A stretch of DNA of 63,483 bases, counting the filler, from Asterionella formosa (taxonomy: Eukaryota): NCBI GenBank assembly GCA_002256025.1. It is 11 parts of 11 records of this genome, joined end to end, with 100 filler letters (N's around TTAATTAATTAA, not from the genome) between each part and the next. Parts side by side here need not be neighbours in the genome. Positions count along the whole stretch, not along the records: positions 24,669 to 49,213 come from NKIB01002226.1; 10 more parts are not named here. One strand, given 5' to 3'. Under the pieces are notes generated by a model that worked only from the letters and a program-made list of their open reading frames with translations, did not search any database and was not told the origin of the DNA. This document shows, in pieces, positions 1 to 63,483 of the stretch; positions within the stretch are counted from its first letter, which is position 1; every line of letters starts with the position of its first letter. Made by a program: the position numbers and the translations under genes.

Positions 1-1538
1 GCAGAGTATCTACGATGCCAGTATACTGCGAGCCTGCAAAAGTATTTTTTAGGCCTGCAGTTATATACCAGTATACTGCAGCCAATGGCTGAACAGTATG
101 GTTTTTCGAAACCACCGAAACAGTATATTGGTATACTGATCCAGCAAATCCCGGGGAGTTCTTATTCAATACTGCAGTATACTGCCAACCCAGTACCGGT
201 AAGTAATCACCGACCTATGGTCAGGAGTACTGCTCCGTGTGTACCAGGTACCTGGTACCAGAGTTGTGGTGTGACTAAAATCTTAGCTATTTTTATCAAA
301 TATTTATTTAAGCCAAATGACCGCACCTTGCATGTACCCTGGCACCTGGTACCAGGTACCAGTCCACTCCTCGTCATGATTCCGATAGGAGGTTTCCCAT
401 TTCATTGGTACCAGGCTGGTACAGAATTTACCAGTACTCTACGTGCCTGAGATCGTGTAAAACAAAGACTCGGGGTTCAACCAGCCAGATATACCTTGCT
501 ACCGGTATCATGTAAGCTATCATATCCGTACCGGTATGTAAGCTGCGGAAAATGAGAAATTTAGCTTATTTTTCTTTATAGTACCAACTCCATTCTGTAC
601 AATTTACTGTAACGCAGTAGCAAGCATTGTCCTTCGAACGGTTCGCATTTCATTTATTACGCTTCTCATCATGCCAATTACGTCAGTAATAAAATCCGTC
701 ATGGCTCAGAAACGAGTAAAACAGAGGTCGTACAGAGAACACACAGAACAGTTCGGGAAGGCAGATTTCTGATAATATTTTGCAAGATGCACAAAATCAC
801 TTGTACACTCCTACTACGTAAGGTACAGAACGCATTATATTTAGGCACCCCTTCATCTATAATAACTATGAGATCATATTCCCATGATCTCTACATATAT
901 ACTTAAACCGACGCAAACATCTGAAACATCGACCAATCAGCCTTTTTCGTTAAAACCTTCTGTCATCTGTTTTGAAAGTTGATGGGAAAGGTGTCAAGGA
1001 GTCAGCCTGAAAAACGCACGCCCAATCAAGCCTCTCTGCCAATGCAGAACTGTGTTACAGATACAACAGTTGACTTCACGACAATGGCGCAACTAAACAT
1101 ATCTGCCAAACCACGGGTATCCGAAACAAATCGGGACTCTCCGCCTCAGAATATCACGAGCGATCGTCGTTTCATGCTGATGCAACCCATTAAGCCCCGA
1201 GATACCGCCACCGGTAAGATTTCTAAACTACAAGCCGTCGTGGGCGCGGGCGGCCGGGGGGGGGGGGGGGGTGGGGGGGGGGGGTGGGGGGGGGCGGGGG
1301 GGGGGGGGGGGTGGGGGGGGGNNNNNNNNNNCCCCCCACCCGAAAAAATAAAAAAAACCCCCCCCCCCCCCCCCCCCCCCCCCCCTCAAATTTCGGTCCA
1401 AAGCTACTTTTGGATTCCAACGAACATGCGATTGAAGGAACCTGTTCGTTTGATTGTTCTCATGAATTTCTCGTGACTCACATTACCCATCGCCTCTTTC
1501 GGCACCTCATAGATTCTGATCATTATCAACTTACGGCT

Positions 1539-2969
1539 ATGAATCCAGAAGAAACATCAACATGCCCCCAAAATGCAATTCTTGTTCCGCAGTGCCACAC
1601 TTTGAAGGCTTCCCCTATTGCCAGGCACAGGAGAGTGATCTTTCCTACCTTGTATGAGGACAGTGATTCCGGAGTCAAACCGACGACCGAGTCTAGTGAT
1701 GCGACACTTCTTCCGACGACGCATAGAAGAGTGCCCTCGTTGGATTCTTACGATCGAAATGACATGAATTCTTTAATTCCTTGTTCGCCTATGCCAAAAG
1801 CTAAGCCATGTCATAGACTAGAAAAGACTGTCGATGGCGTTCCAATTTTTCCGAAATTCCTCATCCCCTCCTTTGTACCTCGAAAAAGGACCACATCACT
1901 TTCAGAACCCGTAACTCTCTCTAGTGAAAAGAGACCAGATCCACTATGTATTCACAGAAGCAACAGCGATACTGCCAGCGATCAAATTTCACCAGTTAGT
2001 TTTAAGCCACCACGACTTTCAATTTTTCCACGACAGAAACCAAAGGTCCTTGAACCGATCTTGAGACATAAAAAACATCCTCTCTCCAAGAGCGAGGTCA
2101 ACAGCGAAGAATCCATTCCGTCGCTAGCATCGTCTGCTGCAAGTGAGGACGAATGTCACGACTTTTTGAAACATCAAGTTTGTCGACACGCTTTAGGTCG
2201 CTCGGCTCGATTCGCCACTAGAGCAGTTTGTTTTGATCCTCGAGTGTGGATAAGGGAATTTGAGCGATCCAAGGAAGAGAGGGCATGTACATGGTACTCG
2301 TCAGTGGATATGGATCGTTTCAAGAGAGCTGCAATTGATAGAGTCTATCAACTTGGTAATACTGAGCTAGTTCCCACGGGTACTGGTCGACTAGTTCGGC
2401 GGCCAATCCCGAAGTGCAAAGCTCTATTTACGAATCCAGCGCTTACTTTGGACGGAGAAGACGATGATGACGAGATTTCCATTCAGCGACTAAGCAAAAC
2501 TGAAATGAAGAGCGTATTGATCGTGGACCCTCATGACATCTGCTTGAAACTCTTTAGTAAAGCGATCAAGTCATTGCTGCCACACATTGAGATAACAACA
2601 GCCCGGTCCAGTGACGAAGCCACAAAGCGCATGATGGAACATAAGCGTTTTGACATGGTGATCGTCGAAGAACGCCTTGGACTTTTTCATGGCAAAGGGG
2701 ATCAAAAGAATGTATCTGGATCTGCCTTGATTCAACTCCTAGCATCTCAAGGAGGAAGCAGTTCAGAAGGAGGAGGCTGTGGGACTCTTTGGATTGCAGT
2801 CTCTGCTCATTTTCAGAAAGACGAAGAACGAATGAGTGCTTCAGGAGCAGACTTTATGTGGGCTAAGCCTCCTCCTAATCTGAACGTTGAAATGCGGAAT
2901 AAGTTGTTAAAGGCCTTGTTGATAAAACGAGGCAAGGAGCAGACTGCCCTCACATACTTTGGTGTTTGA
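1539..2969 (+). CDS. Protein with low-complexity N-terminus and C-terminal atypical (pseudo) response-regulator receiver domain
   Basis: Within ORF 1284..2969; the plausible ATG is 1539 (MNPEETS), since the upstream part is polyG/C gap artefact. The C-terminus follows the CheY pattern: SVLIVDPH...ITTARSSDEA...FDMVIVEE...SGSALIQ...WIAVSA...GADFMWAKPP. The phospho-acceptor Asp position holds Glu. Confidence 0.7.
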   Translation: MNPEETSTCPQNAILVPQCHTLKASPIARHRRVIFPTLYEDSDSGVKPTTESSDATLLPTTHRRVPSLDSYDRNDMNSLIPCSPMPKAKPCHRLEKTVDGVPIFPKFLIPSFVPRKRTTSLSEPVTLSSEKRPDPLCIHRSNSDTASDQISPVSFKPPRLSIFPRQKPKVLEPILRHKKHPLSKSEVNSEESIPSLASSAASEDECHDFLKHQVCRHALGRSARFATRAVCFDPRVWIREFERSKEERACTWYSSVDMDRFKRAAIDRVYQLGNTELVPTGTGRLVRRPIPKCKALFTNPALTLDGEDDDDEISIQRLSKTEMKSVLIVDPHDICLKLFSKAIKSLLPHIEITTARSSDEATKRMMEHKRFDMVIVEERLGLFHGKGDQKNVSGSALIQLLASQGGSSSEGGGCGTLWIAVSAHFQKDEERMSASGADFMWAKPPPNLNVEMRNKLLKALLIKRGKEQTALTYFGV

Positions 2970-3903
2970 CGACGGACACGCAAAGTGTCAGTCACATGTA
3001 TCAATAAATTGATCAAGGAATCTGTAAATGCTGTATGCATCCCATTAATCGAAAATGCACACACTGCGAATTATGCTATCAATTGGAAATTAATTTACGA
3101 ATTTCCTTGTTTACATTATGATAGATCAGCTGGCTACTTGCGTGAGTCATATTTGATGAAAAACCAATTGTCCAAACATCTCTCTGTATGGGGAGTGATC
3201 TGAACTACCGGTACTAGAATCTGCCTACTTACAAACCACAGGTTCTTCATGAATTGAGCTTCATGCACTTGATTTCACATTGCTGGAGACTTGGGTTTTT
3301 TCTTGATGCCCTCTTAAATCCGGACCATTCCAGTGCAAAGGAGCAGAAGGATTGTAGAGGAGCTCATCCAAAGTTTTTTGGATATCTATTACAGACTAGA
3401 CATAGGGACAAGCTTCTGGTAGACTGTAGCTCACTTCTACCCAGGCTATATACAGTGTGTGGCTTGTTTCTGTAATACATACCAGTACATACTTCGTTTT
3501 CAAATATTTAGTGGATTGTAATGTGCATGGAACAAATGCTGGTTCAAACAGTTCCATTCTCCTATGAGAGGATAATTGTTGTATTCGACTACTGACACTC
3601 CTCCTGGTGTCACTATTAATTTTCCTGCCTTCCCTAATTTTTCTACCATGCTGTGAAGGAAAATGTGATGATATGCACCATATTCCTCTTGTACAGGATT
3701 TTGGGTAGCCTTCATGTACGAAAGTGTTCTTGTGTGTTTTCCTCCTCATGGAAGCCTTGACATGCAGCAATTGCATCCTTTTTCTTTATACTATCTCTTG
3801 ACCCCGCCCCCTTGTGCTTGCTCAGTCGTACTACCAAGCTAGCAAGACATGAAAAAGGATTTTGATATCATTGATGCCATCAGTGACCTCTGTTCTTAAT
3901 GAG

Positions 3904-4126
3904 AGAATGGCTTAGTTGGTTAGCACACTTTGCTTCCGAGGTTGCGGGTTCGATTCCTGCATTCTTACATGGATTTAATCAATATGCATTACTATCATGA
4001 TGTCATATGCACTCCCTCTGTTATGGTATGCCAAGTTGCAACCAAACTTTATGGCTTGGCCAATCATGAAGCACAAGCTCCGATAATTCTCTGGATAACA
4101 GCCCCTATAATATTTTAAAAAATTCC
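3904..4126 (+). mobile_element. Second tRNA-headed SINE-like copy
   Basis: AGAATGGCTTAGTTGGTTAGCACAC...GCGGGTTCGATTCCTGCATTCT (3904-3965): A/B boxes, D- and T-arm hairpins, shortened anticodon region. The 3' boundary is approximate. Confidence 0.6.
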
Positions 4127-5798
4127 GAATCGAATGGTGCATATAATATATGTTCTAAGTAGTCTAGAATTAGGTGAACCTGACATCGATTTCTTTGTTT
4201 TCGCGCCTTTTTCGTAGAATTGCGCCCCGTTTGGAATGTTTGCTCTGGAACCCCCTTTTTTTCTTTGACCCTTTGTTAGCTAGTCAATAGCCTAAGCATA
4301 AGAAGAAGGCCACTAATGAAGAAAACACATCGTCGATTGCTCGTTTTGCAACCTAAAAGGGAGGCTGATGAGACTGTTGACGTGCATAGTAGCCATCTTG
4401 TCATAAATCTGGGCATGCAACAAACCCAGCACTTAACTTTAGCTACCGGTATACTATTCAATGACGATAGAACGAAATATTTCATGTCCAGAAATGCAGG
4501 CTCATTTGCTTATTTAGCTTTATCTAATTGGTAGTAAACTCCGATATTACACACACATAAACAGGTCAGTATGCTGGCCAGCAACGCAATCAATAGCCCT
4601 ACTAAATAATCCACATGAATTGCTCTTTAGCGTTATACTCGCCTAAATTTATTAATCTAGCTGATGCATTTGTTGTCTGCATTGTCTTGTGTAGAAAATA
4701 CATAATGCTTCTAGCTACAGAGGCCTTCTTTTAAGGATGTGGATCGAGCAGCAGCCAGGCCAATTAAAAGAATTGTTGCAACTATACCACCAGAACAGAG
4801 GGAGAACGCTTTACCAGCACTATAGACCAATAAAAGGTCAACCTTGATTTGCAAAATATCATCACCTTGATTGGAACTTACGACCTTGCTTGTATTGGGA
4901 TTTGACATAGTACTACCACCAAAATCCAATACAGGGGCAACCTTGAATTGCAAAATATTGTATGATCCTTCTTTTATTGGAACTTATCACCTTGTATTGG
5001 GACATGATGTAGTACCAAAGCGAAAACACAATACAGGGGCAACCTTGAATTGCAAAATGTCTCCATCCCATAAAGGGAAAGAGACAAAGCCCAATACAGA
5101 GAATACTACCATGCTGTGTTGGATGATATATCCACAACAAATAAATCAAAACCTTGAATTCGAGTGAGACCCAGATTGTTTTCATGGGACTTAACATACC
5201 AGCCTTTGCCAATACAAGGTGAACCTAGTATTGGAATGGTATTTCACCTTGTATTGGGAAACACATCAAATGACCAATACCTTTTATTGGAAAACATTGT
5301 TTTGCCCAATACAAGGTATGCCTGGATTTGGAGGACGAAAACCGGTTGAAAATGTACCAATAATTGCCAATACATGGTACCTGGTACTGGTGCTTTCGTT
5401 TCCTTTGCTGATGTTAAGCCGGGACTGCCTACCGGTAATATATCACATGCATTTGCCCTTTCATGATTGTGTCGAAGTCTTACACTATGAAAATTTACTT
5501 GATTTGATTAACTCCATATTGACAAATAATCGTAATATTCGCACTCTTGTTGTATCCTCGAACGACTTCACAACCGGGTTTCATGTTCTTCGAGAGTCGT
5601 CTGCATCTCGTCCCGTTTCCCAGCAATCTTGATGGTGTTCGCAAAAGCGAAACCGGATCGCTTCTCATCTTCCAAATTTCGCATTTGTACCCGGTACTGG
5701 TACCAAGGTATTACCGGTATTTTACATAAGATCGCCCCTAAAAAGAAGAATCTTTCTCCCTCAATCGGATCATAAAATCAAGAACAACTACCGGTAAT

Positions 5799-7702
5799 AT
5801 GATTCGAACCAGTTACACTTTTAGACGGGCCTTTGTTGCAGCTGCTCGCCATACTCAACTACAGTCGACGACAACAAACAAATTGTTGTTGCGTTCTTTG
5901 GTTGCTCATCAACAAGTCTGTGCTTATCATGGAACAACATCAATCCAGTCCACAGCTGTCGATCCAACGTTCACCGATCCTTCCCTGATCAAGTCCCAAT
6001 TTCGAGAGCTGTTGGCGAAAGAACGAGAAGAGGCATTGATGGGAGGTGGGCAAAGGAGGATAGACAAGATTCACGCCCGAGGCTCGTTGACAGCCAGAGA
6101 GCGCATCGAACTGCTTTTCGACCAAGGGACTTTTCAAGAACTCGATCAGCTCAAGGCTCATCGATGCGCTGAGTTTGGCATGGACGACGACAAAAATCAC
6201 ATCGCTGGTGATGGAATCGTCACAGGTCACGGTCTAATCAACGGACGGATTGTCTACGCATTCAGCCAGGACTTCACTGTTTTTGGTGGGTCACTCAGCG
6301 AGACTCACGCCCAGAAGATGATGAAAGTGATGAACATGGCAATGCGGGTGGGCGCTCCCGTAATAGGACTCAATGACTCAGGTGGTGCGAGAATTCAAGA
6401 AGGGGTTGACTCCCTAGGTGGATACGCTGATGTGTTCCAAGCCAACGTTGATGCATCGGGTGTCATCCCTCAAATCAGTGTTATCATGGGACCATGCGCT
6501 GGAGGCGCCGTCTATTCCCCCGCCATGACTGACTTCATCTTCATGGTTGACAATACTTCATACATGTTTGTGACAGGACCAGATGTTGTCAAGACCGTCA
6601 CCAATGAAGACGTCACAAAGGAAGACCTTGGGGGAGCTAGCGTCCACACCAAGAAGAGTGGAGTGGCTCATGACAGTTTCCCAAACGATGTAGCCGCCCT
6701 GAGGGCTATGAGACGTCTATTGGACTTTCTTCCGAATTCCAACGACAAATCAACATTGCCTGTGAAAGATGCTACAGATCCAGCAGATCGCCTTGTCCCA
6801 TCAGTTGAGAGACTCGTTCCTGACGACCCTAACTCACCATACGATATGATTGATGTGATTCGTGAAGTCGTTGATCATGGTGATATTTTCGAGATCATGC
6901 CCAATTATGCCCAAAATATTGTTACAGCCTTTGCACGAATGGAAGGACACACTGTGGGTGTGGTTGGAAACAATCCTCTTGCTTTGGCTGGCTGTTTGGA
7001 TATTGAAGCGTCCATGAAGGGTGCACGGTTTGTCCGTTTCTGTGATGCTTTCAATATTCCACTTGTTACATTTGTTGATGTTCCCGGCTTCCTTCCTGGT
7101 GTTGGGCAAGAACATGGTGGCATCATTCGGGAAGGGGCAAAATTACTCTTTGCTTATGCTGAAGCTAATGTACCAAAGGTTACGGTCATCACTCGAAAGG
7201 CTTATGGCGGTGCCTATGATGTTATGTCATCAAAACATCTTCGTGGTGACGCCAACTATGCTTGGCCTGGTGCTGAAGTGGCAGTTATGGGAGCGAAGGG
7301 CGCTGTAGAAATTCTATTTCATGGCGAGGTAAGAATGCTGTTGGCAATATCAATTGGAATGCGGAAAAACTTGTGATGAGTGTGACCATTATTAATTGTT
7401 TCCTTAAGTACAAAGATGTGTCCACCAGCATGTTGTTTGTGTTGCTGTGACTTTACTTTCTTGAAAACTTGATCTAACACTTTCATTTCATTGTTTCTCA
7501 TAAATCTACACAGGATTTGGAAAAGCATACTCTTGAATACACGTCCAGGTTTGCCAACCCAATGGTTTGTGCTCAGCGAGGATTTATTGATGATATCATA
7601 GACCCAGGTCAAACACGTCGATACATCTGTAATGACCTCAAAGTGCTGAGAACAAAGAAATTGGACAATATTCCAAGAAAACATAACAACATGCCACTTT
7701 AG
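5799..7702 (+). CDS. PCCB: Propionyl-CoA carboxylase beta (carboxyltransferase) subunit, probably mitochondrial; 2 exons
   Basis: Motifs [66 protein letters not shown]. Exon 1 5799-7328; phase-0 intron 7329-7513 (GTAAGA...CACAG); exon 2 7514-7702. N-terminus is Arg/Ala/Thr-rich and presequence-like. Confidence 0.95.
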
Positions 7703-7969
7703 TCTCATTCACATAGTTGATACAACAATAGTTTTAGCTTCCCTGATTGCAGTTATCATTTTTACTAAAACTTGATGTAAACAGGTAAAACTAGCTTAAT
7801 GCTTAATTTTATTGGAACTGAACTGCATGCCTGTGAAATGCATTCAAATTCTGTTGACCCTAGATCTTCATACTTCGTCCTCAAGTAGACGAAACCTACT
7901 TCATTTTAAAAATCAAAACAAAAATCAAAACAAACATCAAACAAGCAAAGGGCCAACTTGTCACTACTA

Positions 7970-8135
7970 CTCCCTCAGGGCGAAAATAGTTTCAGTGGGC
8001 CATTTTGACTCCGACAGTTTTCTCCGGCTCAATTGTTACCCCCCTAATGTGCGAAATCACATGAGCTACATATCTAAGCATATTATATGTGTAGTAAAAT
8101 TTAAAATTGGCAACTTTGTTTCAAAAAAACCTTTT
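7970..8135 (+). mobile_element. Truncated 5' end of a related mariner-like element
   Basis: Starts TA|CTCCCTC. Shares GGGCCATTTTGACTCC..TTTCTCCGGCTCAA and TTAAAATTGGCAACT with the reverse complement of 11130-11260 (5' end of the 8706-11303 element). Confidence 0.6.
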
Positions 8136-9003
8136 TGGCAATCTTGAGCAAAATGCAGATGCACGAGGAACTTACGTTCAATTATGATTCTGTATGATTC
8201 TGAGGCCTGGGGGGGGGGGGGGGGGGGGCAATANNNNNNNNNNCCCCCCCAGCATCTTCTTCCAAAAGAAAGTTTTGCTCTTTACTTTATCCCTCTAGAG
8301 GAATTCTTCAATATTCCTGTTGATTGGACTCCAAATCATGGGGAGTAAGCAACCAGTGAAGGTAGCTTCATGATGTAAAACCTTCATGTGTTACTTATTT
8401 TTCTCATGGTTTATAGTAAAAATGAGCAATTCTCCGATTTAAAATAGCAGGTGGTCACCAATCGAAGGTATGTATGACATAGCAGATATTGCAATCACAC
8501 ATATGATTTCGACAAAGCGTTCGAGAATCATAATCAAAATTTGCGTATTCCGAGTACTTCCGAATTTCACATCATGTATACATGAAAACGAATATACTAT
8601 CAGGTGTCATACTACGTAAGGAACTGGAAATGTCCTATCGATTGTGGCAGTACGTAGTGCTAGACCTTGCCTTGGCAGCCCATGTACAGTACCTGGTACC
8701 TGGTACTCCCTCTGTCTAGTAACAGTTGGATCGATTCGCCGGCACTACCAGTGTCTTTACTGTTCGCATATGAAGGATTATGTAGCCAACATACCAAATT
8801 TCTACGTAAGGGTCGGTTACTCGGAAAAATGCGTTTTTCATGAGTTACATAGACGTGAACATATACTCTGTTTTTGTAATTAAATATTTAGCATCTAAAT
8901 AAATTAATCGAAACCAATTTAACATATATTTATACATTAGGTACATGTATATAGATATCAAGCAATGGTAATGCATTGACTTTGCATCATCATTTTTGTC
9001 AAA

Positions 9004-9421
9004 ATGGATGTTGACATTGCCGATGCGCCCATTCCTGATGGTCAGATGTTCCTTGACTTGATGGCCAGAAACAATGGTCGCAGTTGCGCCCATCATCACT
9101 GTTGCGGATCTACAGTAAAGGCTGGCTCTGTGGTTTTCTTCTCTTTCTGTATTGTGTTGGATGAGATCCTCCAAGAACTCGAGGATGCTATCGAGGTGAC
9201 CACGGACTGTGATCTCCATCCAGAAGGTCAAAGGTGCAGAGTTGGGTATCTTGCAAGGAGGATCGCGCATAACAAAGTCGAGGCAGTGCAGTATGTTAAT
9301 TGTACTGCTGTAGTTATTGAAGTACTACAAGATTCTAAGGAGCAAACAAAAGCGAAGAATGAATATGCAAGGTTATGGAGTTGCTCTTTTTACGCTTCTT
9401 GACGTTAGGGTAAAAAATTGA
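9004..9421 (+). CDS. Transposon-borne accessory protein A (NNGRSCxxHxCCG, HIRAN-like); probable frameshift near 9350
   Basis: ORF 9004..9402 inside the TIRs, convergent to the transposase. The +1 frame from ~9350 reads KRRMNMQGYGVALFTLLD (stop 9419-9421), matching the C-terminus of the 17809-18222 ORF. Confidence 0.7.
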
Positions 9422-9714
9422 AGAATCTGTTAAGGAGGAAATTCATAATCCTACTGCTGTGTAGTTAAATAAAATCCAACTATAGTTATCCAACTTGTCA
9501 AAGAAACTATAAGTTCAATACATATAGAACCATTAACAACCAGTGCTAGTATAAATATATAAGGGGGAACGTCTTTTGATCCAATGCAGCCGTGTAAAAT
9601 GGCGCCGGAGACGAAAAACCCCTTATCATTACACCCTACTGTTAAAAAAGATCATCCAGAAATGTGCTGGCCAACTCAATTGCTCCTTCCCCAGCTGCTA
9701 ACCTATCAGGTTAA

Positions 9715-11033
9715 ATTTCCGCCCGTTCCAGAGCCGCCTTACCAATGTGAGGTATATTATAATTGTTGTCGCCATTAACCAAAATAATCTCTTCCAAGCA
9801 ACCCTATAATGCTAAAAAAGAACAATTTAATTTGGTTGGTTAAAAAACGAATACTGCCTGCACTGCCTCTATCAAACCGTCGATGTCGTTGTGGGCTTCT
9901 TCCACAGAGTCCCATTGACCTGACTGTAATGCCCTAAAAAAAGATAGATCGTTGATATTCAAATCCGGACTGTTCGCTGGTTGCTAAGTCAATTGAATAT
10001 CCCATTCTTCATCTGTTGCAGCTGCTACAAAGGGAGCAACATCGGAACCAAAAATGTGTTGAAGCAAGCATTGTCGTGCTGTGCAGATTTATTCGTTTGT
10101 TTCTATCAGGCCACTTCGCTTTTATAAAAGGTAAAACATTATCAACAATCATGTCAGCATATGACTGTTTTGTCACTGGGAATGACTTTGTTACCATTGT
10201 CCCTGCCAGTCGATAAATTGAACTTCTTTGCGCTGCTACTTGGTGCGGCACAAATGGCCAAATTCCAATTGTACCATCAAACGTACACACTTTTTCGTCG
10301 TCAAAACGCGGATGGTGTGTCACAGCAGAAAGGAACATGACCTTTTCGATATGCTCCTTATGTTTCGTCCGCCTTGTGGGAGCCTCTTCTCCATGAGCCA
10401 GATATATTTTCAACTTTCCTTCTGAAACAAAGAACCACTTTTCAACTATATGGACCTGGTCTAGAAGCCATCATAGTAACCAAACAGTCACGAATCAAAA
10501 TCAACGTCAGGGGAAGGATGTTCTTGATCTGGATGGTTCAATTGTAAATGATTAACACAATACATAAAACGACTTATCTTACCCTTGTCTGAAAGCATCG
10601 GCTTGACTGCACTTGTGTGTGGTCGTATTACATTCTCTCTGCTATCCTTTGCAATCCCAAAAACTGTTGACTTGGGAAGGGCAAGAGCAGCTGCTATTTT
10701 ACGATACGTAGTACGCTTGCAATATGGAATACCTCTAATCGCTGCAATTATTTCTTCATGTGGGTTTTTGCAAGTATACCCAGTCAATAATTTGCGGGAC
10801 AGCAATGCAAACACGTAAGTATCATCATTATAATAGGATTCGAGTGCGTGGCTCAAAATACGTTGTACAGTTCTTTTATCAACTTTGAACTGGCCCGCCA
10901 AAAATTTAATGGTTCCATGCACTAAAATGAGCCGACCATCGATTTCGTCCCCTCCATCAGGTCCTTTTTGGAGGTTCTGTAAACTATAATCCAAAACGAG
11001 TTGATGCTCTTCTGGTGTTAGATCCTTTCTCAT
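9715..11033 (-). pseudogene. Mariner DD39D transposase, frameshifted with stops
   Basis: HTH region (RTTYRKIAAALALPKSTV, HTSAVKPML); VHIVEKWF (first catalytic D changed to V); HIEKVMFLSAV..PRFD..FDGTIGIWPF; QPANSPDLNINDLSFFRALQS; C-terminal GDNNYNIPHIGK. Pieces are in several frames. Confidence 0.88.
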
Positions 11034-11305
11034 GTGCTTGTTGAGAAGAGGTGGTGGCAAGAAAAAGGGGGGCCAGGCATCTGCATTTTGCTCGAATGAG
11101 CAAAAGTCGAAGTCGAAAAAGCCGAAAAACGTTTTTTTCAAATGTAGTTGCCAATTTTAATCTTTCTTTATATTACATATACATGGATCCGTAGCTTAGA
11201 GCAAGCTGCACCATAGGGCTTTTGAGCCGGAGAAAGTCGTAGGAGTCAAAATGGCCCTGGATAAATTTGAATTATTGATGCAACTGTTACTAGACAGAGG
11301 GAGTA

Positions 11306-11403
11306 CCTTGCAAGTTGCGGCAATTTTGCTGAAACTAAAGATTTAGCTATTTTTATCCCAGATTAAAATGTTAGTTTAAGCAAAATGACCTCAACTTGCT
11401 TGA
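11306..11403. mobile_element. ~100-bp TA-flanked MITE; other copies at ~258-334 and 52561-52656, half copy at 42359-42383
   Basis: Imperfect TIR GCAAGTTGCGG(C/T)(A/C)ATTTTGC ... GCAAAATGACC(G/T)CAACTTGC; shared core TTAGCTAT(T/C)TTTAT; TA at the flanks. Confidence 0.65.
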
Positions 11404-11766
11404 TACAGGTTCTAATGTTTCTTCCTCCTGGTGTCAGGTACCAGGGGTACCAGGGACCAGGGACCCTCTACCACGTCCCCTGGTACCACGGTGGTAGACT
11501 TGGTTGCAGGGGTACCTGGTGCTACGACACTCTGCCTGCAATTCTGGTAGGTGGTACCTGGTACCTTGTACTTGGTACCACCGAGACTCAAAAAATCAAC
11601 TAAAATGCATATACTCAACAGTACCTGGTCCTGGTACCTTGCACACCATTATGACCTACGATATCATCCTTCTATCGAACACCTGTCGTTTTATTGTACC
11701 TGGTGCTCAAACAAAAACCTACGTAAAAAACGTCTGTCGCATAAAATAAACGCCATTCGTTTCAGT

Positions 11767-14585
11767 ATGGCATGCATGACGGCACTTGATCTCAGTGGGG
11801 TTACCGGCATCCCCTCCGCTTCTCTAGTCTTCGGAAGTGCCGCAATGAACGGAGATGAATACGTCCGGTGCGCAAAGTGTGGCTTCGGAGGGTGCGATGT
11901 CCGAGTTTCTGGTTGTGGATGCACTCTTCATGCGGTCAGTATTTTCTTCTGTTTTGCGTTTACGTATGGTTTGTACGAAGTGTTGCGTAGACGTCACAAA
12001 TTGTTTCGTTCGACAATCAGATTCCTGACATCATTCTTTGCGATGACTGCTCTTTGGAGCTTGGCGTTTGTAATTTCCATGCCATTTTTCATGCGGAACT
12101 CGTTGGACCCAACTGAGATGAGATTATAATGAGTTTGTTTTCAATTGTTGGAACTCTTCAGCATCCCTACCGGTAGTCACGTGGCGACTTAGTCCTACTT
12201 CCGGAGGTTTATTTACTTAGGGTTGGGAGCGATTGTCACGCACGCGACAAACGCACTGTGTAATTCTTTCGTCGGGTTTTGCATTTTATGCTTCGCTAAC
12301 GAACTTGTCGATCATCGTGCTCACTCCGTTTATTCTTTTGTATTGCTCTCACAGAGATGCATTGCTATCAAACCGGAAGGGTCGCTCTCCTTTTGTCCAG
12401 AGTGTGCCCGCGAAACGACTGGTCTTGTTCTCTTTCCGATGTCGTTTCGTGAGATCGATGAAGCCCGCAAGACGGTTGCTGTGTTGGCGAACACCGGTCG
12501 TCGCGGACGTAAGCGGAAGAACTCAGAAAGCGGCACCGAAGAGAAGTGCGCCTATGTCTCGGAACGCCGTACTGGCCGCTGGACGCCGGAGGAAACGGCC
12601 TACTGTGATGTCCTCATTGACAAGTTTGCTGCTGGTCAGCTACCTCTTGCTGAAGGCATCAAACTCAACGACTTTCTTGGAAGCATGCTGAAGTCCAAGC
12701 AGTCGCGCCTCACCAAGAAGATGAAGAATGCGAAACTCAGCTCCAAGACTTTTGAGCGCGTCTTGGGTCACGTTGGTGATCACAACGATGCTCGAGACTT
12801 CTCGGAAGTTGAGGATTCTTTCTTTCATTCGATCCAGTGCCACCAAGAGCGTGCCGAAATTAAGTTTCACATGCAGAAGGAATGGCGCGAGATGTTTAGC
12901 AACTACTGTGCTGCTGTAGGTCAGCCCCTTGATGCGGACGCATGGTTGAGCAGTGTCGAAGAGATGGATCGCAGGGCTTCTCATGCGAAGGATGCCGCCC
13001 GTATGTCTCGACGCAAGATCATGATGGGACATGCCCTTCGTCTGGATAGCAAGAACCCTGACTCTGGTGTCTTCATCGAGAAGAGCGAGGCCGAGAAATT
13101 GCTCGACCAGAATTCCCCTGACTGCATCGACCACGATTCCCTGGATGCTGAGGAGGAGCTGCTCGCTTTCTTTTCGGAAAAGCCCACATTTGACGAGAAG
13201 ACGAAGTCTATTCCTGGATTTGGAGAATCCAACAGCAAGAACAGTTTGCTTCATTCTGCTCCCTTCTTGAGCAAGGCTATCTCTTATATGCAGCGCCACA
13301 GTGTCCCGTTTGAACATATTGATATTTGGGTGCCCTCCTTTGTTCCTACTACTGGAGAACACAGTGCTGAGGAAGCAGGAAACACTACTTGCCGTTTGTG
13401 CTACGCTGGCAGCGCTACTGTGGACTTGAAGGTTGACCAAGAAGGAAAGTGCTATGTACCCGTGAGTGAAGAAGAGGCTTTTTACCTGCACGCGTTCGGA
13501 GACTACAGCCAAAAATTTTCTTTCGATGTTGGCTGTGGTTTACCAGGACGTGTATACCAGAGCGGTCTCCCCACCTGGGAACAAAGTGTTCAGAACGCCC
13601 CCCACCACCATTTTGAACGCTGTGGAGGCGCCCGCAATTTTGGAATTAAGACGGTCGTCGGAATTCCTATTGCTAGTCCCAATGTTGGTCGCATTGTAGT
13701 GAATCTATATTCTCGTCATGATCGCAACAAGGACCAGGAACTCGTGGGACGCTTATCTGAGGAGTTCTCAAGGGTAAGTTGGACATTTGTTATTTTGTTT
13801 GATTGTTTAAACCTTTTTACTAATTTCATGCCCACTTTTCACAGCTTATGCCATCTCCTAAATGGAAGCTTGTTGTCGATATTGGAGATCCCGAGCCAGT
13901 AGAAACCCTTATATCTTGTCCTACAACTGCTTCTATCGGTGCTTCTGCGCATCAACAGTCCATGTTGACCACCAGCTTAACTGCATCTGTTCCCACTTCT
14001 ACTAACCATCACCACATGCATCAACAAATGCCAGAAACTACAAATATGGTCAGCATGCATACCCATGCGCCTCCTGAGTCGTTTCCACTAGCATCTGCTA
14101 GCTCAGACAAAGACCACCGCATTGACGAATTGGTGTCATTACTTGGGGAATATATGCCCTCAGACCCACATTCTCACTTGGGTTCTTACATCCAGGGATT
14201 TATGTCCTTGCGATTGATGCTCCTCCGTCCAAATAGGTCCCAAGTGGAAGAAGACCTTGTCCGAACCATGCTGGGCTCGTTCTCATCCTACACTTCTGGT
14301 GGACGCGCCAAAAATGACATTGCGCTGATGCTTGCGCGAGACTTTGTATTTCTGACTCAATCGCAAGTCCATCAACCTCAGCAACTGTTGCCCCAAGCAC
14401 ATTCTTTTCTTCAAGTCGGACAATCTGTCATGATGCCACCAAGTTCTGGTTCCAATCATTTTTCATTTTTCGGTATCCCTTCTTCTGCAAATTATTCCGA
14501 GAACAGCTACCACAATTCCCCAGCTCTAGCCCCCATTCAATTGTCGGGAAACGGGACTGATACGTTGTCGATTGTTTCGACTTGA
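11767..14585 (+). CDS. Putative transcription regulator: C4HC3 RING/PHD-like finger, basic NLS, stramenopile Myb-like domain, NIN/NLP-like GAF domain; 3 exons
   Basis: Exons 11767-11934, 12355-13773, 13845-14585 (introns GTCAGT..CACAG and GTAAGT..CACAG, both phase 0). Spliced finger CAKC..CGCTLHA|RC..CPEC; RRGRKRK; RTGRWTPEE..F..GQLPL.EG..L..FL..ML...SRLTKK; YSQKFSFDVGCGLPGRVY..PTW. Confidence 0.85.
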
Positions 14586-15220
14586 ATGGATGGGGTTACT
14601 CTGAATGTTTAGCTGGCTGGTCCGAACATTTTTCTATTTTATCAAGCACTTTTTTCACATCTGCGTTTTGAAAACGGCACACTTCCATTTTTAATCAATT
14701 CCATGGGCAAACCCATCAAACCAATTTTTTCGTAACAGTTTGAGGGTGCTTCTTTTTAATCACTCTGTTGGATTTTTCCCACTCCACAGCTTACATTTAA
14801 TGTTAATTTCATTGTGTTTTTCCCAATCCTGCTAAATTGTCTTTAGATCTAGTCTCTTTTTTTCTGTTTGGGGTTATCTTGCTCTGCATAGTTTTTCGAA
14901 AACATCCAGTTGATACCTTGGCTATTCTTCGAAGAGTGAAGGACACGAACAATTCATGGTTCATGAACCGTCGGTATTTAGTAGTAGCTATAGGCGCTGA
15001 TGGACAACTGTCATTTGCTCGTTTAGGTTGTGTCTAGTGTCGTTGTGATGGGTTCACAGATTGTATTGGCAATTTATCGGAATCATCAAAAGAAGGTTTC
15101 GAGGTAGTTTCTAAGTTTACTCGTTATACAGTAATAACTTAAGGTCAAACGTAACAACTGCAAGTAAAACATTTTTCCTTGTGCTGGCATGATACTTGCC
15201 TTGCCTCTACCACGCCTCAA

Positions 15221-15925
15221 CTAACCCTCCAACTTTGACTGACATCGCTGGGCAGAAAATGTAGCACACACTCGCCTTGACTTCCACGGATTCTTGGTCA
15301 CCTCGTCAATTATCCATAGCATGGTTCCATGGTTCATTCTTGGTATAGGGCGTTGTCCGAATAGACGCCTTATACCAGTGAAGCTTTCATATCTGCCCCA
15401 TAGTTGGGCATGCAAATGAAATTGCCCCACTTGCATTATTTCTCCTCGTTCGTTTTTTTGAGTGCGCCTATAAGAGTCTAACACAACCTTGTCGTAGTAT
15501 CGATCTGTTGGACAATAAGGATTCCTTTGCACCTTCCATTCCCCTTTGAGATAGAAACGATTTGTATCCGACGGTGACAAACAAAATGTGCCGTTGGGAT
15601 AGAGGGATAGTTGGCAATCCATTGATGAGCTTCGCTTCGTATTTGCTGGATCCTTTTCGTCATATAACTTTCTTGGAGGAAAAATAAGAGTATTGCTATC
15701 TCCAAAGCACGTGGAACATGATAGTTTCACTTTCCATTGTCCAATCGCTTGATTTATGGCGTCGATCGGCTCGCATGATATCGTTGCGAGACCCATTAAA
15801 ACACATAGTATTGTCAAGAGACTCGGTATTTTAGTGAGAGAACGATGCGATGGTAGACAGCAGGTCGGAGTTGCCTTTGTGTGCTTCATACCACCAGATG
15901 CCATTGTACCGGTAGCCGAAGACAA
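15221..15925 (-). CDS. Hypothetical protein with N-terminal hydrophobic (signal/anchor) segment
   Basis: 234-aa uninterrupted ORF with LLTILCVLMGLATISC and a Trp/Cys-containing beta-rich body; no family recognised. Confidence 0.55.
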   Translation of the reverse strand: MSSATGTMASGGMKHTKATPTCCLPSHRSLTKIPSLLTILCVLMGLATISCEPIDAINQAIGQWKVKLSCSTCFGDSNTLIFPPRKLYDEKDPANTKRSSSMDCQLSLYPNGTFCLSPSDTNRFYLKGEWKVQRNPYCPTDRYYDKVVLDSYRRTQKNERGEIMQVGQFHLHAQLWGRYESFTGIRRLFGQRPIPRMNHGTMLWIIDEVTKNPWKSRRVCATFSAQRCQSKLEG

Positions 15926-16767
15926 ATCAACACGGTGATAAATGTATACATACCGGCTAAAATCTCATTAGTCTACCCGTATACTTCATTGTCCTGGACC
16001 CCCNNNNNNNNNNNNNNNNNNNNNNNNNNNNNNNNNNNNNNNNNNNNNNNNNNNNNNNNNNNNNNNNNNNNNNNNNNNNNNNNNNNNNNNNNNNNNNNNN
16101 NNNNNNNNNNNNNNNNNNNNNNNNNNNNNNNNNNNNNNNNNNNNNNNNNNNNNNNNNNNNNNNNNNNNNNNNNNNNNNNNNNNNNNNNNNNNNNNNNNNN
16201 NNNNNNNNNNNNNNNNNNNNNNNNNNNNNNNNNNNNNNNNNNNNNNNNNNNNNNNNNNNNNNNNNNNNNNNNNNNNNNNNNNNNNNNNNNNNNNNNNNNN
16301 NNNNNNNNNNNNNNNNNNNNNNNNNNNNNNNNNNNNNNNNNNNNNNNNNNNNNNNNNNNNNNNNNNNNNNNNNNNNNNNNNNNNNNNNNNNNNNNNNNNN
16401 NNNNNNNNNNNNNNNNNNNNNNNNNNNNNNNNNNNNNNNNNNNNNNNNNNNNNNNNNNNNNNNNNNNNNNNNNNNNNNNNNNNNNNNNNNNNNNNNNNNN
16501 NNNNNNNNNNNNNNNNNNNNNNNNNNNNNNNNNNNNNNNNNNNNNNNNNNNNNNNNNNNNNNNNNNNNNNNNNNNNNNNNNNNNNNNNNNNNNNNNNNNN
16601 NNNNNNNNNNNNNNNNNNNNNNNNNNNNNNNNNNNNNNNNNNNNNNNNNNNNNNNNNNNNNNNNNNNNNNNNNNNNNNNNNNNNNNNNNNNNNNNNNNNN
16701 NNNNNNNNNNNNNNNNNNNNNNNNNNNNNNNNNNNNNNNNNNNNNNNNNNNNNNNNNNNNNNNNNNN

Positions 16768-17505
16768 NTGAGTGTCATGCAGGAGTATCTCCAGTACATA
16801 AACACACAGTTTCTTGAAGGGTCGTATCATCGTGCTAGGATAGTAAATATAGATGAGACAAACATTTATTTCGATATGGCAGGTGGGCTCATGCTAGCTG
16901 CTGATAAAGGTGCAAAAACCATCAGTTTACGCACCAATGGCAGCAGCATGCGTTGCACAGTATTGTTGGGTGTTACCATGTCTGGAGAGAAGCTTGCTCC
17001 TCTTGTTGTTTTCAAAGGAGTACCTGATGCCAGGATCCAGAGAGAATTCAACAATCAACAGTTTGCTTATCCCCCACTGATGGTTTATCGTTGTCAGGCA
17101 AAGGCGTGGGTCGATGAGTCGGTGTTTGCGCTTTGGATTCGGGAAGTCTGGAAACCATGGACAATCAGCCATGATTCTCAACCAAGCTACCTCCTGATGG
17201 AAGAGTTCCAGGTGCGTTTGATGGCGAAAAGCCTCAATGCAATTAAGGATTGTGGCACTGCTGTGGATTTCATTTGTGGTGGCTACACATCAAAACTTCA
17301 AGTTTTGGACGTTGGAGTAAACAAGCCCTTTAAGGGTTTTGTTAGGAATGCCTATGAGGACTGGATGGTCGCCCATCCTCATGGTACGAAGGTGAAGCGA
17401 CAGGATGTCGCTCAGTGGGTTTGGATTTGGACAGCTTAGCTGAGGGTGTCACAATCAACAATTTTGAACACTTGGAATGCGGTTGGTTACGTTGCAAGCA
17501 ATTGA
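16768..17505 (+). pseudogene. pogo-type DDE_1 transposase, C-terminal part, degenerate
   Basis: IVNIDETN, TVLLGVTMSGEKLAPLVVFKG, KAWVD, LLMEEF (second D is E), GGYTSKLQVLDVGVNKPFK. In-frame TAG at 17437 is followed by LRVSQSTILNTW..* ending 17505. Confidence 0.88.
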
Positions 17506-17808
17506 TGACTCTATTTTATTCAAAAAGTGTAGCATGTGACTAGAAATATAACTTTATAGCCTGTTTAGGCATGTTCTTTTCTTATATTGTTGATTTGTAG
17601 AAGCAATTCCATTGCTTTAATGTTAAATAGCTCAAGTCGTAATTTACAATTTGATTTTTCGCGTTGAAGGTAGTAGAACTATAGTTGATGTGAATCACTA
17701 TAAATGCTAAAGAAAACGACTCTAGAGTCTATTTACTGTTCTACAATATTATAATATATCGTATATAATGCATTTCTAAATCGTTATTGAGGACTGCTAC
17801 AATCGAAT

Positions 17809-18222
17809 CTACTCCTGGCCTTGAATATCCTCCATCAAGCAGAATGAAGCCATTCCGGCATTCCTCTTGCTCTTCTTTCTCATCTTAGAATTTTCATTGT
17901 CATCATACAATTCTAGCACCTGCGCAAACTTGTCGATGTACTTGCTCCGTTGTGAAGGCAATACTGCAGCTTCTTTGCCCAGCAACCCAACAGTGCGAAG
18001 TTCCGTGCTGTCCTTGATGAGGACAGCCTTGATTGTCTCCAACGGCTTGCCCAATACATCATCCACAACAGCCACCAGCTTGAACCTGATCACATCATCA
18101 GCCTTAACCGCTTTCCCGCAGCATTCATGTTGCTCACATAAGCTCCCATTGCTGGAAGCATTTAGTCCATGCAACTCCCCATCTCGGCGTCTGTTGATTG
18201 TTGCTGATCTTGTTGTTGACAT
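17809..18222 (-). CDS. Transposon-borne accessory protein B (SNGSLCxxHxCCG, HIRAN-like), 137 aa, intact
   Basis: ATG at 18222; inside the pogo TIRs, convergent to the transposase; aligns end to end with ORF 9004-9421. Confidence 0.78.
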   Translation of the reverse strand: MSTTRSATINRRRDGELHGLNASSNGSLCEQHECCGKAVKADDVIRFKLVAVVDDVLGKPLETIKAVLIKDSTELRTVGLLGKEAAVLPSQRSKYIDKFAQVLELYDDNENSKMRKKSKRNAGMASFCLMEDIQGQE

Positions 18223-18520
18223 GATTAATATGTACCGGTAGTATGCATTGGTAGTACCGATATTACCATAGTTTTTAATAGTAGCGTCATTCAATTTCCG
18301 CCACAAAAATCAGAACTACTATAGCACCTTACTTTGTCTATGCCTAAAAATTTATTGGGTGTTTGGTGCCACCTTCGAAAAAAATGTACAGGGGGGTCCA
18401 GCAACCTCAGGGGGGCCCAGGATAATGAAGTATACGGTAGTAATAATGGATGAGGTGGCTGAAATTACCGGAATGACACACATACCCAATATGCTAGGCA
18501 GCGATTTAGGCTGAAACTTA

Positions 18521-18606
18521 CGGTGCCCAAAATACGAAGATCGAATATTGCGAAGCTATCGTGGCAAAATCTTCGATCTTCGTATTCGGCAAATTTTATG
18601 GCCACC
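18521..18606. repeat. Small hairpin element, Tourist-MITE-like
   Basis: Perfect inverted AATACGAAGATCGAA (18531-18545) / TTCGATCTTCGTATT; flanked by TTA at 18518-18520 and 18607-18609. Confidence 0.5.
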
Positions 18607-18913
18607 TTACGGTCCCAAGGATTAAATAGTACATCAATCCATACGTCAAATGACCAATCTTGAGAATTGAAATTTAATTTTTACATGAAAATTAGTAGTC
18701 TCGTCTGTAGGAATAGTATAGTAATTAAATATAATGAAAATCGTCAACACTCAATACTCCATCGTCATCGATGCTGTTGTTGTAACAAGGTGATTGGCCT
18801 TCACATCGGCCTATCTCCTTTCTCCTCTGCTCCCACCACCACCAGCATCTCCCTCTTATCACAATTGCGACTCAAGGACCAATGGAATGCTCAACTGAGG
18901 AGGAGAATTCCTT

Positions 18914-20100
18914 TTGCGACCTATTCGATATTGGATAGGCAGCCCCATTCAAGTGCACATGCTTCGAAGTGTGCAGATTGCCATTATATTTGCTGCTGGT
19001 TGTGAACTTCAACACAGGTTTGCATCTAGGGAGGAGAGGAAATTTCGAGATATGGCTGAAGCGTATTTTCGAATTCTGGATGAAGACCTTGACGATGATA
19101 TGTGTGATACCGCCATAAAAAATTAACTGCGATATGCATGGGGGTCCAAGGATAAATCGAGCATGACTGGCGATACCTTATGGAGAAAGTGGCAGGAGAT
19201 TAGAAACAAACTTCGCAACAGTATCATTTCTAGTTCAAACATCGCCCAGGATTTGCACAAACTTCCAAGTGGACATGGTTTGAAGGATGCATATTTCAAA
19301 TTTGTCTGCAATATTTACAAGCAGAGTTTCCAAAAGAAAAATCCAATGTGTCAAATCATGATTGATGGAGTACTAGATATACCTGGTCAATCAGCAAGCA
19401 GACTCGAAATCATGGTAGTTCCAAGCCCACACAATCATTGGGAATACAGGGATCCAACTTTGGGCTATTTGCTTACTTTAAAGATTTTTGGAAGAAGAAT
19501 ATGCAATTGGTTCCCGATGTGAAAGACAGTGATGTTGTAAAAATAAGTCGACGAGAGATGCTGCTGGCAGATCGCAAAGAGAAGAGGCATAAGGAGCATG
19601 GAAGGAGCAGCAAACAAAAGCATCATCATGATAATGAATATTCATCACCCAGCAAACAGAAAACCCCAACCATGATGGATATGTCGATGCTCAATCTTCA
19701 AGCAGCACAAACTCGAAAGGGAAAAAATGATGAGATTGTTGCTCATCTTGATCTTTATGAGAGATTCAAGCACATAATCCCTGAAGACAGATATCGTACA
19801 GCTGTTTTGAATTGTTTTGATAATCTACCTTCCCTACAAACTTATGATGTTGAGAGTACAAGTGTTTTGACTGACAAAAGTGTTGTCAGTGCAACAAGTG
19901 TCTTTGGAAATGAGCTCACTCCAACAAATACTACCCCAATTCCCTCTTTTGTTCATAATAATGAGCAAGATAAAGATCAAGGCCCAGGACTTGTTAGAGG
20001 CATTTGCACTGACTGCCAAGTCATGAACAGTGAACACCTTTGCATTGATTGCAACAAATTTGTTTGTTCCATTTGCTGTGATGGTTTTCGAAATCTATGA
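18914..20100 (+). pseudogene. Decayed ORF, probably the Myb/SANT-like second ORF of a PIF/Harbinger element, with a Cys-rich C-terminus
   Basis: Broken ORFs 18914-19126, 19163-19522, 19438-20100. TGDTLWRKWQEIRNKL is SANT/trihelix-like; CTDC..HLCIDCNKFVCSICC at the end; convergent with a Harbinger nuclease fragment. Confidence 0.5.
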
Positions 20101-20231
20101 AACATTTGGTTTTGTGGTGCTTTCTTTTCTATGCACAGCTCTGATGTTCAGGAACTAATTAGGCAACATAAATACTCATGAATATATTTTACTAATATAT
20201 TTAGTTACATAATATAAATTAATCTATCTTG

Positions 20232-20900
20232 CTAATTTGTAATAGAAGACTCAACAGTGAGCACATTCGTCCACTCTTGCCTGCCAAGAAACAAATTTCT
20301 ATCGTGTAGATTGGAAACAGCAGCATCAAACTTGACTATGTATTTGTTATTTCTTGTTCCTGGGTGTAGGTAGCTGATTGATAAAAGCTTTCTTCTGTGA
20401 TCAGAAACCACCTCAAAAACAACTGAAGGATACCCCTTGGAACCTTTGAATATATTCTTCTGGTAGGCTGGACATCGATTCCATCCAATGTGCACACAAT
20501 CGACTGAGCCTATACAATCTGTAAGCCCAACAATGGACGACAGAGACTGCATAACCTCGGCAATTCCTGTATTTCCCATCTGTGAGTATGATAAATCCAA
20601 TTCAATCGAACTCACATCGCTGTGCTCTGCAAGAGTCGCTTGAATATTTCCAGCGACGGCGTGTGGCGTCAGATGAGGTAGATACGAGAGGTCAAAGACT
20701 GCTCTTGTCTCACCATTCGTTGAACGAAGGGCCTCTAGCAACAAAAATAGCGTTATTCTCCCAGAATGGTAATACATTTTGAATTTTATGGTTGTGTCGT
20801 CTTGATGATTGGAAGGAAAGGCACTGGAAATGAGGTCGTTGGTAGATACCGGAAGACGATTGATGAAATCAAGGATTTGCTTGGTGATCGACTGCGACAA
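20232..20900 (-). pseudogene. Chimeric ORF: LRR-like N-terminal part fused to a PIF/Harbinger transposase fragment
   Basis: C-terminal half GLTDCIGSVDCVHIGWNRCP..FKGSKGYPSVVFEVVSDH..HPGTRNNK matches Harbinger-type DDE nucleases. N-terminal half has IELDLSYSQMGNTGIAEV (RI-type LRR-like). Confidence 0.65.
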
Positions 20901-22782
20901 GTGCGTGCAAATATGATTCCAGATTTCATGTTCCAGTATTTTGTATTTGTAACTGGTCCTAGTACCGGCTGTATTACCGGGACCCTACCAGGTACCTATT
21001 ACCTGGTACCAGGGTGGTACATGCAAAAATTCAAACTCAGGGAGTGCAACCTTTTACGACCGTACCGGTAGTGAAAGTTAGTGTATCTGGTACCGGTACT
21101 AGCAATTCCCGCTCCAGCTATCGTCTTGCCATTCGGACACTTCTAAGTAATTTTTGGGCTCTAAGTAATTTCTTAAGTAATTTTTATTTAAGGGCAATAT
21201 GGGGCACATCGAATTTTTCGGCAATAAAATTGCCGATTTTAGCATGACAACCAGAATAACGGTAATATGCATAGAGATGGTACAACAAGCGTAAAATACA
21301 CGAGAATGATTGTAACATGCAACATCAACGAAAATTGAACATGATGTTTGGAGCAACCAAAGTATGTTATATAATGTAATAAGCAGTGTCAAATGAGAAA
21401 TAGAAAATATTGTTTTGGTTTAGAAACAATAGGTTAAAAGAGGAGTTTCAGTGGCGATGTATCCATTGTAGTAGGCAACATTCTTGCCTTTCCATCACAC
21501 AATCAAAGAGCGAAATAAAACAGAAATGAAGAAAAAAGCTGAACCCAATTGAGGTCTGCATCATTATGTGGCGTAGGTGATCTGGTTGCTGCAACCAGCG
21601 ATGCACATAGCTATAGTAGCCTGACACAAGTAGCAAGAGCGCTTCTGCCCAAAGTTGTTCCTCCCATCAAACAACTCTGATCATTCCATTCCATTCCATT
21701 CCAATTTGAGCAAGCGTGACTGCCAGGCTGTTCCAGCACTATTGTCTCCCTCTAGCTGAATATTGACACATAGAACTCGTAGTAGCAAGGTTGCAAAGCA
21801 CATTAGTACTGCAAGAAAAACATTGCTTGGTGGCAATATTGACATCATGGTCAATGCTGACTATACAAATCAACACATAAGATCAACAACAATCATCAAA
21901 AAGTTGGCATTGATACATACATCAGACAAAGTGTAGATATAAACAACAGAACCAAAACAACAGTGCGGAACAACAAACAACGACAGAAGTGATCAAAAAC
22001 AGACCATGGAAGAAACCAAATCGGAAATTCGATAAATATTATCTACATTACACATTCAGCGTTTCGCTATTGTACTCACCAATCCGCTCCAACTAGACTG
22101 ACCATGCTCTGTCATTATGTGATCGATTTTGTAGCTATACACCGTAGTGCAGACAAATATTCGACATTATCTGGTACACCATAAGCACCGGCAGGTAGCA
22201 AATAAATCAAGGATTCTGTGTACAATGTATATAGCGGTCGGTTTACCGGTATTTGTTATCAACAAAATCAATTGCCTTTTGTCGCCGCGTTGTGGCACTC
22301 ATGGATGGTTTCTTGCATCTGATGCTTACGTCTGAGCTTAAGTACCGGTACCGTAACGAACTGATCTGGAAGGTTTGGACTATGCATGATCAACAAATAT
22401 CAAATCTACGACTGGTAAGGTGCAGAACCAAGATCTGGTGTCGGGTACGGGCAGTCTAATACTTACTAGCTGTGGAATACGAGGGGGGAGTACCGTATCT
22501 GGTCCCCCGGAACCCTGGTACCAGGTACTGGTACTTGTTACATATCTACCGGTGCTTATGAACAATTTGCAGTTTCGCTGTACCTACCTTTTATGTACGG
22601 GTGGTCTGTATTGGATACTTAACTCTCGAAACAGCCGGCGAAACGCTGGAACATGCCACCAAAATGCCGTTCCTTCCCGGGTATAACAGGACGAAAATGA
22701 GAAATAAATGTTCTCCGACTACCGCTATCTTAGACTACAGGAAACGTGAACATCATCTATCTTTCCCACAAAGCTCATTACG

Positions 22783-24568
22783 ATGATGTTCACACCTTAT
22801 TTGCAACCTTCAGTAGCGTCAACGACTCTAACTTGCCGACATTGTGGCGTTGGGGGTTGTGATGTAATGATAAAACCATGCAGCTGCATGTTTCATGCTG
22901 TAAGTTCAAAGTACAATCGTCCACAAAACTTTCAGGTGTGTCGCTTGATACGATTGGTCTCAGAATCTGCTTACGCGAACGTCTGAGTCTCGTCTCGTCT
23001 CGCTACTTAGCTTCGGCCATGAATTGAAAATACCATTCAACAAGAAAACAACCGCTGTTGCTACCGGTTGTAGAATCGCATGGGTCACTACTATGTCACA
23101 GAACAATGGACGGTTTCCTGCAATTCTGATTTTATTTAGAAGATGTTTTGCAGACTATTTCTTAGATTTTTTCGTTTCTGATTTCTCATCGTCTTACAAA
23201 CAACTTTTTTCTTACTTTACAGAGATGCACAGCACTCACTGCGGCTGCCCCCATGAAGTACTGCCCTTGCTGCAATTCATCGTGTAACGGCATGTACCTG
23301 ATGCCCATGTCATTTGGCGAAATGGACCAAGCCAAGAAAGCAGCCGCTGAGGCCGCAGTTTCTGGAAAGCGAGAAAGGAAGAGGAAGTCAGCCACCATTG
23401 CACGACTGCATCCAGAAGCTGGTTCTTCAACGTCATTAACAGAAATGGACTCTGGGGAGATTGGTGAATCTCGCACAGGGCGATGGACGCCGGAAGAGAT
23501 CGCCTATTGTGACCTTTTAGTTGCTAGTTTCGGAAACGGAGAACTTCCTGTTAACAATGGAACGAGGCTCAATGATTTTCTTGCAATCATGCTCAAGTCA
23601 AAACAATCTAGACTCACTAAGAAAATGAAAAATGCAAAGTTCTCCACACAGTCGTTTCAACGTACTGTCGGGTACATTTCGAAGCCACTAGAAGCTCGTC
23701 AATTCTCGGAAGCGGAAGAATCCTTTATCAACAGCATTTCATGCAGTATGGAACGCGCTGAAATTAGATTTCATGTGCAGAAAGAATGGAGAGAGTTGTT
23801 TTCGGGAGTTTGTGTGTCGTTGGGACAGGCACTTAACGCTGACGATTGGCTCGTCACAGTGGAGGAAGTCGACAGGAGATTGAGCGCGTCCAAGGACCTG
23901 GCGCGAATGCAACGTCGCAAGAAAATGATGGGATACGCTCTGTCCGAAGATAGTAAGAATCAAGATGAGGGTGTTTTTATTGATCGCATGTCGGATGTGA
24001 GTGATCAAGAGGGAAGCGTAAACGGAAGCGTCAGCTGTATCGTCGCAAAGCCCCTAGTTGCCAAAAAAACTCCTGTGAGGATTCAGCCACCACCATTTTT
24101 GGGACGTGTTATTTCGTATATGGAAAGGCACATGGTGCCATTTGAACACATTGATGCGTGGGTCCCATCGTTCGTCAATAACCAGCGAGATCAAAAGTGC
24201 AGACTGTGCTACGCTGGGGCCGCAACATCTGACATGCAAGTTGGTTTGAATAGCCGTGGATCTATGCCAATATCAATGGAAGATAAAGTGGATCTGTATG
24301 CGTTTGGGGATTACTCAAAGAAATTTTCTTTCGATGTTGGGTGTGGACTACCGGGTCGTGTCTATCAATCCGGAGTTCCATCATGGGAGCAGAATGTGCA
24401 ATCTGCTCCACTTTCTCACTTTGAACGGGGTGGTGGAGCGAGTCAGTGGGGAATAAAGACGGTCTTAGGAGTGCCCATTCCGTCCCCTAATGTAGGGCGT
24501 ATTGTGGTTTTAATGTATTCACGGTATGATCGCACCCGAGACCAAGAAATGGTGGTGAAATTGGTGAA
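22783..24568 (+). CDS. Second paralog of the RING/Myb-like/GAF-like regulator; 3' truncated by scaffold end
   Basis: Exon 1 22783-22899; intron 22900-23222 (GTAAGT..TACAG) at the same HA|RC position as paralog 1; exon 2 from 23223. RTGRWTPEE, KSKQSRLTKKMKNAK and FSFDVGCGLPGRVYQSG are identical to paralog 1. Confidence 0.85.
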
Positions 24569-24668
24569 NNNNNNNNNNNNNNNNNNNNNNNNNNNNNNNN
24601 NNNNNNNNNNNNTTAATTAATTAANNNNNNNNNNNNNNNNNNNNNNNNNNNNNNNNNNNNNNNNNNNN
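24569..24668. other. Artificial contig spacer (N44-TTAATTAATTAA-N44); also at 49214, 50801, 52387, 53973, 55559, 57145, 58731, 60316 and 61900
   Basis: Identical six-frame-stop linker; the intervening short contigs are 1484-1487 bp in descending length order. Confidence 0.97.
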
Positions 24669-27600
24669 TCGCTTGTATTTTCTTCATCTTCTTTTTGATC
24701 AATGTTATATATATTGGTATGATCGCCAAAATGTAGTGTTTGAACATGACAAATTTTGGCCCTTTTCTTTAATGACGACGAAAAGTCATCAGCAGGTGAT
24801 GGTGGAGATTGATGAAATCCATCATATTCTTCCTGACCGTCGTCTGGACCAGTTGCTGGTTTACGAAACAACTCAGCAGCTGTTTCGCATTCAGGGCTAT
24901 GTGCGTAATGACGGTGAAGGGAAACAAATGGACCCTTACCACATATCAAACAGCAATCGTCGTCGTTCATGGTGATAAAACACGATTAAATAGCGATTAT
25001 GTACCGATATTTGTTTAATAGAAAGAGACAACGGCCGATATAGATTTTTGATCCATCATTTGTAAAACCACAAAATAAATTATCTCATTCAATTCGATTT
25101 AACACAGCTATACATCCAATGCTACTTTCACTAAGGCCAGCCACTTGCTAGAGATATGACTGTTGACTATTTGAAGTATCTCGGAAATACCTCTCATTTT
25201 CGACTGACTACAACGATATTCGATGAACACTAAAATAGTACCGGTATGCGACTCCTTTTTCTATAGATCTACGGGTGCCAGTATATATAAAACGTATCTA
25301 CAAACGTTTCTTTTGATTTGATTTGTTAACCGAATTTCATTTGATAAAAAATCATTGTAGACAAATTGTAGTCTTTCCGAAAAGAAATAGCTTTGGTTAC
25401 AGCTCTTTTTTTCTACTCAGGCCGACTACAATGACATGATCATCAGATGAACGCGAATACATGCAACAGCTATTTCTGTGTATCAAAATTCGCATATTCG
25501 ATAGATTTGCTACAGCTAGATATTTTCCCTGTTGGAGTTTTCATTGTAGCGGTAGTTTTGCTTATAGATGCTGCGAAAAGGTGGGAAAAATAGTTGACTT
25601 AATTCAGACATCCTATGTAGTGCAATCTAGCGGTATTACTAGTACTAACCTTTTGCAAATCACAACGTTGAAAATCGTGACGATTCACCATGTTCGTCAG
25701 ATTTTCGTGAGGTCTGCATTGCTCGCCAAAAAGTATACTGACAAAGCATAGACTGCGCGCCAGCTTTTTGTTGTGTAGAATGTACACATGGCTAGTACAA
25801 AGCAAAGGTATAGGAGGAGGACCGCCCGCGCCAGGTTTCTTTTAATGGAAAACAGCTACTGGCTAGAACGTGGTGAAGGAACAAATTATAACTTTCGTGG
25901 TAAAATGCATGATGCATTGTGGTTATTGTTATTCTTGTCGTTGTTGTTGTTGTCGTTGTTGTTGTCGCTATCGCTGTTGTTTCTGCTGTTATCCCTTTGG
26001 ATCTTAATGTTGGAAACAAGGAGCTAGCTGGTGGTGCACTGTGGTTACTGTGGCGGTATACCCGTCTCTTGCTTGTTCTTTGCCCTCCGTTTGAACTGAA
26101 TATGCATTGTTTGTTAAGAAATGGAAAAAGGTCTTGTGTGAGTTTAAACAGCTATGATCTTACTCTGTGAATCATGTTCTTCGCTTCCAGAAAAGCAACG
26201 AGGACTCAGTTGCGGGCCGGTTCTGGAAGAAACAGACAGGCAATTGTTTTGTTATTCCTCGTCAGTAGTACAGAAAGGATGCATCTGAAAGTTCGAGAAA
26301 TATTTGGTACGCAGTTAATATTTTGGAAAATGGAGACAGGTCATTTGTTACATTGTTGTTGTTTTTCCTCTTGTTGCTCTGTACCATCGTGTTCTTCGAC
26401 TGTGTTCGGAACTTTTTTGATTGTTGTAGTAGTTTCTCTATCTCCATTTCGTTTTTCCTCTTCTTTGTTCCGTTTGTATTTGGAACAGTGGTCAGTCATG
26501 AACTTACTCTGTGAATCTTGTTCTTTTCCTACAGGCAATCAAAATGTTTTTGGCAGGGCAGGGTTGAACCTTGGGAAGAATGAAATGTGTCGTGCTCTGC
26601 GTCAGGCAGGCTATCAATCATTTGTTTTTCGCATTGTCAAAACGATTCCTCTGCTGCAAAGGGGACAATTATATACATGGTAAGCAAGTGCAATATTGTC
26701 TTGCCTTCTGCTGATATCGTTTGCTTGTGCTTGTTGTGGGCGGATCTCCTCTCCTATTCTCCTTTGTCTTTGTTCGGAATTGTTAGCGCATTAATTGCTA
26801 TTTGTAATGAATTATCAAAAGGGCTAGATTGCTTGCTCGTTGATCACAAACTTACTCTGCAAACGCTGTTCTTGGTCTACAGACAATCAATCTGTTGAGC
26901 GAGAGATTTGTTGGGAATCAGGCTGCGGCATGGTAGCTAAGCACAACGAAAATGATGCCTTTGTAACGATTGTTTGCTTGTTCATGAACTCACTCTGGGA
27001 TTGTTGTTCCCTGATCGCAGACAATCATATGATCAGGGCTGGGTTGGCCATTGGGGAACATGGTAAGGAGCACAGCAGAGCCGAAATCATGGCTTCGTAA
27101 CTTTTTCTCATCAACTCACTCTGCAAATGTTTCCATCTTTCTACAAAAGACAATCAATCCGAGCAATGATAATGAGCAGCTGGCTCATTTGCTATGAATT
27201 GATCTACCGTTAGTAGTAACAGGGATTCCTGCAAGTAATATGAGTAGCCAAGCAATCTTGCGATTAGTTACAGCATCCAGCTGCAAGAATGAACATTCAT
27301 TGCTTGTTGTATTGGCTTGAGAATCACGCTCTATAGAAAGTATCAATTTAAACTACATAGCAAAGCGATTAATTTGATTGATTTTGCGATTGTAGAATAG
27401 AATTGAAAAAATGAATTGGTTGCACATAATTATTTGTTTGACTAGCATATATATTTGTTTAACCTTGAGGTATTAATGTGATCAAAGTAAAGATAAAATG
27501 GGAGCAAACTAACAGAATTAATGGTAGTCAGAGGGAAGAATATTTGTGAACGGAAATGTTGCGAATTGTAGAGAAAAGTATGTCGCCAGAAAATATTGTC

Positions 27601-27829
27601 AGTTGGCCCCAAAAATTATGTGGGTTTCTAAAATAATTATGGAAGTTGTCAAAACTATTTTAGTTCACTCCGTCCATACATATTGTATGATGCATCATAT
27701 TTTTTGTGATGTCATACCCTTAAATTATGTACGTGGCTAAATTCGTCATGTTGGACCACCCAAATAATTAATTTGGGTGATCATATTCGACCAGCGTTTT
27801 GTTTGTGGCGGCTGTACCAGTAATCGGCG

Positions 27830-30800
27830 TTGTAGATGTGGTTAGTGGTATTTCTCAGAACACGCTCCTACCTGCTGGGGTCCCTAGCCCAAGCATGACT
27901 GGCACCCCATCAAATGCTGGAGGGGTTTTGGTCATAGGCGGAACATGGGTGCTATTGTGACAAATAACCGCCACATTGGTTGGCTAAATAAACTCCAGGA
28001 ATCTAATGACTATCAAGGCTGTTTTTAGGCTGAAATTGATACTAGGGCAGATACTGTGTGTGCAGGCCAAAGTTTTGCGTTAATTCATCAAACCGGTCGC
28101 ATCAAGTGGTTTTCATAGTGACCTCGGCGCCATTACAGGTGTTCCCAAAGCACAGGTTGCAACTGCATATGACACCACAGACCAAGAAACTCTAATCCTT
28201 GTTTTCAGTGAAATCCTCTATTTTGGCAAGACAATGAAGACCTCACTGATCCCTCCGCAACAGGTTTGCGATAATGGGTTACTCTGTGACCCACTTCCCC
28301 GTCAATATTCCAAGAACTCCTTCCATGGTATTCATGACCCCTTGTCTGGTATCTCTATCCCATTCCAGCTTCACGGCTGTATCTCATATTTCCTGGTTCG
28401 TCTCGTCCCAACCGCGTCCGAATTGCAAGAATGTTGCTGGATTAAGATGACCAGTGAGTGGGAATGGAATCCTTATGATTCATGTTTCAATGAACAAGAA
28501 CGCCCATACCTGTACCATGCTACCATAGGTCTTGTCTCAGCCTCAGCAACTCTAGGTACTTGTCATCTCCCACTTTACATTCACTCAAATGTTATGACTT
28601 TATGTGCAACAGATATGTTGCCAATACATCCAGCAGGAATTGGCACTCTCAAGTTGACTTCTACACCTTGTCCCGCCGATGGGGAATCAGACCTTCAGCC
28701 ATGAAAACCCTTGATTCCACTTCACAGTGGGGTTGGAGATGCATTGAAGACCAATTTACACGCCGTTTCAGAACCCGACAGGCTCATATGCGTTACCCCC
28801 ACCTTCGAGCTGGAGTCTTTACAGATAAAATTTTCAATGACACAACCAGTGTACGTCGGAATAACTGTGCACAATTATTTGTGACAGACGACGGACATTC
28901 CCGTATTTAACCACTGCCAAGCAAGGGGCAGGCCTTTGATAAGCTTGCCCTCTACTGTTCCAGTGTTGGGATACCTCTGTTTCTGTTGTCTGATAACTCA
29001 GGGGAAGAAACAGGTTCAGACTGGGAACGAGTGCAAAATAAATACCTATTCCAACAGAGGACAACAGGACAACATTCTCCTTGGCAGAATCATGCCGAAC
29101 GAGAGATACAAGAACTAAAACGACATTTCATGCATATTATGCATAGAGCCAAATGTCCAGAACGGTTTTGGGAGTACGGTACTATTGAATATACCTTGCA
29201 AATCAGAGAACGAATGTCACGTCATCTGACAAATGAATGCACCCCAAACAAAAAGCTGACTGGCATCACGCCAGATATATCTGAATATTTACATTTCGAT
29301 TACTACGGCTGGGTAAAGTACCATGATGTCAGAGGAGGAGGGACAGAAAATGATCTTAGGAGACGGCTTAGTGTTGCAGAAAACGTAGGACAGGCAATGT
29401 GATACGATGTGTTAAAGCAGAATGGCAGGATTATTGCCAGATCCACAGTTCGACCCATAACGAAAGAGGAGTGGACCGATGTCACTGAACAAAATATGCA
29501 ACTGAATTTTGACAAGGAGATTGTGGACATCTCTTTAGTATTTGATGAAACACTCATCCATAATGCCCCTAATGAAGAAATGGAAGAACCATTTCACCCA
29601 CAACAGGAAATGGATAACCATGCTGCTCCTCTTAGTCCCGCTGATAACACAAGAGAAGCTGTTTCAGGCGCACCTGAATTGAAAAATTGAAAAATGCCGA
29701 AATATACCTCCCGAGAGGGGACAGGAATGAAATTGCTTAAGTCTTGGGGCGGAAACGTATTCAAGAAGGTCTATATATTGGAAGGAAACACTCAAATCCT
29801 CGACTGGACTCAAGGATCTTCACTGTGGAGTTCTCAGATGGATAACAACAGGACATAACTTATAACATCCTTGCAGAACATATGTACACACAAATCAACA
29901 CAGAAGGCAAACAATACCGTTTTTTCGTTGGAATCATTAATCATCGCAAGAATTCAAAGGCAATTGACAAAGCCTATCAATACAGTGTTATGCATGGAAA
30001 ACAGGCAAAGAAAAGGACTACTGCTGGGTGGCAATTTGAAGTAGAATGGAAAGATGGCACAACATCTTGGTTGCCCTTAAAGGAACTAAAAGAGACAAAC
30101 CCAGTGAAAGTGTCAAATTATGCTATTGCTAATAGCATTGACAGTAAACCCAATCTCAATTGGTGGACCAAGGATTTACTTCACAAACAAAAACGATTGA
30201 TTAAGTTATCACAGAAACGCGCCATTCAGACTGGATACGAGCTTGGTTTACGCCTCCCCTTCACAGTGATGGAGGCTTTGGAGATGGACCAGGAAAGTAA
30301 TAACAATCTATGGCATGATGCAATTATGAATGAGATGTCTAATGTTCGAGTGGCTTTTGAACTAAAAGAAAGAAATACACAGCCACCTGTTGGTTATAAA
30401 CACATTCCCATGAAAATGATTTTTGATATCAAGATTTATTTCACTCGAAAAGCTCGTCTGGTTGCTGAAGGTCATAAGACCAATCCCCCGATATCTCTAA
30501 CATACTCAATGGTTTTCAGGGATAGTGTTCGAATGGCCTTCCTGATTCCCCCAACAAACAATTTGAATATCATGATGGCTGGCATTGGTAATGCTCACCT
30601 AAATGCCAAGACTGAGGAAAGAGTTTATGCTATTACAGGCCCATACTTTGGTGATGACGAAGGGAAAATTACTGTTATTGTCCGAACGTTATAAGGATTA
30701 AAAGGTCTGGAGCCACATGGCGAGCTCATTTTGCTTCAACACTCCGTGATATAGGATTCATACCCAGTTATGCAGATCCTGATATGTGGTATCGAGAGGC

Positions 30801-31229
30801 CAGTTCAGAAGAAAGTATCATGGACGATTATGAATATATTCTTATTTATGTCGATGAAATTTTATGCATTGCAAAAGATCCAGGAAAGATTATCAACTGC
30901 TTTGCGTAACCACCCTATTTGTACTGTCTGAAAGATGTTGGGCCTCCAACAATATATGTAGGAGCGAAAATTAGTAGACATCAGCTCAATAATGATAGGG
31001 AGACCTGGTTTATTTCGGCTTAAGAATACTTCGCCAAGGCAATACCTATCATTGAGGAAAATTATGGGGCGCTAAAAGCTTTATTCAAAGGAAAATTGGA
31101 TGCGCCTGCTGCTCCAGACTACCACCCAGAATTAGATTCCTTGGATTTCCTGTATGATAATGACACATGATTATAACAAAGCTATGTTGGCATTTCGCGT
31201 TGGGCAATAGAACTAGGCCGCATTGATCT
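27830..31229 (+). mobile_element. Degenerate Ty1/copia (CoDi-like) retrotransposon pol remnant
   Basis: PR-IN-RT order: AEIDTRADTVCAG (~28030); SDNSGEE..HSPWQNHAEREIQELK (integrase); TTAGWQFEVEWKDGTTSWLPLKELKE; IFDIK..RKARLVA; LIYVDE (~30845). Many stops and frameshifts; no LTRs identified. Confidence 0.88.
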
Positions 31230-31653
31230 GGCGGTCCATTAAACTTTTTGCATAAAAGTGTCCGAAAATGCATAATGAGTTAGTCGGGGAAACTCGGGAT
31301 TACTTTTTTGACTTAACTTGTAGCAAATCAATATTGATTTCTATCAATGATAGAAACTTTTTCTAACTAAATTTTCAATGAATCTTTTTACTTAGTATGT
31401 TGAAAATCGAAAAATAAAAATATAGTTGTACTACAGTACATTTTGTCAAGAAATCGGATGCATAATGCATCAGATGTACTTACATTTTCGACATGGAACA
31501 CATCATACATGCAACAAACCTTGTATATACTTTGTACATTACGTATATAGCGTTACATATTACCGATGTATATGCTTGGCATACATACTAGTACTGGGTA
31601 CGTACTACCAGTCCTTGCAGGCGTGTTTGTACAGCTGCCTGTAATATGGGGTT

Positions 31654-32105
31654 GATGAGACAGCAACTCCATCTTGACCATGATGACATTATGGATTTGA
31701 ATATCTTCACGAATATTGACAATGAGCAATTCCTATTTCGCACGTGTATGTACACCAACATAGACGAGATTATCTTTCAATAATAAAGCTTTTTGCACTA
31801 GTATTGAAAACAAAAAGTTGAAATCGGCCCTGGAAGTTGTTTTTGGTCGTCATTTGCTCAGTTTTGAAGATATGACCAGCAATAACGAAACAGTGTTGAG
31901 TCCGCGGTGATTAGCTTGATAACTTTGATTCGATAAGGTTTTCTATGCTTTGTAAAAACAGATGAGAAAACTTGAGCAACAGTATTCTCGGATAGGGTAC
32001 AACATTTCAAGATGCAAGAAAATCCTCTACGTCAATTTTGTAGTGACTTTCATGTAAACGCTAATTGTCGTGGTCCATCATATTTCTATGGAATCTTGAG
32101 TAGGG
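31654..32105 (+). repeat. Dispersed ~440-bp repeat, second copy at ~37770-38197
   Basis: Both begin GATGAGACAGCAACTCCATCTTGACCATGA and end CTATGGAATCTTGAG(T/C)AGG; diverged in between. Confidence 0.75.
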
Positions 32106-33599
32106 GGTTAAATATAGTCATAAATGCGACATCTACTATGTTTACATGGTACATAATGAAATAGTTTATCATGTACGCAATTACTGCTATTATATGCCAG
32201 TAGTAGAGTACATGATAATCATGAGTGCCTTCCGAAACCCCAAATAGTAGTAACAATTATGAGTACTACTACTATGGAATTGAAAACCCTTTGTTTGTAT
32301 TCAATATAAAATGATATCAAAAGATTATATTATATTGGTAGGTAGTTACTGTATTTTTCAATAGATTCTACTCACCCCGATAAAGAATATCTAAGAACTC
32401 TTTCCGCACCCAGATATTATACAGGTGCAACAATGGTCACATTCATGGCAGCACCTCGCAAGTGACACATGGTTGCCATTTTGAGAGTTTTTGTATATTT
32501 ACGAAAACACATTTCTTGTAAGTTGGTTGTTGATCCATGAAGTAGTAAGGAACGGAAGGTGTCGTACTTTGACAGTACATTTGGAGGTATCTGCATCAAT
32601 TGTATGCGTTACTTTCACCAATTGACCTTGAATGAATCATTTCATTTGTGCGGTTTTGAGGAAGTTTACTATTTTCAATGAATGTGTGGATATTGATCTT
32701 ATCTGCGAGCTTCTTCTATATCTCAGTTGTATTAATCGAAACCAACTTTAGCGAGTACAGTAAATCCAATTTTATGGTTTGGGCTACTTCTCTGAACCAG
32801 TTTGCCCATCGGACCTCTGTGATCGTTCATCTAAACACTACTGGGCTTTCCTCCAACTACTCGATCCAATCAGTTTTTTCCGAACAGGAATCAAGACTCA
32901 TGATCAATATTTACTGGGTCCAGTTAGATCATACAAGCACAAGTTAAGTAAGCAAGGAAAGTGTCTTCTGCATGGCACAAATGTTGGTGATTCAATTCAT
33001 GGCAGCACAGAGGCCTACACTTTCTTGAGTATCCGTGGAAAATATATATTAAACAGGACCCTGAGAACTATGTATCTTTGTGAAGATACTGATATTCCCG
33101 AACATTTTCTTAATGCTGGTACCTATGTGGAAATTGTTGTGGTTGGTGGGTCTGTGAAGGGTCGCAATAACCTTAATGTAAACAGTTCAAGCCGAATCAA
33201 TGGTTTGACTTTGAGTTGGAATGATGAAATACTGAAGTTTTACAGAGAGCTTCTTGATGATATTGAGAAGCAGAATGCAATCGAAATGGAACGTGTATCA
33301 AACAGTAAGGGTATGCCCGACATCATTGGTAGACAAGACTATTTTCATTTTCCGGAGTTAACGACTGATGACTGGGATATTTACAATCAAGATCGTAATA
33401 AATTTTTACTTGTTCACCCCTTACCTTTGGACCGATCCAAGGAAGTAAATTCTCTGAACCTATTTGACTAGTATGAAGAAGAGGATATGGAGCTAGGCGA
33501 TAGTAATTGGAGACCATTTAAAAGTTTCCCTGAATAAAAACATATGGAATAAAACATTATATAAAGTATGATTACATAAATTGTGAGACTAGATCATAA

Positions 33600-34925
33600 A
33601 TTAGACCACCCTGCTCTGTCATGTTGCAATAAGAATGACGAAGATTTGTGGTTACAACCACATATTGATCCATCAGTGTGTATGTTGTTATCTTGTTGTT
33701 TCAGTTCAGAGACAGTGTGTCCATTTCTTTGCTTTATAGCTGGCAACAAATAGAAATGAATCTGTGGAGCACCATTCTTTAAAACTATTATCCAAAGCTC
33801 CTCCATGGACTGCATCTCCACGGATGAGAAAGATGAATTTGAATGGTGTGGAAAAATGTATGACATGTTTCTCATCCGCATAATTATCACATACATTTAA
33901 ACAGTTCCCTCCTAAAGACGAGGACATTATTATTCCCCAAGGCATAGGTGTTTCCCTTTAGCATTCTGTTGGTGTATAATCTTGGTGTGGTGTCTGAGGT
34001 TTTGGGTAGCCATTCTTTCCAGAATTGGTGAGCAACATAGTGGCAGTGTGTGGTGTAACTCTGTCGCTATTGCTGGAGACATCATCGGAACCTGGTAGTA
34101 ACAACTTTATCATATGCCAAAATGGTTTTACAGTGTTTGGCAGATCCAGCTTTGAATATTTTAAGCTGTCAGTATAATTCTTGAAAGGAAACACTCACAT
34201 GGCTTTTCCTTCCATGGTTTTTGCAAGTGCCTTACATGTTGTAGTCGTTTTGAATGTTTGTTTCAACAAAAGAATAGGAGGTTCATTGATTTTCTCGGAA
34301 GTACAAAAAGATTTCGCCACATGTAAAAATGTATCGTCGTTTTCTTCCGTTCCAAAAAACCCATCTGGAAGGAAAGATAAATTGAGGAAAAACATGCGTT
34401 CTTGTTCAATTCCTTCGATATCATAAAGGAAGTTATCTGTTCTCAGAATTGTTTTGATTCACCGTAATGAATCAGTGATGAAACATAGGAAATCGTCTAT
34501 TTTTGCTGTGTTTGGTGGTATAATGTTGTCTTTCTGATGTAATTTAAAATCTCGAGGAAAGTGAGTTTTCCATAGAATCATTGCTGGTCCTATATGATTC
34601 CGAAATTCCTTGAAGTTTCAAATGATGTTTTATCAAACAAGCCAGGCTCTAGGACCACATAGAATTTGTTGAGAACAAAATCCAGGACACGGTCATCTAG
34701 TCTCTCCATGTCTTTGTCATCATGATCAAAGTATCTAACCAGTAAGAGTCGTTCCTTGCTCTTCCGTTGTCTCTTGACCAGACATGAAGTAAAGTTTTTC
34801 CTGATTGAACAATCCTCTGTGATCGGTATCCCCTTCACAACCAAGATCATTCCATTCCTTGTAGCACTCGGAACATTTGCCATTGCAGATAGCAAGTGAT
34901 ATATTGCACTTTCAATAGCGTGCAA
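33600..34925 (-). pseudogene. Decayed gene with a C-terminal 2OG-Fe(II) dioxygenase (PhyH-like) domain
   Basis: Consecutive broken ORFs give PQTPHQDY (HxD) ... PWGIIMS..G..LNV ... FLIRGDAVHGG (distal His), then QIHFYL in a shifted frame. Confidence 0.6.
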
Positions 34926-35039
34926 ATGTCAAGAGAAACGTGACTGTAACAGAAGGAAGCAGAAAGGGATAATGGTCTGTCAACTATAGGATTAGACAGT
35001 GGGTGAGTGCTGGATCGGTAAGCGATGTCATACCGACAA

Positions 35040-35380
35040 ACGTAGTAATAGCAATTAGATTGGTAGTGCAAAACTACAGTTTCGTAGTACCAATGTAGTA
35101 ATAGGTATAGTTTCACAGTAGCCACATCATGTTCCTACCAGAAGGAAGGAATGCTGGTAGGGCAAAGCTCCAGTTTCATAGTACAAGGGTAGTAATAGGT
35201 ATAGTTCCACAATAGCCATGTCATGTTCCGACCAGGTATTGAAACAAGGGGAAAACAGGAATGCTGGTAGGGCAGCAAAGCTAAAGTTTCATAGTACCAG
35301 CGTAGTAATAGGTATAGTTTCTCAGTAGCCACGTCATGTTCCGATCGGGTATTGAAACAAGGGGAAAACAGGAATGCTGG
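35040..35380. repeat. Tandem repeat, about three copies of a ~100-120-bp unit
   Basis: Recurring GTAGTAATAGGTATAGTT..AGCCA..TCATGTTCC and GGAATGCTGGT(A/T). Confidence 0.75.
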
Positions 35381-38300
35381 TTATACCGGTAGATGATTCG
35401 AAACTAGGTAGACATACATTGGACAAAGATTTTTTTCTCCAGATGACGACAAATAGTGCACAAACAATGCACCTTTGGTAATTATATTGTCATATGCCAG
35501 TTGCTAATACGTAATTACTTCACTCTCAAAGAAAGATAACATTGACGTCTTGCTAAATAGACAAATTTCATCATCTGTTACACGGTGGATCTATAACTGG
35601 TGTCCACTATGCGGCTACAAGGGTAGGAAAAATCGGGAACCATCCAAACTTTATCACAAAGTTTGTTCGAATCGTTCTTTTCTACCATTTGGTTACTGTC
35701 GCGTTAGTTCTCAGGAACACCAGATAGATCCATTGATCATGACCTCGTCGCGATTTTTTTCTGTAACATTTTCTAATCATGATATCAACGGCAGAACTGG
35801 ATCTGATTACATCCCGACATCATCTGTTAATGTGTCCTTCCCAAAAGAAAATGATTTTTCCCAGATGGGTGGTGGGATATTGCCGCTATAGAGGAACAAG
35901 AGAAGACTACACACATTCATTCGATTTCAGGAAAAAGATACAGTATGTTGAAAACTATGAATAAAGAAAGATTTTTGTTGGATCAAGCGAAACATATTCC
36001 TCTCCCAAAACATTTCGGTATTCCCAGAAGGGAAACACTAGCAATGGACCCCATCGAGTTGGAACTTATGACGAAAATTTCTTGCCACCTTCATTCTTTG
36101 ATGATATAATGAATTGGGCTTTCAAGGCCCCTGATGTAGATTATTTCCAGAAAAGGGATCGTGCACCATCACATCAGACATTAAAAAAACATATGAAACA
36201 TCGTTTCCTCCGTCGCTTAGTGGTGCAAAGTTGTTGGTAAACAATGGCAGAGTGAACCTAATTTAGGAGTTCAACTGCCATGCACTCTACATTATTTTGA
36301 CCTTGTTGCTTTACTGAGTTCCATGCTACGAGATCCTGGCATCATGCAGCATTTTGTCTACTACCCAAAAGAAAAGGCATATACGATGAAGCAACTTCTG
36401 CAGAATGGTTTCATTCTGCTTTCGATGATTCTCCAGCTTCAGAAGATGGGAAACTCAAAAACGGCCACCTATTTGTGGGCATACTACTTTTTAGTCATGG
36501 ATCCGCGATTGACAAAATGCAAAACATTCTGAACATCCATTACTAATAACAATGCTCAATTTGTCTATTGAATGTAGGAAAAAGCTGGAAGCATGGCAGT
36601 TGGTATCGTTGTTACCTGACGTAGAAGTTAGTGACTTGGAAAAAACTTCAAATCTATCAGATTTGAGCAAAGAATGTTTAGCCCAATATCACCGGTCCAC
36701 AGGCTTTTTATTGGAGCCATTTCGCGATCCCAACAAGTATTATGAATAGCGTGTTCATGGACTGGGTAAAATGAAGGTTTTCTTTCAAGTCGGTATGAAT
36801 TTTTTTTGATACATACGAACACCAGAAAATATGTGGTTTTAGAGGAGGGAATGGGAAATACAGACTTCATTCCTATAGAGATTGTACAGTTACCACTCCT
36901 TACTCGGATAATCCAGAAGCTAAATGCTAACCACGGCTTGTGACATAAACTATAAACCATATTTGGACTGGGTGCTAAATCACAGTTATGATTCTGATGG
37001 GAAGCTACCAAATTTACCTTCGTACGTTGACATCAAGCAAAATCGCCACATGGTGTCGACAAATATAACAAAACACTATTATTCCGGCCCTTATGTACCA
37101 CAATTTCGGTGTTGATAGAAGTGAAAAGTTCAATCTACATTATCACAAAATTTTGATATGTCCTTTCTTCTCCATGTAAAGAATTATTCCCAAAAGTATA
37201 CAATGTGCATGCATATAATGCTAAGCCGCGATGTACACGGTTACGTTCATTTGGTGCATCAAGATAGCCAAATCTCCTTTCGACTTATCTTCGTCACTTC
37301 TTGGGCGATTCATACATCTATTGGCATATGGTATACCTCGTCTACACTTATTCCAGAAGCATCATCAAATTATTGCCGAGAAATGCGCCTCCGCCATCCA
37401 AGACAATTTCGATTCATCCATTCCCACAGCACTCAAGAATTCTCATTTTCCATTTTCCATTTTCCATCATCCATAACTGCCCCCCCCCATCAACTGCTGC
37501 GGAACCTACTAAATTACGTCCGCCTGAATCAGATTTACATAAAGTTTACTTCCTCTTTAGTCTTTCTATGTTTAAAGTCTCTCAACCACCTCCGATCAAG
37601 TCCTCCTCCACTGAGATAGCTACAACAGTCCACTCCATCCTTACTACTCTGTTTTTCCATGACATCTTCTCTAACATTCTATGAGTCTCCAACAAACCAG
37701 AGCGCTCTTTAGTTCTCAACTCAACTCAACTCTTCCCTCCACTGTCAACTTTCTCCAACTGCTATCATGATGAGACAGCAACTCCATCTTGACCATGACA
37801 AAATTATCGCACTGAATATCTCCAAGAAAATTGACAATTAAATATTGCTATTTTGTACATGCATCTAGCCTAGCATAGACGATATAATCTTTCAATAACA
37901 AATCTATTAGGCACCAATATTGACAACAAAAAATTGGAAATCGCTTCTACCATTTGTTTTTGTCGTTGTTTGCTCAATTTTCAAGATGTGAACAAAACCG
38001 AGACATTGTCTGTTGAGTCTACAGTAACTATCTTAATACCTTTCACTGTCTGATTGTTTCTATCTGGTGTACAAATGAAATCTTGGAGAGCGAGAAACAT
38101 CTCAAAATGCAAAAAAATACCTCAAGGCATAATTTTGTACTGACTATTATGTTGGTACTAACGTCATGGTTCATATATCTATGGAATCTTGAGCAGGTCA
38201 TTTCGAAGTTAAAAAATGGACATGTAAAAATACACTACACACTTTTTCGCTAACTGTAAAGGAGAGCAAAATAAAGACTATCATAGTACAAATATAAAGC

Positions 38301-39008
38301 AGCAAGGAATTCTCTGGTATTAAACCTACGACAGCGTCCGGGTTCCCTTTTGGGAAAATCTTCAAAAAGCAGCCATCAACATGGCGAAAGCTCAATCGAA
38401 CGCCGCTGGCCATGAGGCCCCAGGCAAACAGCATTTGACAAACACTACACCCAAATGCAGTTCCATAGAAGCCAGCAGGAAAAAGCGGCAAAGCAATCAA
38501 AGGAAAAATGCAAAAGGTCACTCAAATCAAAAGTATGACAGCAGTGATGATGCCAAAGTAGCAATATTGTCAAAGAAAGAAGAGTCTGTTGCAGAATAGC
38601 ACAAGCAAAAGATACTGCCAACGAATACGATTTGAAAAAGACAAGATACCTTATACTAGGACACCAGCAAGATCCAGTGATCTCTTCACTTCTAAAGAAA
38701 GGAAATCGTGCAAACACAGCAATGATTACATTAGATGAATTCTCCAAAAGGAAGTAAGCCAGTGTCATCACCATGACAAAAACAACATCGCTGGTGCTCG
38801 GTCTTCATGATACCAGGACCACAAAGGCATCATAATCAACGTGGAGAAACGCAGCAAAGGTGCTAAAAGAAAGTGATTTCATAACAGGAAAAGTGAAGAA
38901 AATCAAGTTCTATTGAGCTGAGGAAAAGCAGACACCATAGATTTGAGAAACATTGATTGTTGAACCCAACGAGCTACAATCTTGGGACATTTGAATATTC
39001 CCTGTTTA

Positions 39009-41494
39009 TCCCTTGCTACAGAAAATGGAGAACAGCCTCCATGATCTGTTGATTGTTGCTGTATGGTGCTACTGACCAAAACTTCCAGAAAGCTCAATGA
39101 GTTGCTTGTTTCTTGACTTGAATGCCCAAGGGATCAAAACCAGTGGAAAAAGCAAAAGCGAACTATAAATTCTCTGCAAACATCAGGACAATTGTGAAAG
39201 AGAAATGAAGGTTGGGAGGGGAAGTAAAGGTATTATTGCTGGTCTTGCAGGAACAAGGATGGATTGACCCAAACAATGTTGACAAATAGGTACCTACCGG
39301 AAAAAGGAAGCAATGCTTGTGGCATCATCGATCTATACACCAGCCTGCGCCACCTGACCTCAATATAGCTACCTCGACTTCATCAATGAAGAAGTTGATG
39401 GGCGGAGCATGTGAGAAGAATTGGGGTTGAGGTTTTCTTGACGCCAACATGCTTGGCTGAACTTGCAGATAAAGGCATTGAGTAACCTGGCTGGTGGGCC
39501 TGTGCAGCCAAAGGGTAAAGAAAAATCTATGACAAGGGCCGGGTAGTGAAATAGTGTTTAGGAGCAAAAGTTATCATAGCTGAACGCATTCGAAAATTGA
39601 TATAGATAATATATGGTGGCTTACCATCATGGCTGCTCTTGGCTGACAGTTGCCAAGTCAATGTACAAACGCAACAAGGGTGCAAAAAAGACAGTCCAAT
39701 TTTAATCAACTGGCTGATACTTCGTTGTGAGACTCACCATTTTGCAATGGGGTGGAATTTGATCATTGCTTGTTCAAAGCATAATCAATTCAAATGGTGA
39801 CCAGTGAAACAATGAAAACAATTGTGGCGAAAAAGCGCAGAACAGATCAAGAGATTTCAAAGGAATTATAATAACAGGGTATATATGATGCACTGCTCCT
39901 TGTGTACATTTGATCATTTCCATATTTCATATACAGGTGCATGGATGACTCCTCGCTTTCATTAGCTAGATATGCAGCGATGTTGTTGCGATAATTCTAT
40001 ACGAAACCATTTATCATAAGATCAATATGTTATGATCAAAGCTATAGGATAAACGAATCAAACTTTATTGATTAAAGATCATACTTTATACTGGAGTAGT
40101 TGCCCATGCATGCAACCCCTTCCCCCCTGTATACAGTACGGAAGTGATTACCCCTAAGCTACCAAATTTTTATGTCTTGTAAGAATTATCGCAGCATGCA
40201 TGCATACACGACTCCTACTGGTATATACAATGCGGAAATGATGACCACCAGACTACCAAACCTATAGGTCTTGTAGAATTATCGCAACAACATCGCTGCA
40301 TATCTAGCTAATGAAAGCGAGGAGTCATCCATGCACCTGTATATGAAATATGGAAATGATCAAATGTACACAAGGAGCAGTGCATCATATATACCCCGTT
40401 ATTTTAATTCCTTTGAAATCTCTTCATCTGTTCTGCGCTTTTTCGCCACAATTTTTTTCATTGTTTCACTGGACACCATTCGAATGGATTGTGCTTCGAA
40501 TGAAGCAATGATCAAAGTCCTCCCCATTTCAGAATGGTGAGTCTTAAAACTATATATTAGCCGGTCGATTAAAATGGAATCGTCTGTTGTGCAGCCTTGT
40601 TGTGTTTGTACATTGACTTGGCGACTGTCAGCCATGGTATGCCATCGTATATTGTACATGTTAATTTTCGAGTGCGTTCAGCTATGATAACTTCGTCTTC
40701 TAAACACTATCTCATCACAATTCGGGGAATGGCTTAGAGATTAGCACACCCACTGTAGTGGCGGGTTCGATTCCTGCATTCTGCACCTGCCTTTTTCATG
40801 TAGTCCCTAGGGTTCTGGGGGGTGCAGCTGAAGAAAAGACAGATCCTGTTGTACCATACGGCCGAAAAAAACCGGTATTAATTGTTTCCATTGAAAATGT
40901 GGGCACGAGTGAGATTATTGGATAGCTTCAATGGACTATAAAATTCTTTTTTCCATCTCATCACACTTCATCTTGTCATAAAATTTTAACTTCCACTATG
41001 GCACAGGCCCAGGTTACTCAATACCTTCACCAGCAAGTTCAGCCAAGCGTGTTGGTGTCAAGAAAACATCAACCCCGATTCTTCTCACATGCTCCCCCTC
41101 TCATCATACTTTCTTCATTGATGAAGTTGAGGTAGCTATATTGAGGTCAGGTCGAGCAGGCTGGTGTATAGATTGATGATGCCAAAAGCATTGCTTCCTT
41201 TTTCCGGTAGGTACCTATTTGTCAACATTGTTGGGTCAATCCATCCTTGTTCCTGCAAGACCAGCAATAATACCTTTACTTCCCCTCCCAACCTTCATTT
41301 CTCTTTCACAATTGTCCTGATGTTTGCAGAGAATTTATAGTTCGCTTTTGCTTTTTCCACTGGTTTTGATCCCTTGGGCATTCAAGTCAAGAAACAAGCA
41401 ACTCATTGAGCTTTCTGGAAGTTTTGGTCAGTAGCACCATACAGCAACAATCAACAGATCATGGCGGCTGTTCTCCATTTTCTGTAGCAAGGGA
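39009..41494. mobile_element. Two tail-to-tail copies of a decayed Tc1/IS630-like (DDE_3-type) transposase 3' region, forming a ~1-kb-arm inverted repeat
   Basis: 39009-39999 matches the reverse complement of 40274-41494. The + copy reads EGWEGK*..LQEQGWIDP, LDFINEE and LTPTCLAELADKGIE, a degenerate form of the TPKxHxELAGxGIEY motif. Confidence 0.72.
40720..40954 (+). mobile_element. tRNA-derived SINE-like insertion with an 11-bp TSD
   Basis: ATCTCATCACA at 40709-40719 and 40955-40965; absent from the paralogous arm (~39530-39550). Head has A-box TGGCTTAGAGA and B-box GGTTCGATTCC. Confidence 0.75.
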
Positions 41495-41604
41495 CAGCCA
41501 AGAGGGTCTGGGATCATTGGGGAGAAAAATCAGGCTCCTCTGTGTTTGCCCCCGCCCATTTGGCATTCTACCAGCCATCATTGCTTCCTCTCAAGCAACA
41601 CTAG

Positions 41605-42200
41605 TAAAATGAGGACCGTTATTAGATGAAATGTCACTTCCGGCTTCTAATGTTTTACAGTGCACTACTGATACTTGAATCCACTAATGGGCATTGAACT
41701 TGTGCTTCTTGCATTTTTGCAGTATAGACTGGCTGGTGGGCAATAGGCCAAAGTGTCTGGCTTTTCATGAACAGCTACAAAGTAGTGTTTTTGTGTGTAA
41801 ATCCAACTGCTGCCATCCATTGAACCATTCCAGATGCATCAAAGAATACGCTCCTGTCATCAAAGGCAAGGAACTAGTACGATGACAAAGGAAATCTAAT
41901 CAGACATGAAAATCACGAAACCAGAATCACTCTGTTACTATACATAGACAGTCTCTTGCTTCTTTGTGCATATCGCCTGCTATGCACATCAGTACTTTAG
42001 CTGGTACATTATCCATCCAAGAAATTCAAATACAGGAATCTAATAGAAATAATACATATAATATTTAAATATACATAGTCAAAAGGGTTACTATTCAAAT
42101 TACGAGGGCATTTATCAAAATTATTAGATGATATTACGAAAAATTATGATCAGATGATCATAATCCTGATGCATCATAGGAATTTTGTGGTTTTATTTGC
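41605..42200. repeat. Dispersed repeat; reverse-complement copy at ~56130-57140 carries an extra ~380-bp insertion (~56344-56727)
   Basis: Shared TTAGATGAAATGT(C/G)ACTTCCGG, CAGTATAGACTGGCTGGTGGG, CCAGAATCACTCTGTTACTAT and GATCAGATGATCA blocks. Confidence 0.75.
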
Positions 42201-42694
42201 AGACGGTTTTTTCAGAAAATTATTCTTTAAAATTAGATTTTGATAATAATGAAATTTATTGGATTGGCCAGCGCGAAACCGTTAGAATTTTCTCAATGAC
42301 TAAGTAATATTACCGGGGAGTCGAATGTGAGTGTTTGCCGGCGCCGCATTCCATTTTCGGCAAAATGACCGCAACTTGCAGGAACACATACCCCTCCCCT
42401 CCGGACTCTCCTATGATACGTGTCAGTAGTTACCAACCAGTACCGGGTATGTTCGTAGCGATCAATAGAAGAGTATGTTGGGCGGGACGCAAGCGGCATG
42501 GACTTCCCTGTTATTTCCTTTTCATAGCATCATTACGTGTGAACAGCATAGCGGTAGCCGTATATTACGAAGCGCATTGTTACCAGTGATCGCGACCCCT
42601 TCCCTACACCTGTCCAGTAGTTGATTGTGCCATTCTGAGCCCTTTCCGACCCGTCTGCTCTTCCTTTCATTGAACACAAGTCTATAGTAGTATC

Positions 42695-45600
42695 ATGGGA
42701 ATGACATACTCTACAAACGATGACGACGAGGAAGGAATCGAACACGACGAGCTGCGCTCTGAAGTTCCAGTACCACAACATCACACCTACGATTCCTTCT
42801 TTCATGGGTCATCTTCTAGTTCTATGTTGGGTCCATCGTGGCTCATGAATGATGCAACCCAAAGTACCGTTTTCGGAGACGCCTCCAACTCAGATATTAC
42901 TGCAAACGCTCTGGCTTCTGTCGCGACGATATCAGAAAGCGGTACTAACGGAGTTGTTGGAGCAGCTCCTTCGCCGCAAACAGGGAGACCCTTGTTTTCA
43001 CTCGATGAAGTCTTTCAAGCATCTAACCTCCAAACTAGGATCTTACATAATCGTTCCAGCAGCGGAGCAAGCAGCCCTCAATTCGCTCAAAACGACGACT
43101 ACACTGGTTTTCACCTACAAGCTTCCAGGCACTACGAATGGATGGGGAGGAGTATCGAATCCTTAATCCTCGGGCAGCGTTCCCTCACGCCAATATTGGC
43201 ACTTCCAGAAGAAGAAGATTATTATTATCAAAGTGATAATTCGTCACACACTCATGATGCATCAAGGAGGGCTAGTTTGGAATGTATCCATCGATCGTCC
43301 TTGGATTTCATAACTCGAAGGTCATCGCTAGACGCCACTGCCCGGGGTAGCATTCACTTAATGGATCTCCACCAGTTGGTAGATTCGAGTCGTGGTAGCT
43401 TGTCTAATGCCGGATCGTCGCACCATCGTATGCATGGAGGAACTTTGGCGAATTATTACAACCACACCAATCGACGAACAAGCAATGGAATGGATTTTCC
43501 CAATATTAGTAATCACCGTGTGACCCCTCGGAGGCATCGTGTGAGTATATCTAGTCGTTCAGAGCAGGGAGCTGGGCCAAATATCACTCTTTCCCTTCTT
43601 GCTAGGGAGATCACTGGATACTGCAAGAAAGCACCAACTGCAACCCATCGCTTGACCAAAATGGGCGGCCAGACTTTGTACCAATCCGTTGATAAGCCTG
43701 CTGGAGGCATGATGTCAGAAGTGAAAATATTGGAACAATCAGTTCAATGCGGTGACTGGACGGAAACAGCGGCTCAAATTTCGAGACTGGCCCCACGGTT
43801 GATTGGAGATGGTAGTACTCGCGGTGCCTCGATTGACGATCCCAACGTTCCAGCCACAGCATCACCGTACTATGCTGGAGGTGGAAGGTTGGGACTAGAG
43901 CGAGACGCGTTTTGCCTAGCAGGCGGCGTAGAAGTTTTGATTTCCATCTTTCGATCCCGTGCATTTTTGGGCGAAGGGCAGTCGAACGATGCGAGAGACT
44001 TGCCAACTGACTTGGTTGCCAACAGATTGGCTGGCTGCTGGAACGAAGTATTGGCTTCCTTACGGGAATTGGTTTTTGCCTTGCCAGTCCTTGTGAAGGA
44101 TGGTACTATTCTGGAAAACGGTGACTTCTTGCCCTTCCTTTTTACATTGCTGTCACACGATTCAGTCTTTGACTGTACAGCTACCTTAATTGAAGAAATT
44201 CTCAGTTTACAATCGCATGCACCTCCACCGACTCCGACTGGAAATGAAGAAGAACCGATTGATTCCGAATATCGATCGATGAATCATATGACTCCTGTAT
44301 CCACATTCTTCTTAGGAAACGTTCCCGATTTGTATCAATTATGGCGTGGTTTTAACTGTCGACAATTGGCCCATTTTTGTCGAATTCTTGCACTTCTCGT
44401 CTTCGAACCCGAAGACCGTCAATTACTAGAGAGTCCTGCCCTCTTGAAATCGCTCGAACTCCTGCAGCTCCGACGCGATCGTGCTGCAAGGGCTGGCCGC
44501 GATTCGACTGTTGACATGAATCAGTCTATTTTGTTGGGAGACCGTGATATGGTGCAACGTTTATTACAGTTGCTGAAGGTCATGAATTATGCACCAACCT
44601 TACGGCGCTCGTCTGCATATCACGTCATGGCGCATTTTCCGTTTATTGGGGATACCTTAGTAATGTTGGGTTTGAGTGAGATTGATAACTGGAAAGAAAT
44701 TGATCGATTGGAACGGTTATCGCGGAAGCTGATCACGAGGGGAGATAGTTTGCGCAATTTGAGTGATCTGGGGTCTGTGACAGACATGCTGGAAAGTCTT
44801 GCAGGACCGCTGCTACGAAACCCTGCAGAGCCTCCCACCCAGCTTGGGCATATTATTCACGTCATCAACGCTGCCCAACAAGCAGGTGTTGTTGTTGGCG
44901 GTCAAAGACATTTTCGGAGACAACGAGAGGGTCATCCTGACCACACGAGTTCGGCTGGGACAAGTGCTGGCGCAGGCCATTCACAAAACAGCGCGATGAT
45001 TGATCCAAGTTCATTGGACAATTTTGCAACAGCTGCCATGACGCTAACGGATCAAGTCATGCTACGTCGAGCCATGTTCGCATCGCCGAATGGCGACGAA
45101 AGTGCATTGCTATCGAGTCCGACGGGAATAGCGGTTGATAGCAGGGATATATCTCATATGCAAAACTCCAGTCGTTTACGAATTAATACTCCTGAAGATG
45201 CTGCTAATGAACTTCAATTCAACGCACTACTCCTTGCACCTTATCAAGTTGAAGTTTTGTTTGTCCTTTGTACTTTGCTTGGCGGACGAAGAAAAATTGA
45301 TGCACAAAATTTTCTTGATACAAATGGACTCATGTCGACTTTAGACGAAATGTTTCATAGATTGACGTGGGGGCCGAATTCAAATCGTCGCCGATCAACA
45401 GAGAACTCCAGAAGTGCCAACGCTGAACCGTCACCAGCCTCGGCGTTACCCGGATCAGCCAGTAATGGCGAAACTTCAGTCGATCAATCACAAGCACAGT
45501 CACATGGTATTCATGGCCCAGGTTGTGAGTGTACGCCCGAAAGTGCCTTGAGCGTTCAGTATCTCCGATTACTTCACAATTTTTGCGATCGAGACTGCGA

Positions 45601-47071
45601 CAATTACACTGCAAGAAGGCTGCTGTTGAGTTCCGAGGAACGAAATTACATCTTTTCGGAAGGAAACACCGAAGCTAACCCTTCCGAAAGTCCGGAGCTT
45701 TCGCCCGGTTTGTTTACTAAAATGCTTGGTGCATTTATGCAGGAGTCTGACGACTCGCCTTACCGATTTTGGTTGGCTAGTTGTGCAGAATCATATCTTC
45801 GGGGATCTTCACCTCAGGAGCAGCTTTTCGCCGCTCGATCTGGTTTGCTGATACATTTGGTTGAGGACATTATCAGTGGCAAGCTTCACTGCGCTGGAAG
45901 CTTGCAAACGTCCTTTGATCTTCTTGGAGAACTCTGTAAAGGTAATCCAGAAGTATTGCATTTGCTGGTTTCGACTTTCGATGAAGATACTTTCCGAAGA
46001 ATTATGAGTGCCGCAGCAGAGAATCTCGTTGATTCGAACGTGTTCATTCGGTCTTTGCTCCTCACCATAGAACGTATTGCAGCTGCTAAATTATGCAAGC
46101 AATACGAGATCGAACGGATCCAGCAACCCTTGAGCCGATTTTCCAACTCCGAATATGCCCCATGGTCAGGAAAAACAGGCGAATATTCCCGCTTTTATCT
46201 TACTCATTCTTGGTGGGACGTTCCAACCTTTGGTCGTCAATCTTACCGACGGAGGCATCCTGGGTCAGGGGCAGAAGTTGCTATTGACAAATCCCGATCG
46301 TCAGATTGGTTTCCTTTCAGACCATTTCGTGCTTTCTCCAGTGCGCAAGGATTGGAAGAAAGTACCTCGTTCAACTCTAGTGTTGGATATAATGGATGGG
46401 TCTTTTCGCCTGATCAACTCACAGAAACTCTTGGCGACGCAACATACTCTCCAAACACTATAGAGCGGATGTCTTGGTTTTTAACGACGAACCAAGCACG
46501 GTTGCTCCGCGATCTGCTTGGTGTTGTTGATTTGCGAAACATCAATCACGAGAATATCTGCTGTCTCAACACTGCCGTTGTCGTTGCCATTTTTGCATAC
46601 CGTCGCGCCCACCTTGCGGGCGTCTTGAGCGAACTTCGTCGAATGAGTGACGACGAGAAGGAGCGACGACGATCTAACAGCAGTAGCACATGTGTTGAAG
46701 TCGCATATGTTGCTGATGCAATGAGCCAGTTAGAGTTGGAAGGACTGGGCCGACGACGATCTATTGGTCGTAACTTTCAATCAACCACTGGTGGAAGCAG
46801 TTGGAGAATCTCTACCCTGGCGATCTATGGCGATCGCAATGATGTTCTTCGCAATTTTCGAGAGCTGCTTTGGTTCTGGTCAGAATACTACAAAAACCGT
46901 GGCAGGGATCGTCTCTCTCTCGAGTTTTCATCTCACTTGAGATTCCAGGAGTGGATTAAGGTTGTCAACTTGCTCGGCGCCGACGATGGTTCAAATACAT
47001 CACTTACACGCCAACCTATTCGCCTCCCCAAAAGTCCATACCGCCGTGCTCCACTTCTGCGGAACGTATGA
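42695..47071 (+). CDS. TRPC4AP: TRPC4-associated protein (TRUSS/DUF3689 family) with a long disordered N-terminus
   Basis: 1458-aa intronless ORF with motifs YRFWLASCAESYLRG, LQTSFDLLGELCKGN, NLVDSNVFIRSL, NHENICCLNT and NFRELLWFWSEYY..RGRDRLSLEFSS. Confidence 0.85.
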   Translation: MGMTYSTNDDDEEGIEHDELRSEVPVPQHHTYDSFFHGSSSSSMLGPSWLMNDATQSTVFGDASNSDITANALASVATISESGTNGVVGAAPSPQTGRPLFSLDEVFQASNLQTRILHNRSSSGASSPQFAQNDDYTGFHLQASRHYEWMGRSIESLILGQRSLTPILALPEEEDYYYQSDNSSHTHDASRRASLECIHRSSLDFITRRSSLDATARGSIHLMDLHQLVDSSRGSLSNAGSSHHRMHGGTLANYYNHTNRRTSNGMDFPNISNHRVTPRRHRVSISSRSEQGAGPNITLSLLAREITGYCKKAPTATHRLTKMGGQTLYQSVDKPAGGMMSEVKILEQSVQCGDWTETAAQISRLAPRLIGDGSTRGASIDDPNVPATASPYYAGGGRLGLERDAFCLAGGVEVLISIFRSRAFLGEGQSNDARDLPTDLVANRLAGCWNEVLASLRELVFALPVLVKDGTILENGDFLPFLFTLLSHDSVFDCTATLIEEILSLQSHAPPPTPTGNEEEPIDSEYRSMNHMTPVSTFFLGNVPDLYQLWRGFNCRQLAHFCRILALLVFEPEDRQLLESPALLKSLELLQLRRDRAARAGRDSTVDMNQSILLGDRDMVQRLLQLLKVMNYAPTLRRSSAYHVMAHFPFIGDTLVMLGLSEIDNWKEIDRLERLSRKLITRGDSLRNLSDLGSVTDMLESLAGPLLRNPAEPPTQLGHIIHVINAAQQAGVVVGGQRHFRRQREGHPDHTSSAGTSAGAGHSQNSAMIDPSSLDNFATAAMTLTDQVMLRRAMFASPNGDESALLSSPTGIAVDSRDISHMQNSSRLRINTPEDAANELQFNALLLAPYQVEVLFVLCTLLGGRRKIDAQNFLDTNGLMSTLDEMFHRLTWGPNSNRRRSTENSRSANAEPSPASALPGSASNGETSVDQSQAQSHGIHGPGCECTPESALSVQYLRLLHNFCDRDCDNYTARRLLLSSEERNYIFSEGNTEANPSESPELSPGLFTKMLGAFMQESDDSPYRFWLASCAESYLRGSSPQEQLFAARSGLLIHLVEDIISGKLHCAGSLQTSFDLLGELCKGNPEVLHLLVSTFDEDTFRRIMSAAAENLVDSNVFIRSLLLTIERIAAAKLCKQYEIERIQQPLSRFSNSEYAPWSGKTGEYSRFYLTHSWWDVPTFGRQSYRRRHPGSGAEVAIDKSRSSDWFPFRPFRAFSSAQGLEESTSFNSSVGYNGWVFSPDQLTETLGDATYSPNTIERMSWFLTTNQARLLRDLLGVVDLRNINHENICCLNTAVVVAIFAYRRAHLAGVLSELRRMSDDEKERRRSNSSSTCVEVAYVADAMSQLELEGLGRRRSIGRNFQSTTGGSSWRISTLAIYGDRNDVLRNFRELLWFWSEYYKNRGRDRLSLEFSSHLRFQEWIKVVNLLGADDGSNTSLTRQPIRLPKSPYRRAPLLRNV

Positions 47072-47142
47072 AAAATTTGTTTATGTTGCTATAATTTATA
47101 ATTAATTGAAATTCCCAGAATAATGAAATCACTCTTTCATTT

Positions 47143-48462
47143 TTACAACGCAGTTCCACGTTCCAAATTTTGTTTTATTTCGGCAGTGGCTTCATCGTAG
47201 TTTCGACTAATCTTCTGATTGAATCTCTTATTGCGTTGATTGATATAGCTGACATCGGAGCCTTCGAATTCTGGAAGCGCACGCTTCTTTGCCTGTTTTT
47301 CCATTCTTCGCTTAAGCTCAGCTGCCAATCGTTTGGCACCCTGGGCTCCGTGCTGGCGGTTCTCAGTCATCATGATAGGTTCGAAAGTAGTAGCAACATC
47401 TCCGGAATAGTCTTGTGATTTGGGCAGAGTTGATAGATTCCTCTGATAATTTCGATGCTGACCTTCTGGATTGTGATAATCTTTGATCGAAAATTGATTT
47501 GTCTCTGCTCTTTCTGCCTTGTTCATGATTTTGCGAACACTGTCTGAAGCTTGTTCAACCATGTACTTGCCCTCAATGCCGTGTTCGGTGGCGACTTGAA
47601 TGGCCTTCTCATTTCGGGCATGCCAATCCCTTTCAATCCTCTCTTTGTCTTGGGAAGCTAACCTTTTGCGCTCTTTCACCATTCCTTCCTTGCTACCAAG
47701 TCTTTCTCCTTCCCTTTGTACTTCCTGCCTGTTTAGCTGTCTGCCTTGGTTCACCTTCATCTTGAAATTGCGCAAACGAGCCATCATGTGTTGTTTCTTC
47801 GTTTTCGGCTTGCCATCGTCGTCATCTTCATCCTCTGGCTCAACATTTCCATCTTCGGAAGGGTAAATATGTTCTATTGTTGTATCTGTTTTGGAGATTT
47901 GGTTCTGTGGTTCTGTGATTTCTTCTCCTTCGTCAAGGTCAATCTCATCCTCATCCTTTCCAACTGGCTGGTCTTTTTCCATGACACCACAACCAGATAT
48001 GACGACTGGCACTCTAGGAACATCATTTCTTCCCGTAGGAACACCTTCCATAGCTTTCAGGATCACTTCACTTCCTTCCACGTGTCCAAAGACGACATGC
48101 TTGCTGTCCAAGAATGGTGTAGGTTGAAACGTAATGAAGAATTGACTTCCATTCGTGTTCGGACCAGCGTTTGCCATACTTAGCATGCCTCGTTTGCTAT
48201 GAGATTGTATGAAATTCTCATCTTCGAATTCATACCCAAAGATAGAGGAACCACCAGTTCCATCTCCCTTGGTGTAGTCACCTCCTTGGGCCATGAAATT
48301 GGGAATGATTCGATGGAATTTGCAATCAACGTACGAGCCCTTCTTTATCAGACTTGTAAAGTTATGAACGGTTTTCGGAACAATGGTGTCATAGAGGATG
48401 AGATCTAATCGCCCAATCTTCGTTGTATCGATGGAGATATCGAAATAGGCACGTTTTGTCAT
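47143..48462 (-). CDS. SYF2: Cyclophilin-type PPIase fused to a SYF2 splicing-factor domain
   Basis: Likely ATG 48462 (MTKRAYFDISI). Cyclophilin motifs FHRIIPNFMAQGGD, LSMANAGPNTNGSQFF, KHVVFG; acidic linker; SYF2 tail DVSYINQRNKRFNQKISRNYD..IKQNLERGTAL. Confidence 0.88.
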   Translation of the reverse strand: MTKRAYFDISIDTTKIGRLDLILYDTIVPKTVHNFTSLIKKGSYVDCKFHRIIPNFMAQGGDYTKGDGTGGSSIFGYEFEDENFIQSHSKRGMLSMANAGPNTNGSQFFITFQPTPFLDSKHVVFGHVEGSEVILKAMEGVPTGRNDVPRVPVVISGCGVMEKDQPVGKDEDEIDLDEGEEITEPQNQISKTDTTIEHIYPSEDGNVEPEDEDDDDGKPKTKKQHMMARLRNFKMKVNQGRQLNRQEVQREGERLGSKEGMVKERKRLASQDKERIERDWHARNEKAIQVATEHGIEGKYMVEQASDSVRKIMNKAERAETNQFSIKDYHNPEGQHRNYQRNLSTLPKSQDYSGDVATTFEPIMMTENRQHGAQGAKRLAAELKRRMEKQAKKRALPEFEGSDVSYINQRNKRFNQKISRNYDEATAEIKQNLERGTAL

Positions 48463-49313
48463 GGTCAATCGCCTGAGATGGATGAATGAATGTTGGGTCC
48501 TTTGTGTCCTGAGCTTATGATACATACAGCTGCCGGTGTACCGAAATATTTTTTCCCCCTGTTTGGCTGTTGTACTACAAAATGTAGTACTGTGGTAGTC
48601 CCTTTTAAACTCTCGCCAGTATACCCCTTTGCTAAAAAGTGTGATATACCTGATGACTTCTAAATTTATCAACATTGATAAATTTGAAATGGCAGATGAT
48701 TGCCAATGTAGAGTGCCTTCAATGAGCTGTTATCTTTCCTGGAACTTGCAAATTGTACATTTCTGGCAGCGCCATTGACATTTTCCTGATACATTTCCTT
48801 CAAAACAATACCAACAAGACCTACTGAGAAAAATGATTTTTTAATTGAAGGGGAGATTTCGCTCAAAAGAATGGGCACTCCCAAACAGAGAGTGCTGCAA
48901 GATGGGGGGAAGACCTAGGAATCAACTTACGTTTATATATTATTCCTACTTGTTCTCATTTCTCCCCTAATCAATATGCATGTAGTGTAACTCTCATGAA
49001 AAATCAACTGAACTTCTTCGCAGTACCGTAGGGCAGAGCGTAAAAAACCTGAGAAGATAAGGAGGCTCCTACATAGGTCCAAAAATAGAGTTTGCAGTTT
49101 CTAGTTTGGTAACTTCGCTATTGTCGCTTCATTAAGATCATATTTGGTCCCATCGCGTAGCTCAAAGAGTCCATCTGTTACTCCTTCCCGCACTGGATTC
49201 GCCCAATGAAGCTNNNNNNNNNNNNNNNNNNNNNNNNNNNNNNNNNNNNNNNNNNNNTTAATTAATTAANNNNNNNNNNNNNNNNNNNNNNNNNNNNNNN
49301 NNNNNNNNNNNNN

Positions 49314-50240
49314 CTCCCGGCGCGGCTCATACGACAGGATGCAGTCCGAAATGACCAAGTCCAGTTGTGTGTTTGGGGGGAAGAGGGCAGTCTCAATATA
49401 TTCTGGGAACGCCTCTCTTACCTCTGTCGTGCATCGACGATTGTTGACCATGTGACGAAAGTGGTTCGGGTCTGGCAGGAATGCAAGGCACGCATCAGAT
49501 TCGACATTTGGGTAACAAGCGCCTATGTTGCTACATTCTTGGGGAAGATGGAACCTGGAAAGGCGCGGTATGGGTGGTATTTCCGACACCACATACCGTA
49601 TTTGGAGAGGGTGGGACCAAGCTTGGCACCTGCGGCCGCAGGTGCTCAGATAAACCCACCCGGATCCCCAACGCCCATGATACCACCAGATGGCTGTGGG
49701 GCACCACTGGTGGTGGGCACCCTTAACATCAACGGGCTGCAGCGGAAAAAAACCGATCTTCGGTTTCTGTTGCAACAAACCCGGTGTGATGTTATGGCGA
49801 CTGCTTTTTTTCGGGTGTTACCCATCCAAAGGGGGGGGCCTCCACTCGCCAAAGCCGGCGGGAGGGACAGCCAACACCTGCCAATGATTTCATCACATAT
49901 TGTGGTGACACAGTGGCGGCTGTCCCCCCTGCCAGGGTCCTCGACACATGGGATATTTCGGACCACTTCCCAGTTGTTGCGGACCCATCTGGGCTTACCA
50001 GAATCCCAGAGATGGGGATCGCCCCACCACGGCCGGAATCACTGTACCGGCGGATTGTGATGGAGGAGAAGGAACTCAAAGTAACCGCAACTGTGGCTAG
50101 TAGTAACTATTGGCAGCCACTAGCTGACTCGCTGGAAGAGGACCTGGAGGATGTAATCGAGTGTTCACATTCACTTGAAAACCCCACCAGTTACCACCAG
50201 GAAAGGTTGAATGGTATGGCCAAGAAGTCGATGATGTTGA
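49314..50240 (+). mobile_element. Non-LTR retrotransposon fragment (AP-endonuclease domain, internally deleted)
   Basis: LVVGTLNINGL..LLQQTRCDV (first APE motif) and WDISDHFPVV (last APE motif) lie close together in different frames; GC-rich relative to host. Confidence 0.65.
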
Positions 50241-50241
50241 T

Positions 50242-50800
50242 CATCTCAATTGACTGGGAAGCTGTATAGAATCAGATTGTATCCAAATCTCAAAATGGGA
50301 ACAATGACTTACACCATAGAATGGTCATCATGTCATGTTGCTGCAATAGTACACAAACTTCAAATTATAGGTTTCTACTACTGGATATTCCATAACTTTA
50401 CAACTATGCGACCTTTCCATGATGTTGGACATCTCAATTGTCTGGGTAGCTGTATGGAATGAGATTGTATCCTTATCTCGATATTGGAAAAATGACTAAC
50501 GCCATAGATTGGTCATCATGTCATGTTTCAGCATAAACACACAAAATTCAAATGATAGTTTTCTATCACTGGATATTCCATAACTTTGCAACTATGCAAC
50601 CTCTCGATGAAGTTGGACATCTCTATTGACTGGGAAGCTGTATAGCATCAGATTGTATCCAAATCTCAAAATGGGAACAATGACTTACACCATAGAATGG
50701 TCATCATGTCATGTTGCTGCAATAATACACAAACATCAAATTATAGTTTTCTACCTCTGGATATTCCATAACTTTACAGCTATGAGACCTCTTCATGATG
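50242..50800. repeat. 188-bp tandem satellite, three units running to the contig end
   Basis: G(A/T)CTGGG(A/T)AGCTGTAT recurs at 50252, 50440 and 50628. Confidence 0.9.
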
Positions 50801-51893
50801 NNNNNNNNNNNNNNNNNNNNNNNNNNNNNNNNNNNNNNNNNNNNTTAATTAATTAANNNNNNNNNNNNNNNNNNNNNNNNNNNNNNNNNNNNNNNNNNNN
50901 TGTTGAAGTATCTACCGGTAGTACTCTTGAGTAGTATATGTCTATACTTAACTCTCAGCTACCGGTAGCTATTTCTCGTGATCTACTTCTAGATCTTTAG
51001 TAAATGTCAGAAACTCACTTTCTGCTTAACTTTATTGTGAGCTTTCTACTACTTAGAAAGAGCTCCTTCCTAAGATCCATTTTCGATCTTTCAACTTCTA
51101 CTTCAATCTTCTCGTCATTGTCTTTACCAAAACAATTCTGTGGTCCCTGGGAGCCACATTTACTACAACACATAGTTGGAGCATAATCATAGTTGCAGTC
51201 ACTTTTGTGACTTGACTCAAATGATCCCTTCACTATTTGTCATAGAACCAGGTACCATTTAAAAATGGTTTGCTTTGAGGCACTTAAGGTTGCGGCCCTC
51301 GGCTTAACCCTAGTTTGGAGAAAACGTCGCTAGGGTTGTAAAAACGGCATGGAACAGGGAGTTTGCTGCTATGAGTTCCCATGATTTGAGTGTCCATTTG
51401 ATTATTTGAATTAAATAGGAGTCGGCGCCAGATAGACAGAGTTCCATTTTAAACAAACAAAAATGATATTTAAACGTTTATACATCGCCATCGATTAGGT
51501 CCTTCGTCTTTGCATGGTTCACTAACCCAAAAGCGATTCCAGTACAGCTGAGGATTAAAAACTGGTAAGCCGATAATCCTCATAATTTTTCTTCTCTTCG
51601 TCGTGCGTCGAAGTCAAATAGACCGCATCTGAGCATGGTTTCATGTCGTTGGCATAGACATGGCGAAACCCCTTGCTTTTGGCCAGAGCAAGCGCCTTCA
51701 CGCTCCACTCATGTCAATGGTTTTCGTCTCCATCAAACTTGATGGTTCCGACTTTCTCTTCTGTTGTATTCATGCTACTTATCTTTTGCTTTGTAGATAC
51801 AAAGGTTCGTTTATACATGTTGAAGTATCTAGTCCTCTTGAGTAGTATATGTCTATACTTAACTCTCAGCTAGCTATTTCTCATGATCTAGCT

Positions 51894-52265
51894 ACATCTA
51901 AGCCGCGTATTACGTGAAGTGACCATCACGTAAATAAGCCTAGTTGATTTTGAATGGATCACATGAATTAGTTGAATACATCAAAATGCTTACTTGAATA
52001 TATCTATATATTATCTGAATACATCACGTTCATTATTTGATCAGAGTATCATGCATGCATTCCTGATCATCACTATATTACGTGATCAACTTCACATAAT
52101 TATTTGAAATACTTCACATAATTATTTGAAATACTTCACATAATTATTTGAAATACTTCAATTAATTCTGTAATTCAGTTCACATTGCCTTAAATTTTTG
52201 TTCACGTAATTCTATAATATAGTTCACGTAATGTATTAAATTTTTTTACGTAATTTAAAAGTACT
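51894..52265 (+). repeat. Near-identical repeat (copy at 59964-60315) with an internal 22-bp tandem unit; probably a transposon end
   Basis: Both start ACATCTAAGCCGCGTATTACGTGAAGTGACC; CTTCACATAATTATTTGAAATA occurs three times in one copy and twice in the other. Confidence 0.8.
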
Positions 52266-52754
52266 ATCAAATAATGTTGAGTACTCATTCAACAACCGGT
52301 ATTTCACATTACATGGGAAACAAATCTCGATATGCAATCAAACAAAGCTGTTCTATCAGAATGGAATCTTCAGTCTTGAGAAGGCANNNNNNNNNNNNNN
52401 NNNNNNNNNNNNNNNNNNNNNNNNNNNNNNTTAATTAATTAANNNNNNNNNNNNNNNNNNNNNNNNNNNNNNNNNNNNNNNNNNNNCACAGTAGTAGGTT
52501 GTGCTGTTTATGTGCGTACCGATACCACGCACACGAATATAAATACTGGTATGTTAAGTACCTGCAAGTTGCGGTCATTTTGCTTAAATAAAAAACTCAA
52601 TATGGAATAAAGATAGCTAAAGGTTTAGTTTCAGCACGATTACCGGAACTTGCCTGGCCTACCAGGTACCATACCAGTAAACACTATCATGGGCGGATCA
52701 TGGCTATCATCATTCAGGTACCAGGTGAAGTATCTAACTAGAAGTAGTAGTATT

Positions 52755-53972
52755 TGTTGAATATATGAGCTTATTAATTAATCCTTATGTATAACTCATT
52801 TCCTGAACTGACATCAAAGTATAGAATGGGTGTTAGTCGAGTTCTCTCATTATTGAATTCCGATATATTTGACATAACCCCAACTCTATATATATCTGTA
52901 TCGATGTGCAGGATTGCTCACTCTCCCACACTTGAGGGAAAACCTTTTACCTATGAAAAGGTTTGATACGACGAATATTAATTCGTTCGGTAATATGCAT
53001 AGTGCGTTGAAAAGTAACTGTACCATTGGCATGTACTTGAATAATAGTATAAGGACCTCGTCCACGATCATCCAAAGTAGTAGGATTATCCAATAATATT
53101 AAAATCTCGTCACCCACTTTGTAATCATAAGATCGACGACGGAAATTTGCACGACGTAAACGTTCGTCAATTATCACCTGTCGACGTTGATGTATTAATT
53201 GTAAATCTGTAATCAAAGGAATATTTAATATCATATCACGTTGGAAAACCCATGCTCCTGGTGAAATACGTAATATACTATGAATAGTAGCTCGAGCTGC
53301 ATATGACGCAGCTGCAAAACATGTATCCACAATATTTTGGGCTTGAAATTCATTGATTGGAGGATGAGCCTTTAACATAACTCGTAGACTATTGCTGATA
53401 GATTGATGGAAACGTTCACAGATAGCATTTGCTTGTGGATTCTTTACTGTGGTAGTCACATCTTTGATTCCATTCAATACTAACATGTGTAAGAAAGGAG
53501 CACCAGTAAATTCACCTCCATTGTCATGTATACAACGTTCTGGACGGGGATATCTGGCTAACCAATCATTTTCAAATTTCATTGCAATATATTCTGATGT
53601 TTTATTGATGATACGTGAAATTTCTGCTAAATTGGTGACTGTGTCAATACAAGTTAGAGCACGAAATTCAATCGTTTGAGCAGCCACTGTTATCTTCCAT
53701 GGACCAATTAGATCTACTGCGACTTCTGACCATGGTAATAATAATGCATTCCTGGGTGGAAGTTCACCAAAACCAGTACCAGGTAATTTTGTACGTTGAC
53801 ATGCTTCACATACTCTTACAATATGTTCCACTCTTGTTTTTAATATAGGGTGATAAAAATGTGTAGCAATTGTAGCATTTAATCTTGTCATACCCACATG
53901 AGCTAACATCTGATGATACCAATTAATAATAGGATCCAATAATGATGTAGGAATAGCAATACGCCAAGTATC
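52755..53972 (-). mobile_element. Ty3/gypsy retrotransposon 3' end: intact integrase ORF (52947-53972), PPT and short putative 3' LTR (~52755-52920)
   Basis: HHCC zinc finger (WYHQMLAH..CEAC), DLIG..HDNGGEF..NAICER catalytic core, RGPY motif; purine tract GGGAGAG then TG..AACA. Confidence 0.88.
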
Positions 53973-54314
53973 NNNNNNNNNNNNNNNNNNNNNNNNNNNN
54001 NNNNNNNNNNNNNNNNTTAATTAATTAANNNNNNNNNNNNNNNNNNNNNNNNNNNNNNNNNNNNNNNNNNNNCCACGTCCACGTCCACGTCCATGTTGAT
54101 AGATCCTTCTGTTTGCAAAATTAACGAGTTTACAAAACAAGCATCGCTCACCATGCATGTATCATAATCAGGGAAACATCCATAAAGAAGAGCATGAACA
54201 TAAATTCCAACTAACAGTTTAACAAAAATGTACCCTGATTGATAATCAAAACATAAAGGGTCCGTAATTAGAATAATAAAAACTAGTTGATCCTCCTAAA
54301 TATTACCATGATGA

Positions 54315-55558
54315 TCATTTCCAACAATGGGTCAAATTGCGAAGTGCTCCATTACCTTTTTCTTGAACACCATCATTGGATGAGTAATTTTTCATAGCAG
54401 ACTCAATTAGGGCTTTTCCACCAGCATTGGATATTGTCACATTGTTGTTGTCATTATTCAAAGCCAAGTTTGTAAGTGCTCCACAACCATATTCTTGCAC
54501 AGTAGCATTTAAGGAATGAATCTTCATTGTAGAGAGAATCGTAGTAATACCTCCTGCATCAGCAATTGTCACCATGTTGTTTTCATTCAAAGCCAAGTTC
54601 ATAAGTGCTCCACAACCTTTTTCTTGCACAGTAGCATTGGAGGAATGAGTCTTCATTGCAGACAGAATCGTAGTGATACCTCCTGCTGCAGCAATCGTCA
54701 CCTTGTTTATGTCATTCATAGCCAAGTTCATAAGTGCTCCACAACCATTTTCTTGCACAGTAGCATTTGAGGAATGAGTCTTCATTGTAGACAGAATCAT
54801 AGTGATACGTCCTGCATCAGCAATAATCATGCAGATCATGCAGACACAAACGTTGAGCAGGAAAGGTATGGGATTTTCCTTCAGCTCCTGTTTGTAATTA
54901 AATGCAAATGAGTTATCTGGGGGAACTGAACCATTGAATGAATTGTTCTCCAATGTTAAGTGAATGAGACTTTTCTGAAGTCCAGGAAATATCTCAGCTG
55001 GCACTGTTCCTGTGAAAGAATTGTTAAACAAATATAGAGAAGTGAGACTTTTCAAGTTTCCAATCTCTGTTGGAAGTGTGCCATCGAATGTATTGGAGTA
55101 CAAAGATAGAACAGTGAGACTTGTCAAGAGTCCAATCTCTGCAGGAAGTGTGCCAGTGAATTCATTGTTGTCCAAATATAGAGAAGTGAGACTTGTCAAG
55201 AGTCCAATCTCTGTGGGAAGTGTGCCAATGAAAGAATTGTCACTCAAAGATAGAGCAGTGAGACTTGTCAAGAGTCCAATCTCTGTAGGAAGTGTACCAT
55301 TGAAAGAATTATCTGACAAACCTAGACCAGCAAGACTTGTCAAGAGTCCAATCTCTGCGGGAAGTGTGCCGTTGAAAGAATTGCTAAACAAAGATAGAAT
55401 TGTGAGACTTTTCAAGTTTCCAATCTCTGTTGGAAGTGTGCCATCGAATGTATTGGAGTACAAAGATAGAACAGTGAGACTTGTCAAGAGTCCAATCTCT
55501 GCAGGAAGTGTGCCGTTGAAAGAATTTTTAAACAAAGCTAGAGCAGTGAGACTTGTCG
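54315..55558 (-). CDS. LRR (24-aa, plant-specific type) + hydrophobic segment + armadillo-repeat protein; 5' truncated
   Basis: About 8-9 repeats of LTSLxxLxLxxNxFxGTLPxEIG; IPFLLNVCVCMICMII; then about 4 ARM repeats (IADAGGITTILSxMKxHSxNATVQExGCGALxNLA). One open frame. Confidence 0.75.
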
Positions 55559-58113
55559 NNNNNNNNNNNNNNNNNNNNNNNNNNNNNNNNNNNNNNNNNN
55601 NNTTAATTAATTAANNNNNNNNNNNNNNNNNNNNNNNNNNNNNNNNNNNNNNNNNNNNGCCTCCACATGCTGCAACTATTTGATTTGCTGTTCGCCTTTT
55701 ACACTTTCAAGTTCACCAAAATCAAAAAAGTACACTCTAATGGCCATGTGGTGTGAGCAGTGTTGGTATGGTAGAAAAGGGCATCTGTATGATCATGGCA
55801 AACACTTTTTAACAAAGCTCACCAGCCATTCTCATCACCATTGAACTTCTTGGTAGTAGCATTTGTTGAGATTCACTGACTTATGAGATCCATTATTTTA
55901 TTTGAACAAGTGAATTGACTACTAGTAATGCTCAAAAAGGATAAACATTATTGAATTGACTGCAATTAAATTATAAATCATTTACTTTTGCTATCTGCAG
56001 GCAATGCTGATAATGAAAGAAACATTCCTAAAGTTCAATACCTCAATTCATGAAGTGTGAGGTATAAAACAGAACCAACCAAGACAACGTACAAAATAAA
56101 TCAGTGACCATTTAAGAAACGTCTGCAAATAAAAACTATCATATTTCCATGATGCATCATAGGATTGTGATCATCTGATCATAATTTTTCGTTATATCAT
56201 CTAATAATTTTGATAAAGAATGCCTTTGTAATTTAAATAGTAACCATTTTGACTATGGAAATTTAATTGTTATACGTAATGTTTCTTTTAGTTTCTTCTA
56301 TTTAAATTACTTGGTAGGATAATGTACCAGTGAAAGTAATGTGGTTTGGCTCATCATCCTCTCCAGTCCTCGCTCTGATTCTTGCAACAACGACAAAGCA
56401 GCCATGTCGAGAGGAACGAATGTTTGTGATAAAATCTTCATTTGTCGTTCAAGTCATCATATGTCTTCGATGAATCATCATCTACATTGCACAGTATGTT
56501 CGTACTATACAATCCGTTAAGAGCTTGAAAAGAAATCCAATGAAAACGAAATGGCTCATCACACAAGACGAATATTTCCGGCCGGTCTGTCACCAGGCAG
56601 AGCATCAATCAGTGTTATAACCTCAATCATAGCTAGAAAACAACATCCATTATAGAACAGCACAATCTACTTCTCCGTAACATCGTCTCTCTAACAAGAA
56701 CGTAATACATCTAGAATTGAAACGCAGCATAACAGGCGATATGCACAAAGAAGCATGAGACTGTGCCGTCTATTTATAGTAACAGAGTGATTCTGGTTTC
56801 ATAATTTTCATGTCTCATTAGATTTTCTTTGTCATCGTTCTAGTTCCTTACCTTTGAAGACAGGAGCGTAGCTATTCTTTGATGTATCTGGAATATTTCA
56901 ATGGATGGCAGCAGTTGGATTTAGACACAAACCTCAACAAAAGCACTAGTACCTTGTAGATGTTCATGAAAAGCGAGACACTTTCCTTTCTATCGCCCAC
57001 CAGCCAGTCTATACTGGAAAAATGCAAGAAGCAAGCACAAGTTGAATGCCCATTTATGGATTCAAGTTTCAGTAGTGCAACAATGTACAATATTAGAAAC
57101 CGGAAGTCACATTTCATCTAATTACGGTTTTCATTAGCTATACTNNNNNNNNNNNNNNNNNNNNNNNNNNNNNNNNNNNNNNNNNNNNTTAATTAATTAA
57201 NNNNNNNNNNNNNNNNNNNNNNNNNNNNNNNNNNNNNNNNNNNNGCAAGTGTGTATGAAAGATATCAGTGTGAATGTTTTTGTAAATGTATTGTCTGCAC
57301 CAATTGAACTGAACAAAACTACTGAATGAAGAACAAAAACTACCAAAATTACCAAAACAACAAAAACAACAACATGAAATTCTATCAAGTTCGGTTTGCT
57401 CGCTGTGAAATGTTTCCTTAGAAGACACACTCGATCGTTCAAGTAACAACTGGTTTGGGACCCAGTAACCCCTACGGAGGTACGCCCTCGAGTTCAATTG
57501 TCTTCTTCTGGTCTCATCTCACAACAGGTAGACCGTTCTAACAAACCAAATGAGGCGGCGAATTACAACAATTTATTATTATAGAGCTAAAGTCTTATGA
57601 AGCTTTTCTTTTCGTGGATGACTATTTTGTATTATAGCAGGAGGCATAACCTTTTTTTCGGTTATGATATGACAATAACTTTGTCTTATAGAAGCTATAG
57701 AACGATTGGAGTTATTTCATTTCATTTCATTTTATCGGTATCGGTATCGGTAGTCTTGAACGAGAGCATCATCATTGGGTTTTAGGGTTTTAGACAACGA
57801 ATAAAGTGAACAACACTTGTTGCGATTCAAGACCTTAGCGACCGTAACTGATTTAAAAACTGGGCACCAACAGGCTTAGTGGCAGGCAACAGGCAACAGT
57901 TTCTCACCCGCCGTACCGTGATCTCCCAGGGAACCAACGTATAAATTAAATGTTTTCAATAAGAGGGAAAAATCCCCGAAGGCTCTTTTCCAACCAGACA
58001 TGAGTTTGTTTATGTCAACGTAATCTCCAGAGTTCAATGAATCGAGCATGCTTGCCACACCGGACCAGGCGTACAAGTATCGAATAGGCTTTTGATCGGG
58101 TAGAAAAGAAAAG

Positions 58114-58200
58114 AAATCAGATGAAATCAGATGAGATCAGATGAGATGAAATGAGATCAAATCAGATGAAATGAGACCAAATCAGATCAGATCTGATCTC
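58114..58200. repeat. Degenerate pentanucleotide microsatellite (AGATG/AGATC/AAATC)n
   Basis: Directly visible. Confidence 0.8.
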
Positions 58201-58589
58201 ACGAAATAATCATCTCGTAATTAAAATCAAAAATCATCCAATGTTCCAACTTTGAATTACATATTTGTTGAACAGTTGTTGATAGGAGGCACAGTCCTTG
58301 GACACTTCGCTACCCGATGATGGAAATATAATGGAACCATTTTGATGCAGACAATGGACAGTGGATTGTGTGGACACAAAATATCGAGAACTCTCATGGA
58401 AGCTTTTTTGCAGAGCTGATGTGACCGCGGGTGACCGCACGCTCGCGTATTCGACTTTGGTATACTACCAGGTACCGGTAGCATCAGAGCAGCTTCTGTC
58501 AAGTCGACAGGACAAGGAGGAGGAGTTAGCGCAGCAATTTGAGTGAATCGAAGAATTCATGGAAGGATTCAGACTTGTCATTGTATCGT

Positions 58590-58629
58590 GCATCGAGCAT
58601 CGAGCATCGAGCATCGAGCATCGAGCATC
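58590..58629. repeat. (GCATCGA)n heptamer tandem
   Basis: About 5.5 perfect copies. Confidence 0.85.
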
Positions 58630-58830
58630 TTTTGCTGGTTCAATTTGTCACACCCCGCCGCCATCAAAAGCGCCCTGTGGCTGTGGATTTTTTTTTATGC
58701 GCAATTTCAAGTGCGAATGTTGTGCAAAAANNNNNNNNNNNNNNNNNNNNNNNNNNNNNNNNNNNNNNNNNNNNTTAATTAATTAANNNNNNNNNNNNNN
58801 NNNNNNNNNNNNNNNNNNNNNNNNNNNNNN

Positions 58831-59966
58831 TTGGTATCATCAGATGTTATCTCATGTGGGTATGACAAGATTAAATGCTACAATTGCTACACATTTGTAT
58901 CACCCTACATTAAAAGCAAGAGTGGAACATATTGTAAGCATATGTGAAGCATGTCAAAACATACAAATTACCTGGTGATAGATTTTGGTGAACTTCCACC
59001 AAGGAATGCATTGTTATTACCATGGTCAGAAGTCGCATTAGACTTAATTGGTCCATAGAAGATAACAGTGGCTGCACAAGCGATTGAAATTCGCGCTCTA
59101 ACTTGAGTTAACACAGTCACCAATTTACCAGAAATTTCATGTATCAATAATAAGACATCAGAATATATTGCGATGAAATTTGAAAATGATTGGTTAGACA
59201 GATATCTGCGTCCAGAACATTGTATACATGACAATGGAGGTGAATTTACTGGTATTCCTTTCATACACATGTTAGTGTTGAATGGAATTTTAAAAATGGG
59301 ACTATTACAGTCAAAAATCCACAAGTAGATGCTATCTGTGAACATTTACATCAATCAATCAGTAACAGTCTATGAATCATGTTAAAGCTCATCCTCCAAT
59401 CAAGGAATTTCTAACTCAGAATATTGTGGATACATGTTGTGCAGCTGCATCATATGCAGCTCGAGCTACTATTTATAGTATATTGCGTGTTTCACCAGGA
59501 ATATGGCTGGGTTTTCCAACATGATATCATGATATTAAATATTCCTTTGATTACAGATAGGCAATTAATATGGGGATATCAATGTCGACAAGTGATAATT
59601 GACAAATGTCTATGTTGTGCTAATTTTCGTCGTCATTCTTGTGATTACAAAGTTGGTGACAAGATTTTAATCCTATTGGATAATCCTACTATCTTGGATG
59701 ACTGTGGACGAGTTCCGTCTTTTAATATTCAAGCATATGCCAATGGTATAGTTACTTTTCAATGAACCATGCATACTGCGGAATGAATTAATATTGATTG
59801 CATCAAACCTTTTCAAAGGGTAAAAGGTTTTCCCTTGGTGTGGGAGAGTGAGCAATCAATACAGATGTATATAGGGTTAGGTTTATATTATATATATCAG
59901 AACTCAATAATGAGAGAACTCGACTAGCCCTTTTTTTATACTTTGGTGTCGACTTCGAGAACGACA
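58831..59966 (+). mobile_element. Degenerate second copy of the same gypsy integrase/3' end
   Basis: Colinear with the reverse complement of 52810-53920 but with stops and frameshifts; same GTGGGAGAGTGAGCAATC PPT/LTR junction. Confidence 0.88.
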
Positions 59967-61300
59967 TCTAAGCCGCGTATTACGTGAAGTGACCATCACT
60001 TAAATAAGCCTAGTTGATTTTGAATGGATCACATGAATTAGTTGAATACATCAAAATGCTTACTTGAATATATCTATATATTATCTGAATACATCACGTT
60101 AATTATTTGATCAGAGTATCATGCATGCATTCCTTATCATCACTATATTACGTGATCACCTTCACATAATTATTTGAAATACTTCACATAATTATTTGAA
60201 ATACTTCAATTAATTCTGTAATTCAGTTCACATTGCCTTAAATTTTTGTTCACGTAATTCTATAATATGGTTCACGTAATTTATTAAATTTGTTTACGTA
60301 TTTTAAAAGTACTATNNNNNNNNNNNNNNNNNNNNNNNNNNNNNNNNNNNNNNNNNNNNTTAATTAATTAANNNNNNNNNNNNNNNNNNNNNNNNNNNNN
60401 NNNNNNNNNNNNNNNTAGGATTTGGTCGATGCGGTGGGAAAAAATATGAAAAATTCGACTATTGATAAAATATTTCTCAACCAAGTGACGTGTATTGATA
60501 TTTTCAACTGCAATTGGCTTTGGTATTTGGTCGATGCGGTGGCGATGCTCTAAGGGTGTACAATAATATACTAATAAAATCATCATGACAAGGACAAGAG
60601 GACCATAATAAATACCTCGGTAGACTATCTTGCCGACATCACACGGTACCTGGTTCGGTACCAGAACAGTCATATGTCGCCATATTCATATGCATATGAC
60701 CATGTTTCAGTTGGTGGTTTGGTTTGGAGGTAGGGGTGGTGATCTATGTCAGGGTTTATCATGATACCCCAGAGTAATAAATATTTTTGATTTACCGGTA
60801 GTAAGTCCCGGTATATCATGTGATTTTACCTTGCATACTGAATACGTATGTATACTGACGACCGGTACCAGCTACCAGTACCAAGTACCAGGTACCCAGT
60901 TAGATGGTATGTACACAATTTGAAACAAAAGTTACCTACCAGTGCAACAACGCTCTACTGCTACATAATGAACATAACGGTAAGCAATTTTTAGGGTTTG
61001 ATCACATATGGCTGGTTTGATTAAATATTTACGGACAAATATTCGCAATATTCGGACTTTCCCGGAAATCCCAGGGAAATGAGCGGAGTGCATTATGTAT
61101 ACTGGTAGAAGTCGACGATGACAAGAGTACCATGACAGCAACGAAAGCAAATACCGCCGGTAGTAGAATTGTTTCAGTCACAACATTCCTCACCCTTGTT
61201 GAATGATTGACAGAAGGTTCTCCTCCTCTCCTCTCCTCTCCTCTCACTTCCATTGTCTAGTACATCCAACCAGGAATCCACCACCATCAGTTAGAAAACA

Positions 61301-61595
61301 ATGAAGGTTTGGTTCCAGTTGTTCCTTGAAAACGCAGGACTATTGCCAGTTTATGTCACGTTGAAGAAGAATGATGTCATTGCTGACTTGATGGAAGCTG
61401 TGAAGATTAAATGTGAAAATAGTCTGAGTGCCATAGATTCAGCGCAGCTCCGTGTGTGCCCACCTGGAACTCAAGTGCCGGTCCCTGAGGGAGCTGATGA
61501 TCCAACCCTGAGATCTGGAGGTCTGGTTGTTCATCTGATTTGGGGAAGTAGCGACGACACTGCGTTCGTGATCGTGGTCATCCAACCTGATATTG
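61301..61595 (+). CDS. Crinkler/RHS-type ubiquitin-like N-terminal domain exon; downstream structure unclear
   Basis: MKVWFQL..VTLKKNDVIADLMEAVKIKCENSLSAIDSAQLRV..FVIVV resembles CRN N-terminal domains; GTACGT donor at 61596. Confidence 0.55.
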
Positions 61596-61999
61596 GTACG
61601 TGTTTTGATCTCATGGAATACCTTCTATTGTATTGTAGGTCACAGCTCCTAATACTCACGTATCATTTCGTATCATTTATCCCCTACAAATACTCGCTAC
61701 TGTTGAAAAGACCAAGGAGCGACGAAACGCCAGAAACAAAATTATGAGCAGGACGTTGCCTCCTTAATAAATGTTGTAGACGAGAGGCTCAAACTTCAAT
61801 TTTATGACTTGAACAAGGAGCGGAATCAAGATTATGACCAGGAGGAAGCCTCGTCCTTAATATTGCTTATAGAGGAGAAGCTCAACGTTCATTTCAAGCN
61901 NNNNNNNNNNNNNNNNNNNNNNNNNNNNNNNNNNNNNNNNNNNTTAATTAATTAANNNNNNNNNNNNNNNNNNNNNNNNNNNNNNNNNNNNNNNNNNNN

Positions 62000-63483
62000 G
62001 ATAGTCACGATCGCGCATTCGTTGTTGGAGTTGATGCTCCAGATCGTCCAGGATTGCTCTTGGACATCTCGAAGGGCTTGCTTCGTCTCAATTTACAGGT
62101 GCGACACACTGAGGCAAAAGTTTTGGGCGAACGATCCCTCTCGATTTGGCGCTGCGAGTGCGTGGAGTTGACGCTTCCCGATCTTGAAGAGGTTTGGTCT
62201 GTACTGCATGCACTATTGGGGAGCGCAAGTGGAGTCGCTGCTATCAAGAAGCGCGGTCTTCGAGTTATTCGAGCTGTCATCACTTCATCGTCAAGACTCA
62301 TTGGTACGACAGCTTTGAACATGAAGTTCCGGGAGACCTACAAGGCCGCCATAGTTGCAGTGCAGAAAGGTGGGAAGAATACATCAACTGATACCACATT
62401 CGAGGCTGGAGATGTTTTGATCCTTCAAGCTGGCAACGATTCTCCTTTGCTGACCAGGCCACCTGATGATTTCTACGCGAAGCTACAGAAGCTAGATGAA
62501 GCTTCTCGCCCTTCACTAGTCAAGTTATTTTCTAGCAGCAAAATCAGTAAAGGAGATTTGAAGGCAAGTTCGTCGTTCCAGGTCCAGAGTGGGGAAGCTT
62601 CTAATACATCACATGATATAGTTGATGCTGATCGCAATAGTGAATTTGGAAACACAACGATGGCCAAGAACGAGGTGATTTGGAAGGATTTGCAAGTTGT
62701 GTTCGAAGTGAAACAAAATGCTACCGTTGAAAATGCAGCATTCCAGAAGGAATTCTTGACAGCCATGGAAGTGCCAGCACACTCTGCCTTGGAGAATAAG
62801 TCCGTTAATCAGTTAGGTATCGCTAAGCTTCCCGGAGTGTTCCTGGTTAGTATCGAGCGACCTTCTGCAGGTTCAAACAACAGGCAGGAAGGGCTTCCGC
62901 GAGCAAACGTTGCGACCATTCTTCGTGGTTTTACTGCCGGCCCCACTGGAAGTGAGAACAACGATACGACCTCCGTGGATGGTGAACCGGTTCAATACAC
63001 AGCTATTACGCCAGACGATGCGTTACAAGCTGGTGATGTGCTTTGGTTTTCGGGATCTGCTTCAGCGATTGGTGATCTTCGAAAAATTCCTGGTTTACAG
63101 TCATACCAGAATGATGAGGTTCGAAAGATGAATACCAGTGTGCAGGAACGACGATTGGTGCAAGCAGTTGTTGCACGACGATCCGTCTTGGTTGGAAAGA
63201 CGGTGAAAGAGGTTCGCTTCAGAACTCAATATGATGCTGCTGTGATTGCGGTCCATCGTGAAGGTAATCGTGTACACGACCATCCTGGTCAGATCAAACT
63301 CCAGGCTGGCGATGTATTGCTTCTTGAGGCTAGTCCAACCTTCCTATCCAAGAACGCGGACAATTATAGGACCTTCGCCTTGTTGGCTGTAGTTGATGAC
63401 TCTGCTCCGCCACGACTTGGTTTGTTCTTCTTGGCGGTGTTCCTCACGGTGACAATATTGCTTGTTTATTCGATTCAGGGTAC
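62000..63483 (+). CDS. SLC13/SLT-type (Na+/sulfate-like) transporter, internal fragment with an ACT-like domain and TrkA-C domains
   Basis: Open frame from 62000 (missed by the ORF track because it lacks start/stop): VDAPDRPGLLLDISKGLLRLNLQVRHTEA (ACT-like); FRETYKAAIVAV..EAGDVLIL; KEFLTAMEV..KLPGVFLVSIER..LQAGDVLWFSG; LVGKTVKEVRFRTQYDAAVIAVHREG..LQAGDVLLLE; then a TM helix. Confidence 0.85.

What the first reader, a model, noticed from the sequence alone, without database searches (positions are those of the whole stretch)
40709..40965. tRNA-derived SINE-like element with TSD and an empty-site paralog in a diatom-like genome
Seen: a 235-bp insert (40720-40954) bounded by a perfect 11-bp direct repeat ATCTCATCACA, missing from the other arm of the 39009-41494 inverted duplication. 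It starts with a tRNA-like head (A-box TGGCTTAG, T-arm GCGGG-TTCGATT-CCTGC, GAATG/CATTC stem). A very similar head is at 3904-3965 on the other scaffold, with a different middle and a loosely similar 3' end (GCAC.AG...GGATA...CTATAA...TTCC). Known: A/B boxes plus a variable-length TSD are SINE hallmarks. Inference: a Pol III SINE family mobilised by a LINE; an APE-LINE fragment is present at 49314. To my knowledge SINEs are poorly documented in diatoms.
Basis: partly seen in the sequence, partly recalled or inferred. Interest (0 to 1): 0.75.

Follow-up and report, generated by a model that had tools for sequence, protein, structure and literature searches.

The report
Diatom tRNA-Ala SINE with LINE tail
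This is one copy of a short, many-copy jumping element with a tRNA-derived front end in a probable diatom, and its rear end resembles the end of larger resident retrotransposons that probably copy it; the arrangement is well known in animals and plants but barely described in diatoms.

Summary
The insertion is real and is a SINE. It spans 40724-40954, with a 15-bp target-site duplication (TSD; 14/15 identical, 11-bp core perfect), and the paralogous arm is empty. A head motif matches 421 places in the genome against 0 for the control. TSDs were found in 46 of 69 independent full-length copies against 0 of 400 control pairs. The head is closest to the host tRNA-Ala(AGC) and has lost its anticodon loop. 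The 3904 'copy' is only a head fragment beside an unrelated MITE. The LINE at 49314 shares no tail with the SINE. Following a lead from earlier scan notes, I found that the tails match the 3' ends of endonuclease-RT-RNase H LINEs. Family A (this copy's family) matches one LINE group: the best window is the LINE end in 17 of 18 copies, though this aged copy alone is not significant. Family B has the same head but a different body and matches a second, younger LINE group (14 of 14). The scan noted SINE/LINE pairs before on other DNA of this genome. Verdict: new member of a known kind.

The parts
40709..40723 (+). 5' copy of the target-site duplication (11-bp perfect core 40709-40719)
40724..40954 (+). 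SINE, family A, older subfamily (26 of 236 columns differ from the majority of its 5 nearest sampled relatives)
40724..40785 (+). tRNA-Ala-derived head with the anticodon loop lost; 48 of 59 aligned bases (48 of 76 columns) match the host tRNA-Ala(AGC)
40730..40740 (+). A-box-like motif (two changes from the family form at its end); motif definition recalled
40764..40774 (+). B-box / T-arm motif; motif definition recalled
40792..40796 (+). Run of five T just after the head; possible internal Pol III terminator
40786..40898 (+). Body of unknown origin; its first part (to about 40844) is shared with family B
40899..40946 (+). LINE-related 3' region, homologous at family level to group-1 RNase H LINE ends; decayed in this copy
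40947..40954 (+). T-rich tail
40955..40969 (+). 3' copy of the target-site duplication
39538..39552 (-). Empty site in the other arm of the inverted duplication (one diverged copy of the target)
3902..3966 (+). Head-only fragment of the same SINE superfamily
4012..4804 (.).
49314..50227 (+). Fragment of a young single-ORF endonuclease-RT LINE (98% and 94% to P0001); not supported as the partner

Best explanation
The insert is an aged copy of a tRNA-Ala-derived SINE, a non-coding retroposon of about 235 bases. Inferred mechanism: RNA polymerase III transcribes a source copy from the internal A and B boxes. The RNA's last 55 or so bases mimic the 3' end of a resident LINE that encodes endonuclease, reverse transcriptase and RNase H. 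That LINE's protein nicks A+T-rich DNA and copies the RNA at the nick, leaving a 10-20 bp duplication, a variable T-rich tail and sometimes a 5' truncation. Family A keeps the LINE's terminal stem arms but has about 15 fewer bases between them. Family B has the same head and first half but carries the end of a second LINE group, so the superfamily changed tails at least once. Shown here: copy number, TSDs, empty site, tRNA source, tail homology. Inferred only: Pol III transcription, the RNA fold, and actual mobilisation by these LINEs.
For: Copies. TSDs: 46 of 69 against 0 of 400; 33 of 69 have a perfect repeat of 10-20 bp. Empty paralog. 5'-truncated copies with flanking repeats seen by eye in L201, L211 and L219. 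tRNA-Ala(AGC) is the top score among the 36 distinct tRNAs read from 29 loci. LINEs: a 149-aa query gave 109 matches. Long relatives of 1461-2012 aa show weak endonuclease and RT profile hits. One contig carries the endonuclease region, the part after RT, the RNase H region and the 3' end in order (L319 + L280). Family A tail: the best 92-base window along about 1.2 kb downstream covers the LINE end in 17 of 18 group-1 copies, chance about 6 in 111 each. L010 against L280 and L287 scores above all 1911 background windows. A group-1 end model scores 5 bits or more on 18 of 55 A copies, 0 of 275 shuffles and 0 of 14 B copies. Family B tail: 14 of 14 at 8 bits or more with the group-2 model, 0 of 70 shuffles, 0 of 55 A copies. 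The stem arms pair in both: AGCGC/GCGCT in 9 of 11 LINE ends, and AGTGC/GTACT in 18 of the 27 A copies that the pattern could parse, of 55.
Against: The window copy's own tail is not significant. Its best score against a LINE end is reached by 45 of 1911 background windows, and the LINE end is the best window in only 6 of 18. The family A match is weak by profile (median 3.8 bits) and needs a long gap. LINE ends were anchored on motifs that the SINE shares, which is partly circular, although copy-to-copy BLAST stops at the same places. The LINE copies are relatives, not independent trials. A tails also pick the group-2 end in 3 of 4, and B tails pick the group-1 end in 7 of 18, so specificity is relative. 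RNAalifold on 55 A copies predicted no tail stem and found no double-sided changes. 39 of 55 A copies have a T5-6 run right after the head, and the host tRNA-Ala gene is itself followed by T5, so Pol III may stop there. No LINE TSD was found to compare. The group-1 copies inspected have stops or frameshifts, and no intact copy was found. No transcript evidence was obtained.
Confidence: 0.8

Rival explanations
1. It is a SINE, but the partner is the young single-ORF endonuclease-RT LINE whose fragment lies at 49314, acting without tail homology.
For: It is the only LINE that the RT family search showed. Its copies are mostly 98-100% identical at protein level, with long open frames, so it is recently active.
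Against: No similarity of its 3' region to either SINE model. It has an A-run rather than a T-rich end and occurs as head-to-tail units beside AACCCT repeats. The SINE tails match other LINEs. The RT profile barely sees the RNase H LINEs, which explains their absence.
Confidence: 0.06
2. Family A's tail came long ago from a group-1 LINE, but the family is now, or was at its peak, copied by another member of the RNase H LINE clan (group 2 or an unsampled group) that reads only the short common end motif.
For: A, B and both LINE groups share the last 15-25 bases. Group-2 copies are 92-99% identical among four copies, with open frames up to 743 aa, while group-1 copies are decayed. Young A copies are 1-5% from their majority. 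A tails pick the group-2 end in 3 of 4.
Against: The group-2 end model gives 0 of 55 A copies 5 bits. A tails score highest on the L280/L287/L317 subgroup of group 1.
Confidence: 0.1
3. It is a non-autonomous LINE derivative or tRNA-pseudogene chimera transcribed by Pol II or by read-through from flanking DNA; the tRNA head is a passenger, not a promoter.
For: T5-6 run after the head in 39 of 55 A copies. No transcript data.
Against: Most full-length copies start at the same G-run at the tRNA 5' end. The B-box motif is kept in 421 places. Family B mostly lacks the T-run (13 of 14).
Confidence: 0.04

Closest known systems
tRNA-derived SINEs (SINEBase definition, PMC3531059; Repbase class SINE2/tRNA, listed in PMC5753468)
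   Same: Short interspersed repeat of head, body and simple tail; about 235 bases (SINEBase median 236); tRNA-derived head; hundreds of copies; variable TSDs.
   Different: [quoted passage not shown] The head here has lost the anticodon loop and is followed by a T5 run in most family A copies.
'Stringent' SINE/LINE pairs with a shared 3' end (eel, tobacco TS/RTE, maize ZmSINE2-3/LINE1-1_ZM, Chlamydomonas SINEX; PMC3747384, passages)
   Same: The SINE's last 55-60 bases match the 3' end of a resident LINE; a stem-loop is proposed there.
   Different: The partner here is a long-ORF LINE with RNase H from a probable diatom. Family A's match is shortened by about 15 bases. No mobilisation assay exists. 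The passage search of that review found 0 occurrences of 'diatom'.
Plant Au-like and other RTE-related SINEs (PMC6007223, parts 1-3 of 6 read)
   Same: T-rich tail; TSD often starts with T (19 of 33 against 30% background).
   Different: No T-stretch about 10 bases upstream of the TSD, and the matching LINE carries RNase H, which RTE elements lack (recalled).
Putative diatom SINEs of Phaeodactylum (13 copies, 1,454 bp; PMC5859163 section 12), Cyclotella (PMC7466962), Chaetoceros tenuissimus (PMC8613185), Skeletonema (cited in PMC8147415)
   Same: Same class label in diatoms.
   Different: In the passages read these are repeat-annotation tallies with no head origin, TSDs or partner LINE. Sequence relation to this family was not tested; their supplements were not read.
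Ambal clade LINEs (name confirmed only as a Repbase clade in PMC5753468; diatom origin and RNase H content recalled)
   Same: Long ORF with endonuclease, divergent RT and RNase H region; nearest Atlas clusters are mostly diatom.
   Different: No reference Ambal sequence was available, so clade membership is untested.

Membership tests
tRNA-derived SINE (SINEBase criteria) | Short (<1 kb), interspersed, non-tandem repeat | tested here: met
   231 bp here; near-full-length hits on 40 different contigs with unrelated flanks
tRNA-derived SINE (SINEBase criteria) | [quoted passage not shown] | tested here: met
   421 head-motif matches with up to 2 mismatches, control 0; may include duplicate contigs, head-only fragments and a few tRNA-Ala genes
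tRNA-derived SINE (SINEBase criteria) | [quoted passage not shown] | tested here: met
   Window copy 48 of 76 columns (63%), family B copy 52 of 73 (71%) against the host tRNA-Ala(AGC); narrow margin for the window copy
tRNA-derived SINE (SINEBase criteria) | Not a tRNA gene or pseudogene: has a body and shared diagnostic indels | tested here: met
   Shared loss of about 10 bases at the anticodon arm and a shared body of about 170 bases; no ARAGORN call in the window
tRNA-derived SINE (SINEBase criteria) | Transcribed by Pol III from the internal promoter | not testable with these tools
Non-LTR retroposon insertion | Variable-length TSD, simple 3' tail, 5' truncations | tested here: met
   46 of 69 against 0 of 400; perfect repeats 10-20 bp in 33 of 69; truncated copies with flanking repeats by eye only
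Stringent SINE/LINE pair | 3' end homologous to a resident LINE's 3' end | tested here: met
   Family B strong (14 of 14); family A moderate (17 of 18 positional); window copy alone not significant
Stringent SINE/LINE pair | Conserved 3' stem-loop with compensatory changes | tested here: inconclusive
   Stem arms pair in both LINE and SINE with a both-sided difference between them, but alifold on 55 A copies gave no tail stem
Stringent SINE/LINE pair | Same TSD and target pattern as the LINE | tested here: inconclusive
   No credible LINE TSD recovered from the loci held
Stringent SINE/LINE pair | Mobilisation in trans depends on the tail | not testable with these tools
   Needs a retrotransposition assay
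RTE-related (Au-like) SINE | TSD starts with T about 10 bases downstream of a T-stretch | tested here: not met
   First base T in 19 of 33, but no T excess at -9 to -11 (8-11 of 33); small sample
Ambal-clade partner LINE | RT phylogeny groups with Ambal references | not tested
   No reference sequence available; paper searches found only the clade name

The most novel reading that the evidence does not exclude
This genome holds a tRNA-Ala SINE superfamily that forms genuine tail-dependent pairs with RNase H-bearing diatom LINEs (possibly Ambal), and it has swapped its tail between two LINE groups while keeping head and core. Family A's shortened stem then marks the minimal RNA signal that this LINE protein reads, and its internal T5 run implies that diatom Pol III reads through a run that also follows a host tRNA gene. 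I found no described SINE/LINE pair from a diatom in the searches named in the report.
Probability: 0.6. Interest if true: 0.55.

Novelty: new member of a known kind. Interest (0 to 1): 0.4.

Why it matters
SINEs were long reported missing from most unicellular eukaryotes (as stated in PMC5859163 and PMC7466962), and the diatom reports I read are annotation tallies. This family has a known tRNA source, TSDs, an empty-site control and candidate partner LINEs, so it is a clean example for the group. Two tails on one head give a natural test of how a little-studied LINE type recognises its template. Young copies could serve as presence/absence markers between lake populations, though polymorphism was not shown. 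The mechanism itself is textbook, and this scan has noted SINEs of this genome several times.

Tried and rejected
1) MAFFT of the two arms misplaced the gap; a gapped pairwise alignment settled it. 2) Rfam and ARAGORN gave no tRNA call in the window; a relaxed ARAGORN run called 4 of 30 copies weakly and not the majority sequence. 3) The RT family search showed one LINE family and Gypsy elements, with 74 of 224 candidates unscored. Of 20 weaker hits fetched, 19 matched the Gypsy protein and one looked like telomerase by eye. The endonuclease family PF14529 gave 0 of 42. My interim reading 'no partner visible' was wrong because these profiles barely see the RNase H LINEs. 4) The 49314 LINE as partner: rejected. 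5) RTE insertion signature: not met. 6) Covariation inside family A: none. 7) LINE TSD search: nothing credible; only 2 of 20 wanted upstream stretches were obtained, so most LINE 5' ends were not seen. 8) Polymorphism: contigs of four DNA runs from four studies laid on the young copy L004 covered the SINE, but the flanks were repetitive and no listed joint skipped the element (55 joints not shown); inconclusive. 9) Six RNA runs hold part of the stretch, five with small shares; none was laid, so they are no evidence. 10) Metagenome scans: tail motif 0 hits, head motif 1 hit (L266, 81-83% to the nearest sampled copies); viral contigs 0. 11) A protein search with the 149-aa LINE piece found nothing among longer proteins; P0127 has no PDB match. 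12) A representative-protein search was still queued and was not collected. 13) The Kramerov and Vassetzky 2011 review is not held; not read.

Full report
Observation. The perfect 11-bp repeat is at 40709-40719 and 40955-40965. Removing the insert and one repeat copy in silico lets the right arm align through with the left arm, which holds one diverged copy of the target. The arms are 96-100% identical at their ends and 75-85% near the site. Family copies begin at a G-run that corresponds to 40724, and the repeat extends to 15 bp with one mismatch, so the element is 40724-40954. No tRNA is called in the window.

Host. Two Atlas look-ups, one host protein and one LINE protein, give nearest clusters whose commonest recorded phylum is Bacillariophyta (leads, one source). 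Runs that hold about half of a SINE copy's words are labelled freshwater, lake or algal where labelled. I therefore call the host a probable freshwater diatom.

A repeat family. The insert has 604 candidates in the 68.4-Mb genome; all 40 scored match near full length, at 83-88% apart from the self-match. A 23-base head motif matches 421 places with up to two mismatches, and the reversed control matches 0; this may include duplicate contigs, head-only fragments and a few tRNA-Ala genes. From the loci fetched, which are biased to best hits, profile searches gave 83 full-length copies. I dropped 4 at locus edges, 3 without a head anchor and 7 with duplicate flanks, leaving 69. Of these 46 have a TSD score of 10 or more, against 0 of 400 mismatched flank pairs, and 33 have a perfect repeat of 10-20 bp. 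Tails are mostly T-runs or T/A mixtures. The TSD starts with T in 19 of 33 against 30% background, but the boundary is blurred by the T tail, and there is no T-stretch ten bases upstream. Several 5'-truncated copies carry flanking repeats by eye (L201, L211, L219, no control). C-to-T and G-to-A changes are enriched at CpG (45 and 56 of 330, against 40 of 1108 and 27 of 1524), partly confounded by subfamily differences.

Head. Among the 36 distinct tRNAs read from 29 loci (62 matches were listed, not all fetched), tRNA-Ala(AGC) scores highest. Identity is 48 of 76 columns for the window copy and 52 of 73 for a family B copy. About ten bases including the anticodon are missing. A four-pair stem is kept there while the six-base loop differs between subfamilies. 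A T5-6 run follows the head in 39 of 55 A copies and in 1 of 14 B copies, and the tRNA-Ala gene itself is followed by T5. T-runs end Pol III transcripts (recalled), so how full-length A transcripts arise is unexplained.

Two families. Family A includes a young subfamily 1-6% from its majority and older ones; the window copy is in an older one (26 of 236 columns from its five nearest sampled relatives). Family B shares the first 120 or so bases and the last 25 or so, with a different body between. By the SINEBase rule, different LINE-derived regions make different families.

The 3904 site. Only the head matches (3902-3966). From 4012 a different repeat begins, with an inverted end at 4804, and 38 of 40 scored hits of the 3895-4135 query match that part alone. 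Its ends resemble Stowaway/mariner MITEs (recalled).

Partner LINE. The fragment at 49314 belongs to a young single-ORF endonuclease-RT family (P0001, 1475 aa). Its 3' region has no match to the SINE models, and it forms head-to-tail units beside AACCCT repeats. Earlier scan notes pointed to an RNase H LINE, which changed my reading; I tested this independently. An RNase H profile hit led to a decayed LINE, and its 149-aa piece gave 109 matches among 129 candidates, of which I fetched 50. Relatives of 1461-2012 aa show weak endonuclease and RT hits. One contig has the endonuclease region, the part after RT, the RNase H region and the 3' end in order. Copy-to-copy BLAST places the LINE ends and separates groups. 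Family B tails score 8 bits or more on the group-2 end model in 14 of 14, against 0 of 70 shuffles and 0 of 55 A copies. Family A tails score 5 bits or more on the group-1 model in 18 of 55, against 0 of 275 shuffles and 0 of 14 B copies, always near the SINE end. With five young A tails, the best window along about 1.2 kb downstream covers the LINE end in 17 of 18 group-1 copies (these are the copies whose end motif was found, one duplicate dropped). L010 against L280 and L287 beats all 1911 background windows. The alignment needs one gap of about 15 bases; the flanking stem arms can pair in both LINE and SINE.

Against this. The window copy alone is not significant. The A match is weak by profile. 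End anchoring used shared motifs. The LINE copies are related to each other. Cross-hits occur: A picks group-2 ends in 3 of 4 and B picks group-1 ends in 7 of 18. Alifold found no tail stem or covariation within A. No LINE TSD and no intact group-1 copy were seen.

Mechanism. Shown: repeat family, TSDs, empty site, tRNA source, tail homology. Inferred from established SINE biology (PMC3531059, PMC3747384): Pol III transcription, tail recognition and target-primed reverse transcription by the LINE protein. I put SINE identity at about 0.96 and the group-1 RNase H LINE origin of the A tail at about 0.8.

Literature, as seen. PMC5859163: passages and section 12 (13 putative SINE copies, 'first time in a diatom'). 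PMC7466962, PMC8147415, PMC8613185, PMC12477816, PMC5753468, PMC3747384: passages only. PMC6007223: parts 1-3 of 6. PMC3531059: parts 1-2 of 5. Searches listed no paper that, by title and abstract, describes a diatom SINE/LINE pair. The library is open-access only, Repbase and Dfam were not searchable, and supplements of the diatom genome papers were not read and could hold related sequences. The brown alga Ectocarpus has a non-autonomous element sharing its 3' end with RTE-X LINEs, of unknown 5' origin.

Verdict. A real SINE of ordinary design in a group where SINEs are thinly described, with a fairly well supported link to RNase H LINEs and a tail swap between two families. The scan has reported such SINEs and pairs before on other pieces of this genome; I could not confirm from the notes that each concerns the same family (one search returned nothing). 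New member of a known kind; interest 0.4.

Noticed in passing
window 49314-50227; L241:740-1950; L240-L265: A young single-ORF endonuclease-RT LINE occurs as head-to-tail units next to short AACCCT repeat runs and tandem repeats, suggesting a telomere-associated retrotransposon in a diatom. Its relatives include brown algal proteins.
   Followed up: partly
window 4012-4804: MITE-like repeat with short inverted ends resembling Stowaway/mariner elements (recalled); many relatives in the genome.
   Followed up: partly
window 40792-40796: T5 run directly after the tRNA head, typical of family A and mostly absent from family B; the host tRNA-Ala gene is also followed by T5.
   Followed up: partly
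window 39009-41494: Inverted duplication whose arms are near-identical at both ends but 75-85% identical in the middle, which may reflect gene conversion or assembly effects; the arms look like decayed coding sequence of unknown type.
   Followed up: no
L318 (G000:C2555), just after the LINE end: A 5'-truncated family A body sits a few bases after the 3' end of a group-1 LINE.
   Followed up: no
L002 and L008 (G000:C9481, C9791): A SINE copy lies next to an older inverted copy on two near-identical short contigs.
   Followed up: no
L297, L306, L310: A third RNase H LINE group with a different 3' end; it may pair with another SINE family.
   Followed up: no
window 47143-48729: An open frame that by eye joins a cyclophilin-like domain to a SYF2-like C-terminal part (names recalled, not tested).
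   Followed up: no
L266:519-762: A family A-type copy with a short flanking repeat in a public metagenome contig, 81-83% identical to the nearest sampled copies.
   Followed up: partly
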